IMG/VR virus record: IMGVR_UViG_3300026488_000013
Location: 103,051 to 167,050 of that record
Length of the DNA stretch: 64,000 nucleotides
Reading direction: 5' to 3' (one strand)
DNA from: a virus
The notes below the pieces were generated by a model, which worked only from the letters and a program-made list of their open reading frames with translations, had not been told where the DNA came from and did no database searches. A program made the translations under genes and the position numbers. The stretch's first letter is position 1; the number at the start of each line of letters is the position of its first letter. Positions 1 to 64,000 of the stretch are shown one piece after another.

Positions 1-213
1 TATTAAAGAAATATTCAATCCATCGATTAATCCATTTTTTTTACCAAGCAACTTTGCATTAAAATCATTCAAATAGTCAGAGAAAAATACCTGTTTATTA
101 GTGCTTGTAGTAATAGAAATAGAATAAGGGTCAAAATATCTTTCTTGAATTTTGGACAATTTACTTTTTATCGTCGTAATATCGTCGCTTAAATAATCTA
201 TAACAACAGTCAT
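1..213 (-). CDS. Hypothetical protein, 5' part only (runs off the window)
   Basis: ATG at 213-211, 3 nt after the stop of 217..723; open frame MTVVIDYLSDDITTIKSK... to the window edge. Confidence 0.6.
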   Translation of the reverse strand, partial: MTVVIDYLSDDITTIKSKLSKIQERYFDPYSISITTSTNKQVFFSDYLNDFNAKLLGKKNGLIDGLNISLI

Positions 214-216
214 ACT

Positions 217-723
217 TTATAATCGTCCTTTAATATTTTTATAAATATATTCTGTTAAAGGTTTTAAAATAGAAATAAGAAATTGGTAATATTCTTTGAC
301 TGCTTCAAGAGAAAAATTTTTAGCAACTTTTAAGAAATCGTCTGTTAAACTATTTATTATCGTTAATGTTTCCAAAATATCTTTATTCCGTTCGTTTTTT
401 ATTAATTCGGGCATACGAATTATAGTGTCAATTTTATTATTAATCCTTTCAATCTTATCTATATAAAAATATTTTTCTTCAATGTTTAAAAAATGCTCTA
501 ATTCTGTAGGAATAGATACATTGACACTTTGGTTATGTGCTGCAGTTTGAAGTAATTGGTTTATATCTTGTTGATTAGATAGTTGGGGTGATTCTTCTTG
601 TTTATTCTGCGACGGGTTGAAGTTTGGATTATTTTGTTGTTGAGGCAATTGTTCATTTTCTTCAATAAAATGTTTATTATATTTGAATTTGTAATATTCA
701 ATTAACAAAGGATTACTTCTCAA
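217..723 (-). CDS. Hypothetical protein directly downstream of portal
   Basis: 168-aa ORF abutting the portal stop; Q/N-rich linker. Confidence 0.6.
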   Translation of the reverse strand: MRSNPLLIEYYKFKYNKHFIEENEQLPQQQNNPNFNPSQNKQEESPQLSNQQDINQLLQTAAHNQSVNVSIPTELEHFLNIEEKYFYIDKIERINNKIDTIIRMPELIKNERNKDILETLTIINSLTDDFLKVAKNFSLEAVKEYYQFLISILKPLTEYIYKNIKGRL

Positions 724-3420
724 TTAAAATCCTCCCGATAACCCACCGCCACCAGATTGTTCTTGCTGTTGTTTATTAATGTTTAACAATTTGTCAAACT
801 CCGCTTCTTTAGGATTATCTGATTTGAGTAATTCATCCCATTTAACAGATGGAACTAATTCCTTTAATAGCTTTACTATATCTAAAGTATTGGCTAAATT
901 GGGAATTTGGGTTAAAGTAGATATTATTGCTCCGGCAGTTCCTACTATATTTTGAAGCTGTAGAAGATTTAGAATTATGGGCCTAATCATTCTAACTTTT
1001 ACAAAATTATACGTAGGAATATAGGTGGTTTTAGGTTCTATTGTTTCAAATATGATTTTATCAAATAATTTATTTATTGAAAGCTCAATATTTTTTTGAA
1101 TATCGGTTATCATTTCAGACCATTGTATGTTTGCATCTACTATTTTCTCTCTAATCTCAGCTCCATCCATAAATCCGAGTCGCATCGATGGAATATTTGA
1201 TAACATTGCAATATCTTGCTTAAAATCTTGAATATCCTGAACTCTTACATTGGGGTCTCCTAATCTTTCCATTGTTTGTGATAATATAGGTTGACCATCC
1301 TTCAACACTTCAAACATAAATTTAAAATCGGTCAAATATCTGTTTATTTTTTCTAATCTGCCTAAATCATCTATCGTTAGCGATGCGCCACGGAGTTTAG
1401 ACGCAATTTGCCTCACTTCACTTTCCCAGTTTTGCAATGCACCCGCATTTATTTGATACTTTGTATATAAAGGTGTTCTAGTTAATCTATACATTATATT
1501 TGAATAAACACTAACTAAATACAAAGTTGAATGGAGAGCCACCGGAGACAAAATTGATTCACCGTAAGGATATTCATCCATATACAAATAAAAATGAATT
1601 AACTCATTCGGTAATAAGATTCTAAACCTTATTTTAGATAATTTTTGCTCAAAAATAACATCCTGCAAAACATTGAAAAACTGATATTTAAACTTTTCAT
1701 CAATGTTTATCAATTCAAATATCTTGTTTAAAATTTTTTTATATCTCTCATAATATTCAATTTCTGGAGTGGTTAACCCATTTAGGTCATTTAAAGATTT
1801 TTCTATTTTTTCAATATATTTATTTAACACAGAATTCAGATTTTTATAAAAATAATCTAACAACTTTGAATACATTTTCTTAGAAACTTTTTCAAAATCC
1901 AAATGCAGCGTGTTTATTTTGTCAAATATTTTTCCTAATTTTTCAATTATGGAATCGGTAGCCGAAATAGATTCATAGTCGTTGTTATCCGAATCAGTTT
2001 TATAATACGGATTTATTACCAAGTATCCGTATATTTTATATCCATCACTTATAGGGATAACATATTCAGGGTCATATATTTTAAGTTCAATTTTTTGCGA
2101 CAACTCTTTATGGCTAAATAATCGTAAATAATTTAAATAAGATTCGATTTGGTCTTCTATGGTTTTTCTATTTCTATTATTCTTCTTTTCTCTGCCCGCT
2201 CCCTCAATCAGCAATGCTTCAAAATTGTTATTTATTTCTTTACCCACCGATTCAATATTTTCCAATTCTTGCACCACAGTTTCATATTTTTGTTCATAAT
2301 CGTCATAATATTCATCAATTTGTGTCTCATTCATATATGATGAATTATTTAAGATGGGATTTGATATTTCCAATTCGAGCAATTCTTTTGAAACTAAATT
2401 GAGGGTCTCTTCCAGTAAATTGTCAAATAATTGATATTTGTTTATTTCGTTTCTTTTATATTTTGTAATAAGGGCGGTAATTTTATTTACCGAATAACTT
2501 GTTTCATTAATCAGTTCATTATTAACAGAGTTTATTACTTCAGATTCAAAAACTAGTTCCGGTGATATTAACTTTCGAGCGGAATTACTATGTGATGTAG
2601 AGTAAGAAAATACATTTTTTATAGTAGCGAAGTTGTCTAACAAAAATTTCTTTTTATTAATAACTTCAATATATACGTCACCTTTGACTGCGGCTTTTGG
2701 GATAATTTTATTTCTAAGCAGATTATATATATCTAAATGCTTCTCAATAATTTTATATATCCTTTTAATTTCATCAACTATTTCTTTATAGTATATATCG
2801 TTAATATATTTTTTAATCTCAATATTCTCTTTATAATGAAATATTTCTCCGGAAACAGGGTCTTCTTGGAGGATTGACCTTACATACTCTTTAACTATGC
2901 GGCGTGCGATTGGGAAAGATTTATAAAGATTATGCATAGATTTATATACCGTAGCTTTGTTAGCATAGTATGGTATAATCGATTCGAAAGATTGAGCTAG
3001 ATTATTAAGAATTTTTTTCTTTCCAATATCTGATGAAATAGAATTCAAATCTCTTATATCATAAACATCCTTAAATAATTCTATAAATACCCTTTGTAGC
3101 GGATTATTTTTCAATTCATGATACAAATATTCATCTGAAATGGTCTTCTTTCCGAACAAAAATAATTCTTCTCCAATATCATTTTTTTTACCTTTTTCAG
3201 CATGTTCCTTTAATGTTGTAATAAATTCTATAAGTGCTGGCAATATATTCGTTTCGTCGGTATCTTTATGAGAATTATTTAAGTTTTCCTGGGAAAACTT
3301 GGACACAGAATTTAACTTTTCTTCTAGTTCATTAATTTTATTTATCAGTTCATTTTCTTCTTTGTTCGAAGAAAAAATAGATAAAAATCTTTGTATTAAA
3401 CCTTTATTACTATCGCTCAT
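724..3420 (-). CDS. Portal protein (large, jumbo-phage type)
   Basis: 898 aa; GDVYIEV, YPYGESILSP, MYRLTRTP..YQINAG (cf. T4 gp20 YRITRAPERRVFYID), IPSMRLG; GGTGAGG SD. Confidence 0.75.
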   Translation of the reverse strand: MSDSNKGLIQRFLSIFSSNKEENELINKINELEEKLNSVSKFSQENLNNSHKDTDETNILPALIEFITTLKEHAEKGKKNDIGEELFLFGKKTISDEYLYHELKNNPLQRVFIELFKDVYDIRDLNSISSDIGKKKILNNLAQSFESIIPYYANKATVYKSMHNLYKSFPIARRIVKEYVRSILQEDPVSGEIFHYKENIEIKKYINDIYYKEIVDEIKRIYKIIEKHLDIYNLLRNKIIPKAAVKGDVYIEVINKKKFLLDNFATIKNVFSYSTSHSNSARKLISPELVFESEVINSVNNELINETSYSVNKITALITKYKRNEINKYQLFDNLLEETLNLVSKELLELEISNPILNNSSYMNETQIDEYYDDYEQKYETVVQELENIESVGKEINNNFEALLIEGAGREKKNNRNRKTIEDQIESYLNYLRLFSHKELSQKIELKIYDPEYVIPISDGYKIYGYLVINPYYKTDSDNNDYESISATDSIIEKLGKIFDKINTLHLDFEKVSKKMYSKLLDYFYKNLNSVLNKYIEKIEKSLNDLNGLTTPEIEYYERYKKILNKIFELINIDEKFKYQFFNVLQDVIFEQKLSKIRFRILLPNELIHFYLYMDEYPYGESILSPVALHSTLYLVSVYSNIMYRLTRTPLYTKYQINAGALQNWESEVRQIASKLRGASLTIDDLGRLEKINRYLTDFKFMFEVLKDGQPILSQTMERLGDPNVRVQDIQDFKQDIAMLSNIPSMRLGFMDGAEIREKIVDANIQWSEMITDIQKNIELSINKLFDKIIFETIEPKTTYIPTYNFVKVRMIRPIILNLLQLQNIVGTAGAIISTLTQIPNLANTLDIVKLLKELVPSVKWDELLKSDNPKEAEFDKLLNINKQQQEQSGGGGLSGGF

Positions 3421-3457
3421 TATTGCCTCACCTATCTTCTAATTGGTATTGAAAAAA

Positions 3458-3814
3458 TTAAAATTGGGCCAGATTGCACTCGATGAAATCTTTTAAAGTA
3501 TTTAAAGAAACTATTTTTAACCTACTATTGAGAAAATCTGAAGTAAAATAGATTATTGATGGAACAGAATTTATTAGCAAAAGAAAATGATAAAAATTTT
3601 TGTTGCCATATATATCAAATGCGGTTTTAAATGGATTTTGTTCCCACTCTGGTTTAAACTCCACTTCCACAGTATTGTTTAAAAAATAGTCTATATTTTG
3701 AATAAATAAATTTGAATAAGGATATTGAGAAAACTGATTATGAATAAATGAAATAATATCCGAAGACTGTATGCTCTCCTTAAATTCGTCCAAAGGATTT
3801 ATATATTGCTGCAT
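3458..3814 (-). CDS. Baseplate wedge gp53/LysM-like protein
   Basis: EQNPFKTAFDIYGNKNFYHFLLLIN matches the P..IA...YG....W.IL..N pattern. Confidence 0.55.
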   Translation of the reverse strand: MQQYINPLDEFKESIQSSDIISFIHNQFSQYPYSNLFIQNIDYFLNNTVEVEFKPEWEQNPFKTAFDIYGNKNFYHFLLLINSVPSIIYFTSDFLNSRLKIVSLNTLKDFIECNLAQF

Positions 3815-3848
3815 TGAAATAAAAATTTAAACCTTTATTATTCAGTAT

Positions 3849-6263
3849 CTATTGAAGATATTCTTTTACCTTCTGATATACAGTGAGACTTTCTATCATT
3901 TTATTAAGTTCCCTTAATTTTAATATAGAATCATTAATGTCTTCGTATATAAAGGGCAATTCATAAATATCATAAAACCTATTATTAAATTTGTTATACA
4001 AAATATAGGAACCGGCATATTGAACAATTATGTTAAAATGGACTGGGACTCCATCAATTATTATCCTTTTATGTTTAAAATCTATTTCAATTTTCTTAGC
4101 AATTTCGGGATTTGATTTTATCTTATCCAATAATGCGGCGGAATATGTATATTCATTTATTGGTTGCCCCGAATCCTTTATCTTTGTGAAACTAAATTGT
4201 GATAAAGAAATAACATTTTGGATTACATCTATATCGTCGGAATTTGAAAATATATGGTTTATATTTTTATTTTCCTGTTTTACAATCACATCATAATTTT
4301 TTTCACTACTATGCTCCATTTCTTCTGATGCGGCGGTGAATAAATCAAATTCATCATCACTATCGTTTAAATTTACAAAATTCTTATTTCTTATTTCTTG
4401 AATTTTCTTTTCAATTTTAGTCAATTTCCTTTGCAGGTTATCCAGATTAAAATTGGATAAATTCGATTCAACTATAATCTTATCAATAAGCTTACTTATT
4501 CTATCATTCGAAATGTAATTAGTGTTAAGACCGGTATCTAAAAGGAAATCGCTTATACTTTTAACATTTATTTTCCTATTCTTGCTTTTCTTTTTATTAT
4601 TTTGTTCTTCTTCATTTTGAAAATCGTTACTCTGCGAAAAAGCAGGCTCCGTTTTACGAATCATGAATATATAATCAGAATATTGAATTTTCTTATACGA
4701 ATCACCCATTATTTTATTGTTAAGCGGGGAACTATAATCTTCCCCAATTCTATTTAACTGTGTTGCAGTAAATACTGGTATCATATACATCTTAGCAAGA
4801 GAGCGTAAGTCATTTATTATTTGACCATGTTCCTTATACTCATCATCATAACCCTTGGTAGAAGTCATAAGGTTAAGATAATCTATTACAACCAATTTAA
4901 TATTTATTCCATATTCTGATTTAAGATGTTCGATATCCTGTATTAAATCCGTCACAGAATATTTATTCTGCTTGTCAGTCACATCTCTAATAATCAGGTT
5001 TACTTTATTTTTGGTTATTTTGTATATCGAATTCTTTTTAAGTGTTTTAAATATGTCAGATATTTCCTTCTTATGTTTTTGGGCTAATTCAGGGAAATAT
5101 TTGTTTACCATATTAGAGAGGGCCGCAATATTATCGTAAAATCGTTTGACATGTTCAAAATTATAGTTACCAAATATTGATATTATTCTTCTGGTTAATT
5201 TAAATTTGTTATCTTCCAGTGTTACAAACAATATACCGTCATTTTCTTCGAATGAACTCAAATTTGATTCAATAAATTTTTTCACAGCATTGATTAAAAA
5301 CATGGTTTTACCGTGTGAGGATGGCGCCGCCAGCAAATAAATAGAGCCCGTTTCAAAACCTCTTATAGGTATATCCCAAAACAACCATCCGGTTTCATAT
5401 AGTTTATAATTTTCAGAGACAAACTTAGTTATTTGCTCTAACGAATTAGTTTCTTCTTCTTTTTCCTCATTACCCATTAACAGGAATTTATCCGAAATAC
5501 TATTTTCATCAAAATTCCCCAGCTCTATTTGTGAAATAATATTTTGAATTTCAAACTTAAAATCGTTAATTTTCTTAAATATATCATTTAAAGATTTAAA
5601 ATTGCCATATTCAAAGTTTAAAACTGTCGATTCATATTTCATCAACAATTCCTTTATGTTTACCAAACTTTTCCAACCCTTCAATATGAGAGAAATCTCC
5701 GCCTCTTTTTCTTTTATATTTTCCAAATTTATAAATTCCGTAGGGTTTTTCAATATCCGGTTAATGTCTTCGGTAGAGAACCCGAAATACTTAAATAAAT
5801 ATTCTTCCGGAATTAAAATATTTTGGAAAATTAATGAAGGCAGTTCTGTTGAAACTATAACTTTGTTAGATTTAGAAACTGCGCCACGGTTTAAATATTG
5901 CTCATATACCCCTTTACGAATAGAAATAATTGAATAAAGATTTTTAAGTATAACTCCTTTTTCAACCAATTCATTTTTTAAAGATTTAAAATATTCATTA
6001 ACACTCAATATTGAAGTATCGTCCGGCACGAATTCTTCATTAAGAATTTTTCTTATTTTATTCTGTAGTTTCTTACTGTCCTTTATAGTTTCGTTGAAAA
6101 ACGAATTTATAATTTCCTCTATTACCAAAAGAGAAAAATTTAAAAATTTATCCTCTTCATATTTTAACACTGGATTTAAAACATAATATTCAAACATTTT
6201 TTTAAACACATTAGGTGCGAATAATTTTTCAACAACATGCTTAATCAAAGAGGCACCTTTCAT
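3849..6263 (-). CDS. DnaB-like (SF4) replicative helicase
   Basis: Walker A AAPSSHGKT, FVTLED, Walker B VVIDYLNLM, TATQLNR; long C-terminal extension. Confidence 0.85.
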   Translation of the reverse strand: MKGASLIKHVVEKLFAPNVFKKMFEYYVLNPVLKYEEDKFLNFSLLVIEEIINSFFNETIKDSKKLQNKIRKILNEEFVPDDTSILSVNEYFKSLKNELVEKGVILKNLYSIISIRKGVYEQYLNRGAVSKSNKVIVSTELPSLIFQNILIPEEYLFKYFGFSTEDINRILKNPTEFINLENIKEKEAEISLILKGWKSLVNIKELLMKYESTVLNFEYGNFKSLNDIFKKINDFKFEIQNIISQIELGNFDENSISDKFLLMGNEEKEEETNSLEQITKFVSENYKLYETGWLFWDIPIRGFETGSIYLLAAPSSHGKTMFLINAVKKFIESNLSSFEENDGILFVTLEDNKFKLTRRIISIFGNYNFEHVKRFYDNIAALSNMVNKYFPELAQKHKKEISDIFKTLKKNSIYKITKNKVNLIIRDVTDKQNKYSVTDLIQDIEHLKSEYGINIKLVVIDYLNLMTSTKGYDDEYKEHGQIINDLRSLAKMYMIPVFTATQLNRIGEDYSSPLNNKIMGDSYKKIQYSDYIFMIRKTEPAFSQSNDFQNEEEQNNKKKSKNRKINVKSISDFLLDTGLNTNYISNDRISKLIDKIIVESNLSNFNLDNLQRKLTKIEKKIQEIRNKNFVNLNDSDDEFDLFTAASEEMEHSSEKNYDVIVKQENKNINHIFSNSDDIDVIQNVISLSQFSFTKIKDSGQPINEYTYSAALLDKIKSNPEIAKKIEIDFKHKRIIIDGVPVHFNIIVQYAGSYILYNKFNNRFYDIYELPFIYEDINDSILKLRELNKMIESLTVYQKVKEYLQ

Positions 6264-6289
6264 TTAGAAACCCCCTACACCTGATTGAT

Positions 6290-7720
6290 TTAAAAACTTA
6301 GAGCCAAAGAAATTAAAACAGCATCGGGCGAGATATTTACCCCGACCATATTATTACTTATATCCGTATCGTTGTCGAACCTAGAAACATATTCAAAATA
6401 TTCACTCAATATTGAAAGGAACTTATCATATATAACATCACAATCATAGTTTACTATGTTAGATTTAATCTCTTCGTATTTAGTTAAAAGAATATACATA
6501 TCATCAAAAATATCGGATGAATACTTAACATTGCCGGTATTAGAAACAGTATTTAAAACCATCAAATTGGTAAAAGTCCTAGTAGATAAATTTATCATCC
6601 AACTTGAGAGATAATCGCAAAGAATTTCTTTATTCAGCAGTCCCAATTGTTTACCTATTCCAAAGTAATTTATTTGAATTTGGAATAATTCATTTACTAG
6701 GACTTTAAGGACAGAAACCGAAACATATGTTAATATTGCATCTATTTTTGCAATTATAGAATATATAAGATATGTTTGCAAATTATAGATGTATTTACTG
6801 ACAATATTCAAATTAGATTTTATTTTTGATTTTATTATTTCGTATAATTTATTAACCAACATATCCACAATATACATTTTTGAAGTGTCTATTTTTGCGG
6901 AGGCAGAATCATATTTAAACATCAACGGTATAAACAACGCTAAATCTTGCAAAAGAATATTCGGGTTTATGAAAATATAGTTAGATTTAACAAAATACTT
7001 ATCTATATTAATATATTCTTTTATCTGACCTACAATAATATCATTTATTTGGGAAGATAAATTATTAATATAACTTGTTTTATCCTTTTCCACAACAAAA
7101 CTTTCAAAATTATAGACATTATACAGCTTATTCAAAAATATAAAATCATAAGCGGAGTTCCCTACATTTTCAATTGTATTGTAATAGGTATAAAAATAAA
7201 AATCATAATAATGTGAATGTTCTCGAACAATAAAGTATTTTTTATATCTGCGACTTCCTGTTAAAAGATTATTACTATTAAGAATTGAATTATCGTAATC
7301 TGAACTTAGATAATTAAGAAATAAATCAACGTTATTAATTAATTTACCACCCTTAAACAAATAAAATTCATTAAATCTTTTTAATAAACTTTCTAAATAT
7401 CTATCTGAAATCAGCAAATCAAATATCAAATTTATATCGTTAGGATTTATATAAAGCAACTCACTATCAAATGCAGTTAGATTCAATATATTAGAACTTA
7501 TTTTTGGGTTATAATTAAAATAATATGCACGGCGGATTAATTCTAATATTGACAAATAATTAAAAAAGTTTCGGATTAAACATTTGGAACTATCTTTTAC
7601 ATTAGAAAATATTAAACTATATTTTGGGGAAAAGTCAGTTATTAATCCACATTTTCTTAAATTTTTAACAGTGTTATTTAAAGTAAAAAATTTTGGAATT
7701 GAATATACTGAATATTCCAT
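6290..7720 (-). CDS. Hypothetical protein
   Basis: 476-aa ORF, no motif recognised. Confidence 0.6.
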   Translation of the reverse strand: MEYSVYSIPKFFTLNNTVKNLRKCGLITDFSPKYSLIFSNVKDSSKCLIRNFFNYLSILELIRRAYYFNYNPKISSNILNLTAFDSELLYINPNDINLIFDLLISDRYLESLLKRFNEFYLFKGGKLINNVDLFLNYLSSDYDNSILNSNNLLTGSRRYKKYFIVREHSHYYDFYFYTYYNTIENVGNSAYDFIFLNKLYNVYNFESFVVEKDKTSYINNLSSQINDIIVGQIKEYINIDKYFVKSNYIFINPNILLQDLALFIPLMFKYDSASAKIDTSKMYIVDMLVNKLYEIIKSKIKSNLNIVSKYIYNLQTYLIYSIIAKIDAILTYVSVSVLKVLVNELFQIQINYFGIGKQLGLLNKEILCDYLSSWMINLSTRTFTNLMVLNTVSNTGNVKYSSDIFDDMYILLTKYEEIKSNIVNYDCDVIYDKFLSILSEYFEYVSRFDNDTDISNNMVGVNISPDAVLISLALSF

Positions 7721-7738
7721 TGTTTAAAAAAATTAATC

Positions 7739-8953
7739 TTATATTTTCTTTCTGGTAAATGAAAAATACGATTTTTTATGAATATGTTTATCGTGAGTTA
7801 ATTTTTCGGTTGAAATTGGATAAGCATCCTTATACGGGCGCAATGAATTTATTAATGATGCTAGAGTAGGCTGGTATGAAATTAATTTCTCATCTGTAGG
7901 TGTAAAGGAACTAGCATCTATAGGGTTTGTTAACACATTTTTTGTGTCCAGTGGTTCATCTTTTAAATTTGTATAATCTATCGAGAATTGCGAGTATAAA
8001 TCTACAATGCTAATAGTAAGTTCCAATTTGGTAGGTTGTTTATATGCATTATATACCGTGTTCTGACCACCTCGATTTATAGTGATTGATTGTATTGCTC
8101 CCATAACTATATCCTGCAACCCATATGCTTTAACCCTAACATATAGTGGTATTCCCACAAACCCATATATATTTAATGGGGAACCTAACAATAACAATGC
8201 AATAAGCGGTGCATACACCCATTGATAAAGTATTTCAGGATGTCCATATGGAGAAGATAAAGTAACATTAATGTTTAATGTTCTAGAATATTGAGTATCT
8301 GCCCAAACTTTTGGGAAATCTATTTTTAAACCTCTTGAACCAGCGCTGGCAATTTGAGATAGAAAACTAATAAAATCATTTCCTGTCATCTGTGAAACGG
8401 TTCTATCTATCTCATCAGGGGTAAGATACAATGATTTAGACACCATTTTAAATAATTCAGCTATTCCACCAGTTAATTGTTTTATCTTATTCCCAAAACT
8501 ATCTAGTAATTGTTTTATAGGAATTTCTTCGTAGTTCGATGTAATGCTTTCACTTAATTGTGTATTATCGGTAGCATACAGTCTGATAAAGCTAATGGTC
8601 TTATCATCGTCAATAATTTTAAACATTTTAAGCAATCTATTAAACTGTTTAACCCCCTCGGCATAATCTGGTTCGTATAAATATGTTAATGTATGTTCTA
8701 ATTCCTTTTTAGTATTTTCATCTGTATTTGAATTCCTAATTCTATCTACAATCTTTGACGACGGCTTAGGTATCATAGGAATAATATCTACAGGATGAAG
8801 ATTAGAGAAAATTAGGTTGGTATAATATCCTGTTCCGAAATAGCTTCTGTCTTCTATTAAATTTGACGCATCTATTTCCAAATAAGACATATATGTCCAA
8901 GGAAGACCTGTTTCTATAATGTATTTTCCCGGCCCTATTCTTGTTAAAATCAT
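7739..8953 (-). CDS. Probable baseplate/tail-tube-initiator-like structural protein
   Basis: FPKVWADTQYSR..VTLSSPYG and GAIQSITINRGG...PTKLELTISIVDLY resemble the tube-fold baseplate proteins of large myoviruses. Confidence 0.45.
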   Translation of the reverse strand: MILTRIGPGKYIIETGLPWTYMSYLEIDASNLIEDRSYFGTGYYTNLIFSNLHPVDIIPMIPKPSSKIVDRIRNSNTDENTKKELEHTLTYLYEPDYAEGVKQFNRLLKMFKIIDDDKTISFIRLYATDNTQLSESITSNYEEIPIKQLLDSFGNKIKQLTGGIAELFKMVSKSLYLTPDEIDRTVSQMTGNDFISFLSQIASAGSRGLKIDFPKVWADTQYSRTLNINVTLSSPYGHPEILYQWVYAPLIALLLLGSPLNIYGFVGIPLYVRVKAYGLQDIVMGAIQSITINRGGQNTVYNAYKQPTKLELTISIVDLYSQFSIDYTNLKDEPLDTKNVLTNPIDASSFTPTDEKLISYQPTLASLINSLRPYKDAYPISTEKLTHDKHIHKKSYFSFTRKKI

Positions 8954-8977
8954 TACTTTTCTTAAATCCCCTCTAAA

Positions 8978-10366
8978 TTAAGCAAAAGCCAACACCAAAT
9001 AATCTCTCCATTCATTTGGAATATCTATTCTATAACGGAGTGGCTTCATTTTCATAAAATCTTCATCGTCTAACCATAAATCATATGTCGCTTCTATTCC
9101 GTATTTTTCATTTATCACCAATAATTTTTGCGAGGGTCTTGTTAACCATCCTTTTGAATACGAATATTCATCTACACCTTTTAAAGTTCCATTCATAATT
9201 ATAAATCCTGTCCCATCATATAGCATAGCCGGAACATGGAAATGTCCTACAACATAATATGTCATTGGTATGTTCGGTTGTTTTACATTTGGAAAGAAAT
9301 TAATATTTTGCTTATTTCCAAAATCACGCCGCAATCCATAGAAAGGAATACCACTCCAAGATTTAATCTCGTCGCCATGAGAAAAACAAAATCTAAAACC
9401 TAATATATCTTTAAAAATAAATGGAGACTTGGTTATTTCCCATTTTATGTTTTCATATTTTTGAGTTAATAATGCAGCTATTTGATATGTGATATAATCA
9501 AAAGAATTAAATCTTTTCTTATATTCCTTCTTCTTTGTTATCCTTCCATGATTTCCTACCACTGTAAAAACATTTACCTCGTTAAACACTTTTGACAGTT
9601 CTATTAAAAGGGCCGCAATTAAATAAGCAGCCAAACCTATTTGCTCGGTAATCGTTAAATCAACATTTTTAATCAATTCATCATGTATTATTCCCGATAC
9701 CATATCCCCGCCCAACCAAACATTTATTTTTCTAATTCCATCATTACATTCATATAATTTTTTTATCTTTACAACTTTCTCAAATATTTTCTCAACTCTT
9801 CTTGTAGCAACATTTAAATCAAATTTATTAACATATCCTATTTCTTCAGGTTCTACTATTTCTAATATATGCCAATCAGATAAAAGCAATAAAAATTCCC
9901 TCTTCAATTTATTTTTATCTTCAAAATTTATTTTTTCTCTGTCAGAATAATTTATTTCAAATTTTATTTCATTTAAACTATATTTTAAAAATTCGATTAA
10001 AATTTCGTCAATTAATTTTTTATCATTTTTGTTTTTCTCATCGATTAATTTATTATAAATTTCTTTTTTTAAATTTTTTACATTTTCATTTTTCAATAAA
10101 AATTTTAAAAACTCCTCAAAACATTTTTCGTTCAACAAAATTTGTTTCAAAATTTTATTTAATTTTCTGGCTTTATATTCTCTGATTAAATAATTACTCT
10201 GAATTCTTTTTCTACCAGGAATTAATTTTTCAATTATCTCTTTTGAATAATTTTTTGTTTTAATTTTATTTATTATTTCTAAAATAATTTCTTCCAATAA
10301 ATTAATCATTTCATCATTAATTTTTAAATTGTAATTTTTTAAACATTTTAAAATTATTTCTTTCAT
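8978..10366 (-). CDS. Calcineurin-like metallophosphoesterase
   Basis: SDWH, GGDMVSG, GNHGR, SHGD and GHFH motifs. Confidence 0.85.
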   Translation of the reverse strand: MKEIILKCLKNYNLKINDEMINLLEEIILEIINKIKTKNYSKEIIEKLIPGRKRIQSNYLIREYKARKLNKILKQILLNEKCFEEFLKFLLKNENVKNLKKEIYNKLIDEKNKNDKKLIDEILIEFLKYSLNEIKFEINYSDREKINFEDKNKLKREFLLLLSDWHILEIVEPEEIGYVNKFDLNVATRRVEKIFEKVVKIKKLYECNDGIRKINVWLGGDMVSGIIHDELIKNVDLTITEQIGLAAYLIAALLIELSKVFNEVNVFTVVGNHGRITKKKEYKKRFNSFDYITYQIAALLTQKYENIKWEITKSPFIFKDILGFRFCFSHGDEIKSWSGIPFYGLRRDFGNKQNINFFPNVKQPNIPMTYYVVGHFHVPAMLYDGTGFIIMNGTLKGVDEYSYSKGWLTRPSQKLLVINEKYGIEATYDLWLDDEDFMKMKPLRYRIDIPNEWRDYLVLAFA

Positions 10367-10420
10367 TAGACTTTTAAAACTAATGGATTTTTCGTTTTAA
10401 TTTTTTAAAAAAGAAAAAAA

Positions 10421-10548
10421 TATAATTCTCACATAATTCTTAAATAAATGTTCTTTCAGAAATTAATTTGTTCCATAAATGTATATCATATATAATAGGT
10501 ATATCTTTTATTTATATATTTATCCAATAGATGTATAATTTTATTTGT
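10421..10548. repeat. Long (~128 bp) dispersed intergenic repeat, copy 1
   Basis: Near-identical to 18387..18515 and 42880..43007 (CATAATTCTTAAATAA...TCTTTCA...ATTTGTTCCATAAATG...TATCCAATAGATGTATAATTTTATTTG). Confidence 0.9.
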
Positions 10549-10592
10549 GTGAATAATAAAATAAAATTGGTAAGGGAAATACTACAATTCGA

Positions 10593-13085
10593 TTACATAA
10601 ATATCTTATCAAATGCACTTTCAACATATGTATCTTTTGTTTCAGTTAACATATTTCTAAGTGTCCGCTTTGAAGGTTCGTATAGAAATGCCAATATAGG
10701 AGATAATCTTTCAGATGCCTTGGGTAAGGGCAACTTCACAAACTTTGACAAATCTAATTCGTGGAGCTGGACATTATTATTGTGAATAAAGTATCTTAAG
10801 GTTCTATTTATATCGTCAACATCTTGCTCCGTTTTTGATTCGTTAACTTCTGTATCATTATCCAATTCTATATCTTCTTCTTGTTCTATTTCATTTTCTT
10901 CTTTCAAGAACCATAACGCACTCAATATAGTTTCAATCATTACAGATTTAATAAGTTCTATCCCCAATAAAGTATCTGTTATTTCATCATATGCAGTAAA
11001 TATATCTTTATCTATCATTTTGGATTTTATTATTTTTTCAATATTAACAATTTTTGTAACAATATCGTCGTTTACCAATTTACCATTTCCTTTTACTTTA
11101 AATTTTATTATTCCATTTTCACCTATCTTAACGTCTATTAATTCTATTCTATAATCATACCCATTCTCCTCTAGGAATTTGTTTACTTCATTTATCAACT
11201 GTTGAGGGGTATATTCTTTATTATGGATTTCGATATACCCGTCATCGGTATTAAGTTCGATTTTGTATTTTTCTAATATTTCGTTGGGTATCTTGATTAT
11301 CGCACGGCCGGATGTATGGAATGTGCGTAATATAAGTTGAGTAAACCTTTCAGTTATATATTGGATTGATAACATTCCCAGCTGTTTTGATTTTATGGAT
11401 TCGTATCCTCCGCATTTTTTACATACTTTAAATCCAGGAAGTTTGCAGGTTATAGGGCTTCTTAATAGTATTTCTTTACCAATTATACTTTCGTAGTTAT
11501 TTTTTGTTATTAAAATCTCTCTATTTAATTCTTCATCCTTGTAATATCTTCCTATCAAGGATTTGGCATGAACTTCATTTTTTACCTTTATTTTAAAATA
11601 TTTATCAGTCCCGCAATCTTCCGTATCTTCATCAAACATTATAAATGATAGATTGTATAAACCTGTCCTTTGGAGAAATCCAGAGCGTGGCGTTTGAACC
11701 ATTTTGTCAATCTCTCCTTTTCTTGCACCGTGTGCAGACATAAATAATTCTTTTTTTGTTAAACCTTTATTTAATGGATGTCTTACCGGTTCGGATTGAA
11801 CTATATTTTTTGCATCCGCAAGAAAACCTTTCGTATATATTGTCTGTTCAATTTGGTCTCTGGACGCTCTGGCCCCCGATTGATATATTTTCCAAAGTTC
11901 CGTATCTTTCTTTTCCATTTCTTTAAAAACTATTTCGGAATATTTATTTAAAAGATATAACCCAAATATTGGCTCGTTCGGAATGTTGTTTAATATCTTT
12001 TCCACTTCATCTTTGTTGGGGGTTATATAATCGTCCAACGTTAATTTTGGTGCAATTTTCGAATACGAAAATTCTGATAATACTAACATTATTTCGTGAA
12101 ACAAATCTAAATATCTCCTACCAAATTTTTCCAAATCTTTATCTTCATAAAGTTTTTCTTCCTTGTTTAAATATTCGATTATTACTTCGTTCACAATTCT
12201 TACCTTTTTCTTATTTATATCAGTTTCCTTTAGATAAAGCTTTTTATTAAACACTCTATAATTCAAGTAAACCAACCCATACGGTAATGTTATATTTTGA
12301 TTTTTTATTCTTACTGCATACTTTCTTACATCCTCTTTAAACAGAATAATTGGGTTGGGTTTAAAATCCTCAATCGAATCTATTTCAATTATTTTTTCAA
12401 TATATTTCGTTGTCGATAACTGATTTAGTGCATATAAATATTCATGGCGTAATTTGTGTAAAAAATCATCATTTCTGTGGTATCTCAAGAATGTGGTTGC
12501 ATGAATTCTCTTATTAAATATGTCTTGTTTTGCTTCAACAGTATTTATTGCATACTGTGCCATTGTGTCCTGCACAACTATATCATTTGCTACAAATGTG
12601 AAATTCTTATCCAGTGTCATGTCATATGCTGTTCCTTTTCCAGAATATCTTATTTCAATATCAGTTATAGGTATCCGTTTTACTTTATTATTTGGTAAAA
12701 CTTTGATAAAGTATAGGGATTTCTTAATTTGGAAAGGCATATTTAAAATTTCTACAGGAGATATTTTTTCAAACTCGTCCAGCTCTATATTATAAACAAT
12801 CAGCGAGTGGTCTCCAGATGCTTTAAATGGTTGAAATCTATTTCGTTTATCTTTTATTTCGTAAAGGTCTAAGTTTTCATGGACAGAGAACTCAATTATT
12901 TTTGCTCTTTCAATTTTTCCAGTTTCCATATTAAGCGATTTTGTAAACATATCTTTCATAGGTTTATATTTGATTACTTTGACTCCATCGTTTCTTACAT
13001 ATTCATCAATTTTGATAAAAAATTCTTCTAGAAATTCTTTAACACCAACCATTTTCTTCATAATTCTATCATATCCATAAATCAA
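10593..13085 (-). CDS. RNA polymerase beta'-like subunit, C-terminal half, preceded by a split-intein C-fragment
   Basis: After residue 173: TMA (residues that normally follow NADFDGD), SGARAS, HGARKGEID, TPRSGFLQR, EDCGT, LRSPITC..CKKC, TQLILRTFHTSG (trigger loop). The true start is uncertain (13085 TTG, 13061 ATG, or 13104 with an indel). Confidence 0.9.
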   Translation of the reverse strand: MIYGYDRIMKKMVGVKEFLEEFFIKIDEYVRNDGVKVIKYKPMKDMFTKSLNMETGKIERAKIIEFSVHENLDLYEIKDKRNRFQPFKASGDHSLIVYNIELDEFEKISPVEILNMPFQIKKSLYFIKVLPNNKVKRIPITDIEIRYSGKGTAYDMTLDKNFTFVANDIVVQDTMAQYAINTVEAKQDIFNKRIHATTFLRYHRNDDFLHKLRHEYLYALNQLSTTKYIEKIIEIDSIEDFKPNPIILFKEDVRKYAVRIKNQNITLPYGLVYLNYRVFNKKLYLKETDINKKKVRIVNEVIIEYLNKEEKLYEDKDLEKFGRRYLDLFHEIMLVLSEFSYSKIAPKLTLDDYITPNKDEVEKILNNIPNEPIFGLYLLNKYSEIVFKEMEKKDTELWKIYQSGARASRDQIEQTIYTKGFLADAKNIVQSEPVRHPLNKGLTKKELFMSAHGARKGEIDKMVQTPRSGFLQRTGLYNLSFIMFDEDTEDCGTDKYFKIKVKNEVHAKSLIGRYYKDEELNREILITKNNYESIIGKEILLRSPITCKLPGFKVCKKCGGYESIKSKQLGMLSIQYITERFTQLILRTFHTSGRAIIKIPNEILEKYKIELNTDDGYIEIHNKEYTPQQLINEVNKFLEENGYDYRIELIDVKIGENGIIKFKVKGNGKLVNDDIVTKIVNIEKIIKSKMIDKDIFTAYDEITDTLLGIELIKSVMIETILSALWFLKEENEIEQEEDIELDNDTEVNESKTEQDVDDINRTLRYFIHNNNVQLHELDLSKFVKLPLPKASERLSPILAFLYEPSKRTLRNMLTETKDTYVESAFDKIFM
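12567..13085 (-). other. Intein fragment lacking block A (large IntC of an atypically split intein)
   Basis: Block B KASGDHSL, block F TAYDMTLDKNFTFVAND, block G IVVQD/T; no N-terminal Cys/Ser and no N-extein. Confidence 0.8.
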
Positions 13086-13140
13086 GTCAAATGTGAGAAA
13101 TCATAATGTTTTAAAAAATAAAACCAAAACAAGACTTTTG

Positions 13141-15168
13141 CTATTTTGCGATTTCATTAAAAATTTGTCTTTTTGTATTCAAGATTCTACAAATCTTTTC
13201 GTCTATAGTATCTTTTGCAATCAAATAGTATATTAATACCGTATCCGATTTCTGTGATATTCTATGTATTCTATCCTCCGCCTGCTCTAAATCCTGTGGG
13301 TTCCACCACAATTCTACAAACAACGATGTATCAGCCGCAGTGAGAGTTATTCCTTCTTTTGCGGCCTTTAAAGACAATACTATAATTTTATGCTCAGGAT
13401 TATTTTGAAATTTATCTATTATTTGTTTTCTTTCTTCCGGGGGCGTATCCCCGGTTATTTTTAATGGTTTTAATCTACCAAGTTGTTTGTCACTTACTAT
13501 TTCCTCATATAACCTTTTCTGAACCTCCTTATGATATGCAAAAACCACCAATTTAGAATTAGGATATTCCGCAAAATAATTTCGTATCCAATCTATAGCA
13601 TATTTAGTTTTTATTTCTCCTATTTTCATCCACAATTTATTATATAATATCAAGAATATTTCAGGATACTTCTGTGCTATATAATCCATTGCATTCTGAA
13701 CATCTGTTATATATGAGGGTAGGTATGCACTGGGTCTAATTTCTAATAGTAGATTTTTTATTTTATCAACGGAATTATAATTTTGTATCTTAAATTGCTC
13801 GTATTCTTTTTTATCTTCATCCGATAATTCAACCCAAATAGTTTTAACAAGTTTATCCGGTAATTGTTTTAATACTTGTTTTTTTGTTCTTCTAATCATT
13901 ATCGTTGTTCTCAATTTCATATTTATGTCATCTAACATTCTGGAGCCTAATATTTTCCAATAACCTCCACGCCCTTTTCGTATGAATTCCATTATCAAAT
14001 ATCTTTGTCTAAATTCCGTTATCGTATCAGCATAATATTTTAAAGTGTCCGTTATTTCCAGTAATGGTATTAATTCTTCAGGATTGTTTTGAATAGGCGT
14101 TCCTGTTATGAGAATTTTTTTATCTATTAATTTTGACAACTCTAATACCGATTTTGTTCTTTTAGAGTTTCTATTCTTCAAATAATGAGCTTCATCGGCT
14201 ATTAACAGATTAAATTTATGTTTCTTCAATAAATCCTTCCAGTATTGTATTATGTCGTAATTTATTATTACGAATTTTTTGTTTTTAAATGTTTGCAACC
14301 CGTGATAAAACCCGCTCAATGCCGGGTTGGTTCCTTTAAGAATAAGTATATCTGTTGAAGGTATTTTAAAGAATTTTTGTATTTCTCTTTTCCAGTTTTC
14401 TTTTAATATAGCGGGGGTTATTATTAAAACTGGAAATGTTTTTGTTTTAATAGTCCATATTAAAGCTTGAAGAGTTTTTCCGACACCCATTTGGTCTGCC
14501 AATAGCACAGAATTATATTCTTTCATTTTCTTATGTATTAGTTTTACACCGACGCACTGAAATGGAAATAATTTATCTCCACTGGGGAGTATTTTTAAGG
14601 GATAACTTTCATCTTTACATTTTTTACTAGAAACTGCGGCGGATTTTTTATATTCGTCTAGCAATTTTTCCATAACCAATTCTATCGTGTTTCTAATATC
14701 ATCATCTAACCACTTTTGTTCTAAAACCAATCTGTAAGTTTTATATGTTATTGGCAATTCAATATAACTATCTCGATAGTTATAATAATAATTTTTCCCA
14801 TTGATAATATAATCCCATATACTTTTCAATTCATCTGTATATTTCAATACTCTGGCAAGCTGGGCAGGTGTTAGATTTTTCAATCTTAAAAACATTTTTT
14901 CAGTATCAAGTTCCACATTCCTATCCATCTTCAACTCCTCTATTGATGGTAATTTAATAACACTAAAATTAAATTTGGAAATGAGAAATTTCAAATTTTC
15001 GTATTCTTTTTGTGTATAGAGATATATAAGCCACTTCTTTCCTTTTTTACCAAAATAAGTATGACTAAACAAGTTTCTTATATTGTTATTAATTTCATCT
15101 AAATATTTATTCAACTTTATTGTGAAAATTTTATTTCCAACATACTCTACTACACCGGTGGCACTCAT
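13141..15168 (-). CDS. SNF2-family (HARP-like) helicase
   Basis: LFPFQ, LADQMGVGKT, IADEAHYLKN, TGTPIQN, EGITLT, WWNP..LEQAEDRIHR. Confidence 0.92.
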   Translation of the reverse strand: MSATGVVEYVGNKIFTIKLNKYLDEINNNIRNLFSHTYFGKKGKKWLIYLYTQKEYENLKFLISKFNFSVIKLPSIEELKMDRNVELDTEKMFLRLKNLTPAQLARVLKYTDELKSIWDYIINGKNYYYNYRDSYIELPITYKTYRLVLEQKWLDDDIRNTIELVMEKLLDEYKKSAAVSSKKCKDESYPLKILPSGDKLFPFQCVGVKLIHKKMKEYNSVLLADQMGVGKTLQALIWTIKTKTFPVLIITPAILKENWKREIQKFFKIPSTDILILKGTNPALSGFYHGLQTFKNKKFVIINYDIIQYWKDLLKKHKFNLLIADEAHYLKNRNSKRTKSVLELSKLIDKKILITGTPIQNNPEELIPLLEITDTLKYYADTITEFRQRYLIMEFIRKGRGGYWKILGSRMLDDINMKLRTTIMIRRTKKQVLKQLPDKLVKTIWVELSDEDKKEYEQFKIQNYNSVDKIKNLLLEIRPSAYLPSYITDVQNAMDYIAQKYPEIFLILYNKLWMKIGEIKTKYAIDWIRNYFAEYPNSKLVVFAYHKEVQKRLYEEIVSDKQLGRLKPLKITGDTPPEERKQIIDKFQNNPEHKIIVLSLKAAKEGITLTAADTSLFVELWWNPQDLEQAEDRIHRISQKSDTVLIYYLIAKDTIDEKICRILNTKRQIFNEIAK

Positions 15169-15186
15169 TCCGACTTTTCCTCCTTA

Positions 15187-15198
15187 GAAACAGTTTTA
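15187..15198 (-). promoter_or_regulatory. TAAAA(A)CTGTTT box upstream of SD (SNF2 helicase)
   Basis: TAAAACTGTTTCTAAGGAGG; the same box precedes several other genes. Confidence 0.55.
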
Positions 15199-17913
15199 AA
15201 TTATTTCCAAGTCCGATATATCCATATCAACATATTCATCTTGTTTAAACTCTTTTCTAATCAATTCTTTAATATGAGGGAATAACAAAAATTTCCTTAT
15301 CGTTTTATCATAATAATTAATCAACAATTTGCCAGTTTCAGTATTGGTTAAATTATTTTGACCTGTTATATTATTTAAATTAATTTCAAATATTTCTTTC
15401 TTAATATCCCTAAAGAAAATATCTGCGGCGGATTTTATCTTAAAGTAATAATAGACCATTGCATAAATAACTATTGGAACAAGTCTTCTTATCAACAATT
15501 CTATCAATCCGTATTCGTTAATATTTTTATCCATTGCTAATTCATTATAAAATTTCTCTGTGATTATTATTTTGGTGCCTTTTCTACCTGCTCGGCGGAT
15601 TGCGATATATTCGTTATATTCCATTCCTTTAAGAACAGATTTAACTATGTTCTTAGATATTACTTTTTTATATCCAAACTTACCCCTTAATTCCGTATAA
15701 AAATCCTTTTGTTTAATATAGAATTCTACATTTCCTTTTTCAGTTAATTCTTCCATCAAATATTGGAAAATCGTGGATGTTGTTATCCAAAATTTTCTTA
15801 CCATCCAAAGATGCTCTTTAGAGAAATAATAATCTATTCCCAACAACTTTCCATTTTCCTTAATTAATTTCGTTAACTCATTATTTGTTTCACCAATTAT
15901 ATCTTCATACGCACGTTCTAATGTTTCCTTCAAATATTCATAAGTAACCTCAACTTTATCGATTTGAATATCCGGTTCAATATCTTTCCATTCATACTTT
16001 TTCATGTCGTTTGAATACAATTCCCTAATCTCGCTATATACATCATCTTCATTTCTTATTATTTCATACTTCGAACCTAAATATTTTAATATCGCAGTTT
16101 TAATATTAGTATCAAAATTGCTTCCTTTTTTAATTATTTCCCTGGTAACTATCCTCATTATACCACTGCGGTCGGTCATTCCATATCTAATTTTTTTAAT
16201 TTCGATAATACCGTATTCTGATAATTTTCTTATAAACCATCTTATTTCCTTGTTATCTTTCTTGTGATTCAAAATCTCCGCCGCAAGTCTATTCATAAAT
16301 TCAGTTTTATTTATTTCATGTTTATCCACATCTGTTCTAAACTCTTTATCTAACTCACTCAATATAATATTAAATATTTGTTCATACGTCTTTACAAAAT
16401 TGTTTATACTCCCAATAAAGCTGGATAAGTTTTTAAATATCCCAATGTTATTATTATCAATAATAGATAAAGGGGTCGCCTTTCTCCAAGCAATTTCAAT
16501 ATCCCTGTCTAAGTTATTTTTATCTGGTAGATACTCTCTTATCAGTTCATCATATATATCAAAATCCAAATCTAATGCTTTAGCAAACGCCGCAGCGGGC
16601 AACATCACATTTTTAAATCTTTCCCTATTATACATGTCGGATAATTTCGCAATATATGTTTCCAAAGATTTTTTTCTTATATCCTCGAAATTTATTTCAT
16701 TATTGTATTTAACATTAACCAATTTTCCAAATTTATCTTTTATTTCCTTATGTTCATTTAGAACTTTTATAACCGAAACAATTATTTCGTTTAAAGAGTT
16801 AAATTTTGTATTAGCCAATTTTTCACGAATATAGTTTTCTACATTAAATTCCGAAATTATTTTTTCAAGAATTAGCAATTTCGATTTATTGTAGGTTGCG
16901 AATTCGTGATTAAATTTTTTATTTTCACCATTGTAGAATGAAAATAAAAAATTTTTTATTTTTCTTATCCTTATTTCGGCTCTTTTGGTTAAAAATTCAT
17001 TATTTAATTTTAATTCCTCATTTACTATTTTATTAAATTCTTTTTTTATATTTTTTTCTAATTTGGATTTTTTATTTTTTAATATTGAAAAGAATATATC
17101 AAACTTTCCATTATTCTTCCTTAAAATTAATAAATTAATTTTATCTCTAAAGTTGTCCAATATATTGGAATAAATTTTTATAAGGCTTAGTTTTTCACTT
17201 TTATTGAATTGATTTCTTTCAATAAAACATCCCATCATTTTTTCTCCTTTTTCATTAATCACCACGGTGCCGGGTTGCCAAATTAAATTCACAGGATTAT
17301 CTGCAAAATGCATATCCAACTTTAACCCAAATGCATTAAAATAAATTTCCGAAATTTTATAAATCGAATTAACTAATTTTTTTATTTTTTTTCTATGAAT
17401 ATTGTTTTTAAATTTTATTCCGTTCATAAATACATATAACCTCAAATTCCCAGATTTACTTTTTTCTATCCAATAATTTTTTTCTTTCAGGTTTAATATT
17501 GATTCTGCAAAAAATTTAGTTGGGGCATATGCCTTTTCCACGGCGCTATCTATATCAAAAATTAAACAATCAAAATAATCTATTTCGTCCCATTTATTTT
17601 TTAACTTAATTTTATTTTTCCAAGTTTCAGGTTTTAACGTCTTACCCTTCAAAAATAAATATTCATATAGTTTTTTATTTATCTTCTTTCCAAAATTAAA
17701 CCCATTTAAAATTCCAAACAGCTTTTTAATACCTTTGTTCCTGTTATTTCTAAAATTAATGGCTCTTAGCAAAATAGCCCAAAACAATGAATCCAATATA
17801 GATATTATATTCTTACTAATATATCCTGTAATAAATCCTGTTGTATCTTGAATCAATCTTAACATCGCCGCACCCTCCTTTTTCTTTTCTTGTTGTTTCC
17901 TCATTTTCTCCAC
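15196..17913 (-). CDS. Putative AEP/primase-fold replication (Rep-like) protein with C-terminal winged helix
   Basis: LIFDID (motif I), KSKSGNLRLY (motif II-like, His replaced by Arg), D..NLIWQPG (motif III-like), PriCT-like DRDIEIAWRKA, wHTH-like C-terminus. Confidence 0.4.
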   Translation of the reverse strand: MEKMRKQQEKKKEGAAMLRLIQDTTGFITGYISKNIISILDSLFWAILLRAINFRNNRNKGIKKLFGILNGFNFGKKINKKLYEYLFLKGKTLKPETWKNKIKLKNKWDEIDYFDCLIFDIDSAVEKAYAPTKFFAESILNLKEKNYWIEKSKSGNLRLYVFMNGIKFKNNIHRKKIKKLVNSIYKISEIYFNAFGLKLDMHFADNPVNLIWQPGTVVINEKGEKMMGCFIERNQFNKSEKLSLIKIYSNILDNFRDKINLLILRKNNGKFDIFFSILKNKKSKLEKNIKKEFNKIVNEELKLNNEFLTKRAEIRIRKIKNFLFSFYNGENKKFNHEFATYNKSKLLILEKIISEFNVENYIREKLANTKFNSLNEIIVSVIKVLNEHKEIKDKFGKLVNVKYNNEINFEDIRKKSLETYIAKLSDMYNRERFKNVMLPAAAFAKALDLDFDIYDELIREYLPDKNNLDRDIEIAWRKATPLSIIDNNNIGIFKNLSSFIGSINNFVKTYEQIFNIILSELDKEFRTDVDKHEINKTEFMNRLAAEILNHKKDNKEIRWFIRKLSEYGIIEIKKIRYGMTDRSGIMRIVTREIIKKGSNFDTNIKTAILKYLGSKYEIIRNEDDVYSEIRELYSNDMKKYEWKDIEPDIQIDKVEVTYEYLKETLERAYEDIIGETNNELTKLIKENGKLLGIDYYFSKEHLWMVRKFWITTSTIFQYLMEELTEKGNVEFYIKQKDFYTELRGKFGYKKVISKNIVKSVLKGMEYNEYIAIRRAGRKGTKIIITEKFYNELAMDKNINEYGLIELLIRRLVPIVIYAMVYYYFKIKSAADIFFRDIKKEIFEINLNNITGQNNLTNTETGKLLINYYDKTIRKFLLFPHIKELIRKEFKQDEYVDMDISDLEII

Positions 17914-18386
17914 CTCCTTTATTTTTTTCTTTTAAAAATTTCTTGACATCAAACATCATCTACCAAATCAATTATTTCCAAATTTTAAAACAAACAGCAA
18001 TAATGGAATTCAATCCTCGTCCAACGGTGCTTTAATCACAATAATCAAATATATCCATATTGGTTTTTTATTCTCTCTTATTTAAGTGTAAGATTTTTTT
18101 CTTTCTTAGAAATAAATCAATTTTTGTTTATCTGCAAGTTTTCCAAATTATTCTGTTTCTACATTTGGGTTATTAATATCTTATTTAATTTCCTTTCATT
18201 TAAATGTTTTTATTTTTTCTTAAATATTTTAGTATTTAATTTATTAAAAAATTTCTATTTTTGTTTTAAGGCCTAAACTTGTAATTTCATCTTTTATTTA
18301 TTAAATCCTCTTTTTAAAAATTTTGAAACAAAGCCTTATAATAATTTTAGTTCTGTTTTTTATTTTTTAAAGAAAAAAAAGTGAAA

Positions 18387-18952
18387 TATATTTTTCCACA
18401 TAATTCTTAAATAACTGTCCTTTCAAGAATTGATTTGTTCCATAAATGTGTATCATATATAATAAGTATTTCTTTTATTTATATCTTTATCCAATAGATG
18501 TATAATTTTATTTGTTTCTATTGCAAATTCAATTTTTAACTCAATTCTCTACTTTGTTTTTAAGGAATCAATATTGCATCTCTCCCTAAATAATTCTTCT
18601 TTCAGGAACTTATTTAAATCACAAATGCATTTCATATTCCAAAACGCTAAACAACTTAGTCCAATTAAATAAAATATTTCTATTAATAATAAAATGTTGT
18701 TCTCTTCATTATATAGTAGTCTCTTCTTTTATAGTAATTGTATCCAATGGATGTATAATTTTGTTTGTTTTATATGTTAACTCTCATTTGTCTAAGAAAT
18801 TGCTCAGCAAAATATTATTTAAATTTGTTCAGTAAACTAATAGATTAATTGCAACGAAATGTTATGGTAAATAGGAATACTGTATATTGGTAGATTATAT
18901 CTCTCTCTTTTTTATAATTATTATAACCCAGATGATATATAATAGTATTTTG
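18387..18952. repeat. Repeat cluster: long copy 2 (18387..18515) plus cores at 18725..18767 and 18906..18952
   Basis: Core TCTTTTAT..TA.T.TA.CC....ATGTATAATT.T.TTTG repeated in the same orientation within a 1.1-kb non-coding gap. Confidence 0.8.
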
Positions 18953-19002
18953 TTTAAATGTAAATTGTATTTTCTTTCAAAATATATGGGTAATGGTAAT
19001 TT

Positions 19003-19410
19003 ATGAGTTTGGAAGACATTGAGATAGCAAAGAAAATCTGGGAAACTAAAAAAATAAAAGAAAATAAAGTAATAGTTGATAAAAATGGAGAGAAATATGA
19101 AATTAGAGTAGTTTTGATAGATAAAAACAATGATGGTTTATGGAAATTTGCTATAGAATGGAGAAGAATAGATAAAAAACCACAGTGGATAGATGAATGG
19201 AGTTATTTCAAAATATTGGAAATAGGCCCGAACAGCTATATAGTATCAGAATCAAACATATACGATGATTGCTCAATGCCATATAAAAATGATTTAGAAA
19301 AATATTTATCAGAAGCAGATAAAAAACAACTAGAAAAATTATTAGAAGACAAAAAAGAACTGGAAGAAATGTTTGACACCGTATGGAGAGAAATAACAGC
19401 AATATCTTAA
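19003..19410 (+). CDS. Hypothetical protein
   Basis: 135-aa ORF with phage-like codon usage, upstream of nrdB. Confidence 0.7.
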   Translation: MSLEDIEIAKKIWETKKIKENKVIVDKNGEKYEIRVVLIDKNNDGLWKFAIEWRRIDKKPQWIDEWSYFKILEIGPNSYIVSESNIYDDCSMPYKNDLEKYLSEADKKQLEKLLEDKKELEEMFDTVWREITAIS

Positions 19411-19499
19411 TTTCGCTTTTTTCATTTTTTTTTTGTTCCACATGTGTAGAGTTTTCAGAAAAGGAATGTTTTAATAATTTCCTCCTGTGGAGGGCAGCA

Positions 19500-20633
19500 A
19501 TGAACAGAATTAAGAAAAGATTATTTAATCCAGTGGGCAATGATTTTGCAGATAATCAATCCCCGATATATTTTGGAACTAGTCCCTTAGTAAATGAACC
19601 TACCGGGCTTTTTACAATATTTGAACCTCGTGATAGAGATATATACGAATTTGTTACGTTACAAAAACAAAGATTTTGGCGAGCGGATGATTACCCAATA
19701 GATGCTATTAAAGAAGGGTTTACCCAATTAGACGAAAATAATAAAAAAATTTTCGAATACACTCTATCTTTCTTAAGCTTCTTGGATAGTGTTCAAGTAG
19801 CAAATATATCAGACTTAAATGTAGTATATAACATGCCCGAGTATAGGTTATGGGGAACTGTTCATCAATACTTTGAACATGAACATAGTATTGCTTATTC
19901 TAATATATTGGTTGGATTATTTAATAATAATACTGACGAAATTAAGCGAATTTTTTATCTAGCTAAAGACCATCCGACACTCAAGAAAAGGAATGAATTG
20001 ATAGCTAATAATTACCAGAAGTTGTTTGATATTTTCTGGGAAGGTATTAAGAATGTTTCGGTAGATGATTATGCACGTGCTTTAACGTATGTCTTAGCCG
20101 GCACGTATGCAATGGAAGCAATTACGTTTTATATGGGCTTTAAAATAATAGAATTTTACCAGTTCAAATATGGAATACTTCCCATGACCAACAAGATGAT
20201 TTCTGAGATAAAAGCGGACGAACTCTTCCATGTTAAGGTCATGGCAACAATAATTAATAGAGTTAAACCTTTTATACTCGAACATATCTCTAATGAGGAA
20301 TTCGACGAAATAGTTAGAAATACATTGAAAGCATACTATGAATCTGATTTAGAGTTTTATAGAGATATTTTGCAGAGAAATGAATTTGGGATAACAGATA
20401 AACAGATTTTTGATTACATAACTTTCTTGACTAATAGGCGTGCTGCCCTGATAGGTTTAAAAGACATAGGTCTCCCGAATGTAGATAACCCGTTCAAAGA
20501 AATAGACAATTTATTTGGATATTTAGAATCTCATGATAATTCTAATAGAAAAGATTCTTTCTTTGAATCATCAAGTGCTGCATACATCGCCCAGAAAATA
20601 GATGATTCAGCGTTGGACGATTTTGACTTTTGA
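19500..20633 (+). CDS. nrdB: Ribonucleotide reductase class Ia beta subunit
   Basis: FW, FLDSVQ, EHEHSIAY, MEAITFYMGF, DELFH, NRR, FFE; ATG at 19500 follows GGAGG (ORF-track start at 19383 is too early). Confidence 0.93.
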   Translation: MNRIKKRLFNPVGNDFADNQSPIYFGTSPLVNEPTGLFTIFEPRDRDIYEFVTLQKQRFWRADDYPIDAIKEGFTQLDENNKKIFEYTLSFLSFLDSVQVANISDLNVVYNMPEYRLWGTVHQYFEHEHSIAYSNILVGLFNNNTDEIKRIFYLAKDHPTLKKRNELIANNYQKLFDIFWEGIKNVSVDDYARALTYVLAGTYAMEAITFYMGFKIIEFYQFKYGILPMTNKMISEIKADELFHVKVMATIINRVKPFILEHISNEEFDEIVRNTLKAYYESDLEFYRDILQRNEFGITDKQIFDYITFLTNRRAALIGLKDIGLPNVDNPFKEIDNLFGYLESHDNSNRKDSFFESSSAAYIAQKIDDSALDDFDF

Positions 20634-20852
20634 TTTTTTTCTTATATTCTATGTTAATGACACAGAGGAATTTCTTAATATTAAATGAATATATAAAAGT
20701 TGAAATGATTTATGAATTGAATTCGACATTTGTAAAAACAAAAATATAAATAATGACTTAAAAAATTATAGAAAAATAGAAAAGAAAACTAATATAGAGA
20801 TTTTATAGGGAAATCTGCGGGCTAAAACCCCGTATCTATGATGTGGAGCAGT

Positions 20853-21563
20853 TCACATTTTATACTTTAAATTTCTTATTGCATCGATTAATTCTATTAC
20901 AAAACTCAAATTTCTATAGTATGGAACCTCTAGGATTTTATCTAATTCGCCATCTTTAATATCATATCCAAATATTTTATTTATTGCTCTTTTTATTATA
21001 TATTTGGCTATATTGCTGCTTGTTATATCATCCTCATACTCGAATTCATATATTATATCTTTATAATTTTCAATTTCATTTACTAGAATATCTTTCAAAA
21101 TCTCTATAATTCTGTTATAAAATCTTTCATCTATAATTCTCTTCATCAATGATTTTATTTTGAAAATTCCCTCGGTATGAGGGGATAATAATATTTTTGT
21201 AATATTTGTAGGAATATTTCCGAATTTTCTGTTAAAATACTCTTCAATCAAATACTCGAACTCTTTTCTAAGATACTCATTTTCAACCCAATTTATGTAT
21301 TTGAGTTCCACTATAAGCTCCATTATATCTTTTCCATTTTTATCTTCTATAATTTCTTTATCAGATATGATATAAATGTTAAAGTCATTGACTATTGGTG
21401 TGTCCTTTTCTATATTTATTATTGGCTCTAAATATATAGCATATATCTTTGTATTATTATCTGTTTTATATTTTTTATCTATTTTTGTCACGATTTTGAC
21501 GGTTCTAGCCATCATAACCGATATATTTCCGTAGAAATATGAAAAAAAATTAATATAAAGCAT
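20853..21563 (-). CDS. Hypothetical protein
   Basis: 236-aa ORF; start may be at the later MMAR. Confidence 0.6.
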   Translation of the reverse strand: MLYINFFSYFYGNISVMMARTVKIVTKIDKKYKTDNNTKIYAIYLEPIINIEKDTPIVNDFNIYIISDKEIIEDKNGKDIMELIVELKYINWVENEYLRKEFEYLIEEYFNRKFGNIPTNITKILLSPHTEGIFKIKSLMKRIIDERFYNRIIEILKDILVNEIENYKDIIYEFEYEDDITSSNIAKYIIKRAINKIFGYDIKDGELDKILEVPYYRNLSFVIELIDAIRNLKYKM

Positions 21564-22710
21564 TTATTCTCTTCTCCAGGTTTTTGTTTAAATATTTCTG
21601 AACACCGGCCTGGGCGAATTTAATCATGAATTTTGAATTCATTGTTATTGGACTTCCTATATTTTTATCGTTTAGGATAAATGTAGGAACAATATTTACA
21701 CCATATGATACCGCATTAAGTTGAGGTTTTACAACCTTTCCTTGTAGTTTATCATAATATGAATATTTGAAGTTATCCCCTTTCTCATACCAATATGCGG
21801 AGGTTTTCTTTAGTTGTTTCCGCAAACTCATATAATCATCTATAAATCCAACCATTATACCTACTTGGTTGTCGTGTTTTTCAAATAGTGCCCCACTAAA
21901 TGTTAGAACATATTTTTTCAAATATTTCTCTATAAATTCATCGATAGTTATTTCCCTGATTTTAATCTTATTACTGGTCGGATTATCAACTACTATTACT
22001 CTAAACTTTTCCCATTCTTTATCACTTTTTATACCTAAATATAGTTTTAGGTATTCTTTATATTTTCTAATATTACCCTTCGCTACAATCCAAAAGTATA
22101 TCAATTTATTTGTTTCATCATCCTTATATGACAAAAGATGTGTATAGTTTTCTAGAAATGGTATTAATCTGGTTTTTAATACAATGTAATCCTCACCGTT
22201 CATTATTCCATCTAAAGTATATTCGGCAAAAACATACATGAGTTCATCCAATATTTTTAAAGTGAATTTTAGATTGTTTTCTATAATCTCTTTTTTCTTG
22301 TTTGGCTTATACCATTCTACAAACGATAAAATTAGTCGATTAAATGATTCTTTAAACGAATTTTTAAGATTTAAAATCTTAGATTTTAAGACCGTTTTCT
22401 TCTTAGGTTTATCTGTGTTGACAAATTCTTGCACATATTTAGAGAACTTCCTTAATGCATCGATAAGCTTATACGTTTGGGGAGGATATACTCTGGCCCG
22501 AAGAGTAGTGAAGTCTATATTAAACATTTTTACTGTAGAAGGATACATGGATGTGTTGTGAACAAGAATATAATAATCAGATTTTGGGTCTTTGGCAAAA
22601 AATCTTTCAGTATCTTCTACAGAAATATCATATACATAATCATCCTCAATTTCTATAATTTCTATGCTTTCAATTTCGTCAATAAACCAAACTCTTCTTC
22701 TTTCTATCAT
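21550..22710 (-). CDS. polB: Family-B DNA polymerase, part 2 (IntC + second half of motif A + fingers/motif B)
   Basis: ...YILVHN|TSMYPS; motif B QGKVVKPQLNAVSYG; IGSPIT; AGGGGG SD. Confidence 0.9.
   Translation of the reverse strand: MIERRRVWFIDEIESIEIIEIEDDYVYDISVEDTERFFAKDPKSDYYILVHNTSMYPSTVKMFNIDFTTLRARVYPPQTYKLIDALRKFSKYVQEFVNTDKPKKKTVLKSKILNLKNSFKESFNRLILSFVEWYKPNKKKEIIENNLKFTLKILDELMYVFAEYTLDGIMNGEDYIVLKTRLIPFLENYTHLLSYKDDETNKLIYFWIVAKGNIRKYKEYLKLYLGIKSDKEWEKFRVIVVDNPTSNKIKIREITIDEFIEKYLKKYVLTFSGALFEKHDNQVGIMVGFIDDYMSLRKQLKKTSAYWYEKGDNFKYSYYDKLQGKVVKPQLNAVSYGVNIVPTFILNDKNIGSPITMNSKFMIKFAQAGVQKYLNKNLEKRINALY
22555..22710 (-). other. Split intein C-fragment (52 aa)
   Basis: Block F YVYDISVEDTERFFA, block G ILVHN followed by Thr+1. 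Confidence 0.93.
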
Positions 22711-22750
22711 TTGTGCCCCCTTTCTCTTTTTTTTAAAAAATGGAAATTAT

Positions 22751-23371
22751 CTATACATTAAAGCCCGGTATTTTTATTCCGAAATCATCTATTAATATAT
22801 CTAATCCGCTCCATTCGTAGAAATCATAAACATTATGTCTTTTCGGAGGTGGCTGTTTATGAATTATATAAAGTGCTGCGTCAGTCATAAGACCTGCAGC
22901 ATTATTTGCAATATTTATTAATTCATCCTGAACCGTTGTTGATGTTAAAAATGACATTAAATTATCATATGCGATGTTACCAACCAACTTGTCGTTTTGC
23001 TCATCTACCTGGAAGCAATTATCCAAATCACAGTCAACATATTTTGTATAAAATGATATTTTTTTTATTACTGCGCAAGTCTCGGTAGGGGGTAAAAATA
23101 ATTTATCTCTAAAATACGGCATTGTTTCGAACATATTATGGACGAATTGACTGTAGTAACCAAACAGTGTAGTAAATATTCTTTGTTTAAAAACAGATGC
23201 TTCTATAAATTTATAAGAATTATAAGCAGATAAAATGTTGTTTATTAATGAGTCTAAATCCTTTTGGTATTTGGGAGCTATTTTCATCCAATAATTTCTA
23301 AGTTCGGGTATGAACTTATTTTTAAAATTTCTAAGCAAGTGAATATCTTTAATATTTATATCACAAGCCAT
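22751..23371 (-). CDS. Hypothetical protein
   Basis: 206-aa ORF, GAGG SD. Confidence 0.65.
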   Translation of the reverse strand: MACDINIKDIHLLRNFKNKFIPELRNYWMKIAPKYQKDLDSLINNILSAYNSYKFIEASVFKQRIFTTLFGYYSQFVHNMFETMPYFRDKLFLPPTETCAVIKKISFYTKYVDCDLDNCFQVDEQNDKLVGNIAYDNLMSFLTSTTVQDELINIANNAAGLMTDAALYIIHKQPPPKRHNVYDFYEWSGLDILIDDFGIKIPGFNV

Positions 23372-23483
23372 TTATAAAACCTCACGAAAAAAAATGTCGC
23401 CGGATGCTCATTATTTTAGTGATAGGGCGGTTGACTGATTTAAAATGAAAAAAATATTAAAATTAAAGTTAAGAGATAATTTA

Positions 23484-24515
23484 TTATTCTATGTAAAAAT
23501 CTATCATCATTCTTCTTATTTTATCTTCTATATCTGCCGGTAATTTATTCAAATAGTCGTGTATTCTATAATCCAACATTAATACCATTTTCTCGAGTTC
23601 TTTAGTATTATTTGTTTTAGCTATTTCTATGAGTTTGTTTATAATATCATCGCTATCTAATTCGATATATTTCTCCAATTCCTCGATATTATCTATTGTT
23701 TCTTTTTTACATTCATTTATTTGCTCATTTACATTATCCTCACATTTGGTTATTTCTTCTTTTAAATTATCCAACTGTTTTATTATCTTATCAAACGGAT
23801 ACTCGATATATTCTAAATCATGTTTCATATATTCCACTTCTTTTCTTCTTATCATCGCATTTATATATTTTTTAATCAATCTGCTTATGTTGGCGTCTAT
23901 TTTTATAATACTTTTCAATTTGAACACATATGTATTTCTATATTTCGAGATTTCTTTATCGGGTATTTCTAATTTCTTGTATACAGTATAATATTTGGTC
24001 GAATATACTCCCGATGGACCGTATACGGGGTCGTTCACCTCATATTCCAATATATGTTTGGTTTTTGTCTCTTTTGTATATCCAACATATTTATCATCAA
24101 TATGGAAGAGTATAAAATACCCTTGGTTTTTATTTCCTATTATTATTTCAAATATTGCAATGTCTTTTATATCCTTATTCTTAATTTCATTATATATATC
24201 TTTCAAAGCTTCTATAGGTAGGCAATCTATATATCTTAAATATTCATCTAAATGGATTCTCCAGTCCCATTCATATATTTGTTCTAATATTTCATTTTCA
24301 AAATCTTCTATTTCTTTTATCTCATGTTCGAAATATTTAATAATTTTTTTTATATTCTTTTTATCATTTTCGTGTTTTTCTTTTAATTGTTCTATTTCTT
24401 TCTTTATATGTTTAATTTTATCCACCAATTTATCTATATCGCCAGAAATATACAATTCTTCTATCGTATTTTTTATAACTTCTAATTCCCTAAGAATTAG
24501 TTCTTTTTCCATCAT
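23484..24515 (-). CDS. Hypothetical coiled-coil protein
   Basis: 343-aa ORF, E/K-rich helical ends. Confidence 0.65.
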   Translation of the reverse strand: MMEKELILRELEVIKNTIEELYISGDIDKLVDKIKHIKKEIEQLKEKHENDKKNIKKIIKYFEHEIKEIEDFENEILEQIYEWDWRIHLDEYLRYIDCLPIEALKDIYNEIKNKDIKDIAIFEIIIGNKNQGYFILFHIDDKYVGYTKETKTKHILEYEVNDPVYGPSGVYSTKYYTVYKKLEIPDKEISKYRNTYVFKLKSIIKIDANISRLIKKYINAMIRRKEVEYMKHDLEYIEYPFDKIIKQLDNLKEEITKCEDNVNEQINECKKETIDNIEELEKYIELDSDDIINKLIEIAKTNNTKELEKMVLMLDYRIHDYLNKLPADIEDKIRRMMIDFYIE

Positions 24516-24586
24516 AGTGCGTTAATATCTATACAAACTAAAAAAGATAAAAAAACATATACGAAAAACAAAAACACGGAAAAAAC

Positions 24587-25015
24587 TTATTTTTTCTCCA
24601 TTAACAATTCTATATTATCTATTCGCCTAAATATTATTCTAAGATTTTTATCTATCACGAAATCTCTAATTTTATATCTTCTTTTAATATCCTTTAATAC
24701 AACTTCGGGCGGGAGTTTTTTGGTATAAAGTGTGCTCTTTATTCTATATCCGCCCCACACTATGTCATTATCGTATGATTCAACTATGAATCTCCCATAT
24801 GCAAATTTTTTATTTATTTTTTCAAAATCTTTATCTGACAGTCCTAATTCTTCTTTTAACGCCTTTTCTATTTCAGGGATAATATCTTTTAGTCTATATT
24901 TCGGTATAAACACATTTGTTTTAATATATATTGTGTTTTCTTTTGGTATGTATACCCCCATTATTTCTAGTTTCTTCTTGATTAATTTTTTCTCTTTGTT
25001 CTCTTTGTTTCCCAT
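24587..25015 (-). CDS. Hypothetical protein
   Basis: 142-aa ORF, GAGGAGG SD. Confidence 0.7.
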   Translation of the reverse strand: MGNKENKEKKLIKKKLEIMGVYIPKENTIYIKTNVFIPKYRLKDIIPEIEKALKEELGLSDKDFEKINKKFAYGRFIVESYDNDIVWGGYRIKSTLYTKKLPPEVVLKDIKRRYKIRDFVIDKNLRIIFRRIDNIELLMEKK

Positions 25016-25068
25016 AAGACCTACCTCCTCTAAAAATTTTTTTTATACTAAATTATCCGTAAATTAAC

Positions 25069-26307
25069 TCATATAATTAAATTATCCATTGCCTTAGCAA
25101 TCACCCTTATATGGTTCTGTGCGTCAGGTTTTATTCTCTCGTTTATAAAATCTTCAATGAAACGACGCAACCCCGCTATTACAATATTAGTAGATTTGAA
25201 TTGTTGTAATTCATCCCTAGCGGCTTCTTTTTTAAATCCTCTTTTTAATTTATTTTCATATTTTAATATGCGGCTCCACTTATCTGTTATAAGTCCGTCA
25301 AAATATGATACAAGTGTATCTACTTTCCACTCCGGGTTTGCATAATTAATTTCATCCATCAAAATAATAACTTCTGATTTTCTAGTTTTAGTGTATCTAT
25401 CAGAACGTTGTAAGAAATTCAGTGTTTTATGTCTAACTATCTGGTGAGTAGTCACTTTATCGGTTTTTTCAATAATGAAAAACTGGTTTTGCCATTTTCT
25501 AATCTTCTCGGCCAGTGCTAATTTATATTCATCTGATGATTTAGATATTCTATAATAATTGGGTATCCTGATAAAAAATAAATTCATATATTCAAACTCA
25601 CATGAAGAGTGATTTTTGATAGTCGGACTTATCTTATAAACGATAGGATTATAAAATTTCTCTGTTATCCATTTTTTGCCCTTTAATTTTTGTATTAACT
25701 CTTTATTATATATATCTTCTAAATTATGTTGGTATCTTTCGAAATTTGTAAATGCGTCCGAATTAAAAATATCGTTTAGCACGTTAGATAAATACGTGAA
25801 CAAATCTCCGACCCAGTAGGTCGGTATATTTTTATAATATTCACAAATATTTATGTTATTGAGATTTAGAAATTCATCTTTTTTATAAGCGTTTCTGATA
25901 TATTCTGCAAACGCCCTATCAGAGATTATTATTAAATCAAAATTCTTATCTATTTCATCTACTCTTGCCGCACCGTAAGGCAGTTTCAACAATGATTTTG
26001 TTATAACATGTGAATCTGGGACAATAAAATAAGTATATGTGGTTCCTGTTATGGATGTATGGCCGTTGTATATCAAATTAACAACAAAATTAAAAATATT
26101 ATATGGTTCATTTGTATTTTTAACTTCCGCATCCAAATATAAATCTAAAATATCGCCTTTATTATAATAACAAACTCTGGCACCCAAATAGTGCCATAAT
26201 TTCTTGTTCCAAAATATATATTGAAGTATATGCTTTCTATTACCAGCAGGAAATAAAAAGTTTAATACCTTTTCAAATGCTTTTATTTCTTCTTTTGTCC
26301 AAGTCAT
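25069..26307 (-). CDS. thyX: Flavin-dependent thymidylate synthase
   Basis: ARVCY, GHTSI, HQIVRHKTLNFLQRSDRY (RHRx7SxR motif), EAAR, AQNHIR. Confidence 0.85.
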   Translation of the reverse strand: MTWTKEEIKAFEKVLNFLFPAGNRKHILQYIFWNKKLWHYLGARVCYYNKGDILDLYLDAEVKNTNEPYNIFNFVVNLIYNGHTSITGTTYTYFIVPDSHVITKSLLKLPYGAARVDEIDKNFDLIIISDRAFAEYIRNAYKKDEFLNLNNINICEYYKNIPTYWVGDLFTYLSNVLNDIFNSDAFTNFERYQHNLEDIYNKELIQKLKGKKWITEKFYNPIVYKISPTIKNHSSCEFEYMNLFFIRIPNYYRISKSSDEYKLALAEKIRKWQNQFFIIEKTDKVTTHQIVRHKTLNFLQRSDRYTKTRKSEVIILMDEINYANPEWKVDTLVSYFDGLITDKWSRILKYENKLKRGFKKEAARDELQQFKSTNIVIAGLRRFIEDFINERIKPDAQNHIRVIAKAMDNLII

Positions 26308-26327
26308 TGTTAACCCTCCTTTTTTCG

Positions 26328-27854
26328 CTAAATTAAAATCAACTTATCTCCTATTTTTAATTTGCCAGCATCCTTTAATTCTATTCTTTGTTTTTTATCG
26401 TTATAAACAAAAATTGAATGATTTTCTGTAACTTTTATTACAGCTCCAGATTTTGTTTTTATTTTCAATATTTTGTATTTTCTTTTATGTTGTATTTTCC
26501 CTTTTATCTTTTTCCAAACAACATTACCATTTTTATCTAATGTTAAAGTTTCATCTCCTTCCTCAAACTTATATTCGCCAATCGGAACCTCTCTAATTAC
26601 TCCATTTTCTTTTTTAATCAATATTAATTGGTCATAAGTTAATGATTGGTCAAAATCCATTATTAGTCCTGTTATATATCTGGGTTTGGTTTTTTTAACA
26701 TATGCTCCGAATATTTTTGTTGAAAAATATGTCTCTTTAAATACATCCATTTGCGATGGATATGGGAATTTTTCATATGGCAAAAATGACCTGATTTCGG
26801 AATTATCTCTTTCGGTTAAGATATTACGCATAATGTCTTCGCCATATTTTGTTGCCCCACGGTATGCCATTTTAAACAGTGATTTGGACATTCGTCGTAA
26901 AGAATTATAAGTGTTTATAATGTCCAACTTTTTATCCAGGGCTTTAACCAATAAAGTATCTACAATGTTATAAAAAATATAATCTTCTATATGTTCTTTA
27001 TATGCCAAATCGAAATCTTTCCCTTGTGATGTTTTTAATTCAACCTTTTTAATGCCGAGCTCTTGTTTAGAAATATAGTCCAATTCATATGTTTCTTGAG
27101 TATCACCAAAACCTAACCCTTCGCCGGGCTTATACATGTATAAAATATCAACAAACATCAAATCTGGTGCTTGCAATCCATAGGCTTTCGAATATTGCAC
27201 TGTTTTAAATTTGGATATTACTTCGCCCGGGTTGTCTACTCCTAGATTAATAAGTCTGTTATAAATATATGGGAAGTCAAAATCATCCGAATAAAACCCG
27301 GCTATCGTCCAGACATTTTGCTTTTGAATTAAGTCGAATACATCTTTTATCATTTGCTTCTCTGCATCTATACACGGTTCGCCGCAGGTCTTAGCTTGCA
27401 GATTTTTATTATTCTTCGGAGTATAAATCTTTAATATTACTTTTATATCCTCTTCCGTCTCGAAAATTTCTTTAAGTTTTGAATAATGAGTATTTATAGA
27501 TTTTTCCAAACACTCTCTTAATTCATTCGGATTTTCGATAAAATATTTGTGTTGTTTATATTTGGGGTTTAACAAACAAAAAGCATAAACTTCATTTTTA
27601 TGAGAAAATGCCAATGAAATCAATACTATTGGATATTCCGCCTTGGAAGGTTCGGGAAACACTCCAACAAATCTAGTAAATACCTCTATGTCTATGTATG
27701 CTTTCCTAAAAAATTGTGGGGCATCATAATTATCTTTTTCTTTTCTCTTTTGATACCACTCCAAAGCACGCTGTCTGTCGGGCGAGTATTCTAATGAATA
27801 AAATTGCCATGGTTTTAATTTTTTCAAATTAGCTGCCATGCTCAAGACCCCCAT
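26328..27854 (-). CDS. polB: Family-B DNA polymerase, part 1 (3'-5' exonuclease + first half of motif A + IntN)
   Basis: ExoI IDIEV, ExoII GFYSDDFDFPY, ExoIII YNIVD, GAYVK, MDFDQ|SLTYD...; likely start at the second Met (MAANL, 27839). Confidence 0.9.
   Translation of the reverse strand: MGVLSMAANLKKLKPWQFYSLEYSPDRQRALEWYQKRKEKDNYDAPQFFRKAYIDIEVFTRFVGVFPEPSKAEYPIVLISLAFSHKNEVYAFCLLNPKYKQHKYFIENPNELRECLEKSINTHYSKLKEIFETEEDIKVILKIYTPKNNKNLQAKTCGEPCIDAEKQMIKDVFDLIQKQNVWTIAGFYSDDFDFPYIYNRLINLGVDNPGEVISKFKTVQYSKAYGLQAPDLMFVDILYMYKPGEGLGFGDTQETYELDYISKQELGIKKVELKTSQGKDFDLAYKEHIEDYIFYNIVDTLLVKALDKKLDIINTYNSLRRMSKSLFKMAYRGATKYGEDIMRNILTERDNSEIRSFLPYEKFPYPSQMDVFKETYFSTKIFGAYVKKTKPRYITGLIMDFDQSLTYDQLILIKKENGVIREVPIGEYKFEEGDETLTLDKNGNVVWKKIKGKIQHKRKYKILKIKTKSGAVIKVTENHSIFVYNDKKQRIELKDAGKLKIGDKLILI
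26331..26645 (-). other. Split intein N-fragment (105 aa, Ser1)
   Basis: Block A SLTYDQLILI, block B IKVTENHSIF, ends AGKLKIGDKLILI-stop. Confidence 0.93.
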
Positions 27855-27920
27855 ACTTAGGTGTTAACAAAAAAATAAATTCAAAACAAAGGACGTATAC
27901 AAAGTATTTTTATTTTTTTC

Positions 27921-28613
27921 TTAGAAATCGAAATCATCGTCTTCCATTTCTGAGCTATCAGAAATATCATCTATAACATTTTCTATTTGTTCTACATTTT
28001 TATTTGGTTGCTTGGATTTGTTATTACCCATTCTTAAATTTCCATTTTTATTTTCATCCGACACAAATTCATATTTATATTTTTGTAAATAATCTGTAAT
28101 TATAAATTCAAACACGCTTTTTAAATATGAAAATGCAACTAGTGGTATAGCAATCGAATATGTTTCGGGTGGATTTTTAGTTTTATCTATTACTGTTATA
28201 GTAAGTCCATTTTGGGTTAATATAAGATTATACGGCCTATTTGGACGATAAATTGATATAGAAATAGATTTACCATGCTCATTTTCTCTTTCTTGTATAG
28301 ATTCAGGTTTTACTATTTGTTTTGCTAAATATTTAAATCTCTTCGCAAATTTGTCAAAAGATATTATTCTTGGATATTCCTCTAAAATCCATTTTATAAA
28401 ACTTACTTCCAATGTGGATAATTTTATAGTAACCTTATTTTCAATTATTTGATTATTGTTTTCTACTTGTCTGAATATTGGAACTTTCCTATTATCTTCA
28501 ACTTGTTTATGAGACACAGGTTTATATATTGTGAGATATATTCCTTGGCTCGATACGGATACATCTATGCGTGCCCGCTGTGTTACAAACAATTGCTTAA
28601 CATTTACAGCCAT
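27921..28613 (-). CDS. Putative single-stranded DNA-binding protein
   Basis: Lies between pol genes; acidic tail EMEDDDFDF; AGGAGG SD before MAVNVK at 28613. Confidence 0.45.
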   Translation of the reverse strand: MAVNVKQLFVTQRARIDVSVSSQGIYLTIYKPVSHKQVEDNRKVPIFRQVENNNQIIENKVTIKLSTLEVSFIKWILEEYPRIISFDKFAKRFKYLAKQIVKPESIQERENEHGKSISISIYRPNRPYNLILTQNGLTITVIDKTKNPPETYSIAIPLVAFSYLKSVFEFIITDYLQKYKYEFVSDENKNGNLRMGNNKSKQPNKNVEQIENVIDDISDSSEMEDDDFDF

Positions 28614-28702
28614 AAAAATCGACCTCCTTTTTTTTTGTTCTATACGATTAATATCCATACAACTTATCAAAAGAAAAAACAAGAAAACAGAAATAACAAA
28701 AA

Positions 28703-28935
28703 TTAAAATTCTTTGCAGAATAATACCATAGAATTAAGCCAGGATAACACACAATTAGTTGTTCTTTCGATATATTTTATAATGTCATCCTTATTGCGAA
28801 AATGAGATAAATTAATGCTAATTTGTGTACATTTTTTATTATCTTTTTCAATTATCCCTACACAACAAATTGCAGCTTTTCCTGCAAAGAACTTGTTCAG
28901 ATTTCCATCTTCTTAATAATATTATCAGTGCTCAT
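28703..28935 (-). pseudogene. Small (77 aa) gene with a 1-nt frameshift near codon 8
   Basis: AAAGGGGGTG SD + ATG; adding one A gives MSTDNIIKEDGNLNKFF...VLFCKEF-stop, which fills the intergenic gap. Confidence 0.45.
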
Positions 28936-29500
28936 TAAACACCCCCTTTTGGTTTAGCTTGCAATAATAAATAAATCTCAACTCGTTATTTCCTAAAACA
29001 CCCCGTCTTCTTAAATCCTCCAATATTTTATCAGGTAGTTTTATAAAACCTAATTTTTCAAGCAATCTTATAGAAGCAAGATTGTCCATATTAACCGTAG
29101 CATGGATTGATGATTTATTCAATGTTTCCTTAATATATTTGCAGATGTATTCCAAATTTTCATGTATTATAGTATATGCAATACCATATCTTCTACATTC
29201 AGGATAAACATATATGTCAATAAAAACATTTTTATTTTTGTCTATCGGAATATCCAATCCGAGAAATCCCAATATATCCTCTCTTCCAGTTTTTAAATTT
29301 TTTATTATATATACGAAATATATTGACTTAAATCTTTTTAAAAAATTTTTATCAGCCAATCCTATTAACTCTTCAATCTCTGGTAATAATGCTCCGTGTT
29401 TTGCTAAAAAATCTATAAATTTCTCCAATCCGTTTATTATTTTAATATGTATAATATATGACCTATCTTCTAATTTAATTTCGTAAAATAATTTCATCAT
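28925..29500 (-). CDS. GNAT (RimJ/RimL-like) acetyltransferase
   Basis: IYVYPECRRYGIA, NMDNLASIRLLEKLGF. Confidence 0.85.
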   Translation of the reverse strand: MMKLFYEIKLEDRSYIIHIKIINGLEKFIDFLAKHGALLPEIEELIGLADKNFLKRFKSIYFVYIIKNLKTGREDILGFLGLDIPIDKNKNVFIDIYVYPECRRYGIAYTIIHENLEYICKYIKETLNKSSIHATVNMDNLASIRLLEKLGFIKLPDKILEDLRRRGVLGNNELRFIYYCKLNQKGVFNEH

Positions 29501-29512
29501 TCGTTTTCTCCA

Positions 29513-32035
29513 TTATGGAATTAAAAAATTAAAAAAATAACCAGAATTAGAATGTTCCGTTTTAATAGCCGAAATAATTTTGTCAAAATTTTTTATTTTT
29601 TCATCTAATACCTTTTCTCTTTGTGTCTGAAAATCTATCTCTATACCAACTTCTTTCAATTTGTCCAATAGGAATTTGGGTTTTATTCCCGGCGGGACAA
29701 AAATAACATTTATTTTTTCCTTTATCCACTGTAAAGGATTTTTCATTGTAAATATCTCCTTTAATTGATAACCCGACAACTCGGTTTTTTTCTTGGTTTT
29801 CAATATTTCGTCTATTCTTTTTTTCAACTTTAATGGATTAGTTATTTTAATAGAAAGTCTGTATGATTTTTTACCGGGGCGCAATTCATCCTTAAAAATT
29901 GTATTCCAAAATTTGGCTGCTAAAACATACGCAGGTTCCTTTTTATAATTTGCCTTAGACCATGAGCTGGGTATTCCGATATATTTTAAGTTTAATTCTC
30001 TAACACTCTCGTTATATCTATTTACCCAATACATTTTCCTTTCAATATATACTGCAGGCAGTTTTTCGATTTCTCTTCTATAATCTATAAATGTTTGAAT
30101 AATATCCATTTGTAGTTCCTTAGTAAATGGGGCCGCATCGGAGCGAACAACCTCAAATCCGGTAATTTTAACTTTGGGTGGGTCATATAAAACTTTATCA
30201 TCCATTAACATATTCACAAAATATCTTTTTTTAGCATCAATAAATGCTATCGCATCCATAACAATTTCTGTTTTGAAATCTAATGTGTTCCATTCCGGAG
30301 ACACATTACAATAATTCAAAACTTCCCCTTGCCATCTTTGCTTTAGATAATCGTTGATTTCTATAGCCAACGGTTTTATAAAATCTTCATATACCTTTTT
30401 AACTATTTCTGGTTTTGATAAATCCCAACCTCTTTCTAATATCCTAGTGTAATTATCAATAAACACAAATAATGAATCAGTGTCTGAATACAGAATATTC
30501 GGAATATTGTTATCTTTCTCAACATCCATAAAGAATGTCGGTGTTGTTATTATATTTTCTTCATCATCATTGATATCAAATACTGCGGTTTCACCCGTCG
30601 CAAATGGTCTATATCCAGAGTATTCTTCAATTTTATTTTCCAATTTGGTCTTAATCTGTAATTTATTAAACTCATACTCCAATTCTTCTAAAACATAATG
30701 TTTCCTTTTATACATTTCAGTATGCGATTCTATTATGTCTTTAAATTCGTCTAGCTTTGAACGCTGTAAATCTTTATAAAATTTGTAATCATATATTATT
30801 TCCGAATTTAGATTCTCACGGTTTTCAATAAAAGAAATTTCTTTTATATCGTTGGTTCTATCCGTAAAATACACTGTATGGCTAAAAGGGATTTTCCAAT
30901 AATAGATTTCATCCGTATCTTTTTTAGTAGTTATAAACAGATATTCGTTTGTTTCCTGAAGAATATTAATATCTAACAACAAGTATTCATCTGGTATTTC
31001 ATCGGGAGAACTTACCTTAAATACATTAATATCTTCCTGCTCAAAATTATTGTTTGTTTTCCCTGGCCTTGATGCAGATTTAATATGTTTTATTTCTTCT
31101 TGTAAAAATGAGAAGAATTTTTCATATTCAGGCGGAGTATCTATATTTTCACGTATATATTTTGATGGGTGAGTTAAATAATACACTTTTATATTTTTTT
31201 CATTAATTAATTGCTGGAGTTGCTCCGAGGATTCTATTAAATTCCTATTTTCACCTTTCCCTAAAACAACAATTATATCTGGGTCAAACTGATTTATTTC
31301 TTCTATCAGATTATTGACACAGAAGTTCTTAAAAATATCGATTAACGGAACTTCTGAGACATTTTTCAATGTTTCTTGGTTAGAAGTTGAACATTTTATG
31401 GAGTTGGTAAAAATATATCTACAATTCAATTGTTCGGTATATTTTCTTAACAATTGACCTGCTTTTCCAACAAAAGGCTCGCCTCTCTTTGCTTCTTCTG
31501 TCCCCGGATTTATCCCAACAAAAAGTATAGTAGGTTTGTCGATATTACTATTAAAAATTTTATAAGAAACTTTCCTTAAATCCTTATTTAAAAGTGGACA
31601 GTTCAAACAATATTTAGAATAAATATTTTCATATTTTTTATACTTATTCCTATAGTACAGAACAAAACTATCCTCTATATTTTTGTTATTGTCAATTTCT
31701 GATAAAACTGGATGTGAATAATTGTTGATTGGATTCTTAGTATAAGGTAGATTCTTTAATTCGTCTAGGTTAAATTCGCCGGGATTATTGAAGTATAAAG
31801 GGATAATTTCATTTAAAAAATAAACGATTAAATCCTGAAGTTTATATTTATTGTGAGCACTTTTATTTAGGTCTAACAATTTAATAAAAATATTATTAAG
31901 TCGAGGGGAATTAGAAAATATTCTAAACAGTTGCTTCAATACGAAACTATAATTATCTCTTATTATATCGATTTCGTCGTTATTTAGCTTTTCTCCATTA
32001 AAAGGTTTTACAATCAGGTCTAACAACTGTCGCAT
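29513..32035 (-). CDS. polB: Uracil-DNA glycosylase (family-4-like) fused to family-B DNA polymerase part 3 (motif C + thumb)
   Basis: UDG: CLNCPL, FVGINPGTEE..GEPFVGKAGQLL, TNSIKC, FC, THPS; Pol: LYSDTDSLFV, DFKTE, AKKRY, KITGFEVVRSD. Confidence 0.88.
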   Translation of the reverse strand: MRQLLDLIVKPFNGEKLNNDEIDIIRDNYSFVLKQLFRIFSNSPRLNNIFIKLLDLNKSAHNKYKLQDLIVYFLNEIIPLYFNNPGEFNLDELKNLPYTKNPINNYSHPVLSEIDNNKNIEDSFVLYYRNKYKKYENIYSKYCLNCPLLNKDLRKVSYKIFNSNIDKPTILFVGINPGTEEAKRGEPFVGKAGQLLRKYTEQLNCRYIFTNSIKCSTSNQETLKNVSEVPLIDIFKNFCVNNLIEEINQFDPDIIVVLGKGENRNLIESSEQLQQLINEKNIKVYYLTHPSKYIRENIDTPPEYEKFFSFLQEEIKHIKSASRPGKTNNNFEQEDINVFKVSSPDEIPDEYLLLDINILQETNEYLFITTKKDTDEIYYWKIPFSHTVYFTDRTNDIKEISFIENRENLNSEIIYDYKFYKDLQRSKLDEFKDIIESHTEMYKRKHYVLEELEYEFNKLQIKTKLENKIEEYSGYRPFATGETAVFDINDDEENIITTPTFFMDVEKDNNIPNILYSDTDSLFVFIDNYTRILERGWDLSKPEIVKKVYEDFIKPLAIEINDYLKQRWQGEVLNYCNVSPEWNTLDFKTEIVMDAIAFIDAKKRYFVNMLMDDKVLYDPPKVKITGFEVVRSDAAPFTKELQMDIIQTFIDYRREIEKLPAVYIERKMYWVNRYNESVRELNLKYIGIPSSWSKANYKKEPAYVLAAKFWNTIFKDELRPGKKSYRLSIKITNPLKLKKRIDEILKTKKKTELSGYQLKEIFTMKNPLQWIKEKINVIFVPPGIKPKFLLDKLKEVGIEIDFQTQREKVLDEKIKNFDKIISAIKTEHSNSGYFFNFLIP

Positions 32036-32060
32036 AACTGCTATTCCTCAGAATAGAAAA

Positions 32061-32918
32061 TTACTTTTTAAAAAATCTATTAAACATATCTCCCTTGCGT
32101 AATCTTTTTATTTTAACAATTCTGCTCGGTTGGAAAAAGTCATGATATGTAATATACATAGTATCGTTAGTGTCTAATTTAAAAACATACACTGGGTTGT
32201 CATGTTCTGTCAAGTCAAAATTTACACCTATAAACACATGAGGTAAATATTTATATCCTCCAGGCGGGTTCAAAGGTGCATTTATATAATTATATTTTTG
32301 AAGTTCGTTGATAATTTCGCTAATGTTATATCTGTAATTAACTAATATCCCGCTAAACGGGTCAACAGACGAGATGATTTCACTATAATTCCCTTGTTTA
32401 TCGAGTATCCTAACATCTATAACAGAAAACGAGAGAGTAGATTGATTATATTGACAAGCATATATCTCGATATTATCGATATTTTTCTTGAGTGTTGCAG
32501 GTATGGTTTCCTTCCTCACGACATACTTTCCTTTCTCGTTTAATATTTCAAAAGGAATGACTATCTTTTCCTTGAACGAAACAACTTCATATTCATCCGT
32601 TTTCGGGAGTTTAGGAATTATATATTGGAGGCCTTCCTTATAATCATACACAATGATATACCTCTTAGTTTCGAGTGCCCCCATTTGAATATCGATAGCG
32701 AAAGTATTTATAAACTTTAGTAAAAAATCCTCGTTAATCTGGGGCAGGTGTTCCTTAACAAAATCCTCGGGCTGGGCTAATTTTAAATATCCTCCGAATT
32801 CCGAATTTTCAAACCTTTCCAATATAATGTTGAAAATAACCTCAATGCCCTTATTTATAGCTATTGGATAAATGTTTTGGTTTTCCTTCTGTTTATTTCC
32901 AATACCAAATAATCCCAT
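32061..32918 (-). CDS. Hypothetical protein
   Basis: AAGGGGG SD before MGLFGIG at 32918. Confidence 0.65.
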   Translation of the reverse strand: MGLFGIGNKQKENQNIYPIAINKGIEVIFNIILERFENSEFGGYLKLAQPEDFVKEHLPQINEDFLLKFINTFAIDIQMGALETKRYIIVYDYKEGLQYIIPKLPKTDEYEVVSFKEKIVIPFEILNEKGKYVVRKETIPATLKKNIDNIEIYACQYNQSTLSFSVIDVRILDKQGNYSEIISSVDPFSGILVNYRYNISEIINELQKYNYINAPLNPPGGYKYLPHVFIGVNFDLTEHDNPVYVFKLDTNDTMYITYHDFFQPSRIVKIKRLRKGDMFNRFFKK

Positions 32919-32961
32919 TCTAAATAACCCCCTTTTAAAATGTGTTGAAAAATAAAAACAA

Positions 32962-33219
32962 TTAATTTGGAGAAAACAAATCAATTGTTTCTATATACTC
33001 TATTATCAATCTATCTAATACCATTTTGAATATCTTAGGTGATATACATCCATCATATTTTATTGTTAACTCATCAATATCTGTTTCATATATTTTAAAA
33101 ATCATTACTTCATGTTCCATATTATGAAAAATGAAATCCGTTAGAAAATCTTTGAACTCTTTTATCCTTTTTCTATTTATTGTTATTATCTCGGGAAGAA
33201 GAATTGTTACTTTTTTCAT
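32962..33219 (-). CDS. Hypothetical protein
   Basis: 85-aa ORF in operon-like array. Confidence 0.55.
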   Translation of the reverse strand: MKKVTILLPEIITINRKRIKEFKDFLTDFIFHNMEHEVMIFKIYETDIDELTIKYDGCISPKIFKMVLDRLIIEYIETIDLFSPN

Positions 33220-33781
33220 ACATATTAATATCCATATTACTCAGTAATTTTTTAAATGCATCAAGCACCATTACAAAATCCAATATTAAATAATTGTTCA
33301 GCAGTTCCAATTTCGTTTTTATATTTGTTTTTACCTCTTCTTTAATATCACCAACACGGCACAAACATAACGGCACGCCATAATCATATTCAAACACAAC
33401 CATAGGTTTTAACCCAAATTCTTCTGCCTTTAATTTTGTATCATAAAATATTTTACCTAATTCAATTTTCAAGAATTCATTTTCATCTCTTAAAGATAAA
33501 AGTCTATGTAATTTATAATCTAATTTTTTCCATTTTTTACATTCTATTAAAAAAGGAAAATATTTAAACCCTATTGATAAATCAATATCTCCTTTTAATC
33601 TGTTGGAAGAACCGGATGCGAAATCTCTATTTGGAAGAAATATTTGTTTTACCTTTTTATTATCTATTGTTGAAAGGAAATTTCTATACTCTGGGATATA
33701 TTTCAAATATCTTTCGTAAATTAATTTGGCTATTTTATCTTCAAATTTTTTGCCTTTTTGTTTTCTGCTGCGACCTTTCAT
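33173..33781 (-). CDS. Holliday junction resolvase (Hjc-like PD-(D/E)xK nuclease)
   Basis: SRKQKGKKFE..IAK, GDI, LIECKK. Confidence 0.75.
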   Translation of the reverse strand: MKGRSRKQKGKKFEDKIAKLIYERYLKYIPEYRNFLSTIDNKKVKQIFLPNRDFASGSSNRLKGDIDLSIGFKYFPFLIECKKWKKLDYKLHRLLSLRDENEFLKIELGKIFYDTKLKAEEFGLKPMVVFEYDYGVPLCLCRVGDIKEEVKTNIKTKLELLNNYLILDFVMVLDAFKKLLSNMDINMYEKSNNSSSRDNNNK

Positions 33782-33783
33782 GA

Positions 33784-34209
33784 TTACTCGTCCGCTATAT
33801 CTCCCTGCAGTTTTCGTAAGTTATGTATTTCCTTGTGGCAAAGTTCACAAATAGTAATACTTTTAACTTCATTGTTAAGATGTTTTTCCATTATTAATTT
33901 AGCCAAATCGATTGGAGTGTATGATAATATAGAATTATCCTCAATTAATTCAGTTATTACATTGTAGATTACTTCAAATAAGGTTGGGTCATGATGAACT
34001 TCCGGTTTTGCATTGTCTGGTGGGCGACCACAATTAGGACATGCAGTATATCCTTTCTTTTTTATTTTAGCCCAAATATCATATTCGGGAGTTTTACGAC
34101 AAAGGGAAGAGATTTTTTTGGTTAATTTAATTATATTTTTCTCTTTTGTTAAATCGTATCCGTAATAATCTTGTATATCTTCCGTAGAATAAAGTTTATA
34201 CACAACCAT
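33784..34209 (-). CDS. HNH-like zinc-binding protein
   Basis: CPNC, EVHH, ICELCHKEIH. Confidence 0.7.
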   Translation of the reverse strand: MVVYKLYSTEDIQDYYGYDLTKEKNIIKLTKKISSLCRKTPEYDIWAKIKKKGYTACPNCGRPPDNAKPEVHHDPTLFEVIYNVITELIEDNSILSYTPIDLAKLIMEKHLNNEVKSITICELCHKEIHNLRKLQGDIADE

Positions 34210-35083
34210 AGTTTAAAGATAAAACGGGTAAAATTACCTGTTCATAAACTCGTTGGAAATTATAATTTATTAGGTCTTGTTTAGAAATATTGTTTACATC
34301 AATAAATCTCTTTTTGTTCGGATTATAAATTTTTCCAAATTCAAATCCTCCTATTAGCTTCTGTATAGGTTCGGCCAATTCGGATGTTGTTAAAACGTCT
34401 TTCATAGATTCTATATATCGTTTAATAGTTCGTGCCTTATCGAAATAATCATCCAAAGGAGTTTTAAGATTTATAATGTTTAAAATATACTGAGAAATAT
34501 ACTTTAAATTGCCCTTTATTACAATTTCCTCGGGTGAATAATAAATAAACAAATCGCTACCAGTTCTTATCAGTTTATAAACAGGTTTCTCCTTCACTTT
34601 AAACCCTTTTAGTTTTCTTTCCAATTTAGAGTGTTCAGATTTTTTACTATATATTCCAACTATAGCACCATCACGAACAAACTCAAATAATACCGCCGGT
34701 TCGTATTTATCATTAATATATTCAAACAATAATTCTTTATATTTTTTTTCTATTTCGTTTATGAATTTGTTAAACTCTTTTTCTTTATCCTTAAATATTT
34801 TATATTTTAGTGCTTTAAATGCGCATTCATGTTGTTTTTGTTTATTATGGAATATCTTTGTATTTTCATAACATTCCCTAATCTTCTCAAATATATCTGG
34901 GAAGAAATTTACCAGTATAGTTTTAAAAGCTTTGCTTAAATCAAATTCTATTATTTTCATAAATTCACTTGTTTTAACACAATACCTATCCGACAAAGAA
35001 TATTTAACTAAATTCTTCGTTTCTATTTCTTTGAGTTGGGTTTCATAGAAGTTTTTATCTTTAGTTAGCATAAATTCAAACAT
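34196..35083 (-). CDS. Hypothetical protein with possible minimal polymerase-palm motifs
   Basis: IIEFDLSKAF..IL (motif-A-like) and FVRDGAIV (motif-C-like). Confidence 0.35.
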   Translation of the reverse strand: MFEFMLTKDKNFYETQLKEIETKNLVKYSLSDRYCVKTSEFMKIIEFDLSKAFKTILVNFFPDIFEKIRECYENTKIFHNKQKQHECAFKALKYKIFKDKEKEFNKFINEIEKKYKELLFEYINDKYEPAVLFEFVRDGAIVGIYSKKSEHSKLERKLKGFKVKEKPVYKLIRTGSDLFIYYSPEEIVIKGNLKYISQYILNIINLKTPLDDYFDKARTIKRYIESMKDVLTTSELAEPIQKLIGGFEFGKIYNPNKKRFIDVNNISKQDLINYNFQRVYEQVILPVLSLNYGCV

Positions 35084-35100
35084 AGCTCTTAAACCTCCTT

Positions 35101-35113
35101 GAAACAGTTTTTA
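35101..35113 (-). promoter_or_regulatory. TAAAAACTGTTT box upstream of SD
   Basis: TAAAAACTGTTTCAAGGAGG. Confidence 0.55.
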
Positions 35114-35452
35114 TTTATCAGAATTTGTGTTTGAATTTATCACAGGTTTTGAATTTTTATCCGATTCAGATATTTTAAAAATACTATCTAAGCATTCATC
35201 AACATGGGTGAGCAATAACAACATAAATAACAAAAATAATAATAACAACAAAATATCTTGAACAAATGTTATTAATGCAAAGTATTTCATTTCAAATATA
35301 TTAGTATCGCTATTCAATAAAATATAAATTGATTTTATTAATGTCGAACCAACCAATAAACCTACGAAAAATAATACAAAACTGAAAGCTTTTAATAATA
35401 CGCCATCTTTGAAAAATTCAATTTTATTTCTTAAGTTCTTTAATAACTTCAT
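35111..35452 (-). CDS. Small membrane protein (2 TM)
   Basis: Two hydrophobic stretches; GAGGAGG SD. Confidence 0.65.
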   Translation of the reverse strand: MKLLKNLRNKIEFFKDGVLLKAFSFVLFFVGLLVGSTLIKSIYILLNSDTNIFEMKYFALITFVQDILLLLLFLLFMLLLLTHVDECLDSIFKISESDKNSKPVINSNTNSDK

Positions 35453-36647
35453 TTAACACCTCCTCTATTGAGTTAGATGCGGCGGATTTTAATATTTCAA
35501 ATTTTATATTGGTTAACTCATACAACATACTCATTAAAATATTCTCTGGGAATAATGTTGTATCAACATTAATATAGTTTTTATAAAAAATTGAGGTATA
35601 CATCGGATTATTTCTTTCATATTTGGAAATTAAATTCTCATATATATGTTTATAATTAATTTTTACCTTCTTGCTTTCTGCGTAGTGAACCAAATTCTCT
35701 ATTTCTTTGTATGTTTTTATTAATTTTAGCAACGGAGCATATTTAGGTTTTAGCTTTGGTTTTAAATTTATAGCATCTGTTAGTGTTTTTTCTAATTTGG
35801 ATAGGTTAAATGTGGTTATAAACAAGCCGAGCAACTTTGGTGTATATATCGTATCCAAAACAGATATAAATTGATTTATTTTTGATATTATTTCAGATTC
35901 TACTGAATATACTTCCGGTGTGGAAGAAGAATAACCTAATTCAGTTTCTATTATATTCTCGATTATGTCCCTATTAAATTCCCTGGTCGCAGGATTTACA
36001 GAATATTGGAAAATCTGAATAATGTCTCTTAAAGATTTATTCAAATCAACTATAAACTTTTCAACATATTTTTTCACTTCATGATTATCGTAGTTAGAAA
36101 CTTTTTCATTCTCAAATATCCTTATTACAAAATCGGCGACTTTGTCGGGTGGGAGCTTATTGAATTTTTTAATTATAAATCTTTGTAAAAAGTGTGGGTC
36201 GATATTTTGTAAATAATCCAATCTGTTAGTTAGGCCTATAAAATATGTTCTTAGCCTATTCGCATCCTCAATTATTGATTTCAATTCAGTTATAGCTTTT
36301 TGTGATAGTCTATCTATCTCCTCAATAACTACTATTTTAACTTTTGAATTTATTGGTGACGTTTTTATCCATTTTTTTAATTCATCTATATCGTCTATGC
36401 GTCGCCCGGTTACCCTATAATAATTCCTAGGATTGTTTCCGGTTATCTGCTTTATCAAAATATTTGCAAGGGTGGTTTTACCGGTGCCGCCTCTTCCATA
36501 AAAAATGTAGTTCTGGTCAATATACCTATTATTTACATAAGATTTGAATTTTTCTATGTCGTGTTGGTTGAAATCTATTGGGAAAACGAACTCTTCTATT
36601 GTTTTCGGTCTATATTTCTCTGTCCATGGAGTTAAGTCAATACTCAT
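35424..36647 (-). CDS. Clamp loader AAA+ subunit (RFC-small/gp44-like)
   Basis: PWTEKYRPKTIEE, GRGGTGKTT, VVIEEIDRLS. Confidence 0.9.
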   Translation of the reverse strand: MSIDLTPWTEKYRPKTIEEFVFPIDFNQHDIEKFKSYVNNRYIDQNYIFYGRGGTGKTTLANILIKQITGNNPRNYYRVTGRRIDDIDELKKWIKTSPINSKVKIVVIEEIDRLSQKAITELKSIIEDANRLRTYFIGLTNRLDYLQNIDPHFLQRFIIKKFNKLPPDKVADFVIRIFENEKVSNYDNHEVKKYVEKFIVDLNKSLRDIIQIFQYSVNPATREFNRDIIENIIETELGYSSSTPEVYSVESEIISKINQFISVLDTIYTPKLLGLFITTFNLSKLEKTLTDAINLKPKLKPKYAPLLKLIKTYKEIENLVHYAESKKVKINYKHIYENLISKYERNNPMYTSIFYKNYINVDTTLFPENILMSMLYELTNIKFEILKSAASNSIEEVLNEVIKELKK

Positions 36648-36711
36648 AACTGATTAATACCCATATGGACATTGAGCTTGAAAAAGAAAAAACAGGTTGA
36701 ATCAACTTTTA

Positions 36712-37041
36712 TTATCGAACCGAAACACGAATTGATATAGATTTTGTTATAAACCCTTCTTGAGGTATTGTCGCTTCAACATATGCGGCTCCATGTCTTT
36801 TCTGTGCCGCCCATTTAGTCACTTCTTGTCTAATTTCCCTAACAAACCTCTCAGATATATTCCTATCAAATATCTTTTTGGCTGCGGTAATCTCGATGAA
36901 ATATGTGGGGTATTTATCTAAAACTGTGTTATCCATTATTTTCACTTTTATAAACTTTTTTTCATTTTCATCAAATATGTCTAAAAGCTTATTAATTTTT
37001 TCGCCTAAAATCTCCTTTAAGTCATTGCTCATATTATGCAC
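36712..37041 (-). CDS. Hypothetical protein
   Basis: 109-aa ORF. Confidence 0.6.
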   Translation of the reverse strand: MHNMSNDLKEILGEKINKLLDIFDENEKKFIKVKIMDNTVLDKYPTYFIEITAAKKIFDRNISERFVREIRQEVTKWAAQKRHGAAYVEATIPQEGFITKSISIRVSVR

Positions 37042-37399
37042 CCCCGTTAAAAACTATTTTTAAAAATTCAATTGATTTGTGAACAAAGAAATAAGACGAT
37101 ACGAGTGTTACAACAATTAAAGCTACAGATAATCCCAAATATTTATAATTATTTTTATCGTTTGCAAAAATATTTAACAAAACATTCCCCATAATACTTA
37201 ACCATACAGCGATATATAACATGCCCAGTATTGCGGCGGTTTTTAAAACCTCGTTGAATGTGATATATGATTTCACCAATCCATAAATCGCTGCACCAAT
37301 ATCCGCTAAACCAAAAATATTAACAGCCGCCATTGATGCGTAGAATATAATCATTGCGGCGAAGAGGAATACAGCAATTAAGCTATTGGTTGACTTCAT
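37034..37399 (-). CDS. Membrane protein (3 TM)
   Basis: Hydrophobic 121-aa ORF with GGAGG SD. Confidence 0.65.
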   Translation of the reverse strand: MKSTNSLIAVFLFAAMIIFYASMAAVNIFGLADIGAAIYGLVKSYITFNEVLKTAAILGMLYIAVWLSIMGNVLLNIFANDKNNYKYLGLSVALIVVTLVSSYFFVHKSIEFLKIVFNGGA

Positions 37400-37640
37400 T
37401 TCCTAACCCTCCGTTTTGCAAAAAATATTCTATTTCAAGAAAATATCCATACAAAGTTTTTAAAAATGATTTTATATTTTCGTCGCTATTTAAACAATCA
37501 TCAATAAGATTTATTTCTTTATCAAAAATTATTCTGTCTGGCTTCCCAAGAAATTCTATTAAATCTTTAACATGACATACAATAATTCTAACAGTGTATT
37601 TACTAATTTCAAAACATTTTGTCATCTGGCGGTAATTCAA
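37383..37640 (-). CDS. Hypothetical protein
   Basis: 85-aa ORF overlapping the next gene's start. Confidence 0.5.
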   Translation of the reverse strand: MNYRQMTKCFEISKYTVRIIVCHVKDLIEFLGKPDRIIFDKEINLIDDCLNSDENIKSFLKTLYGYFLEIEYFLQNGGLGNEVNQ

Positions 37641-37727
37641 TTATAAATAGCAGCAATTTAAAATGAAATTTGCGGAAAATAAAAGAAAATGAACAAAGAA
37701 AAAATAAAAGGTTTAAAAGAATTAAAC

Positions 37728-37978
37728 AGCCCCGCCATAGGAAGTTAGGAAATTATTCCAAAAAGATATCTGCGCATATTAGACACATATATAGTGTCCT
37801 GTTTCGCCCTTGGAGCTCTATTTGATTTTCTTCTATAAACGGTGCATTGCAGCGGTGGCAAATGCCAACAACCCTACCGCCTGTAAAGTAAACGAGCCCT
37901 TCTTTTTAAAAAGTTAGTCTTATACCCCGTTATAATTAATCTTAGTTAACTGGCTCTCTACAAAAACTGGCGAAGAGA
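37728..37978. ncRNA. Candidate structured non-coding RNA
   Basis: GC-enriched ORF-free island with complementary ends (37730..37737 / 37968..37975) and internal hairpins. Confidence 0.35.
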
Positions 37979-38000
37979 AACAAAACAATTTAAAAAGAGG

Positions 38001-39554
38001 TTAAACAGGAATAATAAAAATCTTTTCTCCCACTTTTTTCCTAACTATATATACATTATGTTTATTATATAGAAGAGAGAATTTTATATCATTTAGAACC
38101 TTTTTATCACTTTCATTTTTTATTTTTAAACTCCATAAATTCTGATTATCAGATTTATTATTTTTATTTACTTCTAATTCAATCAACTTGATACCAGGTA
38201 TATTATTATCTGAAGATATTAATAAATATACATTAGAAGATTTTCTATTAAATACATCCATCGATTCAATAACGATTTCACCATTTTTATTTATAAATAA
38301 CGGCGAAATAACATTATTTTTATCATATAAAGGCAACGAAGATAGCAATGTTCGCACAATATTATCAATTTCTTTAAAATCTTTATTGAGGCTAAAATCT
38401 GTTATTTCAACTACACCCTCATTTTTATTTTCATTTGTTTTATTGTTCACAAACATGTTTATGCTGTGTACTATTTCATAAATAATATCATACTGAAATT
38501 TAGTGTCATAATTCCTAATATTGCTAAATTCTGTGATATTAATTTTTATACCATAAATCATATTTAAATACTTAATTACGTTGTGGTTTATTACAGTATT
38601 CAAATTTATTTTATTATCTATATTGTGTAGTTCCCGTTGAACATTTATTCCATATAATTTATTGATAACATCAACAATAAATTGCCTTAATCTTAATATA
38701 ACCTTTACAAAATTATGTTTAAAATAATCATGCACATCCTCTTTTGTTACGGTATCCACATATCGATTGATTTTATATAATTTTTTAATAATAAAACTTA
38801 AAGATTTTGTCACTAAATCTTGTAAATCGTTAAAGTTAATATGTAATAATTCTACATATTCGATTCCGCCATAAATCGGGGTTTTAATATCGATAACATC
38901 GCCCGGAATTAAACTACTTAAAACCTCCTTATTCGCAAAAAATTTGCTGTCAATGTTCCGTCTCTTATATCTAACTAATACTGGTTTATTATCAAATTGA
39001 TTAATATATTTTCCTGTTACAATGTCAATCATCGGAAATGCTATACTAGATGCGGCTTTTATTGCTGTATATGCCAAATAATTTTTTTCGTTTACACTTA
39101 AGTTATCAATTTTGTTAATAAACTCAATTTTATTTTCTTCAATGTATCTGTCAATTTCCTTACAATAATCAATAATATTTCTACCTTCGATTTTATTTTT
39201 TAAATAATCTTCATAAAAAGCTTCAGCAGTTACATTTGAGTTATTTCTAAAAGTTACTATTCTAGTTACATATTTATATAAACCAATAGTATCATCTCCT
39301 GTAAAATTAATTTCTCCCCATTGTAAAGAAAATGATGCACGGCGTTTATATTTTTCCAATTTAGGATTAATTAACAAATCTAAAGTCACTAGAAACTCCA
39401 ATATTGGAGCTACTTCGAGATTTAATATAGAATAATATAGATTCCATTTTAATTCTTCTTCTGAACTGTAATAACTTCCTATATAAAGAGGACAATAAAT
39501 AGTTCCAGAAAGGGGATACATTTTCCCTACTTCCAAAAATTTGTAATCTTTCAT
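38001..39554 (-). CDS. Hypothetical protein
   Basis: 517-aa ORF, AAGGAGG SD. Confidence 0.7.
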   Translation of the reverse strand: MKDYKFLEVGKMYPLSGTIYCPLYIGSYYSSEEELKWNLYYSILNLEVAPILEFLVTLDLLINPKLEKYKRRASFSLQWGEINFTGDDTIGLYKYVTRIVTFRNNSNVTAEAFYEDYLKNKIEGRNIIDYCKEIDRYIEENKIEFINKIDNLSVNEKNYLAYTAIKAASSIAFPMIDIVTGKYINQFDNKPVLVRYKRRNIDSKFFANKEVLSSLIPGDVIDIKTPIYGGIEYVELLHINFNDLQDLVTKSLSFIIKKLYKINRYVDTVTKEDVHDYFKHNFVKVILRLRQFIVDVINKLYGINVQRELHNIDNKINLNTVINHNVIKYLNMIYGIKINITEFSNIRNYDTKFQYDIIYEIVHSINMFVNNKTNENKNEGVVEITDFSLNKDFKEIDNIVRTLLSSLPLYDKNNVISPLFINKNGEIVIESMDVFNRKSSNVYLLISSDNNIPGIKLIELEVNKNNKSDNQNLWSLKIKNESDKKVLNDIKFSLLYNKHNVYIVRKKVGEKIFIIPV

Positions 39555-39919
39555 GATTATACCTCCTTATTTTTTTAGAACATATCAAAATGCACTTAGT
39601 ATTTTAAAATTTAACGAAAAAAATATATATTTTCCATTTTTTAAAGATTGTCAAAATATACTTAACATCTCAAACTTAAAAAATAGATTTATCTTTTTAT
39701 TTTTTAAACCTCATAATATAATATTATATTATCCGTAATCGTTTTTTTCCTTCGTCGGATTTTAGATATTTAACATAACATATGTTAATTACTTTATATT
39801 TTTTTCTATGAGTATCGCCCATTAATGTTATCATTTCATTTACCTTTTTATTTGGAAAAATCCTCGGTAAACTTTAATTCCCTTTTATCGAACGGATTTT
39901 CTGCGGCTGGTTGACTCAT

Positions 39920-40759
39920 TTATACGAACCCCATGTCGTCTTCATAAGAAGATATGTTTCCAAAATCATATATTGCAATTTCATAATCAAAAATCGTTTT
40001 ATATATTTGCTTACTATTAAAATTGAAACATAGCATCAGCGTCTCATTTTCTTTATTATATTCTGTGAATATATTTATACGCTCGGTTTTGGAATCGGGA
40101 TATTTGACCTTTAATAAATGAACGTATTCAACAAATGTATATCTATCGGGATTTTGAAAAATAATATTCTCGAGTTTATTTATGTTTGTTGGTAATTCAT
40201 CTTCTAACACTAACAATGCTCCGCCGCTACTAAAAGCTATGGGTTTATAAATATTTCCATTTCTTTCAAAATAAACTCTTAGATATTCCTCATTTTTGTT
40301 AACATTCAAAAACTTACCTAATAGTGTCCCGCTTATTTTATATGTTGGCTCGTTGTTGATAATTTTGAGTATTTCTCTACTTAATTCCCTTTTATTTTCA
40401 AACTCACATTCATCTATTATTGCTGCGGGAGTATTAATTGATAAATTTCCACTTTCAAATATATAAGTGCTATTATCATAAGTTATCATCAGTTCAGAAT
40501 TACCCTCGAATAATTCTTCGGCTTTTCTTAACACACTGATAACATCAACAATATTTATTGTGTGTAGCGTGCCGGTTTTAAATTCGAACACATTTGGAGG
40601 AAATTTAACTACCCGCCCTATTCCAAAATCAGCAATAATATCCTCACCCATTTGTGTAATTGTTAAAACATCATCTTTTTTATATCCAAGATTATTCAAA
40701 ATTTTCCTCAAGTCAGAAATCACAGAATAACTAACTGTAGCAATTACATTCTCTGACAT
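39920..40759 (-). CDS. Probable DNA sliding clamp
   Basis: 279 aa, alpha/beta repeat pattern, near primase and clamp loader; no diagnostic motif. Confidence 0.4.
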   Translation of the reverse strand: MSENVIATVSYSVISDLRKILNNLGYKKDDVLTITQMGEDIIADFGIGRVVKFPPNVFEFKTGTLHTINIVDVISVLRKAEELFEGNSELMITYDNSTYIFESGNLSINTPAAIIDECEFENKRELSREILKIINNEPTYKISGTLLGKFLNVNKNEEYLRVYFERNGNIYKPIAFSSGGALLVLEDELPTNINKLENIIFQNPDRYTFVEYVHLLKVKYPDSKTERINIFTEYNKENETLMLCFNFNSKQIYKTIFDYEIAIYDFGNISSYEDDMGFV

Positions 40760-40775
40760 CTTTCAATACCTCCAT

Positions 40776-40788
40776 AAAACAGTTTTTA
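40776..40788 (-). promoter_or_regulatory. TAAAAACTGTTTT box upstream of SD
   Basis: TAAAAACTGTTTTATGGAGG. Confidence 0.55.
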
Positions 40789-40799
40789 CTTAGATTGCT

Positions 40800-41798
40800 T
40801 CAGATTACAATTTTAAATATTTCCGTATAATTAAATTTATCAATCTCACCATAATCCTTATGAATAGGATTTTTATAAAGAATTATTTCCTTTTTATGTA
40901 TGAAATGAATAACCGAGTATATTTTATCAATTTCGTTTTTCAATCTGTAATAAAGTCTTTTTTCATTTATATCTGAATCAAGAAACAAATGAATTTTTTT
41001 TATTTGGGGATATTTTAAAATAAATTCTCTAACTGCACGCTGATAATATGAACCTGTTAATGCGATATATAATAATCTTTCCTTATAATTTGGAAAAAAT
41101 AAACCTGCCAAATTTATGTTATCAAACGGCCCCTCGGAAATTATCAAATCTGTTATTTCTAATTCATTATTAATTTTTTTAAAAATTAAAAAATATTTTT
41201 CATCGGAAAATTTTTTATAACGAATTTTAATATTTTTATCTAAGTTTCTAAATTGTATTAATCTAAGAAATAATTTCCCATCATTAAAGCTTTTATTGAA
41301 AAAATGAATTTTATTTCTTTCAAAAATAGAAACTCCATAATCTGGAAAGATTTCAGGAATTTTTAAATGAGTTCTTTTTATAACATAATTTATTTCGTTT
41401 AAAAAATTTTCTCTTTTTAATAAAAATAAAAATGGATTATTTTTATTAATTTTCGATAAATCACCTTTTTCATAATTTTTATTTTGGATACTATTTTCAA
41501 CAATAAATTTGGAAGAGAAATTAAGGAAAAGAAATTTTTGGTCGAAATATTTTTGGGGATTAATGTTTAAATATTTGAGAAGATTTATTAGATGGCCTTT
41601 TGCCCCGCAGCGGTGGCAATAAAATAAAAGATTTTCTTTTCCAATATATAAATGTCCCCATTTTGGATTTGGTTTTCGATATGCATCATCACAATATGGG
41701 CAGAATAATTGTATTTCTTTTTCATTTTCCTTTAATAACCCGCCGGTCTTATTTTTCAATTCTTCTTTTAATTCATCTGGAACGGTTACTCCTAGCAT
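40800..41798 (-). CDS. DnaG/gp61-type DNA primase
   Basis: Zn finger CPYC...CHRC; TOPRIM ISEGPFD and LDSD. Confidence 0.85.
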   Translation of the reverse strand: MLGVTVPDELKEELKNKTGGLLKENEKEIQLFCPYCDDAYRKPNPKWGHLYIGKENLLFYCHRCGAKGHLINLLKYLNINPQKYFDQKFLFLNFSSKFIVENSIQNKNYEKGDLSKINKNNPFLFLLKRENFLNEINYVIKRTHLKIPEIFPDYGVSIFERNKIHFFNKSFNDGKLFLRLIQFRNLDKNIKIRYKKFSDEKYFLIFKKINNELEITDLIISEGPFDNINLAGLFFPNYKERLLYIALTGSYYQRAVREFILKYPQIKKIHLFLDSDINEKRLYYRLKNEIDKIYSVIHFIHKKEIILYKNPIHKDYGEIDKFNYTEIFKIVI

Positions 41799-41816
41799 CT
41801 CAGCTCTTCGAAAGTA

Positions 41817-42578
41817 TTAGACTATCCTTAAAACCGTAATCAACAAATCCGCCGCAGTTTTACTTTCCGACACCTCTATTGCTTGTTCCCAATCTCTTAC
41901 ACATTCGATATATGTATTCATCTCATTCATAATATTATCCATATCAATTTTATCTTTATCACTCAAATTAGCCTCTTTTTTCTCCTTTAAAAATTCCAAC
42001 AATCTTTCCATTCTGATTCTCGTGGCAACAAAATAATTCTTAAAAAATTCTTTTATTTGATTATACTTATCCTTCTTGTATAATTTTAGAATTTTATCCG
42101 CAATTCTCACCGGCCCCTTTTTATCATCATAGTTGTAAAAAAATTCTTCCACCATCCGCCGCCCTTCATACCCAAAAAACATATTGTAAAACACACTAAA
42201 TCTACTATAAATAGTATCGAAATCCGAATTATTCTTCCCTTTGTAAAAGTCCACATTTAAATATGGAATAATACATTCATCATATATTTCGCACAATTTA
42301 GAATAATACAATCCTTTCAATCCACTTTCCCAAAAATCTTTAAAATTCTCTTCAAAATATTGCGGCGCTATTAAATAAAAAAATTCTAAATCCGTTCCAT
42401 ATAAAATTTGTTCTTTTATTAAATTAAACGATTCTCTAATTTCATCTTCCAAATTCTGTAATGTATCTAAAATATCTAATTCATTAGAACTTATTTCCGC
42501 ATCTTTAATATCTTGCCACGATTTTAATTCATTTAAATTTTGTATCATACTTATTCCTCCTTTTAATATTTTTCTCAA
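41817..42578 (-). CDS. Hypothetical protein
   Basis: ORF with GGAGG SD before MIQNL (~42548). Confidence 0.65.
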   Translation of the reverse strand: MRKILKGGISMIQNLNELKSWQDIKDAEISSNELDILDTLQNLEDEIRESFNLIKEQILYGTDLEFFYLIAPQYFEENFKDFWESGLKGLYYSKLCEIYDECIIPYLNVDFYKGKNNSDFDTIYSRFSVFYNMFFGYEGRRMVEEFFYNYDDKKGPVRIADKILKLYKKDKYNQIKEFFKNYFVATRIRMERLLEFLKEKKEANLSDKDKIDMDNIMNEMNTYIECVRDWEQAIEVSESKTAADLLITVLRIV

Positions 42579-42879
42579 TTAAAAAATTTTAATTAAAATT
42601 TTTAATTGCACATTTTAATAGTTATATTATTAAACCCATAATAAAATTTATCATATTTTAAAAAAAAATTGTTAAATAAATTTATTTCAAAAATTAATCT
42701 AATAAAATAATTTAATTTAAAATTTATTCTTCAATATTTTTTTCATCTTTATTTTTTCTTTATATAAGAAAAAAATTTTCTTTTTCTTTTCATTTTCAAA
42801 ATTTTGGAATAAATTTTTACTTATTTTTTAATTCAAAAATTTATAATAAAAATTTACTTTTTTAGTTAAAAATGAAAGA

Positions 42880-43916
42880 TATAATTCTTACATAACTCTT
42901 AAATAATTGTTCTTTCAAAAATTAATTTGTTTCATAAATGTGTATCTTATATACTAGGTATTTCTTTTATTTATGTATTTATCCGATAAATGTATAGTTT
43001 TATTTGTTTTAGATATTAAACAAAATTTGTTGTTAGTTTCTTCTTTTTCCAATTTAAAATAAAAGCTAAAAATCGTTCTTTGAAAATTAATTGTAATGTT
43101 ATATATACTATTTTCTTTTATAGAAATTATACCCAAAGGAAATATACTAATATTTGTGAACGAAATAAATTTTGTTTGTATGCACGTATCAAGTTAATAA
43201 AGCAGGGATTTCTTCAACATTTTTGATATTATGGTTTAAATTTTTGGGATGTAGCCAGGATTTTTAAGGATAATTTTTTTCAAAATAGAAAATAATTTAA
43301 GTTTTGAATTTTCCCCATTTTTTTTAATTTTATTAAACATTAAAAATAGATGAAATAATTTTCCTTATATTAATTCTTTAAAAAAATTGGAGACAAAATT
43401 CAATTTATTAAAAATGTTTATTATATCCTTATTAATTGAATAAAATTATCTTACTGATAAATAATTAATTTTATATACAGTTTCTCTTTTATAGTAGTTA
43501 TACCTAGTAAATGTGTAGTTAAATTTGTAATTACAACAAATTTTATTTGGATACATTAAGTTCCATGGATTTTAAAATAGCTTTATCTTTTTTAATTCTT
43601 AATCTATTAAATCCTTTAAAAATTTATTTAAACCTTCCAATATAAAAACTTTTTTATTTTTAATTTTCAAAAATTAATTTAAATCTTATATTAAAGAATT
43701 ATAATGGTAAAAATAGTTTTATTTTATTTTCTAATGGAATAAAATTAAAAAAATTTTTAAATTCTGAAATTCTGAAATAAAATTTAAAATTAAATTATCG
43801 GAGTTATTAGAATTATTTTTATTATAGAAATGAATTTGTCTCATTAATAAATAGCTCACTATACTCTGTATCTTCTTTTATAGTAATAATACCCGGTGGA
43901 AGTATATAATTATTTG
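42880..43916. repeat. Repeat cluster: long copy 3 (42880..43007) plus 43-bp cores at 43114..43156, 43485..43527 and 43874..43916
   Basis: TCTTTTATAG.A.T.ATACC.......T.TA....ATTTG, same orientation, in a 1.4-kb extremely AT-rich gap. Confidence 0.8.
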
Positions 43917-43979
43917 AAAAAATAAAATATTATTTGTGATAAAAAAAATAATGAAAAATAAAAAAAGAAAAAATGAAAC

Positions 43980-46900
43980 TTAAATTCCTGGGTCTAATCC
44001 TAAGGAATACATGACTGCTCTAAATAACTCTTTGGAACCGGTATCTCCTCTTGGATATGTTTCGGGGCCTTTTCCATTATTTACTATGTATGAGTAAACA
44101 TAATTTTTAGCAATGTGGTCGTCCGCCTGAACAGTCAAGAATTCTTTCAACACTTCCGAATCATCGCCTAATCTGTTTAATAATGCTTGGATGGTTAATG
44201 TATCCAACGATTGTGAAGCTTTTTCACCTTCCTTGGATTCACCTTTCACACCCTGTCCGATTATGTTATACTTACCTCTAGAACGAAAACCCATCATAAT
44301 ATCCGGCATATGTTCCAATATTGTTACATATGCAAATCCAACAGCTATGGGTCTTTCGGTAAAAGCTTTTAGGGAAGGTATATATATCCTCTCCAAGAAA
44401 GGAATATTCAAAATATTTTCCATTGTAAACCTAATGTCTTCTTCTTTTATTTCACTGAAAGGCACCGCTATCCAAATAAAAACAGGGTCATGTTTTGGGT
44501 CTTTAATAGATTTACATATTTGCCTAAATTCTTCATCTGGTATATTAACTACACTGTCGATTATATTTTTAACAACTTTCTTACTCTCATCTGTTTCAGG
44601 AATTGACCTAACAAGATTAGAATATACGTCAATTACCAATTTTTTAATATCTTTGGTTTTTTCATTATTTTCAACCATTTCTTTAACTCTTTTATTAAGG
44701 AAATACATTATTTTGCCAATTTGTATTTCTTTGAAGAAATTAGCATTTTTACGTCCAATATTGGATAGTGGATTGTGTATCCAATCTATTTCAATTTTCG
44801 TTATTTCTGAAATAGGTTTTTCATCTAGTTCTATTATTCCGGTATCGACACCTTTATTACCGCCACGGAATACAAATTTATCGCCCTTACTGGGTTCTCT
44901 ATCTGCTTCAATTAAAAACATAATAAGTGCGCCCTTAAATTCATTTCCCTTCCAAGTATGCCCGCCTTTGACAAACATAGATGTATCGATAGTATCTTCA
45001 AATGAATAATCATCTTCCCCGTTAATTTGTTTTGCTAAATCAATTATACCTTTATATTTATTCACCATTCTTTTCCAGACCGTTTCTATAGTTTTAGGAG
45101 CTTTACCATTTATGTAAATTCTAACTTCTTTTAAAACTCCATCTGCCGGTGAACGAATAGCAATTCCATCTGATTCTTTAAATATACCTTGTTCGTTTGC
45201 CATAAACTCAATATCTTCAACAGATGCGGCCTTTTCTTCAGGCATTAAACCATTTTGTTCAAGATATTCTTCCAATGTATCGTTATACTTAAATTTCAAT
45301 AAAATATCTCCGAATTTAACAGGTGTATTTTCTTCATAAACAAATTTATCTACTATTGCGTCTGGTGGCACAATAACAATTACTTCTTTATATCGTTTGT
45401 GCTTAAAACTGTTTAATGCATCTTTTGATGCCGCCCATCCATCTTCATAAACTTCACCTCTGTAAGTGAATAACGCAACCGAAACGTTTTTTCCATATGC
45501 ATAAATTCCCTTTCTTAATTGTTGTGATGCTGCAAGAATCTGCCCCTTTTCAATTTTATCACCTACCTTAACGGTAGGTTCTAATTTAACAGGCATAAAA
45601 ATACCACGTTTAATTCTAGCCAATCTGGGCATTATATTATATATCTTTCTAGTTCCGTCTTCGTATTTAACTACTATATATTTACCCTCTTTAATATCTT
45701 CAACAACACCATTCTTTTCTGCTCTAATTGCAAATCTTTGAGAAACAATCTGTGGTATCAAAAATTCCGAACCCGACGCAACCAGCGGAATATCAGGATT
45801 TTCTATTGGGATAGTTTGTCTCAATTGTTGTGCCATTTTAATTGTTCTATCGTGGTCAATAGATTGGATATATGGGGCCAAAGATTCTCCTATACCCAAA
45901 GTTTCGTATCCTTTTATATTCGATAAGTCATATTTAGATAAGAAGAATCCATATTTATCAGAAATCAACGCCGTCCAGGTTAATTGGTTATTTGAACCTA
46001 CATTAGAATATTCATTGGTATCTAATGCAGATATATTCTGAAAATGTGCGGTTACATGTTTACCAGTTTTAGGGTCTTTTTCAAAAGGTATAAGTCTATG
46101 TTTCAAAGATAGTGCATCATTAGGAAGTCCACCTATTCCTTTGGGTGTTATTCTCGTAGACACATTAAGTTCATCAATAGGATTAACAGGTTCAGTGTAT
46201 TGTAATAAAGATTCACCTAACAATAGTTGTTGAATAACATAATCTGGATTAATATAGTATTTATCCATGTATTTTTCATCAATTTTACCGGATTCTTTTA
46301 ATCCTAAGGCTCTTTTTTCCAATTCATGTTTTGCCTGAGCAATCTGTTTGTATAATATATGCAATACAACTTCGGATAACCTTGTTCTATGTATTCTTAA
46401 ATCGGTGGGTTTATATACTTTTGAGTTAAATAAAGCTGTTAGCAGTTCATTTGTTAGAATGTTAAAGTAGTTTGTCGATTTCCCCTCAGCTTTCAGTATT
46501 TCCTTTGTAACAGGGTCAATCATATATCTTCTAAACAACAAATTAATTCTTGCTGCACCATTTCCGAATAATTTATCCATCCATTCATCCCTTATCTTTT
46601 GATTATTTTCAAATTCTTCAAACTTATATTTGTCTAAATATAAATTATTCACAGCAAATATACCGTTAACAATGTATTCCTCTTTTATGTTATCGGGGTA
46701 AAGATTAAGATATTTATTGTTAGACAACGCAATTGTTGTATATGCGTTTTTGTCGGGAGAATCTGATATTTCATATTCAATCCCTAATTTCTCTAAGGAT
46801 TTTATTATTCCAAAATTACCAAATAAAAACAGAATATATGGCATTTTGAAACCACCGAGATAAATTTCAACATACGGCAATTTGGAAGTTGTAGATAATT

Positions 46901-48788
46901 TATCATTCGGGTTGATTTTTCTTATTAATTTGGTTAAGTAGTTAATCAAATATTCATTTATTTTTTCTTTAAGTTCGGTTTCTTCACCAGAAGTTTTATC
47001 TTTTAAAATAACCGCATCCTTATTAGCATCATAAATGACCTCTTTATCATCACATTCCAAAACTAGGAATTTTGCACTGCCGATAGGATTAAATCCATAT
47101 AATTTACATCCGTCGATAAATTCTACATTATATTTAATGGGTGCCAGGTATTCCGCAATTTCCTCTGGATGTTCTATTTCTTCGATATTTTTAATCAATT
47201 TAGGATACTTTTGATGAATATAATCTATCAACGAATTAATATCATTGAGAGATAATTTATAGTTCTTAAGATTTAAGGTTACGATAGCATAATATGTTAA
47301 CAATCTTGCTTTATTTTTATCTGTAACGGTAATTGGCTTTAGAAATCTTTGATTAGCTAAAACATAAGTCTTTCCATTCAATTTGAAATATCTTTGGTTA
47401 ATAAGAGCGGGGATTTTTATCTGCAAGTCATATGATTCGCCGGTTTTTTCATTTTCCACAGTTACTGTATATAGCCAAAATCTGTTTAGTTTGTCATCGA
47501 TAAGTTCTCTTTTAATGTTCTTAATTCTTTTCTTAAGAGGAACAGTATCTGGAATATCTTCTAAAGATTTTAGCAGTGTTCTAATATATGTATCTATTCT
47601 TTCGCCAAACTCTTTTTCATGTAGATTTGTAATAGTAGATTTTAAAGATAAAACTTTATCAGGATTATATATTGTTTGAAATCTTTTATCTACGGGTTTG
47701 GGAATTATTTCTTCATAAACGATAATATGCCGGCGCAAAATTTCAAAAATATCCTCGGGAGTTAATTTATCCAAATTAACATTTATTAAATTTAATTTTT
47801 CTTTCAAAATTTCGTTTAATAATTTATAAGATTTTTCCTTATCAATTATTTTAATTTGTTTTTCTTCCACATAGTCTTTTGTCAATTCTTTAATAAAATT
47901 TTCTATTTTGTTGTGTTCCTCAGCATTAATTGTATTTTCAATTTTACTTAAAATATTCACTTTAAACGCTTTTATTAGCGTATTCACTTGTTCGTCTAAT
48001 TCATTGTCGGTTAATATTTTTGCGGCGGTTATGTTTAATTCGTTGATTAACTCTTTAGAATATTTCAAAATGTCTAATAACGAATATTTGTTTACTACAA
48101 ATTTACCATTTACAGAATTAGCAAAGATGCTATATATTGCCCTGCTTGAAAATGGGACAACATAATAAATATTGTTTTCAAAATTATCAATACCTTCCAA
48201 TTCGTAAGATTTGGATTTTATCCAAGGTATGAAACTATTTTTAATAAACTCTAAATCTTTGTCATTGTGAGGATTTATTACCAGTATCGGAACAATATCA
48301 ATAGGAGTGTTTATTTTATTTTCTTTATAAAGTTTGTCAAAATATTCTTTTGCATTTTTTAATTCCTGAATAAATATTTCATACCAAATATCCCAGAATT
48401 TTTCTCTACTCTCTTCATATTTTTTAAATACTGGCGAAAGCTGATAATAAATCGGAAATAAATCAACTATTAGGTTTTTAAAGAATGTTATATTATTAAT
48501 TGCCCTTATGGGTTTTATAAGTTTTAACCATCTGTTAGTTTTGTATTGTGAAACTAACTCTTCATATGTTTGAAGAGTATTTATTTTGACACCATAAATG
48601 TTCTTATTATGAATGGGGACATAAAGTTTATCGAATTGGGTTTTAAGGATATTTAATCTGGGAAGTAGTTCGTATGCTGTAGAATTATATTGAGGAAATA
48701 ATGGAAATAAAATAATTACGGCGGGAGGTTTTACTGTAAGAAGAGATACTTTTTTATTAGGAGAATTTATTTTTCTTATATCTATCAT
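43980..48788 (-). CDS. RNA polymerase beta-like subunit (unsplit, long N-terminal extension)
   Basis: 1602 aa; FKLNGKTY, NPIDEL..STRIT, DTNE, DHDRT.KMAQQLRQ, VYEDG, GDKFVFRGGNKG, NPLSNIGR, LEH.P, RSRG. Confidence 0.88.
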   Translation of the reverse strand: MIDIRKINSPNKKVSLLTVKPPAVIILFPLFPQYNSTAYELLPRLNILKTQFDKLYVPIHNKNIYGVKINTLQTYEELVSQYKTNRWLKLIKPIRAINNITFFKNLIVDLFPIYYQLSPVFKKYEESREKFWDIWYEIFIQELKNAKEYFDKLYKENKINTPIDIVPILVINPHNDKDLEFIKNSFIPWIKSKSYELEGIDNFENNIYYVVPFSSRAIYSIFANSVNGKFVVNKYSLLDILKYSKELINELNITAAKILTDNELDEQVNTLIKAFKVNILSKIENTINAEEHNKIENFIKELTKDYVEEKQIKIIDKEKSYKLLNEILKEKLNLINVNLDKLTPEDIFEILRRHIIVYEEIIPKPVDKRFQTIYNPDKVLSLKSTITNLHEKEFGERIDTYIRTLLKSLEDIPDTVPLKKRIKNIKRELIDDKLNRFWLYTVTVENEKTGESYDLQIKIPALINQRYFKLNGKTYVLANQRFLKPITVTDKNKARLLTYYAIVTLNLKNYKLSLNDINSLIDYIHQKYPKLIKNIEEIEHPEEIAEYLAPIKYNVEFIDGCKLYGFNPIGSAKFLVLECDDKEVIYDANKDAVILKDKTSGEETELKEKINEYLINYLTKLIRKINPNDKLSTTSKLPYVEIYLGGFKMPYILFLFGNFGIIKSLEKLGIEYEISDSPDKNAYTTIALSNNKYLNLYPDNIKEEYIVNGIFAVNNLYLDKYKFEEFENNQKIRDEWMDKLFGNGAARINLLFRRYMIDPVTKEILKAEGKSTNYFNILTNELLTALFNSKVYKPTDLRIHRTRLSEVVLHILYKQIAQAKHELEKRALGLKESGKIDEKYMDKYYINPDYVIQQLLLGESLLQYTEPVNPIDELNVSTRITPKGIGGLPNDALSLKHRLIPFEKDPKTGKHVTAHFQNISALDTNEYSNVGSNNQLTWTALISDKYGFFLSKYDLSNIKGYETLGIGESLAPYIQSIDHDRTIKMAQQLRQTIPIENPDIPLVASGSEFLIPQIVSQRFAIRAEKNGVVEDIKEGKYIVVKYEDGTRKIYNIMPRLARIKRGIFMPVKLEPTVKVGDKIEKGQILAASQQLRKGIYAYGKNVSVALFTYRGEVYEDGWAASKDALNSFKHKRYKEVIVIVPPDAIVDKFVYEENTPVKFGDILLKFKYNDTLEEYLEQNGLMPEEKAASVEDIEFMANEQGIFKESDGIAIRSPADGVLKEVRIYINGKAPKTIETVWKRMVNKYKGIIDLAKQINGEDDYSFEDTIDTSMFVKGGHTWKGNEFKGALIMFLIEADREPSKGDKFVFRGGNKGVDTGIIELDEKPISEITKIEIDWIHNPLSNIGRKNANFFKEIQIGKIMYFLNKRVKEMVENNEKTKDIKKLVIDVYSNLVRSIPETDESKKVVKNIIDSVVNIPDEEFRQICKSIKDPKHDPVFIWIAVPFSEIKEEDIRFTMENILNIPFLERIYIPSLKAFTERPIAVGFAYVTILEHMPDIMMGFRSRGKYNIIGQGVKGESKEGEKASQSLDTLTIQALLNRLGDDSEVLKEFLTVQADDHIAKNYVYSYIVNNGKGPETYPRGDTGSKELFRAVMYSLGLDPGI

Positions 48789-48850
48789 TTTTTTAAAAAT
48801 ACCTCACTTGGGTTTGGATTTTGTTGTAGAAAGAATACGAAAGAATAAAA

Positions 48851-49519
48851 TTAATATTTTAAAATAAGCTTTTCAAAAGGCGTCATTTTAAGTGGGACTT
48901 TGTTTACCAATGCTTCTTTCACTGCTAAATTCCCTCTTTCGAATGCCATGCCCAATAACCATGATATTTTTCTAGGTAATTGTGATACCCCGACGAACTC
49001 GCAATTTTTATATTCGCATAATCTACAGGGTTTTGATACGTCATTTTTACATCTAAATACCTGTTGAACCATAACCTCAAAATGAACCAAATCAATAGAG
49101 TAATTTAATAATTCTGCAAGGGCTATGACCATTTGTTCGGGAGTTTTTAGAAATTTTGCATTTCCATCCAAAATGCGGCGGAATGTATTAAAATTAGTAG
49201 AGGAACTCTTAATTTTCTGTTTAATAATAGTTTCGCCGGGTTGATATTCTAAAATTATTTCGGATTTATTTTCATCAATATTAGTCGGTTTTATTAGATT
49301 AATATCGAACATGAAAGGAAGGTTTATTATTTTGTCATCATCTGGAAAATATATTTGAATGATTCCCGGAACTTTATAAAATTCCGAAAATTCCTCTATT
49401 TCATCTTTATAATCTTTTTTATTAAGGATTACTACTGCTCTGCGTTTCGCTTTAATTTCTTCCTTAGATATATCTAAGTAATTTTTAATTTCATCTAATT
49501 TTTTTAATTCCACTGACAT
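48851..49519 (-). CDS. RNA polymerase beta'-like subunit, extreme C-terminal fragment
   Basis: DLVHFEVMVQQVFR, SWLLGMAFER...KEAL (cf. HIEVIVRQM, SFISAASFQET). Confidence 0.75.
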   Translation of the reverse strand: MSVELKKLDEIKNYLDISKEEIKAKRRAVVILNKKDYKDEIEEFSEFYKVPGIIQIYFPDDDKIINLPFMFDINLIKPTNIDENKSEIILEYQPGETIIKQKIKSSSTNFNTFRRILDGNAKFLKTPEQMVIALAELLNYSIDLVHFEVMVQQVFRCKNDVSKPCRLCEYKNCEFVGVSQLPRKISWLLGMAFERGNLAVKEALVNKVPLKMTPFEKLILKY

Positions 49520-49722
49520 TTTTAAATTCTTCCTGATTTTTTTTATATTTAATATGATTATTTATGGAAATAAATTATTGTTATGGAAAATGGTTGGGCT
49601 TTTTGTGCGTTTTGTGCAGATAATAATTTTTCAATACGGTATAAAAATAATAAAAATAAAAATTATAAAATTATAAAATTAAATATTAATGGAGACACTT
49701 TATTATCTTTTATCTTTTATTT

Positions 49723-50286
49723 TTATTGTTCATCTTTCTTGATTCCAGCATCAAATTTTTTCTCAAGAGATAACATTATTTGTTTAAATTCTTCACTCTG
49801 TTCCATATACTGCATAATTTTAAATACTTTTCTTAAAGTATTTAAATCGTCTAAGACTAACCAAATTGTTCTTTGAACAAAATTGGCAGCGTGAATAGGG
49901 TCTGTAAACAATCCTTTAGAAATAAGTTTAGGATATGAAACCATATACATTAGCCTTATAACTTCCCACGCTGGAACCAAATGGTCATTTTTTATTTGAT
50001 TTTTAATATCTTTCATCACCTTATATAAAGTTATAAAATCTTTTACATTGTAAGTGCGTGCAAATTTAGTTAATGTCCCATCTTTGTTCCAAATTATTTC
50101 CCAAAGTGTGTGATAAATCCTGAAAAACAACTTAGGGTCTATTCCTACCGCTTTTGTAAAATCTGCAATAGAAGATTTGATTGTGAGTGCCTTTGCTTGA
50201 GAAATATCTTGGTTTTCCACACTTTCAACAATAGGATATTCTACAAAACTTTCGTAAAGTAGACTTCTAATTTTATCTAATTGCAT
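49723..50286 (-). CDS. Hypothetical (possible virion) protein
   Basis: 187 aa, AGGAGG SD. Confidence 0.6.
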   Translation of the reverse strand: MQLDKIRSLLYESFVEYPIVESVENQDISQAKALTIKSSIADFTKAVGIDPKLFFRIYHTLWEIIWNKDGTLTKFARTYNVKDFITLYKVMKDIKNQIKNDHLVPAWEVIRLMYMVSYPKLISKGLFTDPIHAANFVQRTIWLVLDDLNTLRKVFKIMQYMEQSEEFKQIMLSLEKKFDAGIKKDEQ

Positions 50287-50328
50287 TATTAATAAACCTC
50301 CTTTCTTTTTTTAAAAAATTGCAGAAAT

Positions 50329-51558
50329 TTAAAAACTCAATAATTTAGCAAATATATCACCTAATTTAATGATTATATTGGCTAATTTGTCAAAAATAAT
50401 TTTTAGTTTATTTACTACAAAATTGGCAATACTTGCTAAACCTAATACTTCTAATGTCCAAATAATGCTAGCAACAACAGCATCTTTAATTAGGTAGATA
50501 ACGTGGGTGACTCCTGTTAATTGAAATCCAGCGGCTAGTGAACCTAACAAATTGTGAACCATGTGAATGAAAAGGTTTCCCGCTATTATTATTTTTAATT
50601 CATCATCATTTTTTCTAACAGTATGACTTACCACAGCAAATTTCGCTCTGGCAAAATTTATCAAATGAAGCAATAGTGCGGGTATGCGGATTAGGATAGC
50701 CACTATAAAGACTATACCTAAGGGAATAGATATCGTATTTCCTAATACAATAACAAAAGCTATATTGATAATATAACTTACCATTTCATAAACAGGTAAT
50801 TGGATAATACCTTCTAATGACATGTTAGCTTTAGTTGATACATATTTAAAGAACTCTTCTAGTAATGGAGCCACGAAAACAGCTCCGAATAAATTTATAA
50901 CACCACCCAATATTGGATTTATTGATAACCCTATTGTAATTCCTATAGAAAATAAAAATGTGTTAATTAACGCTATAAATCCAATTATAAATCCTAATAA
51001 AATGTATTTAATATACCAAATAGCTAGCTTTTTAATTTTTTCAGTTGTTTCTTTAGTTTTTAAAAAACTCTTAAATCTATAAACAGTTTCCATTATTATC
51101 ATTTTAAATCCAGTAATAACAGACATTTTGCCGGTTACTATTCTTTCAACAATAGGGGTGGGGTCAAAAAATATGCTATCCATCCCCAATGCTGCCAGAA
51201 ATTTCCTCGCTTCGTCTTTATCTATCAATAATTGTTTCAATTTTGCTTTTGTTAATTTCCCATATCCTTCTATTTCGGGAATTTTTCCGTCATTGTATCT
51301 AATTAGTTCTTTGTATATTTTATCAACTTTTTTATCTAACACATTACTTAATTCCCTTTCCACTTTTTTAGTAGTTTTTATATCAATGTCTAACGTTGCG
51401 GCCACAGTATTTTCCAAAATAGTAAAAACTTGATTATTATTTAATTGACCAGCTATTTCTTCAAACAAGTTTTCTAATTCTTTAAAAACTAATTCTAGTT
51501 GTATATTTTCTTGAATTAAAAGAGCTTGTCTCATCCGGTTAATAATTTCCCCTATCAA
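50329..51558 (-). CDS. PrsW/CPBP-clan intramembrane protease-like protein with soluble N-terminal domain
   Basis: Multiple TM helices; APLLEEFFK, LLH and HMVHN motifs. Confidence 0.6.
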   Translation of the reverse strand: MIGEIINRMRQALLIQENIQLELVFKELENLFEEIAGQLNNNQVFTILENTVAATLDIDIKTTKKVERELSNVLDKKVDKIYKELIRYNDGKIPEIEGYGKLTKAKLKQLLIDKDEARKFLAALGMDSIFFDPTPIVERIVTGKMSVITGFKMIIMETVYRFKSFLKTKETTEKIKKLAIWYIKYILLGFIIGFIALINTFLFSIGITIGLSINPILGGVINLFGAVFVAPLLEEFFKYVSTKANMSLEGIIQLPVYEMVSYIINIAFVIVLGNTISIPLGIVFIVAILIRIPALLLHLINFARAKFAVVSHTVRKNDDELKIIIAGNLFIHMVHNLLGSLAAGFQLTGVTHVIYLIKDAVVASIIWTLEVLGLASIANFVVNKLKIIFDKLANIIIKLGDIFAKLLSF

Positions 51559-51604
51559 CGAATTTATTTTGTAATAGGTTTACAACATTTAAATATTAGC
51601 TCTT

Positions 51605-52177
51605 TTATATCTTAACAACCCCGTCAAATTCTTTTTTCAAATAAGGAGACAATAAAAATATTCGTGGTGTCACTTTATGAGGTTCTATAAAATTTGATAA
51701 AAGCCTAATACCTGCATTTAAGAATGCGGCGTAAACTAATTCGGAACAGAACCATTTTTCAGGATTTTGATAATCAGAGAATGTTGCAAACCCTAAAATC
51801 CCTTTAAAATCATATTTAGATTTTCCAAGCTGATGCTTTAAGAATTCTTCAATTTTCTTTCTTTGTTCATTAGTTATATCAATTGAAAATATTGTAAATT
51901 CAGTCCCAGGTTCATGATTATATCCAAAGTAGTATTCATAAACCCCGCCGCCCGTAATAAACGGCGGTTTTACCGTAAAGTTATACGGCTCGTGCCATGC
52001 TTCAATAACATAGGGATTATGTTTATCAGGTTTTAAAACATACGCAATATGAGTATAGGGAAAATTTTGTTGAAATTTTTTAATTAAATTGGAAATAAAC
52101 CCTTTACCTTTAGATGCCAAAATATATGCTTTTGTAATTTCGTTAGAGGTTTCGACATTATTTTGAGATGTATGCAT
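51605..52177 (-). CDS. Permuted papain-like NlpC/P60 (YiiX/YebB-type) enzyme
   Basis: YTHIAYV, VIEAW, KYDFKGIL, WFCSELVYAAF; likely start Met41 of the track ORF. Confidence 0.8.
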   Translation of the reverse strand: MHTSQNNVETSNEITKAYILASKGKGFISNLIKKFQQNFPYTHIAYVLKPDKHNPYVIEAWHEPYNFTVKPPFITGGGVYEYYFGYNHEPGTEFTIFSIDITNEQRKKIEEFLKHQLGKSKYDFKGILGFATFSDYQNPEKWFCSELVYAAFLNAGIRLLSNFIEPHKVTPRIFLLSPYLKKEFDGVVKI

Positions 52178-52277
52178 TAATTTTTGGAAAGAATAATTAT
52201 AGAAGAAAAATATTAGACAGGATTTTATGGATTGATAATGCAAAAACAAAATATTATCAGAACAAGAAAAAATAAAA

Positions 52278-54767
52278 TTAATTAGCACATGATTCACATT
52301 TACTTTCGCCGCTGATTATCTTATCAGGAAGGATATGCCTTATATAATAAATCGTTTTTATCCCTTTCTTAACACTATTTTTTATTATTTCAATGTATAG
52401 TCTTGTTAACTTTTCAGGAGTATTGAAATAGTTATGATTTATGGTTATTTCAAATGAAATTCCGCTATCAATATATTGTTGAATATGGGCAACCACTTCT
52501 ATCAGGTCAAGGTAATCTTGGATTTCCATAAAATGTCTGGAATATACATCGTATAGAAATTTCCCGTTCTCATAATAATATACGAAGTTAACAAATAATC
52601 CGGTTTTTTGGTCTTCTATTTGAGTTAATGAATACGTTGGTAAAATTCCTGCTGTGGAGTGGGCGACCAAAGATGTAGATGTGTTGGGAGGACAAGTTAA
52701 TAGCAATGTATTTCTTAAACCATATTTGTAAATATTGTTTTTAAGTTTGTTATAATTTTCTTCTCCTATTAAATAAACAATCTTATTTTTATCTTTATCA
52801 ATGCGAAATCTTCCGAATAATAATCCATTTTCCTTAATTTTGGTTGAATGATACATGGGTGGAGCCCCACGTTCCTTTGCCAGCTCAGAGCTTACTAAAT
52901 GTGCCAAAAATCCTATTGTTCCAAATACTTTATCAATTATATATTTGGTATCTATAGAATTACCTTTCCCTCTCCTATTAATCAAATATCCTACGTATTT
53001 ATTATTGTCTAAAGAATATTTTACAAACACATCTCCTAATCCTATAAAACCTAACGTTACAGTTCTGAATAATTTATTATGCTCTCTACTTTCTTTAATA
53101 GGAATATTTTGTATTTCCAATAGGTTGTCCATGTATTCATAAATATGTTTCAAAAATTCTTTAAGCTTATCTATCGTATTTAAATTGTCATTGTCTCCTA
53201 ATGGTAAATACCCTTCTTCATATAATCGGCGTAGATTTATATTTGTTATATTGCATGTATGTATATATCCTAACTCTTCATCTTTAATGCAATAGGGGTC
53301 TTTCGGATTTGTATTTTTAAATGGAGAGAAAGATTCGGTGCATAAGTTTGTCGAGTATATTACTAATTCCTCATTGTATGGTGAATATTTATTTACATTA
53401 TCTTTAAAAGATATATAAGGTAGTCCTTTCCTGTTCCAGTAATAAAATATTTTTTTAAGTATGTCTTTAGGATTGATTTTTATATAATTTTTAACCTTTC
53501 CACTTTCAATGAGTTTTACAATTTCGTTATATCTCCTTTCTTCTTCCTCTCCATATACATCATTTAAATCTAAATCTTTGTATCCAAGGATGTTTGTGAT
53601 TTCATGCAAATCTATCAAATAAAAAGATTTCTTTTGGCTTAAGTATTTAAAGAAATATGTAGGTATTACTACTTGCGGGAATACTTCTGGAGATTTTCGT
53701 GCGGGATTTCCTATATCTAAATCTATTGATTCTAACAGATGAAAAATATCTTTATGCCATATTGGTAGAGATACTGTTACAGCCCCTTTTCTTTTTCCCA
53801 TTTGATTCCAGTTATAAGTTGTTACTTCAAATAATTTTATCCAATCTGATATAGGGTTGGATAAGTTCGGATTTCCTTTTATCCAACTACCGGATGGTCT
53901 TATTTTTCCCAAATATAGACCCACACCTCCAGCATTTCTAGAAATTTGAGCTATTTGAGTTTGAGTATGACAAATAGACTCGGTATTGTCGTTAACGTCT
54001 AATATGAAACAACTCGATATGTTAGGATTTTTCCTTCTCAAATTGAGCAACTGCGGTGTTGCAGGTATTATTAGAAAGTTGATTAAATAATTAAAATGCT
54101 TTTTAACTTTTTCTTTATATTTATTCCATGAACACCCATAATGAATTACACTAGGCAAAAATCCTATTAATGACTGTAAGAAAAACATCTCCTCAATACT
54201 CTCAAGAGGTTTATTGTCATACGTGATTATATATGAATTAATCAATTTCTGAACTTGAACATGGGTTGCGTTCTCGAACAAAATATCTTTATTCTCATTT
54301 AATATTAATTCTTCATATAAATCTTTTGCAATCGTGTAAGGTATTTTCTTAAATCGTTCATCATATAATCCAAGTTCATCAATTAGGTAGCCTATTAAAT
54401 AATCCTTCCAAAATGTTTTAAATTTTTTAAATCTACCTTTTATATCAAATAATGTTCCGCCATATTTATTGCATCTATTAGTTCTTAATTTCTTCCTAAA
54501 ATCAATAAGCATTAACCGTGCCGCAAATTTAGAGTAATCTAATTTATTCTCTTCATTTGCCACTAACGATATAGCCGCATTTATCAAATTTTGTTGAATT
54601 TCCTCAGTAGTCATTTTAGGCTTTAAGTAAATACTAAGTTTTTCTTTATATTTATTTAAGTCGATATTTAAACCCTGTATGCATATTTCGATAACTTTGT
54701 TAATTTTATCTGGATTAAAAGGCTCTACTTTTCCATCCCTTTTAACAACTTCAAAAATATTTAACAT
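52278..54767 (-). CDS. nrdA: Ribonucleotide reductase class Ia alpha subunit
   Basis: ATP cone VVKRDG, PATP, SSCF, GGVG, RKGA, TNLCTE, TCN, PPNTSTS, YY, C-terminal CESC. Confidence 0.95.
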   Translation of the reverse strand: MLNIFEVVKRDGKVEPFNPDKINKVIEICIQGLNIDLNKYKEKLSIYLKPKMTTEEIQQNLINAAISLVANEENKLDYSKFAARLMLIDFRKKLRTNRCNKYGGTLFDIKGRFKKFKTFWKDYLIGYLIDELGLYDERFKKIPYTIAKDLYEELILNENKDILFENATHVQVQKLINSYIITYDNKPLESIEEMFFLQSLIGFLPSVIHYGCSWNKYKEKVKKHFNYLINFLIIPATPQLLNLRRKNPNISSCFILDVNDNTESICHTQTQIAQISRNAGGVGLYLGKIRPSGSWIKGNPNLSNPISDWIKLFEVTTYNWNQMGKRKGAVTVSLPIWHKDIFHLLESIDLDIGNPARKSPEVFPQVVIPTYFFKYLSQKKSFYLIDLHEITNILGYKDLDLNDVYGEEEERRYNEIVKLIESGKVKNYIKINPKDILKKIFYYWNRKGLPYISFKDNVNKYSPYNEELVIYSTNLCTESFSPFKNTNPKDPYCIKDEELGYIHTCNITNINLRRLYEEGYLPLGDNDNLNTIDKLKEFLKHIYEYMDNLLEIQNIPIKESREHNKLFRTVTLGFIGLGDVFVKYSLDNNKYVGYLINRRGKGNSIDTKYIIDKVFGTIGFLAHLVSSELAKERGAPPMYHSTKIKENGLLFGRFRIDKDKNKIVYLIGEENYNKLKNNIYKYGLRNTLLLTCPPNTSTSLVAHSTAGILPTYSLTQIEDQKTGLFVNFVYYYENGKFLYDVYSRHFMEIQDYLDLIEVVAHIQQYIDSGISFEITINHNYFNTPEKLTRLYIEIIKNSVKKGIKTIYYIRHILPDKIISGESKCESCAN

Positions 54768-54785
54768 TTTAAGAGAACCTCCTTT

Positions 54786-54797
54786 AAACGGTTTTTA
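54786..54797 (-). promoter_or_regulatory. TAAAAACCGTTT box upstream of nrdA SD
   Basis: TAAAAACCGTTTAAAGGAGG. Confidence 0.5.
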
Positions 54798-54922
54798 GCT
54801 TCAGAATTTAATATTTCCTTAATTAAAAAAAGGATTTTTATAAAGGCCTTAAATCTACGGAAAACATTTAAATAATCTTTAATTTAAAAAAAGAAAAAAT
54901 GGGAAATAACTTTTTATTTCTA

Positions 54923-55195
54923 TTATTTATCTTCTTTATCATCAGGACAATTTGGGCCTACTGCATTTCCGCAGACCCAACAAACGGGGTCTTTGCAATT
55001 GTTATTTGTTCCGCATATCCAGCACGTCCATCCGGTATTATCTTTATTATGATTCTTTTCATCAATGTTATTAGATTTCTCTATATCATTATATTCGTTA
55101 TTGTTATTATTTTTATTTACGTTTTCAATATTATTTTTATCACTAGTATCATTGGTGTTTCTTCTAAGTAGAGATTTAATAAATTCCAACATCAT
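54923..55195 (-). CDS. Small RanBP2-type zinc-finger protein
   Basis: WTCWICGTNN....CWVCG. Confidence 0.6.
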   Translation of the reverse strand: MMLEFIKSLLRRNTNDTSDKNNIENVNKNNNNNEYNDIEKSNNIDEKNHNKDNTGWTCWICGTNNNCKDPVCWVCGNAVGPNCPDDKEDK

Positions 55196-55273
55196 GCTAC
55201 GGCAATATCTATATTAAACAATAATAAAAACAAATTAGAAAAGATAAAAAGATAATTTTATTAAGAAATAATC

Positions 55274-55858
55274 TTATTCGGTTTTCCCTAATTCTTTCAG
55301 GAATTTATCAAATTCATCTAATTTATAATTTGCGTTTTCTATTTTTTCTTTTTTTCTTTCATACTTTGTTTTAAATTTTTTACTGTTTTTAATATTATTA
55401 TTTTTGTAATTGGATTTTAGGTCTACTATCTTTACCCTAAACGGCTCGAGATAATATTTATTTATATTTTTTAATTCTGGTGAGTTTTTGGAAGAGAACG
55501 CCCTTATCAACATTTGTTCAAAGCCATAAATTGCCGCAAATTCTGCTATAGGGATTTTTATATTCGAGATTATTACATCTTTATTTAATTTTTTATTGGA
55601 TAATTTTTCCTTCGCTTCATCTAACAATTTATTTAAATATTCCATTTTTTTTATGCTAATATATAAATCTTCCAAATTATAACCTAAACCTTTTTCTAAC
55701 TCTTGTACATTTTTATTATATTCTTTTATATCGACAATTGAATAAAACCTAAGTGCAGACTCTAATATTTCCACTAATCCTTCGCTAACATTATAAATAT
55801 ATCCAGTATGTCCTTCTCTTTTATTTTTGCCAGTTCTGAAGCTGCATTTTTTCTCCAT
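55274..55858 (-). CDS. Hypothetical protein
   Basis: 194-aa ORF. Confidence 0.6.
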   Translation of the reverse strand: MEKKCSFRTGKNKREGHTGYIYNVSEGLVEILESALRFYSIVDIKEYNKNVQELEKGLGYNLEDLYISIKKMEYLNKLLDEAKEKLSNKKLNKDVIISNIKIPIAEFAAIYGFEQMLIRAFSSKNSPELKNINKYYLEPFRVKIVDLKSNYKNNNIKNSKKFKTKYERKKEKIENANYKLDEFDKFLKELGKTE

Positions 55859-55918
55859 AACGCTTCAATATCCGTAATATGATAGCAAAATAAAATAGAA
55901 AACGAGCGGGAGAATTTG

Positions 55919-56734
55919 TTATTCTGATTGTTTTAATTCATTAATTATTTCATCTTTGTTTTCCTCCAAATATTGTGATAACTTATTAATTGCTGTGTAA
56001 AAATCATCTTCGATATTTCTAACTCTTTTTCCATATACTCCTTGAAATGCTTTTCTAAATATTTCAGATTTTATTAATGCGTTTTTGGTTCCTAACTCGT
56101 AATATATTTCGTTTATCTTTTCATATAAATTATAAAGTTGTTTTGCCATATCTTTTCTTATATCGTATGCTGCAGATAGTTCTATTTCCAGCGGCGTATT
56201 ATCAACTTTTCTGAGGAAATTTTCAAACATGCTTCCGCTGAATTTTTCATTTATCTCGTTAATTACTATACCAACTGTCACATAATACGGCTGGTCTATA
56301 TAATAGAGCATTTCATTTTCTTTAATATCCGGATGCGATTCTAATATTTCTTTATATAGCCTGTATGCCTGTTTTGCTTTGTCTCGCAGATTGGACGGTT
56401 TTTCTATATTAAATGTTAATATAAATTGTGCCAGCTCTGCCGGGATAATTATAACAGGAATATTTTTATATCCGGCCATTTTAGCTGCCATTAATCTATG
56501 TTGACCATCTATTACATAATATTTATCATCGGATGCTTTGAATATTACTGGTGGAACAACAAATCCCACTTTTTCTATAGATTGAAATACTTTTTCAACC
56601 AGACTATTGGAAATGTCTCTTTGTATCGGCGGAATATTTATTTCGTCAACTGGTATAAATGTGAATGTAAATACTACATCCTTATGTTTATCTTTCCATT
56701 TTAACTTTGGGTAGTTTCTTTTCTTGTCTTGCAT
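55919..56734 (-). CDS. ParB/Srx N-terminal domain protein
   Basis: QRDIS, SIEKVGFVVPP, VIDGQHRLMAA. Confidence 0.85.
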   Translation of the reverse strand: MQDKKRNYPKLKWKDKHKDVVFTFTFIPVDEINIPPIQRDISNSLVEKVFQSIEKVGFVVPPVIFKASDDKYYVIDGQHRLMAAKMAGYKNIPVIIIPAELAQFILTFNIEKPSNLRDKAKQAYRLYKEILESHPDIKENEMLYYIDQPYYVTVGIVINEINEKFSGSMFENFLRKVDNTPLEIELSAAYDIRKDMAKQLYNLYEKINEIYYELGTKNALIKSEIFRKAFQGVYGKRVRNIEDDFYTAINKLSQYLEENKDEIINELKQSE

Positions 56735-56843
56735 ATTTATTAATTATCTATAACTCAGAATAAATTTTTGAAAATAAAATAAAAATAAACAAGATTAAAA
56801 ATGACCTTTTATTATCTTTTTAAAGTCTTTATTATCTCAGTTT

Positions 56844-57581
56844 TTAGGTAGGGATTTTTGGACGGAAAATTGCTTTTACTGTTTTCCATAATTCTTTTGT
56901 TATATTTATTTCTCTGTTTTCGGGATAGATGGTCAAATGAGCGAAGAAAACTTCTGATATTTCTTCCTCAACTTCTTCTGTATTCAATAAATGGCCTATC
57001 GATTCTAAAGGTATTGTTTCAGTATATGACGGCCAGTATGGATTCTCCTCAGTATAATAATGTATTTTTACTACAGGATTACCTTCTGAATCTGTGTAAA
57101 AATCCCAACTGTACTCCATATTACCCGCCCGTTCAGCTATCCAACGATATAGGTCGGGATAGTAAACCTGGGTTCCGAAGCTTTTTGCAGTAATGTCTAT
57201 ATAAATACTTAATTTCTTTCCCACCCCGTATGGTGTTGTTTCACATTTAATAATAGAATTTGATATTCTTTTACCATTTAACAAATCGTTAATTTGATAA
57301 TTACTAAATCCTGCTTCTCTTAGAAATTTCGGCAGGAGATTTCGCAATTTTAATAGCTTTTTTTTGAGTTCGTTGTATCCTAATTTTATTTCAAATTGAC
57401 TATCTCGTTTCGAACATCCAAAAACATCTGATAATAGTCTTAATCCAAAACGGTAATCACTTGTCAGCGGGAATTCCTCGTCACAATTTAAAACTTTTAT
57501 TTTAAATTTATTTATTCTTTTTGACTTGGCTTCATCCAGATATTGTTTAATTGTTTGGTCAAATAACGTTGTGTTTTGCAT
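56844..57581 (-). CDS. Hypothetical protein
   Basis: 245-aa ORF. Confidence 0.6.
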   Translation of the reverse strand: MQNTTLFDQTIKQYLDEAKSKRINKFKIKVLNCDEEFPLTSDYRFGLRLLSDVFGCSKRDSQFEIKLGYNELKKKLLKLRNLLPKFLREAGFSNYQINDLLNGKRISNSIIKCETTPYGVGKKLSIYIDITAKSFGTQVYYPDLYRWIAERAGNMEYSWDFYTDSEGNPVVKIHYYTEENPYWPSYTETIPLESIGHLLNTEEVEEEISEVFFAHLTIYPENREINITKELWKTVKAIFRPKIPT

Positions 57582-57679
57582 ACCCGATAATTATCCATAG
57601 TTGAAAATAGATTTTGAAAATCTAACAAAAATAAATGAAGGGAGTATTCAAAAACTCTATAAAGAATTTCATAGAAAAT

Positions 57680-57982
57680 AGTCGCCGGAACCCCCCCATC
57701 ACAGATAGGGGGAACGACCAAAGAAGAAAAATACTCGCAAACTCCAAAATTTTTACTATAATTTGAATACCAAGGCGGACAGGTTCCTTAGAAACACAAG
57801 GAGATAGGCAATTCCCCTATCCCCAACCCGCAAGGTTATTAAAAACTTGCAGGTTAGACTAAAAACAAATACAAGCCCCTTGTGAGGGGACGGGTAAACA
57901 ACCCACCTTGGTGGGGCTACTTTCTTTTAGAGTAGCCACTACCTAAAGTCAAGTCCCGTATTTCTAATGCAGGGCGGTTGAC
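57680..57982 (-). ncRNA. Candidate structured non-coding RNA (~300 nt) starting with an IS200/IS605-type end hairpin
   Basis: GC-rich island with at least 6 helices; four have G-U pairs that form only on the minus-strand transcript. Confidence 0.55.
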
Positions 57983-58387
57983 TTATTTTTTAATTTGTTT
58001 GACTTTATTAATAATTTCAGATACAATATGATGAGGTTTTCGTCGCCAATTGTTGGATATAACAATATCTGCTAACTCCGAATATTTTTGTTTTCTCATG
58101 TTATATAATTCTTTCAATTCATTTATTGATAACCTCTTAATTAATGGCCTATTCTTTAGAGTTGATAGTTTATTTTTGACAACATTGAACGGTATATTAA
58201 TCCAAACTACTATTGTATCATCCTTATATTTATCTTTAATCAATTTTATCGCATCTTCGTTGGCTCCTAGGCCGCCGCCAGTAGATATAACACAATTATG
58301 ATTGCAAGAGTTTAATATTTCTTTAAATTTATCCAATTCGAAGTTCCTAAACTTACCCTCCATAAAAACAGTTTTTAATACAATCAC
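57983..58387 (-). pseudogene. Shikimate-kinase-like fragment lacking the N-terminal P-loop
   Basis: FRNFE, VISTGGG, VVWIN, NRPL, LYNMRKQKYSELAD present; GxxGxGKS absent. Confidence 0.65.
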
Positions 58388-58569
58388 TCCAATTCAAATG
58401 TTTCTTGATTATTGTTGTGTTCTTTTTCTGGTTCTTTATCATTTTCGTCTTCAATATTATAAACTCTTTCATATCCTTTATTATTTGTTTCGTCTATTCT
58501 TTGATTTTCTCTCTCTTTTTCGTTTTTAAATCCAAATTCTACCCACATCATAACAGATATATTATCCAT
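58384..58569 (-). CDS. Small acidic hypothetical protein
   Basis: 61-aa ORF overlapping the next start by 4 nt. Confidence 0.4.
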   Translation of the reverse strand: MDNISVMMWVEFGFKNEKERENQRIDETNNKGYERVYNIEDENDKEPEKEHNNNQETFELE

Positions 58570-58629
58570 ATTGAAGGTGCAACAGTTAACATTTTCGTTT
58601 TCAGTATTTTATATGGAAAATGAACTGGC

Positions 58630-59721
58630 ATGCTAATTACTTTCAAAGAATTTAAGGACAAAAACATATTTGTTAATATTGCTAAAAAAATTTTAACTAT
58701 CGTTCAAAGCAACCAAAAGAGGATTGTTGACGATAAAATTAAAAAGTTTGAAAAAGACTGCAAAACATATATTGAGAAAGGAAAAATATTTAAAATTGCA
58801 GTGTATGAAAGAAAATATAATAATGTTAGACATATCGAAATTCAAATTGTTATAAAAGCTGGTAATAATCGCAATCTTTGTAAAATGAGAACACAAATTA
58901 AAATGAATAATAAAATTTTGAATGAAATTCTTGAAATATTAAATTTTGAGGATAACAATACAACCAGTAAAGTAGAAAAAAAGAATAATCAAAAACTTGG
59001 CGAAACTCCCATATATTATCTAACGACATCAACAAATAAAAAGTATGGTTTCCAAATAAAATTTCAATATGACAATTTCGAGAACCATAGGCCAATAATT
59101 GAGGCATATGCTGATAATATAGATAGGAACTTGGTAATAAAAAGGTTCGCATACAGCTTAGTTAATAGTTTTGCAAGAATGTTAAACATGAGTGATTCTG
59201 ATACGCTGAAACTTATACTATTCTCTCTAGAAGTTCATATAAACCCCGGTGAGCAGATAAAATACCTGTTTTTAAAATATCCTTATAAGTTCAGTGATAA
59301 TCAAAAATATACCTACCAAGAATTCATGATTTATATATACATACCGTCTATAATACTAAGTATTGCTGAAAGAATAGACAAAAATTATATAACTGGGAAA
59401 ATGGACAGGACACTAAACAAATTAGAGGCATTGTTTATAAAAAAATGGAATGGAAAAGAAAAGAAAGACAAGGTTGGTAAACTTATATTAGAACGAGATA
59501 AAATGAATTTGATAAATATACTAACCTGGATAAGGGTGCGACTGTTGAACGATATAATAGACTACCTAAATAAAAGCGAAAATGGAAAGGATTACGAAAT
59601 AGATAAAACTATAAAATCAAATATAGAAAAAATAATGATGTTAGAAGATACAATAAACAGAATATTAAAATACCTACACACATATATGTTCAAATACACC
59701 AAATATATTTTAAATGGATAA
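58630..59721 (+). CDS. Hypothetical protein
   Basis: 363-aa ORF. Confidence 0.7.
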   Translation: MLITFKEFKDKNIFVNIAKKILTIVQSNQKRIVDDKIKKFEKDCKTYIEKGKIFKIAVYERKYNNVRHIEIQIVIKAGNNRNLCKMRTQIKMNNKILNEILEILNFEDNNTTSKVEKKNNQKLGETPIYYLTTSTNKKYGFQIKFQYDNFENHRPIIEAYADNIDRNLVIKRFAYSLVNSFARMLNMSDSDTLKLILFSLEVHINPGEQIKYLFLKYPYKFSDNQKYTYQEFMIYIYIPSIILSIAERIDKNYITGKMDRTLNKLEALFIKKWNGKEKKDKVGKLILERDKMNLINILTWIRVRLLNDIIDYLNKSENGKDYEIDKTIKSNIEKIMMLEDTINRILKYLHTYMFKYTKYILNG

Positions 59722-59765
59722 TAACAGGCATGAACCGCCGGCTTTATCCTATCCTAATTTCTTTT

Positions 59766-60455
59766 CTATTTATATTTTTCGCTCAGCTTATCTAACCAAT
59801 CATATAATCCAATTTCTTTCAATTTGATGTTGTTAGGGTATTTTTCGTTCAATTTTTTTCCTAATTCAATGAAACCATTATTTATATACTCTACACATTT
59901 TTTAATTTTATTTGGCTGACATTCGTGCCAAACAGGGTCATATTTTTTCAAAATATATACATACTTATCCAAATCGCTTTCATTAGAATATTTTATCACA
60001 AAAATAGAAAAATCTAATTCAGCATAATCCAATATAGTTTCTATTAGAATTTTTGTTAAATCAAACGCACTATTTTTTACAGAATGTGCCATACGATTAA
60101 TAAATTCATCTTTACTTCCACATATTAAGTGTCTCAATGAATATAAAATACTCAGCGGACTCCTATCTACCAATAGCAATTCATAATTATAGCTAAACTC
60201 TAACTCTTCAAAAATAAACAACATTTGTTTAATGAATTTAGTATGCAATGATTTCACATATGCCAAATCCCTATTAAATATCTCCATCACAGGTATTTTA
60301 TCACTTTTATTTGATAAAATAACTTCCAGATTATACTTAGGTTTAATATAAAGACAATCGTAATCGAATTTAGAGCATATCTTATTTAAATATGTAGTTT
60401 TGCCAAGAAAATCTAACCCATCCACAATATAAACCTTTTTAACTACCATTCCCAT
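59766..60455 (-). CDS. Thymidylate/dNMP kinase-like P-loop kinase
   Basis: IVDGLDFLGKTT, LVDRSPLS. Confidence 0.75.
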   Translation of the reverse strand: MGMVVKKVYIVDGLDFLGKTTYLNKICSKFDYDCLYIKPKYNLEVILSNKSDKIPVMEIFNRDLAYVKSLHTKFIKQMLFIFEELEFSYNYELLLVDRSPLSILYSLRHLICGSKDEFINRMAHSVKNSAFDLTKILIETILDYAELDFSIFVIKYSNESDLDKYVYILKKYDPVWHECQPNKIKKCVEYINNGFIELGKKLNEKYPNNIKLKEIGLYDWLDKLSEKYK

Positions 60456-60463
60456 TAACCTCC

Positions 60464-60480
60464 TTAAAAACAGTTTTTAA
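60464..60480. promoter_or_regulatory. Perfect palindrome TTAAAAAC-A-GTTTTTAA upstream of the dNMP kinase SD
   Basis: 8-bp inverted repeat with 1-nt spacer directly followed by GGAGG on the minus strand. Confidence 0.6.
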
Positions 60481-60579
60481 TTTCTAAAATTATAACCATA
60501 CTTAATTTATTAAATGTGTTTTTTCATAATCTCAAGATTGTTTTTTAATTTAAATGTATTTTACGGGTATTTAATCAGC

Positions 60580-61488
60580 ATGGTGAAAGAACTGTTAATT
60601 AAGGATTTCAATACTATGTATAAGATTATTTTTAATCAAAACAAGAATAGGGATAACACAAGATTGGAATTTAAAATATTTCAGGATGATGATAAAATCA
60701 TAGACGGTTATATAGCTATTTCCGATAAAATGAAAAATAGCGATTGGTTAGAATTACAATTTACCAGTTATAGAATACCTCATTTATATTATCGTTTTAA
60801 AGATTACGATGCAATAGCAGAATTGTTAGCAATTAGAAAAATAGAGGACATTGAAAAACCCATATTAGACGACAAATTTTTTAGATGCATAAGCTGGTGG
60901 ATTTACAGCCAAGGAGGTGATGTAGTAGAGAAAAAAATATTAACCGCAATAGAACTTAAAAATTATGATGAACTAAAACCTATATTGAGAAGTTTAATTA
61001 TAGGTGATGTCATAAATATATTCTATAAATATTCAGATGGTTTTTTAAATATCGACTTATCTGAGCTATGGTATACCAAAAGTAAATATGAACGCAAAGA
61101 GCCGTATACAAATTTCAGAACATCAGACGAATTTATAGAATTCTTCTATAAAGAAATATGGAATAAATTAGAAGAAAAAGGCAATAAAATAGAACTGGAA
61201 ATATTTAATGAATTTTGGGAATGTATAATGGAGGCAATAAAATGGTATAAAGAAAACAAATTAAAACTCAATAAAAGGAAAATTTGGTTATTGGATATTT
61301 TAAGAGCTATATATTTAATAAGGGGATATGAAATGTATGAAATTCCATACAGATATAGGTTTATATTAAACGAAGCGTTTGACCCGTTTGAGATAGAAGA
61401 TTTAAAAAACTTTTATAAAATGCAAGTTAGTGATATAATTATAAATAAATATATAATACCATTAATAGAAGAAAAAGAAATAGTTTGA
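60580..61488 (+). CDS. Hypothetical protein, paralog A
   Basis: MVKELLIKD start aligns with paralog B. Confidence 0.8.
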   Translation: MVKELLIKDFNTMYKIIFNQNKNRDNTRLEFKIFQDDDKIIDGYIAISDKMKNSDWLELQFTSYRIPHLYYRFKDYDAIAELLAIRKIEDIEKPILDDKFFRCISWWIYSQGGDVVEKKILTAIELKNYDELKPILRSLIIGDVINIFYKYSDGFLNIDLSELWYTKSKYERKEPYTNFRTSDEFIEFFYKEIWNKLEEKGNKIELEIFNEFWECIMEAIKWYKENKLKLNKRKIWLLDILRAIYLIRGYEMYEIPYRYRFILNEAFDPFEIEDLKNFYKMQVSDIIINKYIIPLIEEKEIV

Positions 61489-61632
61489 TTTTTCAATTAT
61501 TTCCTTTTTTTATTTCCTGTCAGGCACCCACCATTAAAATAGTAAGGAGTGGTTCACTTTATTAAATATGTTTTTTCATAATCTCAAGGTTGTTTTTTTA
61601 ATCTAAATGTATTTTACGGATATAAATCCCAC

Positions 61633-62535
61633 ATGGTGAAAGAGTTAGTAATAAAAGATAATTTTTTCGATTACAAAATAAGTTTTATTCAGAGCGAAGA
61701 TTTGCATATTGCAAGATTAGAATTTAAAATATCTCAGAACGAAGAAAAACTTATAGATGGATATATAGCAATTCCAAATAAAATAGGAAATAGAAATTGG
61801 TTAGAACTACATTACACTTATTATGGTTTAAAACCTATATATGAACAATTTAAAGATTATAATGCAATAGCGAAATTAATATCGATTAGAAGAATAAAAG
61901 ATATGGATAAACCTATATTGGATGATAAGCTTTTTAGATATATAAGCTGTTGGATTTATAATCAAAAAGGAAATGAAATAGAGAAAAAAATATTAACCGC
62001 AATAGAACTTAAAAATTATGATGAACTAAAACCTATATTGAGAACTTTAATTATAGGTGAAGATAAAAACATATTCTATAAATATTCAGAAGATTTATTA
62101 GATGATGAATTATATCATATATGGTTTTTTAATAGTAATTACTATCGTAAAGAGCCATATATAAAATTTGATGACTATAATGAATTTAGATATTTCTTCT
62201 ATAAAGAAATATGGAACAAATTGGAAGAGAAACAAGATGAAATAGAACTGGAAATATTTAGCGAATTCCAGAAATATATAATAAAAGCAGTAAACTGGTA
62301 TATAAAAAATAAAGAAAAACTTAATAAAAGGAAAATCTGGGTATTGGATATTTTAAGAGCTCTATATTTGGTGACCATATACGAAAGATACAAAATTCCA
62401 TATAGACACAAAATAATATTGAATAAAATATATAATAATCCATTTGATATAGTAGATTTAAAAGAATTTAGACAAGGCATTCGAAATATAATTAAATTCA
62501 GATATATTGAACCGCTAATAGAAGAAAAAGTTTAA
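61633..62535 (+). CDS. Hypothetical protein, paralog B
   Basis: Shares EKKILTAIELKNYDELKPILR, FFYKEIWNKLEEK and LNKRKIW with paralog A. Confidence 0.8.
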   Translation: MVKELVIKDNFFDYKISFIQSEDLHIARLEFKISQNEEKLIDGYIAIPNKIGNRNWLELHYTYYGLKPIYEQFKDYNAIAKLISIRRIKDMDKPILDDKLFRYISCWIYNQKGNEIEKKILTAIELKNYDELKPILRTLIIGEDKNIFYKYSEDLLDDELYHIWFFNSNYYRKEPYIKFDDYNEFRYFFYKEIWNKLEEKQDEIELEIFSEFQKYIIKAVNWYIKNKEKLNKRKIWVLDILRALYLVTIYERYKIPYRHKIILNKIYNNPFDIVDLKEFRQGIRNIIKFRYIEPLIEEKV

Positions 62536-62639
62536 ATTTCTCAATTATTTCCATTTTTTATTTTTCGTAAATCATTTATCGTTGTTTTAACAGGAAAAGT
62601 ATCTTAGATACAAATTAAAAAATAAATAATAACTTTAGG

Positions 62640-62843
62640 TTATTTATCACTAAATATTGATTCTAACAACCATTTGATTATATAATACGCAATAAATGTC
62701 GTTATATTATATTCTATGTTCAATTCGAACAATTTGTTGAATGCCCATATAACTATTAGAGGCTCTACTATAATCTATATAATTAATGCTAATAACGATA
62801 TTAATGTTAAAATATCATCATAATTTCTATTTTCATTTCTCAT
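62640..62843 (-). pseudogene. Small membrane-protein gene interrupted by an in-frame TAG (62775..62777)
   Basis: MRNENRNYDDILTLISLLALII*IIVEPLIVIWAFNKLFELNIEYNITTFIAYYIIKWLLESIFSDK-stop; the hydrophobic helix continues across the stop. Confidence 0.5.
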
Positions 62844-62962
62844 ACCTGAGAATTTATCCATATAAACAATTCCATTATTAAAAATTTAAAATATTTATCC
62901 GTTTTATAACATAATATGTTTTAAATATTAAAAACTAATATTTATAAATATTAAAAATTATA

Positions 62963-63166
62963 ATGAGAAAATATATAGAAATTAACGGAAAGAGCTTTAT
63001 TATCGAAGAACACACCGAAGCGTTCGCAGAACTGAAAAATGATAGAGCCGCCACTTTAGCAATCTTCAAACGATTCGGGGGGATATTTATTCCACCATTT
63101 GCAGTTAGGGACGAAGAAATAAAAACAATTGAAAAGATTTACAGAAAGTGGATAACTACACCTTAA
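62963..63166 (+). CDS. Small hypothetical protein
   Basis: 67-aa ORF with ATG start. Confidence 0.5.
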   Translation: MRKYIEINGKSFIIEEHTEAFAELKNDRAATLAIFKRFGGIFIPPFAVRDEEIKTIEKIYRKWITTP

Positions 63167-63177
63167 CCTTTTATTTT

Positions 63178-63564
63178 TTATTTTATTTCTACGCTCGTAT
63201 CATACATATAAACAACAATTTCAGTTCCGTCCTCTAGAGATTTTATATTTATTTCATTAAACATTCTTTGCGAATTATCAAAATATATTTTGTTGCCGGA
63301 ATAAACATTAAATTTTTCATTGTTGTTGGCTTCGTCATTGGGCACATTTGGAGAAATTTCTATAGAACCATTTCTAACATCAATCAATATCACTTTCGCA
63401 CCGAATGTGTTTAAATTAATAGTATCATTTTTTAACAATCTATACTTATTAGAATATTTAACAGGAACTGCAAAAGGGCGTACATCTAATAAGTCTAATC
63501 CGTCAATATTATAAAAATGATAAGTTGTTATTTCTGCACCGGGTTTTAATACATCGTTATCCAA
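63178..63564 (-). CDS. Hypothetical protein (5' end abuts the IS right end)
   Basis: 128-aa ORF, TTG start 3-4 nt from the IS end. Confidence 0.55.
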   Translation of the reverse strand: MDNDVLKPGAEITTYHFYNIDGLDLLDVRPFAVPVKYSNKYRLLKNDTINLNTFGAKVILIDVRNGSIEISPNVPNDEANNNEKFNVYSGNKIYFDNSQRMFNEINIKSLEDGTEIVVYMYDTSVEIK

Positions 63565-63567
63565 CTA

Positions 63568-64000
63568 TGACACTCCCCCTGCTTTAGCGGGGGTTTCTCA
63601 GGGTAGGCAAAACCCACCCTGAGCTACTCAGGGAGTATCTCACTCCCCGAGGGCGTGTCAATCCATCTACGAGGAGCTTTACACTCCCCGATACTTTTTC
63701 TATAAACCTTTTGAAGAGGTTTATCGCTCCCACCCCGTCCCTGTGGTAGCTAAAACCACATCTGGGGCAAATGTAGTTCCTATCCTTTGGCTTGTATTTA
63801 TTCCCACATACAGGGCATAGTTGGGTGGTGTAGCTTTCATCTTCCTCTACCACCACTATGCCCTCTCCCTCTAGCTTGTATTTAAGCTTTTGCAAAAGTT
63901 TGTTAAATCGCCACATTAAGTGGATTTTCTGATTGGCGTTTTTGTTGTGTTTCGCCCTATCCCTTATTCCCTTAACCCTGCCTATTACCACCGTCCCTAT
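63568..64000 (-). mobile_element. IS200/IS605-family element, right part
   Basis: Abrupt GC rise; tnpB; terminal hairpin GAAACCCCCGCTAAAGCAGGGGGAGTGTCA. Confidence 0.85.
63584..64000 (-). CDS. tnpB: RNA-guided endonuclease TnpB, C-terminal part
   Basis: LKYKLEGEGI, DESYTTQLCPVCG, YICPRCG..HRDGVGAINL (Zn ribbon + RuvC-III); frame is open to the window edge. Confidence 0.92.
   Translation of the reverse strand: MGTVVIGRVKGIRDRAKHNKNANQKIHLMWRFNKLLQKLKYKLEGEGIVVVEEDESYTTQLCPVCGNKYKPKDRNYICPRCGFSYHRDGVGAINLFKRFIEKVSGSVKLLVDGLTRPRGVRYSLSSSGWVLPTLRNPR

Follow-up and report, generated by a model that had tools for sequence, protein, structure and literature searches.

How a continuous beta' subunit of RNA polymerase could be obtained when its gene is broken at the catalytic motif is the question raised by a large uncultured hydrothermal-vent phage (IMG/VR record IMGVR_UViG_3300026488_000013), in which beta' is encoded by two genes located 74 kb apart, both on the - strand. 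One of them lies in the 64,000-nucleotide stretch that was analysed here (positions 103,051 to 167,050 of the 167-kb record, hereafter the window). The first-pass annotation of this stretch had proposed that an unlinked gene encodes the N-terminal half of beta', ending at the catalytic motif and followed by a very short N-terminal intein piece (IntN), while the gene in the window starts with the long C-terminal piece (IntC).

The two beta' genes and their intein pieces

Translation of the ORF in the window (10593-13085, on the - strand like all the window features below) reveals SGDH at residues 90-93 and AYDMTL...FTFVANDIVVQD at residues 153-173, followed by TMAQY, which reproduces the intein blocks B, F and G previously noticed at the N-terminus of this ORF. 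Block B corresponds to S90-G-D-H93 (B:7 Ser and B:10 His; 12807..12818), and blocks F and G extend from AYDMTL, which contains the F:4 residue Asp155, to the end of the intein piece (12567..12629). Direct reading of the codons (Q172 = 12572-12570, D173 = 12569-12567, T174 = 12566-12564) gives a C-junction that reads VVQD/TMAQY, in which Thr174 (12564..12566) is the +1 nucleophile and the first residue of the C-extein. IntC (12567..13061), which ends with Gln172-Asp173 and contains zero cysteine, is 165 aa long from ATG 13061 or 162 aa from ATG 13052, close to the initial estimate of 165-173 aa. One of these two codons (MKKM and MVGV, respectively) is the likely start, rather than TTG 13085, which is disfavoured because the homologue P0007 begins at the MVGV position. 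A sigma-70-like promoter match (TTGACT, 16 nt, TG-n-TAGAAT; 10/12) is found directly before these codons (13063..13090), but promoter-like sites are no more numerous than in shuffled sequence, and this chance-level match is a lead only. Among RNA runs, none is listed as containing the stretch.

The C-extein (10593..12566, stop at 10593-10595) is the C-terminal half of beta', 657 aa from TMAQY, and comprises Rpb1 domain 5 and the trigger-loop region. Pfam PF04998 (Rpb1 domain 5) matches ORF residues 441-720 with an E-value of 4.5e-15, PHROG RNA polymerase families and NCBIfam rpoC also match, and P0007 and P0008 are homologues. The upstream neighbour (13141..15168) is a SNF2-family helicase (Pfam Helicase_C and SNF2-rel_dom, the latter at 1e-41) and not beta'-N, so that the beta'-C gene is on its own at this locus. 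Two absences reported earlier were found again: block A is missing, the first 17 or so positions of the Intein_splicing profile having no counterpart, and a six-frame scan of the window finds no catalytic motif of the D(F/Y/W)DG type.

The same scan applied to the whole record finds a single NADYDGD, at genome 37468-39411 (- strand; L005:4466-6412), in a 648-aa protein with Rpb1 domains 1 and 2 (P0004). This beta'-N protein ends ...FNADYDGD/SVSQARVIIEFADMSSIILHLNPH before its stop codon, i.e. with a Ser directly after the motif and 23 further residues, which make up a 24-aa IntN. The predicted partner gene thus exists, and an objection that its absence would have raised falls away. [quoted passage not shown] Three beta'-N homologues likewise end with NAD(Y/F)DGD/S and 21-33 aa. 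When beta'-N was used as a query, IMG/VR returned mostly giant-virus and intein-free phage genes. In cultured phages, tblastn detected only distant, intein-free beta' genes. Directly downstream of beta'-N, the adjoining gene P0005 matches PHROG homing-endonuclease families (about 1e-8). Rfam, at its gathering thresholds, has no match in L006. Separately, a second beta' paralogue carries a HINT-like insert, for which single-sequence AF2 gave a pLDDT of only 32.

Fold, splice residues and class of the intein

Pfam Intein_splicing aligns ORF residues 43-171 with profile positions 18-153 of 155 (E 1.8e-4), scoring 21.8 bits, under the gathering cut-off of 35.8, and no NCBIfam intein model was reported for the IntC domain; the thresholds of both databases miss such inteins, and the genes are therefore annotated as plain beta' fragments. 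An alignment with the Ssp DnaB mini-intein covers chain positions 27-154. Structure prediction, whose failure would have counted against an intein, yielded a HINT domain (AF2 pLDDT 90.3, pTM 0.81), with 32 PDB matches in Foldseek at E<=1e-3, the top ones listed being inteins or other HINT domains (BIL, Hedgehog). The best match is the cysteine-less split intein of Aes123 PolB1 (9HTH, E 1.3e-8), followed by RadA, KlbA and DnaB inteins.

That the tail of beta'-N and IntC are two pieces of one domain is supported by their end-to-end alignment (positions 1-198 of 200) with a natural contiguous mini-intein, residues 345-531 of the full-length beta' P0207; P0180 aligns as well. A resemblance between ARVIIEF in the tail and AKIIEF in IntC, considered as a possible duplication, was rejected because the alignment with contiguous relatives reveals simple collinearity. 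The predicted complex of the tail with IntC scored 0.79, against 0.00 for the best of 3 controls, although the prediction may lean on solved split-intein complexes; the score mark used is reached by 58/80 solved complexes and 2/110 mismatched pairs. Contact agreement between runs was at least 57% and partner pLDDT at least 56, and the modelled contacts involve tail residues 624-636 and 640-648 and IntC residues 10-18, 44-49, 85-94, 164-167 and 171, with 85-90 and 94 as the contacts at block B.

The splice residues point to class 1. Position 1 is a nucleophile, Ser625, right after DYDGD, and IntC has both the His of block B (B:10) and the Asp of block F (F:4). Class 3, characterized by a WCT motif, a Cys at F:4 and no nucleophile at position 1, does not fit an intein with Asp155 at F:4, Ser1 and no Cys. 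What departs from the canon is the end of the intein, Gln172-Asp173 instead of His-Asn. A terminal Asp does not exclude splicing chemistry, since it is documented as a cyclizing substitute, and class 1 splicing with Asp cyclization at step 3 is an accepted variant (PMC4031507). Counting against splicing, many inteins are cleaved prematurely at their N-terminus when Asp occupies position -1 (PMC11842431). The ligated sequence, NADYDGD-TMAQY, fits intein-free homologues (DFDGD-QMAVY and DFDGD-TFAIY; pattern DFDGD-xMAxY). With an IntN of 24 aa, below the limit of about 30, and an IntC of about 165 aa encoded by separate genes, the intein is atypically split.

An intein family at the catalytic site and its known counterparts

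This intein is part of a large family that is apparently undescribed, and literature searches on inteins at DFDGD and in jumbo-phage RNA polymerase brought up no report of an intein at the beta' catalytic site. In the databases, 89 clusters have this intein directly after DFDGD; about 39 of them show the short-IntN split, 21 are split in the classic way and 13 are contiguous. The first-pass annotation had stressed the rarity of the type: it is indeed of the short-IntN, Asp-terminal kind, but it is no one-off, being one member of a large family. The last intein residue is Asp in all 43 C-junctions of the family, while the penultimate residue varies (Q, Y, F, M, W, N). The +1 residue in the same junctions is T (38), S (4) or C (1), and residue 1 is S in 24 sequences, T in 6, C in 5 and A in 1 (n=36). 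At the position equivalent to +1, 141 intein-free beta' sequences have Q (133), T (6), V (1) or C (1). Among 39 family members, conservation is at least 90% or nearly complete for D and H of block B, for the Asp of block F and for the terminal Asp, and His69 is family-invariant. To judge from these sequences, the catalytic intein positions are under selection across the 89 clusters. P0007 shares IntC at 53% identity, with the same QD/T end. A related-locus search with a 6-row alignment gave 3 loci. In two relatives, L056 and L058, the same intein is encoded by adjacent genes for beta'N-IntN, a nuclease and IntC-beta'C.

AceL-TerL, GOS-TerL and VidaL are naturally occurring, atypically split inteins with a short IntN. 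The phage intein resembles them in being encoded by separate genes in phage-like metagenomic DNA, with a very short N-piece (24 aa here) and a long C-piece that contains most of the HINT fold. However, it has Ser1, no Cys and a Gln-Asp rather than His-Asn end, its host protein is RNA polymerase beta', interrupted at the catalytic motif, and at this very site other members of its family are contiguous or split in the classic way. The Aes123 PolB1 intein (9HTH; PMC11923092) also comes from a phage, is split, starts with Ser1 and lacks Cys (TM 0.64-0.68), but it differs by its classic split site, its Asn end (N159 in the title of the crystal construct) and its PolB extein, identity being only about 20%. 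A non-Asn cyclizable C-terminal residue in an otherwise class 1 intein is shared with Chy RIR1, CIV RNR and Pab Pol II (Amitai et al. 2004, via PMC4031507), Asp- or Gln-terminal inteins which are isolated variants and are viewed as evolutionary intermediates. Compared with them by description, the phage family is diverse and has its Asp fixed in 43/43 junctions, plus a non-His penultimate residue.

Two further comparisons concern gene layout and insertion site. In fractured genes (Dassa et al. 2009, PMC2677866), the halves of a split intein are separated by a free-standing endonuclease gene, and this exact layout is seen in L056 and L058. In the phage, the nuclease gene P0005 follows IntN, but the three genes are not adjacent, IntC being 74 kb away on the same strand, and the break occurs about 24 residues into the intein instead of in the usual endonuclease loop. 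The inteins of eukaryotic and viral RPB2, RPA2 and RPC2 occupy the most conserved, buried sites near the active centre, and their removal is required before assembly (PMC1635734). They share with the phage intein a site near the polymerase active centre, but are contiguous and located in the second-largest subunit, whereas the phage intein is split and interrupts the largest subunit, immediately behind the Asp triad that binds Mg.

A probable route to one beta' chain and its alternatives

Taken on sequence and modelling grounds, there is a good likelihood that beta' is synthesized as a pair of precursors, which protein trans-splicing then joins. Precursor 1 would be beta'-N, 624 aa to NADYDGD, with the 24-aa IntN from Ser625, and precursor 2 would consist of IntC (about 165 aa, to Gln172-Asp173), Thr174 and the 657-aa beta'-C. 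In the model, the HINT fold takes its first beta-strands from the short IntN, which thus completes the domain on IntC. By analogy with class 1 chemistry, Ser625 would then form an ester at the Asp624-Ser625 bond, the N-extein would pass to Thr174, Asp173 would cyclize in place of the usual Asn to release the intein, and an O-to-N shift would leave a continuous 1281-aa beta' with NADYDGD-TMAQY, the predicted junction peptide being ...NADYDGDTMAQYAINTVEAK. If the N- and C-halves are ligated in this way, the catalytic Mg-binding loop would share one chain with the next strand only after splicing. The break in the intein gene appears to coincide with the free-standing homing-endonuclease gene directly downstream of beta'-N, which would be a fractured-gene layout whose C-half is now 74 kb off.

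It is improbable, though worth weighing, that the HINT domain is splicing-dead and acts only in docking, the tail and IntC holding the beta' halves together non-covalently, or that IntC merely self-cleaves, as other split beta' of jumbo phages assemble without ligation. The cultured jumbo phages PBS1 and vB_StaM_SA1 have separate beta'-C genes that are intein-free, so a split beta' can function unligated; the intein lacks a terminal Asn and a penultimate His, and the complex model speaks for association and not for chemistry. However, docking leaves unexplained why nucleophiles occupy position 1 in 35/36 sequences and +1 in 43/43, when the +1-equivalent of intein-free genes is dominated by Gln, and why there is no variation in the His of block B, the Asp of block F and the terminal Asp. 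Furthermore, 13 clusters carry the domain contiguously in one beta' chain, directly after the Mg-binding Asp, and known polymerase structures suggest that the active centre, being buried, should have no room for a 20-kDa insert that is not removed. The idea that the classical jumbo-phage split descends from this intein break found no support, since in PBS1 and SA1 beta'-C begins about 20 residues downstream of the Thr174 equivalent and the sites differ.

The same family positions make a junction shifted by one residue very hard to sustain. In that case, the N-extein would end at DYDG, the intein would run from Asp624 to Gln172 and Asp173 would be +1; the ligated sequence would be identical (NADYDG-DTMAQY) and Gln-terminal inteins are known (PMC4031507), but an Asp, which is no nucleophile, would be needed at both 1 and +1, the intein would end with a variable residue (Q, Y, F, M, W, N) and the invariant S/T/C would fall at positions without a role. 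Scarcely credible at all is an assembly artefact or a decaying pseudogene, the halves being really one gene or dead: the record is a metagenome assembly estimated to be about 60% complete, but the misassembly feared at the outset is contradicted by an independent Logan contig (7126 nt, depth 88) that spans window positions 12300-13900 with zero differences and by a roughly 95% identical relative, from another sample and study, that covers 12894-13111 across the IntC start, while about 39 clusters begin at the same intein point, four beta'-N genes reach their stop codon just behind a short tail, both ORFs are intact, and intein and extein diverge at a similar rate (53% and 51% identity to P0007).

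Trans-splicing being the preferred reading, one extension of it is possible though rather doubtful, namely that the terminal Asp, far from being a defect that is tolerated, defines with the fixed -1 Asp (third of the Mg triad), the non-His penultimate residue and His69 a distinct splicing subclass in which the last step, Asp cyclization, is gated by pH, temperature or metal binding. If so, the polymerase active site would be completed only under set conditions, and protein semisynthesis would gain, as a by-product, a split intein from nature that is cysteine-free and has a peptide-sized IntN. Split inteins that lack cysteine are rare, and there is demand for them (PMC11923092); the phage intein is a possible tool in its own right, its 24-aa IntN being within easy reach of peptide synthesis.

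For the family as a whole, an Asp that is fixed across diverse members argues against the view of Asp or Gln ends as transient evolutionary accidents, and it offers many natural sequences in which Asp-end chemistry can be studied. That one and the same intein is found contiguous, classically split or broken after about 25 residues illustrates how fracture by homing-endonuclease genes can occur at different points of an intein. In the phage itself, the covalent continuity of the catalytic loop of RNA polymerase would hinge on protein trans-splicing.

The missing N-terminal half and the predicted splice junction

The ORF at window 10593-13085 on the minus strand (P0001) encodes the C-terminal half of a multisubunit RNA polymerase β′ subunit, identified by Pfam Rpb1 domain 5 (E 4.5e-15), PHROG RNA polymerase families and NCBIfam rpoC. 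Direct translation and codon reading bear out the intein-like start described in the first-pass annotation, since residues 1-173 contain SGDH at 90-93 and AYDMTL...FTFVANDIVVQD at 153-173, and are followed by TMAQY (the codons of Q172, D173 and T174 lie at window 12572-12564). Pfam Intein_splicing matches residues 43-171 (profile 18-153 of 155; E 1.8e-4, under the Pfam cut-off), leaving the first ~17 profile positions without a counterpart, and an NCBIfam search matched no intein model. The Ssp DnaB mini-intein can be aligned only from its residue 27 to 154, so that ~26 N-terminal intein residues are absent from this gene. As already noted for NADFDGD in the window ORFs, a motif scan finds a DFDGD-type catalytic motif encoded nowhere in the window.

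An unlinked gene, encoding a β′-N that ends in the catalytic motif plus a very short IntN (the N-piece of the intein), had been postulated and was indeed found. A scan of the whole record returned a single NADYDGD, in a 648-aa ORF (P0004; genome 37468-39411, minus strand, equivalent to L005:4466-6412) with Rpb1 domains 1 and 2, whose C-terminus reads FNADYDGD + SVSQARVIIEFADMSSIILHLNPH + stop. All three catalytic Asp sit in this N-extein, the first intein residue is Ser625 and the IntN is 24 residues long. Ligation would yield NADYDGD-TMAQY, comparable to DFDGD-QMAVY and DFDGD-TFAIY in intein-free relatives. Moving the junction by one residue, i.e. the Gln-terminal alternative raised earlier, gives the same ligated product but places Asp at both position 1 and +1, where a nucleophile is required, which argues that Asp173 is the last intein residue and Thr174 the +1 residue. 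DYDGD being complete in the N-extein, the ambiguity is settled in favour of an Asp-terminal intein.

Joining of the two halves at the RNA level by a simple intron is excluded because the genes, although on the same strand, are 74 kb apart, with the C-half first in the direction of transcription. A misassembly around the P0001 start, the artefact considered in the first-pass annotation, is also excluded because an independent Logan contig from the probable source run (7126 nt, depth 88) is collinear over window 12300-13900 with zero differences, a relative roughly 95% identical, present in a further vent sample of a separate study, has a contig over 12894-13111, across the start of IntC (the C-piece), and many homologues start or stop at the same points.

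The IMG/VR virus record (167,050 bp, of which the window is 103051-167050; 28% G+C, estimated completeness about 60%) originates from hydrothermal-vent metagenomes. The window encodes a replication and transcription module, made up of a split family B DNA polymerase, DnaB-like and SNF2 helicases, a class I ribonucleotide reductase and a 1602-aa RNA polymerase beta-like protein with Rpb2 domain 6 (43980-48788, minus strand). An 840-aa protein with a uracil-DNA glycosylase domain (29513-32035, minus strand) is part of the context of this module. A family B DNA polymerase exonuclease piece (26328-27854, minus strand) has a C-terminal classic IntN (Pfam Intein_splicing, residues 420-507, E 2.8e-8) and is thus half of the phage's second split intein.

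Predicted fold, family and conserved catalytic positions

An AlphaFold2 model of IntC with 19 extein residues, computed from an alignment of 39 family sequences, has a mean pLDDT of 90.3 and a pTM of 0.81. All top ranks of a Foldseek search of this model against the PDB are inteins, the best being 9HTH (E 1.3e-8), the cysteine-less split intein of Aes123 PolB1, and the next ones RadA, KlbA and DnaB inteins; the N-terminal region of P0001 is thus confidently predicted to adopt an intein fold. Paired with the last 53 residues of β′-N, IntC gave a complex score of 0.79 (best of three controls 0.00). Of 80 solved complexes, 58 score that high, as do 2 of 110 mismatched pairs. Resemblance to solved split-intein complexes may account for part of this result. 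Contact agreement between runs was at least 57% and partner pLDDT at least 56. The modelled pairing partners of tail residues 631-636 are IntC 44-49 and the block G strand (164-166), and that of residues 640-648 is IntC 10-18, whereas the start of the tail adjoins block B (85-94) and residue 171. This predicted geometry is as expected for an intein active site.

With IntC as the query, HMMER was run in full against 1.84 billion representative proteins and recovered 89 clusters at E<=1e-3, of which 57 reach E<=1e-10. Every identifiable extein is β′, and D[FYW]DGD precedes every N-junction found. About 39 clusters have the short-IntN split, in which the β′-C gene begins with a long IntC (typically M-K-L-F), 21 are classically split with a ~130-aa IntN closing a β′-N gene, and 13 are contiguous, among them the mini-intein of a 1146-aa β′ (P0207) and large versions into which several hundred residues are inserted; the remaining clusters are fragments from incomplete records. 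Joined in silico, the tail and IntC (200 positions in all) can be aligned from position 1 to 198, as one domain, to P0207 residues 345-531, and no segment is missing or duplicated. Three close β′-N homologues (P0068-P0070) terminate in NAD[YF]DGD/S (slashes mark junctions) plus 21-33 residues, and the P0001 homologue P0007 shares the QD/TMA end.

The last intein residue is Asp at all 43 C-junctions, where the penultimate residue is Q (31), Y (6), F (2), M (2), W (1) or N (1) and the +1 residue T (38), S (4) or C (1). Residue 1 is S in 24 of 36 N-junctions, T in six, C in five and A in one. For comparison, DFDGD is followed by Q in 133 of 141 intein-free β′ sequences, by T in six and by V and C in one each. 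Conservation is 90% or higher for block B Asp-His, for the Asp of block F and for the terminal Asp, and His69 of P0001 (window 12879-12881; motif SVHEN, or E-[FY]-S-x-H-x-N) is the sole invariant column among 39 family members. This histidine lies outside all standard intein blocks and is predicted to contact IntN. Between P0001 and P0007, intein (53% identity) and extein (51%) have diverged about equally, and the intein is therefore not decaying faster. The complex model supports association, not chemistry, and a HINT domain serving for docking alone would leave the conserved pattern at catalytic positions unexplained. P0004/P0001 is best described as a real, well-supported split intein with predicted splicing, as the first-pass annotation had correctly deduced.

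According to Mills, Johnson and Perler (PMC4031507), a terminal Asp, Gln or Glu is compatible with class 1 splicing, in which that residue cyclises in step 3, and some inteins can do without the penultimate His. Such ends were regarded there as isolated cases, whereas Asp is fixed family-wide here. Asp at -1 is a frequent cause of premature N-cleavage in other inteins (PMC11842431); that this family must cope with it is a further hint that its chemistry is tuned.

Other elements at the catalytic motif and a proposed origin of the split

A second β′-N-like gene lies outside the window (672-aa ORF, genome 7330-9348). It has a ~160-aa insert (L006:3433-3933, minus strand, equivalent to genome 7432-7932), LGAD/CNWDL...GYVKKQ/CDG, within the same catalytic motif, four residues upstream of the split-intein site, and the ORF continues past CDG. 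The insert scores E 0.004 against the family HMM and lacks the block B His, and its pairwise BLAST match has E 0.067. Intein clusters are among its language-model neighbours (0.91-0.92), and single-sequence AlphaFold2 gave no confident fold (pLDDT 32). On this weak evidence it would be a HINT-like element in one piece that begins with Cys1, ends in Gln and is followed by Cys+1. Rfam at gathering thresholds gave no hit in L006. The family member P0212 shows the same offset site, with a canonical Asn end (...LMLKN/TDGDTVAVY) and a C-extein starting within the motif (NAD^TDGD), and the family seems to have two neighbouring insertion points within NADFDGD. In P0162, P0174 and P0177, a complete intein ending in [WY]D/S is directly followed by a second IntN-like start (e.g. 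SCYVDTTVY...) that runs to the protein end, which suggests two inteins in tandem at a single site, the second classically split. In four loci (L007, L010, L014 and L049), unrelated phage β′ genes are broken within two or three codons after NADFDGD (DGDKQ, DGDKK, DGDKR and DGDIN, respectively, each followed by a stop). The same DNA may be a target of introns or further mobile elements, so that the stretch encoding NADFDGD resembles a hot spot for homing in general.

Directly downstream of β′-N, across a 123-bp gap, is a 671-aa ORF (P0005) with zinc ribbons and a nuclease core, matching PHROG homing-endonuclease families at about 1e-8. In the IMG/VR relatives L056 and L058, the classic-split form of the same intein is found as three adjoining genes (β′N-IntN, a free-standing candidate endonuclease ORF, and IntC-β′C), the fractured-gene layout of Dassa et al. 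In a two-sequence comparison, the L056 ORF weakly matches the P0005 nuclease core (E 1e-4), and the L058 ORF gave no significant match. Most simply, the split would have arisen when an endonuclease gene inserted ~24 codons into the intein gene, instead of in the usual loop, which would have created the short IntN, the C-half being relocated afterwards.

Relation to known inteins

The closest architecture is that of AceL-TerL, GOS-TerL and VidaL, a small set of natural short-IntN inteins that use Cys1. The closest structure, the cysteine-less Aes123 PolB1 intein, is split at the classic site and has an Asn end. Archaeal A′ and A″ inteins exist. Two compact β′/A′-like proteins of about 1050 aa (P0084 and P0128) have an intein that also starts with Ser1 (RTFH/SLR...IHN/SG), but in the trigger loop rather than at DFDGD. 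The closest chemistry is that of the Asp-terminal Chy RIR1 intein (Amitai et al. 2004, as cited in PMC4031507), and the RNA polymerase inteins of PMC1635734 are contiguous and in the second-largest subunit. A full-text literature search returned nothing relevant on an intein at DFDGD or on split inteins in jumbo-phage polymerases. What is new is that a single conserved family unites four features, namely a very short IntN, the absence of cysteine, an invariant terminal Asp and a site at the catalytic Asp triad.

Follow-up and report, generated by a model that had tools for sequence, protein, structure and literature searches.

Polymerase and intervening genes at the locus

The window analysed here is a stretch of 64,000 nucleotides within a 167-kb contig that probably derives from a thermophilic Aquificota phage of a hydrothermal vent. 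Two open reading frames on its minus strand, 26328..27854 and 21550..22710, together encode the front and middle of a DNA polymerase of family B (PolB), and their positions and ends agree with the program's ORF listing, as the first-pass annotation had given them. The first frame encodes 508 aa. Its 403-aa N-extein (26646..27854), recognized by PF03104, by phrog_262 (positions 105-395) and by alignment with RB69 gp43, holds the PolB N-terminal and 3'-5' exonuclease domains and the palm as far as motif A's catalytic Asp, ending in DFDQ. Residues 404-508 form IntN (105 aa, 26331..26645, stop at 26328-26330), which is matched by intein HMMs and aligns with the cis inteins of relatives P0004, P0005, P0006 and P0015. 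The second frame encodes 386 aa, the first 52 of which are IntC (22555..22710), matched by an intein HMM and preceded by a good ribosome-binding site. The C-extein that follows (334 aa plus stop, 21550..22554) starts TSMYPS, with Thr+1 at 22552-22554. According to phrog_262 (positions 405-568) and our alignments A1 and A2, it takes in the remainder of motif A, then the fingers and motif B, and stops some 40 aa past the latter.

Splicing had been proposed to reconstitute motif A of the polymerase. It would do so, but it would not restore the enzyme as a whole, since the spliced product of 737 aa would contain neither motif C nor the thumb. Both lie on a third, intein-free polymerase chain of 840 aa (29513..32035, minus strand; PF03167; phrog_262 positions 567-835), in which a family-4-like UDG domain (residues 167-308) is fused to PolB motif C (YSDTDS) and thumb (residues ~500-840). 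The gene for this chain is upstream of the N-fragment gene, a permuted order that is also found in relatives. A second PolB, and in particular a contiguous polB gene, was not found in the 167-kb contig; its completeness is estimated at only 60%, so that one may exist elsewhere in the genome. Larger related contigs each carry a single PolB set.

The IntN stop and the IntC start are 3617 bp apart, and four minus-strand genes (412, 142, 343 and 206 aa) lie between them, in agreement with the earlier description of thyX and three hypothetical genes over some 3.6 kb. In the first gene (25069..26307), whose ribosome-binding site and ATG are 21 nt past the IntN stop, a 270-aa N-terminal part precedes a divergent ThyX domain (residues 277-410; PF02511, E 3.4e-17); relative L007 has homologues upstream of its IntC gene. 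The second (24587..25015) encodes a hypothetical protein without a match in Pfam or PHROG. The third (23484..24515) encodes a hypothetical protein rich in coiled coil, the fourth (22751..23371) another hypothetical protein, and each contains a CRISPR protospacer, at 23567-23600 and 22818-22859, respectively. None of the 58 spacers of the putative host's Aquificota MAG itself matched the phage contig. In L007 the gene that immediately precedes the IntC gene is a homologue of the 206-aa gene (49% identity). An ORF upstream of IntC in L051 was considered as another homologue and rejected by comparison, and an atlas search with the 206-aa protein gave no usable match.

The halves of split inteins in fractured genes are typically separated, as Dassa et al. 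2009 are said to have found, by a free-standing homing endonuclease gene. We found no such gene here, as the first-pass annotation had remarked: Pfam and PHROGs detect no endonuclease domain in the four intervening proteins, which leaves room for a very divergent nuclease, and comparison with the LAGLIDADG part of related maxi-inteins revealed neither significant similarity nor endonuclease remnants. Promoter-like sites did not exceed shuffled expectation and no intergenic terminator was found between the halves; after these scans it is gene order only that suggests their co-transcription.

Anatomy of the intein halves and of the splice junction

Scoring with intein profiles, which had been advised at the outset, yielded a match to PF14890 for each half. 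IntN is matched with E 2.8e-8 (34.2 bits when whole proteins are scanned; 40 bits, above the cut-off, in the six-frame scan) and IntC over profile positions 120-150 with E 1e-4 to 5e-3 (17.1 bits). That both singly fall below the Pfam whole-protein cut-off of 35.8 bits is expected for halves. The Hint profile PF01079 also matched (E 3.3e-5).

The catalytic residues of a class 1 intein are in place. A nucleophile, Ser1 (26643-26645), directly follows DFDQ and is Ser in all cis and split relatives. Block B reads T73-E-N-H76 (Thr73 26427-26429, His76 26418-26420) and is conserved in alignment A1. The VYD..V block with Asp28 (22627-22629) of block F, and His51-Asn52 (22555-22560) followed by Thr+1, are invariant in A2. 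The nucleophiles Ser1 and Thr+1 named previously are therefore both present, and upstream of block B they are accompanied by an NX histidine, His53 (26487-26489), which aligns with those of PI-PkoII (..IRH..) and CP21 (..MKH..). This histidine is the signature of Ser1 oxyester inteins, and the Lys or Arg preceding it has been reported as invariant (PMC10189870); here the pair is Gln52-His53, and among relatives the residue is Lys in P0002, P0004 and P0006, Thr in P0005 and Glu in P0015. The split itself is canonical, with a stop after KLILI and a ribosome-binding site and ATG before IntC. In the alignments the break falls in the linker of mini-inteins, at the position of the LAGLIDADG insert of P0028 and P0045.

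Our count returned exactly the lengths of 105 and 52 aa and the lack of Cys that had been given, and the net charges of +10 and -9 that had been estimated by hand. IntN has 24 K/R versus 14 D/E, and the whole excess resides in its C-terminal 53 aa (residues 53-105); IntC has 6 K/R versus 15 D/E, with -6 within its first 25 aa. Windows taken from the proteome of the contig itself seldom carry such charges: no more than 1.0% of those of 53 aa attain the charge of the C-terminal half of IntN, and no more than 1.7% of those of 52 aa that of IntC. Thus, the charges of the intein halves are beyond chance for this proteome. The lack of Cys, singled out in the first-pass annotation, is by comparison unremarkable because the proteome is poor in Cys (0.6%): 157 aa should on average contain about 0.9 Cys, and would contain none with a chance of roughly 0.4.

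A predicted IntN-IntC complex passed with a value of 0.82 against 0.00 for the best of three controls, a mark that was attained by 58 of 80 solved complexes and by 2 of 110 mismatched pairs. Agreement between runs reached at least 90% of contacts, the partner pLDDT was at least 72, and the tightest predicted contacts join IntN residues 60-64 with IntC residues 13-18. As solved split inteins exist, the pass may reflect likeness to, or memory of, known structures. An AlphaFold2 single-sequence model of a cis relative's intein was unusable (pLDDT 34.5).

Excision of the intein gives DFDQ-TSMYPS, which aligns with D411-S418 of RB69 gp43. Homologues without the intein read DFDQTSMYPS (P0003, aligning with RB69 FDLTSLYPS), DLDQTSMYPS (P0007) or D-x-D-Q-TSMYPS (P0020, P0021), and the junction does correspond to an intact motif A, as had been proposed. 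The insertion lies one residue past the catalytic Asp, between the equivalents of RB69 L412 and T413. Motif A is also the location of the archaeal 'pol-a' intein site. A search for literature joining 'split intein' with the SLYPS motif found none.

Relatives, selection and interpretation

The motif A site is occupied by inteins in related environmental phages as well: about 13 clusters have a mini-intein there (148-178 aa), P0028 and P0045 have LAGLIDADG maxi-inteins (364 and 366 aa), and four to five clusters (P0012-14, P0042, P0100, P0106 and perhaps P0080) have IntC-first split genes. A second natural pair, P0002 (IntN, net +14) and P0014 (IntC, net -12), comes from a single other sample in ENA, at similar coverage, and L006, L007 and L051 have the same stop after IntN and the same start before IntC. 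Charge segregation is greater in the split forms (+10 to +14 and -9 to -12); for comparison, cis relatives have +9/-5, +4/-5, -1/-5 and -11/0. Between our sequence and P0004 the intein is 63-70% identical and the host gene 35-40%, which points to horizontal spread of the intein. Against solved structures, the intein of a cis relative matches the Ser1 archaeal inteins PI-PkoII (8.7e-11), Pho CDC21-1 and Pho RadA, as well as 9HTH (Aes123 PolB1; 1.3e-6).

Several searches were less productive. Scans of viral-contig loci with either fragment as a single sequence found nothing, and a metagenome scan with A2 returned mostly unrelated inteins, owing to the block F words picked. In GenBank phages, tblastn with IntN, with IntC plus flank and with the cis relative's intein gave one weak match or none, with nothing at E < 0.01 beyond one weak fecal-phage match. 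A word-based search confined to the IntN region yielded no further N fragments.

With synonymous sites saturated, pN is 0.19-0.24 in the intein halves and 0.17-0.29 in the exteins, both evolving under similar purifying selection. We consider it likely that the locus encodes a naturally split class 1 oxyester (Ser1/Thr+1) intein in PolB motif A, split at the canonical insertion point of the homing endonuclease. That the halves form a functional trans-splicing pair and so restore motif A, as had been claimed, is supported in silico by the catalytic blocks, the intein-free junctions, the cis mini- and maxi-inteins at the same site and the recurrence of the split form in independent samples, together with purifying selection, the complementary charges and the complex prediction. 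Judged from sequence and model, the split intein is genuine and probably works.

From the anatomy, homology and conservation of the sequence, the predicted association and the architecture of the host genes, we infer the chemistry of splicing, the co-expression of the halves and the assembly of three chains as follows. Two precursors, one of a 403-aa extein plus the 105-aa IntN and the other of the 52-aa IntC plus a 334-aa extein, would be made from the same strand, on which genes for replication and nucleotide metabolism form one co-directional block. IntC would be captured, through its acidic N-terminal part, by the basic C-terminal lobe of IntN, and the pair would collapse into the HINT fold. 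Ser1, aided by Thr73 and His76 of block B and by the NX His53, would carry out an N-O acyl shift; the N-extein would be transferred to Thr+1, Asn52 would cyclise with the help of His51, and an O-N shift would leave a normal peptide bond at DFDQ-TSMYPS. The 737-aa product (exonuclease, palm motif A, fingers and motif B) would then have to pair non-covalently with the UDG-fused motif C/thumb chain, on the model of the split gp43A/gp43B of Aeromonas phage 25.

Non-covalent pairing may also be taken further: the intein halves could associate without splicing, as a tight dimerisation module in a polymerase of three non-covalent chains. Indeed, a break without splicing, between motifs B and C, is already tolerated in this phage clade, and Petrov et al. 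2010 (via PMC2988022) describe T4-type PolB as separate chains, gp43A and gp43B, in Aeromonas phages 25 and 44RR, those of phage 25 co-purifying and being active without splicing. The gp43A and gp43B chains lack an intein and are encoded in collinear order, whereas in our phage the C-terminal part has its gene upstream and is joined to UDG. A lack of splicing would leave the retention of Ser1, the TxxH, the NX His, the block F Asp, His-Asn and Thr+1, here and in other split members, to be explained; moreover, it is the motif A strand itself that is broken, one residue past a metal-binding Asp, a position that could hardly take an insert of 157 aa. We therefore regard this alternative as improbable and prefer a splicing intein.

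It is still less probable that the fragments are decaying remnants of an unused polymerase gene, with replication left to the host's polymerase or to one encoded in the unseen 40% of the genome, as the estimate of 60% completeness would permit. The two frames are open over their full length and retain intact exonuclease motifs as well as motifs A and B, pN is far under pS, the split layout recurs in other samples, and the related larger contigs have just the one PolB set. We give next to no credence to the split being an artefact of assembly or gene calling, with a 3.6-kb chimeric block in a truly contiguous mini-intein gene: although the window comes from a metagenome assembly and Logan contigs break at 22818-22859, that break coincides with a high-depth CRISPR spacer unitig rather than with a junction of the polB halves, and when the vent run is assembled independently (Logan), the IntN stop and all four intervening genes fall in one 21-kb contig (22830-28500) and the IntC start with its ribosome-binding site in another (21000-22853), so that neither end is a single-assembler artefact, while L006, L007 and L051 share the stop and start and L007 also the upstream 206-aa gene.

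The preferred reading, a splicing intein, leaves the current view of the split-intein mechanism unchanged. The phage PolB motif A site is a second intein hot spot at which maxi, mini and split stages are kept in related vent phages, and the coexistence of these forms at one site would allow a direct reconstruction of how a split intein arose and how its charge segregation sharpened. With cysteine-less split inteins, proteins can be ligated in the absence of reductant and in combination with thiol chemistry; a 2026 count found only four that work on purified proteins and called for more natural candidates (PMC13014065). The intein described here has zero Cys and a canonical split, uses Thr+1 and differs in its native junction, and its probable origin in a thermophile makes it a sensible candidate to serve as a robust tool, orthogonal to existing ones. 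If, more tentatively, it is the split member of a distinct motif A allele from a thermophilic Aquificota phage, it would be naturally thermostable, wholly free of cysteine and split in the canonical way, and its orthogonality to the Aes/CL/CLm, LCGC14 and PolB16 tools would be likely. With it, a second intein of the same phage, atypically split and in the RNA polymerase beta', would form a natural orthogonal pair.

Comparison with known split inteins

The first-pass annotation overstated the rarity of cysteine-less split inteins, since natural examples from T4-like PolB already form an established group in the literature, and one that is growing. Cysteine-less split PolB inteins on record are Aes123, CP21, LCGC14, GOM-OPS-1, PolB16 and Neq, and CP21 PolB1, LCGC14 PolB2 and GOM-OPS-1 PolB2 were newly reported in PMC12707363. 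Non-catalytic Cys residues occur once each in CP21 PolB1, LCGC14 PolB2 and GOM-OPS-1 PolB2 and twice in PolB16, whereas our intein has none.

The charge polarity is opposite to that of DnaE, as claimed, but it is not unusual, being the usual one for phage split inteins such as gp41-1 and CP21 PolB1. The marine phage metagenome inteins gp41-1, NrdJ-1 and IMPDH-1 are likewise phage-borne and canonically split, and their IntC is mainly negative, the reverse of Npu DnaE (bioRxiv 10.1101/546465); they depend on Cys1, ours on Ser1. Neq Pol of Nanoarchaeum equitans resembles our intein in being thermophilic, cysteine-less and naturally split in a family B polymerase, with its two genes far apart. Its host polymerase is archaeal and its insertion is at position III, YGD/TDS (PMC549080; slashes mark splice points), instead of motif A; Neq precursors have been described as poorly behaved (PMC10189870).

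LCGC14 PolB2, GOM-OPS-1 PolB2 and PolB16 OarG (PMC12707363, PMC10189870) share with our intein a metagenomic origin, a phage-type PolB host, a split, Ser1, the NX motif and independence from cysteine. All three have Ser+1, whereas ours has Thr+1, and they stem from sheep gut and marine sediment, ours probably from a phage of a vent thermophile. The split of PolB16 is atypical (15 + 168 aa) and located at DTD/S, while ours is canonical.

Among the closest counterparts are Aes123 PolB1 and CP21 PolB1 of T4-like phages, the parents of CL and CLm (PDB 9HTH). They interrupt the same host protein, T4-type PolB, and have in common with our intein a canonical split, an IntN of 105-120 aa with a short and acidic IntC (CP21 charges +3/-8), Ser1, the NX His, a TE(D/N)H block B and an ILVHN end; the CP21 core is 39-42% identical to ours. 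One 333-aa gene separates the halves of CP21, compared with four genes here, none a recognizable endonuclease. The Aes123 and CP21 inteins are located in motif C (DTD/S) with Ser+1, CP21 reading YTD/S and HN/SCYV at its junctions, whereas ours is in motif A with Thr+1; ours is therefore a homologous intein but a different allele. It may be the first split member to be described of a distinct PolB motif A allele (Ser1/Thr+1), in a thermophilic Aquificota phage, a priority that we put forward only tentatively. It is a new motif A, Thr+1 allele within the known family of phage polymerase split inteins.

Two intein halves in separate genes

The first-pass annotation had assigned the halves of a split intein to two PolB genes, and its ORF coordinates and ends match the minus-strand ORF listing exactly. 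The N fragment (26328..27854, minus strand; 508 aa) reaches ...DFDQ and continues into a 105-aa tail, SLTYD...KLILI (IntN). The C fragment (21550..22710, minus strand; 386 aa) starts with MIERRR..., runs through ...ILVHN to residue 52 (IntC) and goes on with TSMYPS. Recounting bore out the hand-counted charges of about +10 and -9, with 24 K/R against 14 D/E in IntN (net +10) and 6 K/R against 15 D/E in IntC (net -9), as well as the absence of Cys from both halves (0 in each). The predicted tryptic peptide spanning the splice junction is YITGLIMDFDQTSMYPSTVK. Logan, an independent assembly, agrees with this layout of the halves.

The +10 of IntN is confined to the last 53 residues, and the first 25 of IntC carry -6 of its charge. 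A positive charge as high as in the C-terminal part of IntN is reached by 1.0% of the 53-aa windows in the contig's own proteome, and a negative charge like that of IntC by 1.7% of its 52-aa windows; the charge pattern of the halves is beyond chance. Cys makes up 0.6% of the proteome, which predicts about one Cys per 157 residues, so that finding none is unremarkable.

From the IntN stop to the IntC start there are 3617 bp and four genes, in line with the gap of ~3.6 kb reported earlier. A strong RBS and a thyX-like start follow 21 nt after the IntN stop, and the IntC gene has an RBS of its own. The 412-aa product of the thyX-like gene carries a ThyX domain at its C-terminal end (PF02511, E 3.4e-17), while the 142-, 343- and 206-aa proteins have no family match in Pfam or PHROGs. 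The N-terminal 270 aa of this ThyX-like protein (25069-26307, minus strand) are unexplained, and it has RHK where the RHR motif is usual. The claim that no free-standing homing endonuclease lies between the halves agrees with domain and similarity searches, which recognised none among the four intervening genes, nor after the related IntN on contig L006. There the genes following IntN encode a DUF2283 protein, an AAA-like protein and a zinc ribbon, unlike ours, and the cargo between the halves therefore varies. Upstream of the related IntC gene P0013 we found a 49%-identical homologue of our 206-aa protein together with thyX-like genes. In relative L007, two ThyX-like paralogues (L007:3-242 and 780-1928) lie upstream of the IntC gene.

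Insertion site and architecture of the polymerase

The window forms the final 64 kb of a 167-kb IMG/VR virus contig from a hydrothermal vent metagenome. The polymerase profile phrog_262 was matched in three pieces. The N fragment covers positions 105-395 and the C fragment 405-568. Positions 567-835 are matched by an 840-aa protein (29513..32035, minus strand; residues 507-819), which has a UDG domain at its start and includes YSDTDS. No further PolB was found in the 167-kb contig, itself estimated to be 60% complete. The closest solved relative is RB69/T4 gp43. Since the intein-free relative P0003 (...DFDQTSMYPS...) aligns with RB69 ...FDLTSLYPS..., the intein lies between the equivalents of RB69 L412 and T413, one residue past Asp411, the catalytic residue. 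The Thr at +1 is native to motif A of the T4 type.

Splicing had been proposed to restore motif A of the polymerase. Joining DFDQ to TSMYPS does give the sequence of P0003, but the whole enzyme is not restored, as the predicted splice product is a 737-aa chain without motif C and thumb. In all relatives, with or without an intein, the chain likewise stops about 40 aa past motif B, and the motif C part is encoded immediately upstream of the N part. With motif C and thumb missing from the product, the active enzyme would have to be a two-chain assembly of the spliced chain and the motif C/thumb chain, formed after splicing. Phage 25 gp43A/gp43B, which co-purify and polymerise, provide a precedent (PMC2988022).

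The UDG domain of the 840-aa protein (29513-32035, minus strand) is family-4-like, with the motif C/thumb part fused behind it, and the gene lies upstream of the N fragment. On contig L008 (6976-9995) two overlapping genes encode these parts separately, one a 505-aa UDG protein and the other the motif C part of 501 aa, which has its own cis (contiguous) intein within motif C (YGD/S...HN/TDS). In seven environmental PolB genes, P0053, P0074, P0076, P0098, P0109, P0119 and P0156, the start lies about 40 aa before motif A and there is no intein; they are non-spliced polymerase fractures near the motif-A region.

Relatives at the motif-A site and the probable host

Word-based searches and an exhaustive profile search recovered related environmental PolB proteins in several states. 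The site is empty in P0003, P0007, P0020, P0021 and many more. Contiguous mini-inteins of 148-178 aa occupy it in P0004/5, P0006, P0015, P0019, P0024, P0027, P0029, P0031, P0033, P0035, P0043, P0097 and at locus L011, and maxi-inteins with two LAGLIDADG motifs each in P0028 and P0045 (364 and 366 aa). IntC-first genes comprise a cluster of ours, P0013 and P0014, along with P0042 (Ser+1), P0100, P0106 and perhaps P0080. Ser is the first residue of all inteins found at this site, and the motif-A allele is present in roughly 20 clusters. Between P0004 (L008:10001-12430) and window 21550-27854, identity is 63-70% in the intein parts and 35-40% in the exteins, a far stronger conservation of the intein than of the gene around it. 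This suggests that the intein spread horizontally among divergent vent-phage polymerases, though most copies lack an endonuclease.

P0002, an N fragment 72% identical to ours, ends in a 116-aa IntN of net charge +14. Its contig (L006) and that of P0014 (L051) come from one shared ENA sample, with coverage of 4.8 and 5.3, and the two are probably a second natural split pair. P0013 derives from a different vent metagenome. Split members carry +10 to +14 on IntN and -9 to -12 on IntC, whereas cis relatives cut at the equivalent point give +9/-5, +4/-5, -1/-5 and -11/0. Charge segregation is greater in the split members, as the capture-and-collapse model expects (PMC11923092). In two IntC-first genes, P0100 (L049) and P0106 (L050), the IntC carries a net +7 and +2, respectively, and polarity is therefore not uniform within the motif-A allele.

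Two stretches of the window, 22818-22859 and 23567-23600, are present as CRISPR spacers in short, very deep contigs of both vent runs, flanked by one 35-nt CRISPR repeat. Among 185,579 species genomes (GTDB), that repeat occurs only in one Aquificota MAG (JAADES01), in arrays of 11-34 copies, which makes a thermophilic Aquificota bacterium the likely host. By the Zeldovich relation, the IVYWREL fraction of the proteome, 0.438, converts to a crude estimate of 75 C, a figure inflated by AT bias.

Evidence for activity and comparison with known split inteins

Alignments show that ours keeps the conserved Ser1, Thr73/His76, block F Asp28, His51-Asn52 and Thr+1. In the alignments His53 falls on the "NX" histidine, which Pasch et al. 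found to be specific to oxyester inteins of the Ser1 type (PMC10189870); it is preceded by Gln where Lys/Arg is usual. Compared with split relatives, the intein halves have a pN of 0.19-0.24 and the exteins one of 0.17-0.29, with pS saturated at 0.58-0.92; the halves are about as constrained as the polymerase. For complex prediction, each half was extended by 10 flanking residues. The pair scored 0.82 and the top of three controls 0.00; of 80 solved complexes 58 attained the mark of the pair, of 110 mismatched pairs 2. Contact agreement between runs was at least 90% and partner pLDDT at least 72, with the closest predicted contacts joining IntN 60-64 to IntC 13-18, the charged strands. As solved split inteins exist, the score speaks for likeness to them rather than for binding. 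We conclude that the split intein is natural and real, and that it is very probably active.

An RNA polymerase beta'-like ORF (10593-13085, minus strand) opens with ~165 aa of intein sequence without block A (PF14890 at positions 19-153, E 2.4e-7), ending ...VVQD ahead of TMAQY; this may be another intein of the same phage, split at an atypical point. An SSB-like 253-aa protein (27921-28682, minus strand) and the RNR small subunit (19383-20633, plus strand) share identical acidic tail ends, ...DDFDF.

An archaeal cis intein allele, pol-a, is located in motif A. For a split intein at this site we found no published description, in incomplete literature coverage. Natural cysteine-less split inteins are known from the PolB-type polymerases Aes123 PolB1 (120 + 39 aa; PMC11923092) and CP21 PolB1, LCGC14 PolB2 and GOM-OPS-1 PolB2 (PMC12707363), as well as from Neq Pol at YGD/TDS (PMC549080), and PolB16 OarG is an atypically split cysteine-less PolB intein (PMC10189870). 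Direct examination of the CP21 sequence showed that its intein breaks motif C (..YTD/S ... HN/SCYV), with a 333-aa gene separating the halves. Ours lies in motif A with Thr+1, and its 39-42% identity to CP21 over the core marks it as a homologous intein at a different site. The reversed polarity claimed relative to DnaE holds against Npu DnaE, but an acidic IntC is common to gp41-1 (bioRxiv 10.1101/546465) and CP21 PolB1 (+3/-8). Ours is a new addition, at motif A and with Thr+1, to the known group of cysteine-independent split inteins in phage PolB. Its biological novelty is modest, and it is of practical interest as a candidate for protein ligation at high temperature and without reductant.

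Follow-up and report, generated by a model that had tools for sequence, protein, structure and literature searches.

A phage family B DNA polymerase laid out over three permuted genes, with a uracil-DNA glycosylase domain on the chain that carries motif C

How is a DNA polymerase put together when its catalytic motifs lie in separate genes, out of order, and one of them shares a polypeptide with a uracil-DNA glycosylase (UDG)? The question is raised by the sequence of a large uncultured phage, recovered as a single metagenome assembly (IMG/VR record IMGVR_UViG_3300026488_000013). The window analysed here is the whole 64,000-nucleotide stretch from position 103,051 to 167,050 of that record, and all coordinates refer to it. 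A preliminary description of the window had reported a family B polymerase (PolB) divided among three genes, with one trans-splicing event and one non-covalent junction. The motifs, the UDG and the split genes were all found where it had placed them.

Three genes and a split intein

The polymerase genes, all on the minus strand, are the following:

29513-32035, minus strand: 840-aa chain; in order, helical N-domain, Fe-S UDG resembling family 4, beta-rich module, linker of ~50 aa, motif C and thumb
26328-27854, minus strand: exonuclease (exo) and N-intein gene, 508 aa
21550-22710, minus strand: gene for the C-intein and the remainder of motif A, the fingers and motif B, 386 aa

Together the three proteins tile phrog_262, the PHROG DNA-polymerase profile of 856 positions, without gap or overlap. 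The 508-aa protein covers positions 105-395 (E 1.8e-36), the 386-aa protein positions 405-568 (E 1.7e-12), and residues 507-819 of the 840-aa protein positions 567-835 (E 8e-16). The catalytic set is complete across the three genes (Exo I-III, motif A with D402, motif B, motif C and KKRY). Thus the hallmarks of a T4/RB69 gp43-type PolB are present: Exo I, II and III on the exo chain, and motifs A (DxxSLYPS), B (KxxxNSxYG) and C (YxDTDS) together with KxY. What departs from that type is the layout, since the single polypeptide ordered N-terminal domain (NTD)-exo-palm-fingers-palm-thumb is replaced by three permuted genes with one non-covalent junction. The NTD ahead of the exonuclease also appears divided, its first ~80 residues on the 840-aa chain and the remainder on the exo chain, with a weak structural match for the isolated piece (Z 3.9). 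Clamp-loader and other replication genes adjoin the polymerase genes.

The two smaller genes divide into exteins and intein halves as follows:

26646..27854, minus strand: N-extein of the exo chain, the first 403 residues of the 508-aa ORF (phrog_262 105-395)
26328..26645, minus strand: N-terminal half of a split intein that lacks cysteine (S404-I508; TENHS as block B), with stop codon (Pfam)
22555..22710, minus strand: the matching C-terminal intein half, residues 1-52, with ...ILVHN at its end (Pfam Intein_splicing)
21550..22554, minus strand: C-extein, residues 53-386, with stop codon (phrog_262 405-568)

The N-extein comprises the tail of the NTD, the 3'-5' exonuclease with Exo I-III (Pfam DNA_pol_B_exo1, E 2.3e-9), a second segment of the NTD and, with the catalytic aspartate of motif A (D402 in ...MDFDQ), the first strand of the palm. 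D402 and the residues of the exonuclease motifs (D55/E57, D193 and Y295/D299) are invariant in our alignment A6. Residue 49 aligns with residue 108 of RB69, and the chain start corresponds to RB69 residue ~60-80. The database gene call for this ORF begins five codons later.

In the N-terminal intein half, residues 420-507 match Pfam Intein_splicing with 34.2 bits (E 2.8e-8), slightly under the cut-off of 35.8, and Hint is matched as well (E 3.3e-5); the C-terminal half corresponds to positions 121-150 of the Intein_splicing profile (E 0.005). The intein begins with a serine (S404), has TENHS as block B, ends in ...VHN and is followed by threonine (T53) at +1. Its halves are encoded four genes apart and interrupt the polymerase between the catalytic aspartate of motif A and SMYPS. 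The window reads ...DFDQ-intein-TSMYPS, and the junction is fixed by the uninterrupted relatives L012 and L009, which read LDQTSMYPS; removal of the intein would restore the conserved host-protein sequence DQTSMYPS. A 73%-identical homologue of the exo protein (P0157) carries the same exo and N-intein combination. With 403 and 334 aa, the exteins total 737 aa, in line with the ~735 aa given earlier for the spliced product.

Beyond the intein, the C-extein completes motif A (TSMYPS) and continues with an insertion of ~165 aa specific to the clade, the fingers and motif B (KPQLNAVSYG); it ends after the helix ...KFAQAGVQKYLNKNLEKRINALY, at the point where the exo-A-B chains of relatives also stop. 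Alignment of this chain with single-chain PolBs runs contiguously into the start of the motif C/thumb part. As had been claimed, the second junction shows no intein: the A/B chain stops 24 residues past KFAQ without an intein half, and the 840-aa chain is intein-free before motif C, so this junction is non-covalent. The proposal of one trans-splicing and one non-covalent junction is supported. The ORF at 34196-35083, which had been raised as a possible further partner, has neither a family match nor polymerase similarity.

The 840-aa chain and the first part of the NTD

Five regions, all on the minus strand, make up the 840-aa chain:

31616..32035, minus strand: N-terminal helical domain, residues 1-140 (alignment A8, AlphaFold model)
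31073..31615 (about), minus strand: family-4-like UDG domain, residues 141-321 (Pfam, phmmer, Foldseek)
30695..31003, minus strand: very probably the first part of the PolB NTD, residues ~345-447 (BLASTP, hhalign, models)
30545..30694, minus strand: fusion linker, residues 448-497, part helix and part low confidence (relatives' gene ends)
29513..30544, minus strand: C-terminal palm half (motif C, KKRY) and thumb, residues 498-840, with stop codon (phrog_262 567-835)

No Pfam or PHROG match was obtained for residues 1-140. AlphaFold predicts helices to about residue 85 (pLDDT 65-86 over residues 1-85), followed by a low-confidence stretch (below 50 for residues 94-139), and relatives retain this region in their stand-alone UDG-NTD proteins (A8).

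The presence of a UDG on the motif C chain is borne out by a match of residues 167-308 to Pfam PF03167 (E 4.6e-17; 62.9 bits against a cut-off of 24.3). A phmmer match to the Thermus enzyme 1ui0 (E 1e-9) aligns C143, C146, C215 and C239, the four cysteine ligands of the 4Fe-4S cluster in family 4 UDGs, which are invariant in A8, and Foldseek matches the family-4 structure 1ui1 (E 1.4e-9, TMt 0.68). The best matches are the NCBIfam family-4 models, yet these stay under their own cut-offs (TIGR00758, 46.8 bits versus 125.3; NF040953, 53.5 versus 250). Motif A of family 4 UDGs is GE(A/G)PG. Here it reads GINPG in the window and G(I/L)NPG across the clade; the MUG model gives a weak local match at residues 169-193. 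Motif B and the pocket are preserved (H289-P-S, N211 and P187-F188), with H289, P290, S291 and N211 invariant across the clade (A8). The domain may excise uracil.

At the other end of the chain, YSDTDS occupies residues 516-521 (30473-30490), exactly where motif C had been located and on the same chain as the UDG, with KKRY and GFEVVRSD downstream. This C/thumb part matches residues 793-1023 of the single-chain metagenomic UDG-PolB P0096 (BLASTP, E 2e-15) and is 54-64% identical to the stand-alone C/thumb proteins P0002 and L014.

The segment between the UDG and motif C (YLLLDINIL...IPFSHTVYF), a beta-rich module of five or six strands and a helix, had been likened to the PolB NTD. BLASTP, hhalign, VIA-align and a complex model agree on this assignment, and the module very probably represents the start of the domain that the exo chain lacks, its first ~80 residues, equivalent to RB69 gp43 residues ~1-80. 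BLASTP against P0096, whose PolB part matches phrog_262 from position 11, is collinear through the UDG and the module (E 1e-10). Comparison by hhalign with the NTD of UDG-PolBs yielded a probability of 71% (E 3.6e-5), which upholds the proposed PolB similarity; with T4-like NTDs lacking a UDG it was not significant, the register being as expected. The module corresponds to exactly the NTD part absent from the exo chain.

Taken by itself, the module resembles PolB only weakly in structure. Its model (pLDDT 85.7) gives its longest VIA-align alignment with residues 1-80 of RB69 3kd1_E (Z 3.9, rmsd 4.4, 75 aligned); RB69 ranks only 42nd, below generic beta-alpha-beta half-domains with Z 5-6. Foldseek returned no significant match, with RB69 having the top TMq of the list (0.40). 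A complex model of the module with the exo N-extein scored 0.89, compared with 0.00 for the best of three controls. Of 80 solved complexes 58 attained this mark, as did 2 of 110 mismatched pairs; these figures apply here only roughly, since the model was built from our own alignments. Contact agreement between the runs is at least 67% (partner pLDDT at least 78), and the modelled interface involves exo-chain residues 10-50 and 317-359, that is, the remaining NTD elements in RB69 numbering. The model supports binding of the module to the N-extein. Both pieces form one fold in solved single-chain PolBs, however, so the score may reflect structures memorised by the prediction program, and it mainly shows likeness to the PolB fold.

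The module could instead serve the UDG protein as an accessory domain, binding DNA or a partner for instance, and lie outside the polymerase fold, the exo chain having merely a shortened NTD. The generic half-domains among its best structural matches, the non-significant comparison with UDG-less NTDs and its constant company with a UDG in relatives would fit such a role. We consider it very unlikely, given that the module runs collinearly with the single-chain UDG-PolB NTD, complements exactly what exo chains are missing, aligns longest with RB69 residues 1-80 and is placed on the remaining NTD elements by a complex model that scored far above its controls.

Relatives and the direction of the fusion

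In relatives, the UDG-NTD, motif C/thumb and exo-A-B parts each have a gene of their own, and the permuted order matches that of the window. The same genes, break points and order were found in L012/L013, L009-L011 and L015/L016, and partial views of this layout in L005, L006 and L014; ~85 stand-alone C/thumb proteins of 200-360 aa begin at the same point. The break points are kept across lineages only 25-35% identical. The three-gene permuted arrangement is therefore a replicase layout common to a clade of uncultured phages and not a one-off shuffle.

This conservation also bears on whether the pieces are decaying remnants in a phage replicated by another polymerase, encoded in the unsampled ~40% of its genome or by the host. 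The incompleteness of the record and the extreme degree of fragmentation would suit decay. Against it stand the intact state of every catalytic motif, the maintained break points, the adjacent clamp-loader and further replication genes and a search of the 167-kb record (estimated to be only ~60% complete) that gave no other PolB, PolA or DnaE-type match. Decay therefore seems extremely improbable.

In all relatives seen, including the closest (L014 and L005), the UDG-NTD and C/thumb genes are or appear to be separate. In the numbering of the 840-aa chain, their UDG-NTD proteins end at ~residue 447 and their C/thumb proteins begin at ~residue 488-498, so the linker sits where relatives have a stop codon, a spacer and a start codon. 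The spacer of L005 measures 106 nt, and the C/thumb gene of L014 has its own GGAGG and ATG.

Such uniformity among relatives, with a fused ORF known from one contig and one database member, is what an assembly or sequencing artefact would also give if the real phage had two genes. However, 50 in-frame codons would stay open by chance with P ~0.009 (the off-frames of the genome carry 9-13% stop codons), an indel would need to leave the frame exactly restored, part of the linker is predicted to be helical, and the window has no ribosome-binding site or conserved start ahead of the C/thumb part. An artefact is thus very unlikely, and the fusion is taken as genuine.

In the tree, ((window, L014), L005), L006, with 98-100% support, the C-part of the window nests within separate-gene forms. 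The fusion is consequently secondary and recent, not a relic of an ancestral gene. The preliminary description had proposed that exo-A-B moved out of an ancestral UDG-NTD-exo-A-B-C chain and left the two ends fused. Single chains of that ancestral type do exist (P0096, P0131 and P0139). The second half of the scheme is not supported, as every relative seen is already permuted with the UDG-NTD and C/thumb genes apart. Among the phages seen, only this one combines the fused UDG-NTD and C/thumb with a third piece cut by a split intein.

Proposed assembly and known systems

Taken together, our results make it likely that the region encodes the replicative T4/RB69 gp43-type PolB of this phage in three permuted genes, assembled and evolved as follows. 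The exo-IntN and IntC-A/B products would associate through the cysteine-free split intein (Ser1, Thr+1), and trans-splicing would yield a chain of ~737 aa with exo, motif A, fingers and motif B, recreating DQTSMYPS. The 840-aa chain would bind this chain non-covalently at two separate places, the beta-rich module (~345-447) providing the absent first ~80 NTD residues and the C-terminal 340 residues providing motif C (D518, D520), KKRY and the thumb. With motif A on the spliced chain and motif C on the other, the three catalytic carboxylates of the predicted active polymerase would come from two polypeptides. The family-4-like Fe-S UDG, with its conserved pocket residues, would be tethered to the NTD piece by ~15 flexible residues, and a uracil-recognising module would thereby sit on the template-entry side of the polymerase. 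As to its history, an ancestral single-chain UDG-PolB may have been cut at two constant positions in the clade ancestor and its parts reordered into UDG-NTD, C/thumb and exo-A-B. The phage described here would later have fused the first two of these genes by read-through of the spacer, and an intein would have invaded its motif A and then split.

Among split polymerases, Aeromonas phages 25 and 44RR have a T4-like PolB split into gp43A and gp43B (Petrov et al. 2010, reviewed in PMC2988022), and those of phage 25 co-purify and polymerise with the pieces unjoined (PMC2988022). They share with the present case a T4-type family B polymerase in separate genes, but consist of two pieces in N-then-C order with a single break. 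Here there are two break points, one inside the NTD and one between motifs B and C, in addition to an intein; the C/thumb gene part precedes exo-A-B, and the polymerase carries a UDG. PHROG families 2062 and 1918, which tile a single-chain PolB with a boundary ahead of motif B, probably represent the gp43A/gp43B type. In PhiKZ, DNAP-N (gp82) and DNAP-C (gp50) form a stable, active 1:1 complex, likewise a two-subunit PolB with active-site aspartates on different chains, distant genes and a large clade-specific insertion near the palm (bioRxiv 10.64898/2026.09.30.755723). The PhiKZ enzyme belongs to a divergent PolB clade and not to the T4 type, however; its break lies in the palm insertion past motif A, its NTD stays with exo, and it has no UDG and no intein.

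A natural cysteine-less split intein in a phage PolB gene is represented by Aes123 PolB1 of T4-like Aeromonas salmonicida phages (PMC11923092), likened here by description and from another phage group. The single-chain metagenomic UDG-PolBs P0096 (1100 aa), P0131 (1115 aa) and P0139 (1122 aa), on which a literature search found no publication, have the same module order (UDG, NTD, exo, A, B, C, thumb), collinear with the window pieces. They differ in being one polypeptide, in their UDG motif A, (A/G)EAPA, and in their ~20-28% identity with the window pieces. UDG-PolA fusions of SPO1, N4-like and other phages (PMC10201439) likewise carry a family-4-type UDG N-terminal to a phage replicative polymerase, and the solved phiLo PolA (PDB 9qhs) ranks with the best matches to the window UDG domain in both sequence and fold. 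In those fusions the polymerase is of family A and a single chain, whereas here the partner is of family B, the UDG is tethered to the first NTD part only and its motif A reads G(I/L)NPG. Given that PolBs in pieces, split inteins within PolB and fusions of a UDG to PolA were all known before, the system described here is a further variant of a familiar kind.

Three genes for one family B polymerase

The window forms the final 64 kb of an IMG/VR virus record of 167 kb (G+C 27%), whose completeness is estimated at ~60%. All long open reading frames (ORFs) within 21550-32035 lie on the minus strand. A PHROG profile search showed that three of them tile phrog_262, a T4/RB69-type DNA polymerase profile of 856 positions, from end to end:

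29513-32035, minus strand: 840-aa ORF, residues 507-819 matching phrog_262 positions 567-835; Pfam uracil-DNA glycosylase (UDG) at residues 167-308 (E 4.6e-17)
26328-27854, minus strand: 508-aa ORF, phrog_262 positions 105-395; Pfam DNA_pol_B_exo1 and an intein N-half
21550-22710, minus strand: 386-aa ORF, phrog_262 positions 405-568; Pfam intein C-half

Replicative polymerases are usually single chains. Here motif C (YSDTDS, 30473-30490) was located at residues 516-521 of the 840-aa ORF, as the preliminary description had claimed, and no further PolB, PolA or DnaE match was found in the whole 167-kb record at its ~60% completeness. Phmmer searches with the chain carrying motifs A and B (A/B chain) and with residues 310-840 gave no significant polymerase match among PDB sequences, the UDG domain was the sole part matched by tblastn in GenBank phages, and word-index homologue searches returned only the 840-aa protein itself and only two relatives of the exonuclease (exo) extein. 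Relative to phrog_262, the A/B chain (window 21553-22554, minus strand) has an insertion of ~165 aa between motif A and the fingers (residues ~95-260), which is also present in the exo-A-B chains of the related loci L012 and L009 and is therefore a feature of the clade. The ORF at 34196-35083 was considered as a polymerase partner and rejected: it belongs to no matched family and resembles only a neighbour of unknown function at locus L005.

The first junction is spanned by a split intein. The N-extein of the 508-aa ORF terminates in ...LIMDFDQ (residue 403) and is followed by the intein sequence S404-LTYDQ...TENHS...I508, while the 386-aa ORF, four genes away, opens with 52 intein residues ending in ILVHN, followed by T53-SMYPS. 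Motif A is thus divided, with the catalytic Asp (D402) on the N-extein and SMYPS on the C-extein. Since relatives lacking the intein read an uninterrupted LDQTSMYPS, splicing would restore the motif. The same exo and intein N-half gene is found in P0157 (locus L014), at 73% identity. A cysteine-free split intein in a phage PolB, Aes123, is already known (PMC11923092); the present one, if it splices as predicted, adds one more natural example.

The second junction, between motifs B and C, carries no intein, in agreement with the preliminary description: the A/B chain ends in ...KFAQAGVQKYLNKNLEKRINALY without an intein half. When the pieces are compared with single-chain PolBs, this end adjoins the start of the part comprising motif C and the thumb (C/thumb; ...TPTFFMDVEKDNNIPNILYSDTDS) with neither gap nor overlap. 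A HMMER search run exhaustively with residues 310-840 as the query retrieved 228 proteins at E <= 0.001. The best 150 of these are mostly stand-alone proteins of 200-360 aa that start M..F(Y/W)..VE..(I/V)LYGDTDS at the same junction point, which makes the break between motifs B and C a widespread natural fission point. Active non-covalent split PolBs have been documented in Aeromonas phage 25 (PMC2988022) and PhiKZ (bioRxiv 10.64898/2026.09.30.755723).

Several stand-alone C/thumb proteins from other phages (P0015, P0022, P0032, P0033, P0040, P0043, P0048 and P0049) contain a mini-intein within motif C (LYGD/S...HN/TDS); inteins have therefore entered the same clade repeatedly, here at a second site in the polymerase. 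Matches of 400-500 aa were considered as fusions of the PolB N-terminal domain (NTD) to C/thumb and rejected, their extra length being motif C mini-inteins or, once, a Toprim domain. The latter protein, P0034 (446 aa), has a C-terminal Toprim_2 (Pfam E 5e-15) and represents a different secondary fusion of the same fragment. A C/thumb protein of the sister subclade (P0010, NCBI MEM4385969.1) is assigned to a MAG of a Candidatus Anstonellales archaeon, an assignment that may point to the host or may result from faulty binning.

Identity of the segment between UDG and motif C

Residues ~313-450 of the 840-aa chain have their only matches at the C-termini of stand-alone proteins 464-536 aa long (P0079, P0082 and P0128), which have the same helical N-domain and UDG. 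The chain thus consists of one UDG-containing protein and one C/thumb protein. The same HMMER search detected three single-chain proteins of 1100-1122 aa combining UDG, exo and polymerase (P0096, P0131 and P0139), whose PolB part matches phrog_262 from position 5-11 on. BLASTP of the 840-aa chain against P0096 gave two matches, the first in the C/thumb part (E 2e-15) and the second a collinear alignment across the UDG and the segment (residues 143-408 versus 8-286, E 1e-10). Profile comparison by hhalign of the segment with the corresponding part of the single-chain proteins gave a probability of 71% (E 3.6e-5); against T4-like N-termini without UDG the result was not significant, with the register as expected. 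The exo chain starts only 48 residues ahead of the position of RB69 gp43 residue 108, so that the first ~60-80 NTD residues are missing, as they are from the exo-A-B chains of all relatives.

Residues 335-455 gave a confident AlphaFold model (pLDDT 85.7), with five or six strands followed by a helix. Foldseek with the isolated segment found no match at E <= 0.001; RB69 gp43 ranked fourth in its list, with the top query TM-score (0.40). In a VIA-align search the top rows were generic half-domains of 48 residues (Z 5-6), and the longest alignment, weak but in exactly the expected place, was to RB69 gp43 residues 1-80 (Z 3.9, rmsd 4.4, 75 aligned). A word-index search with the segment profile returned only four already known proteins, and a scan of viral contigs with a UDG-NTD alignment confirmed nothing.

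When the exo N-extein and the segment were modelled as a complex, the score was 0.89, compared with 0.00 for the best of three controls. Of 80 solved complexes 58 attain this mark, as do 2 of 110 mismatched pairs; these counts apply only roughly here, as the alignments were our own. Contact agreement between runs was at least 67% and partner pLDDT at least 78, and the contacts fall on exo-chain residues 10-50 and 317-359, the remaining NTD in RB69 numbering. The model supports binding of the segment to the exo N-extein without showing it: in solved single-chain polymerases both pieces form a single fold, so the high score may derive from the predictor's familiarity with such structures and reflect likeness rather than binding. 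Taking all lines together, we consider the segment to be very probably the opening part of the PolB NTD, and the collinearity with P0096, the hhalign result, the VIA-align match and the complex model support the resemblance proposed earlier.

Related loci and the origin of the 840-aa chain

The neighbourhoods of relatives show the same three genes, break points and permuted order.

Gene order at related loci
L012/L013: UDG-NTD (459 aa), C/thumb (307 aa), exo-A-B (627 aa), abutting
L009-L011: UDG-NTD (468 aa), ThyX, C/thumb (316 aa), three small genes, exo-A-B (666 aa)
L015/L016: UDG-NTD (482 aa), helicase, radical SAM, C/thumb (301 aa), small gene, exo-A-B (679 aa)
L005: UDG-NTD (464 aa), C/thumb (342 aa)
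L006: UDG-NTD (490 aa), 271-aa gene, C/thumb
L014: C/thumb, 224-aa gene, GNAT, 228-aa gene, exo with intein N-half; syntenic with the window

In a maximum-likelihood tree of C/thumb parts, all split forms constitute one clade and the single-chain forms stand apart. The window's C/thumb part is nested inside forms known as separate genes, as ((window, L014), L005), L006, with 98-100% support. The C/thumb gene of L014 has its own GGAGG and ATG; neither is present ahead of the window's C/thumb part. The window's linker (residues 448-497) is approximately as long as the stop codon, spacer (106 nt) and start codon of L005 combined, and the chance of its 50 codons staying open is P ~0.009. These observations indicate that the 840-aa chain very probably is genuine and arose recently, when two neighbouring genes fused. 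It had been proposed instead that the fused ends were the remnant left when exo-A-B moved out of an ancestral gene. Single-chain forms do exist, but the remnant reading is not supported, because the genes of the relatives are separate and permuted and the fused form is nested inside them.

Further genes among the polymerase pieces include:

28925-29500, minus strand: GNAT acetyltransferase, conserved in L014 at the corresponding position (43% identity)
27921-28682, minus strand: 253-aa ORF between the 840-aa and exo genes, without a family match; homologue at the equivalent place in L014 (44% identity)
25069-26307, minus strand: 412-aa ORF with a ThyX match

The acidic tail of the 253-aa product (...EMEDDDFDF) recalls those at the C-termini of phage single-stranded-DNA-binding proteins, and the 271-aa gene of L006 is also acidic at its end. 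The ThyX match is confined to residues 277-410 (Thy1 profile positions 61-184), beyond an N-terminal part of 276 residues; L009 has a normal-sized ThyX (206 aa) flanked by the UDG-NTD and C/thumb genes.

The UDG domain and a proposed assembly

By sequence and fold, the best matches of the UDG are family-4 UDGs and UdgX, with scores below the curated family-4 cut-offs. Neither the clade nor the single-chain forms show any variation at the four Fe-S cysteines, N211 and H289-P-S. On this family-4 Fe-S scaffold (window 31073-31615, minus strand), UDG motif A reads G(I/L)NPG in the window and its relatives, which we take to be the motif type of MUG/TDG and SMUG; in the single-chain UDG-PolBs its place is taken by (A/G)EAPA. 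A model of residues 1-455 contains three confident modules (helical, 1-85; UDG, 140-321; NTD piece, 336-437), whose mutual arrangement is not predicted, given low-confidence tethers and a pTM of 0.47.

We infer splicing, assembly and the polymerase and UDG activities as follows. Trans-splicing would yield an exo-A-B chain of ~737 aa, which the 840-aa chain would grip at two sites, completing the NTD at one and supplying motif C and the thumb to the palm at the other. The UDG would be carried on a flexible tether at the NTD.

A literature search, whose coverage of subscription journals was thin, found neither a UDG-PolB fusion nor the three-gene permuted layout described. New here are the break inside the NTD, the role of the UDG-NTD gene as a third subunit of the polymerase, and the secondary joining of that gene to the C/thumb gene. 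They illustrate how extensively a family B polymerase can be fragmented and rearranged while selection still retains it: the cuts fall inside both the NTD and the palm, and a split intein predicted to splice would repair one junction. The break points are natural fission-tolerant positions of use in engineering split polymerases. Several hundred orphan metagenomic proteins, annotated as ~300-aa 'DNA polymerase domain' or ~460-540-aa 'UDG', are also explained.

Fusions of a UDG to a family A polymerase are known (PMC10201439), and one of them, PDB 9qhs, is among the matches of the UDG domain; the UDG-NTD link extends this coupling to family B and provides a testable model for uracil recognition coupled to replication. 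In archaeal PolBs, template uracil is recognised by the N-terminal domain (PMC7544198), which makes a possible role of the UDG on the template side a reasonable idea. A more specific proposal, which we regard as possible but rather doubtful, is that in a clade of uncultured phages with multisubunit RNA polymerases a MUG-type G(I/L)NPG Fe-S UDG, tethered to the template-entry NTD of PolB, serves as a read-ahead device sensing or excising uracil, and that in this phage the fusion of UDG-NTD to C/thumb acts as a two-point staple on the spliced exo-A-B chain; the UDG would then be the domain counterpart of the archaeal PolB uracil pocket.
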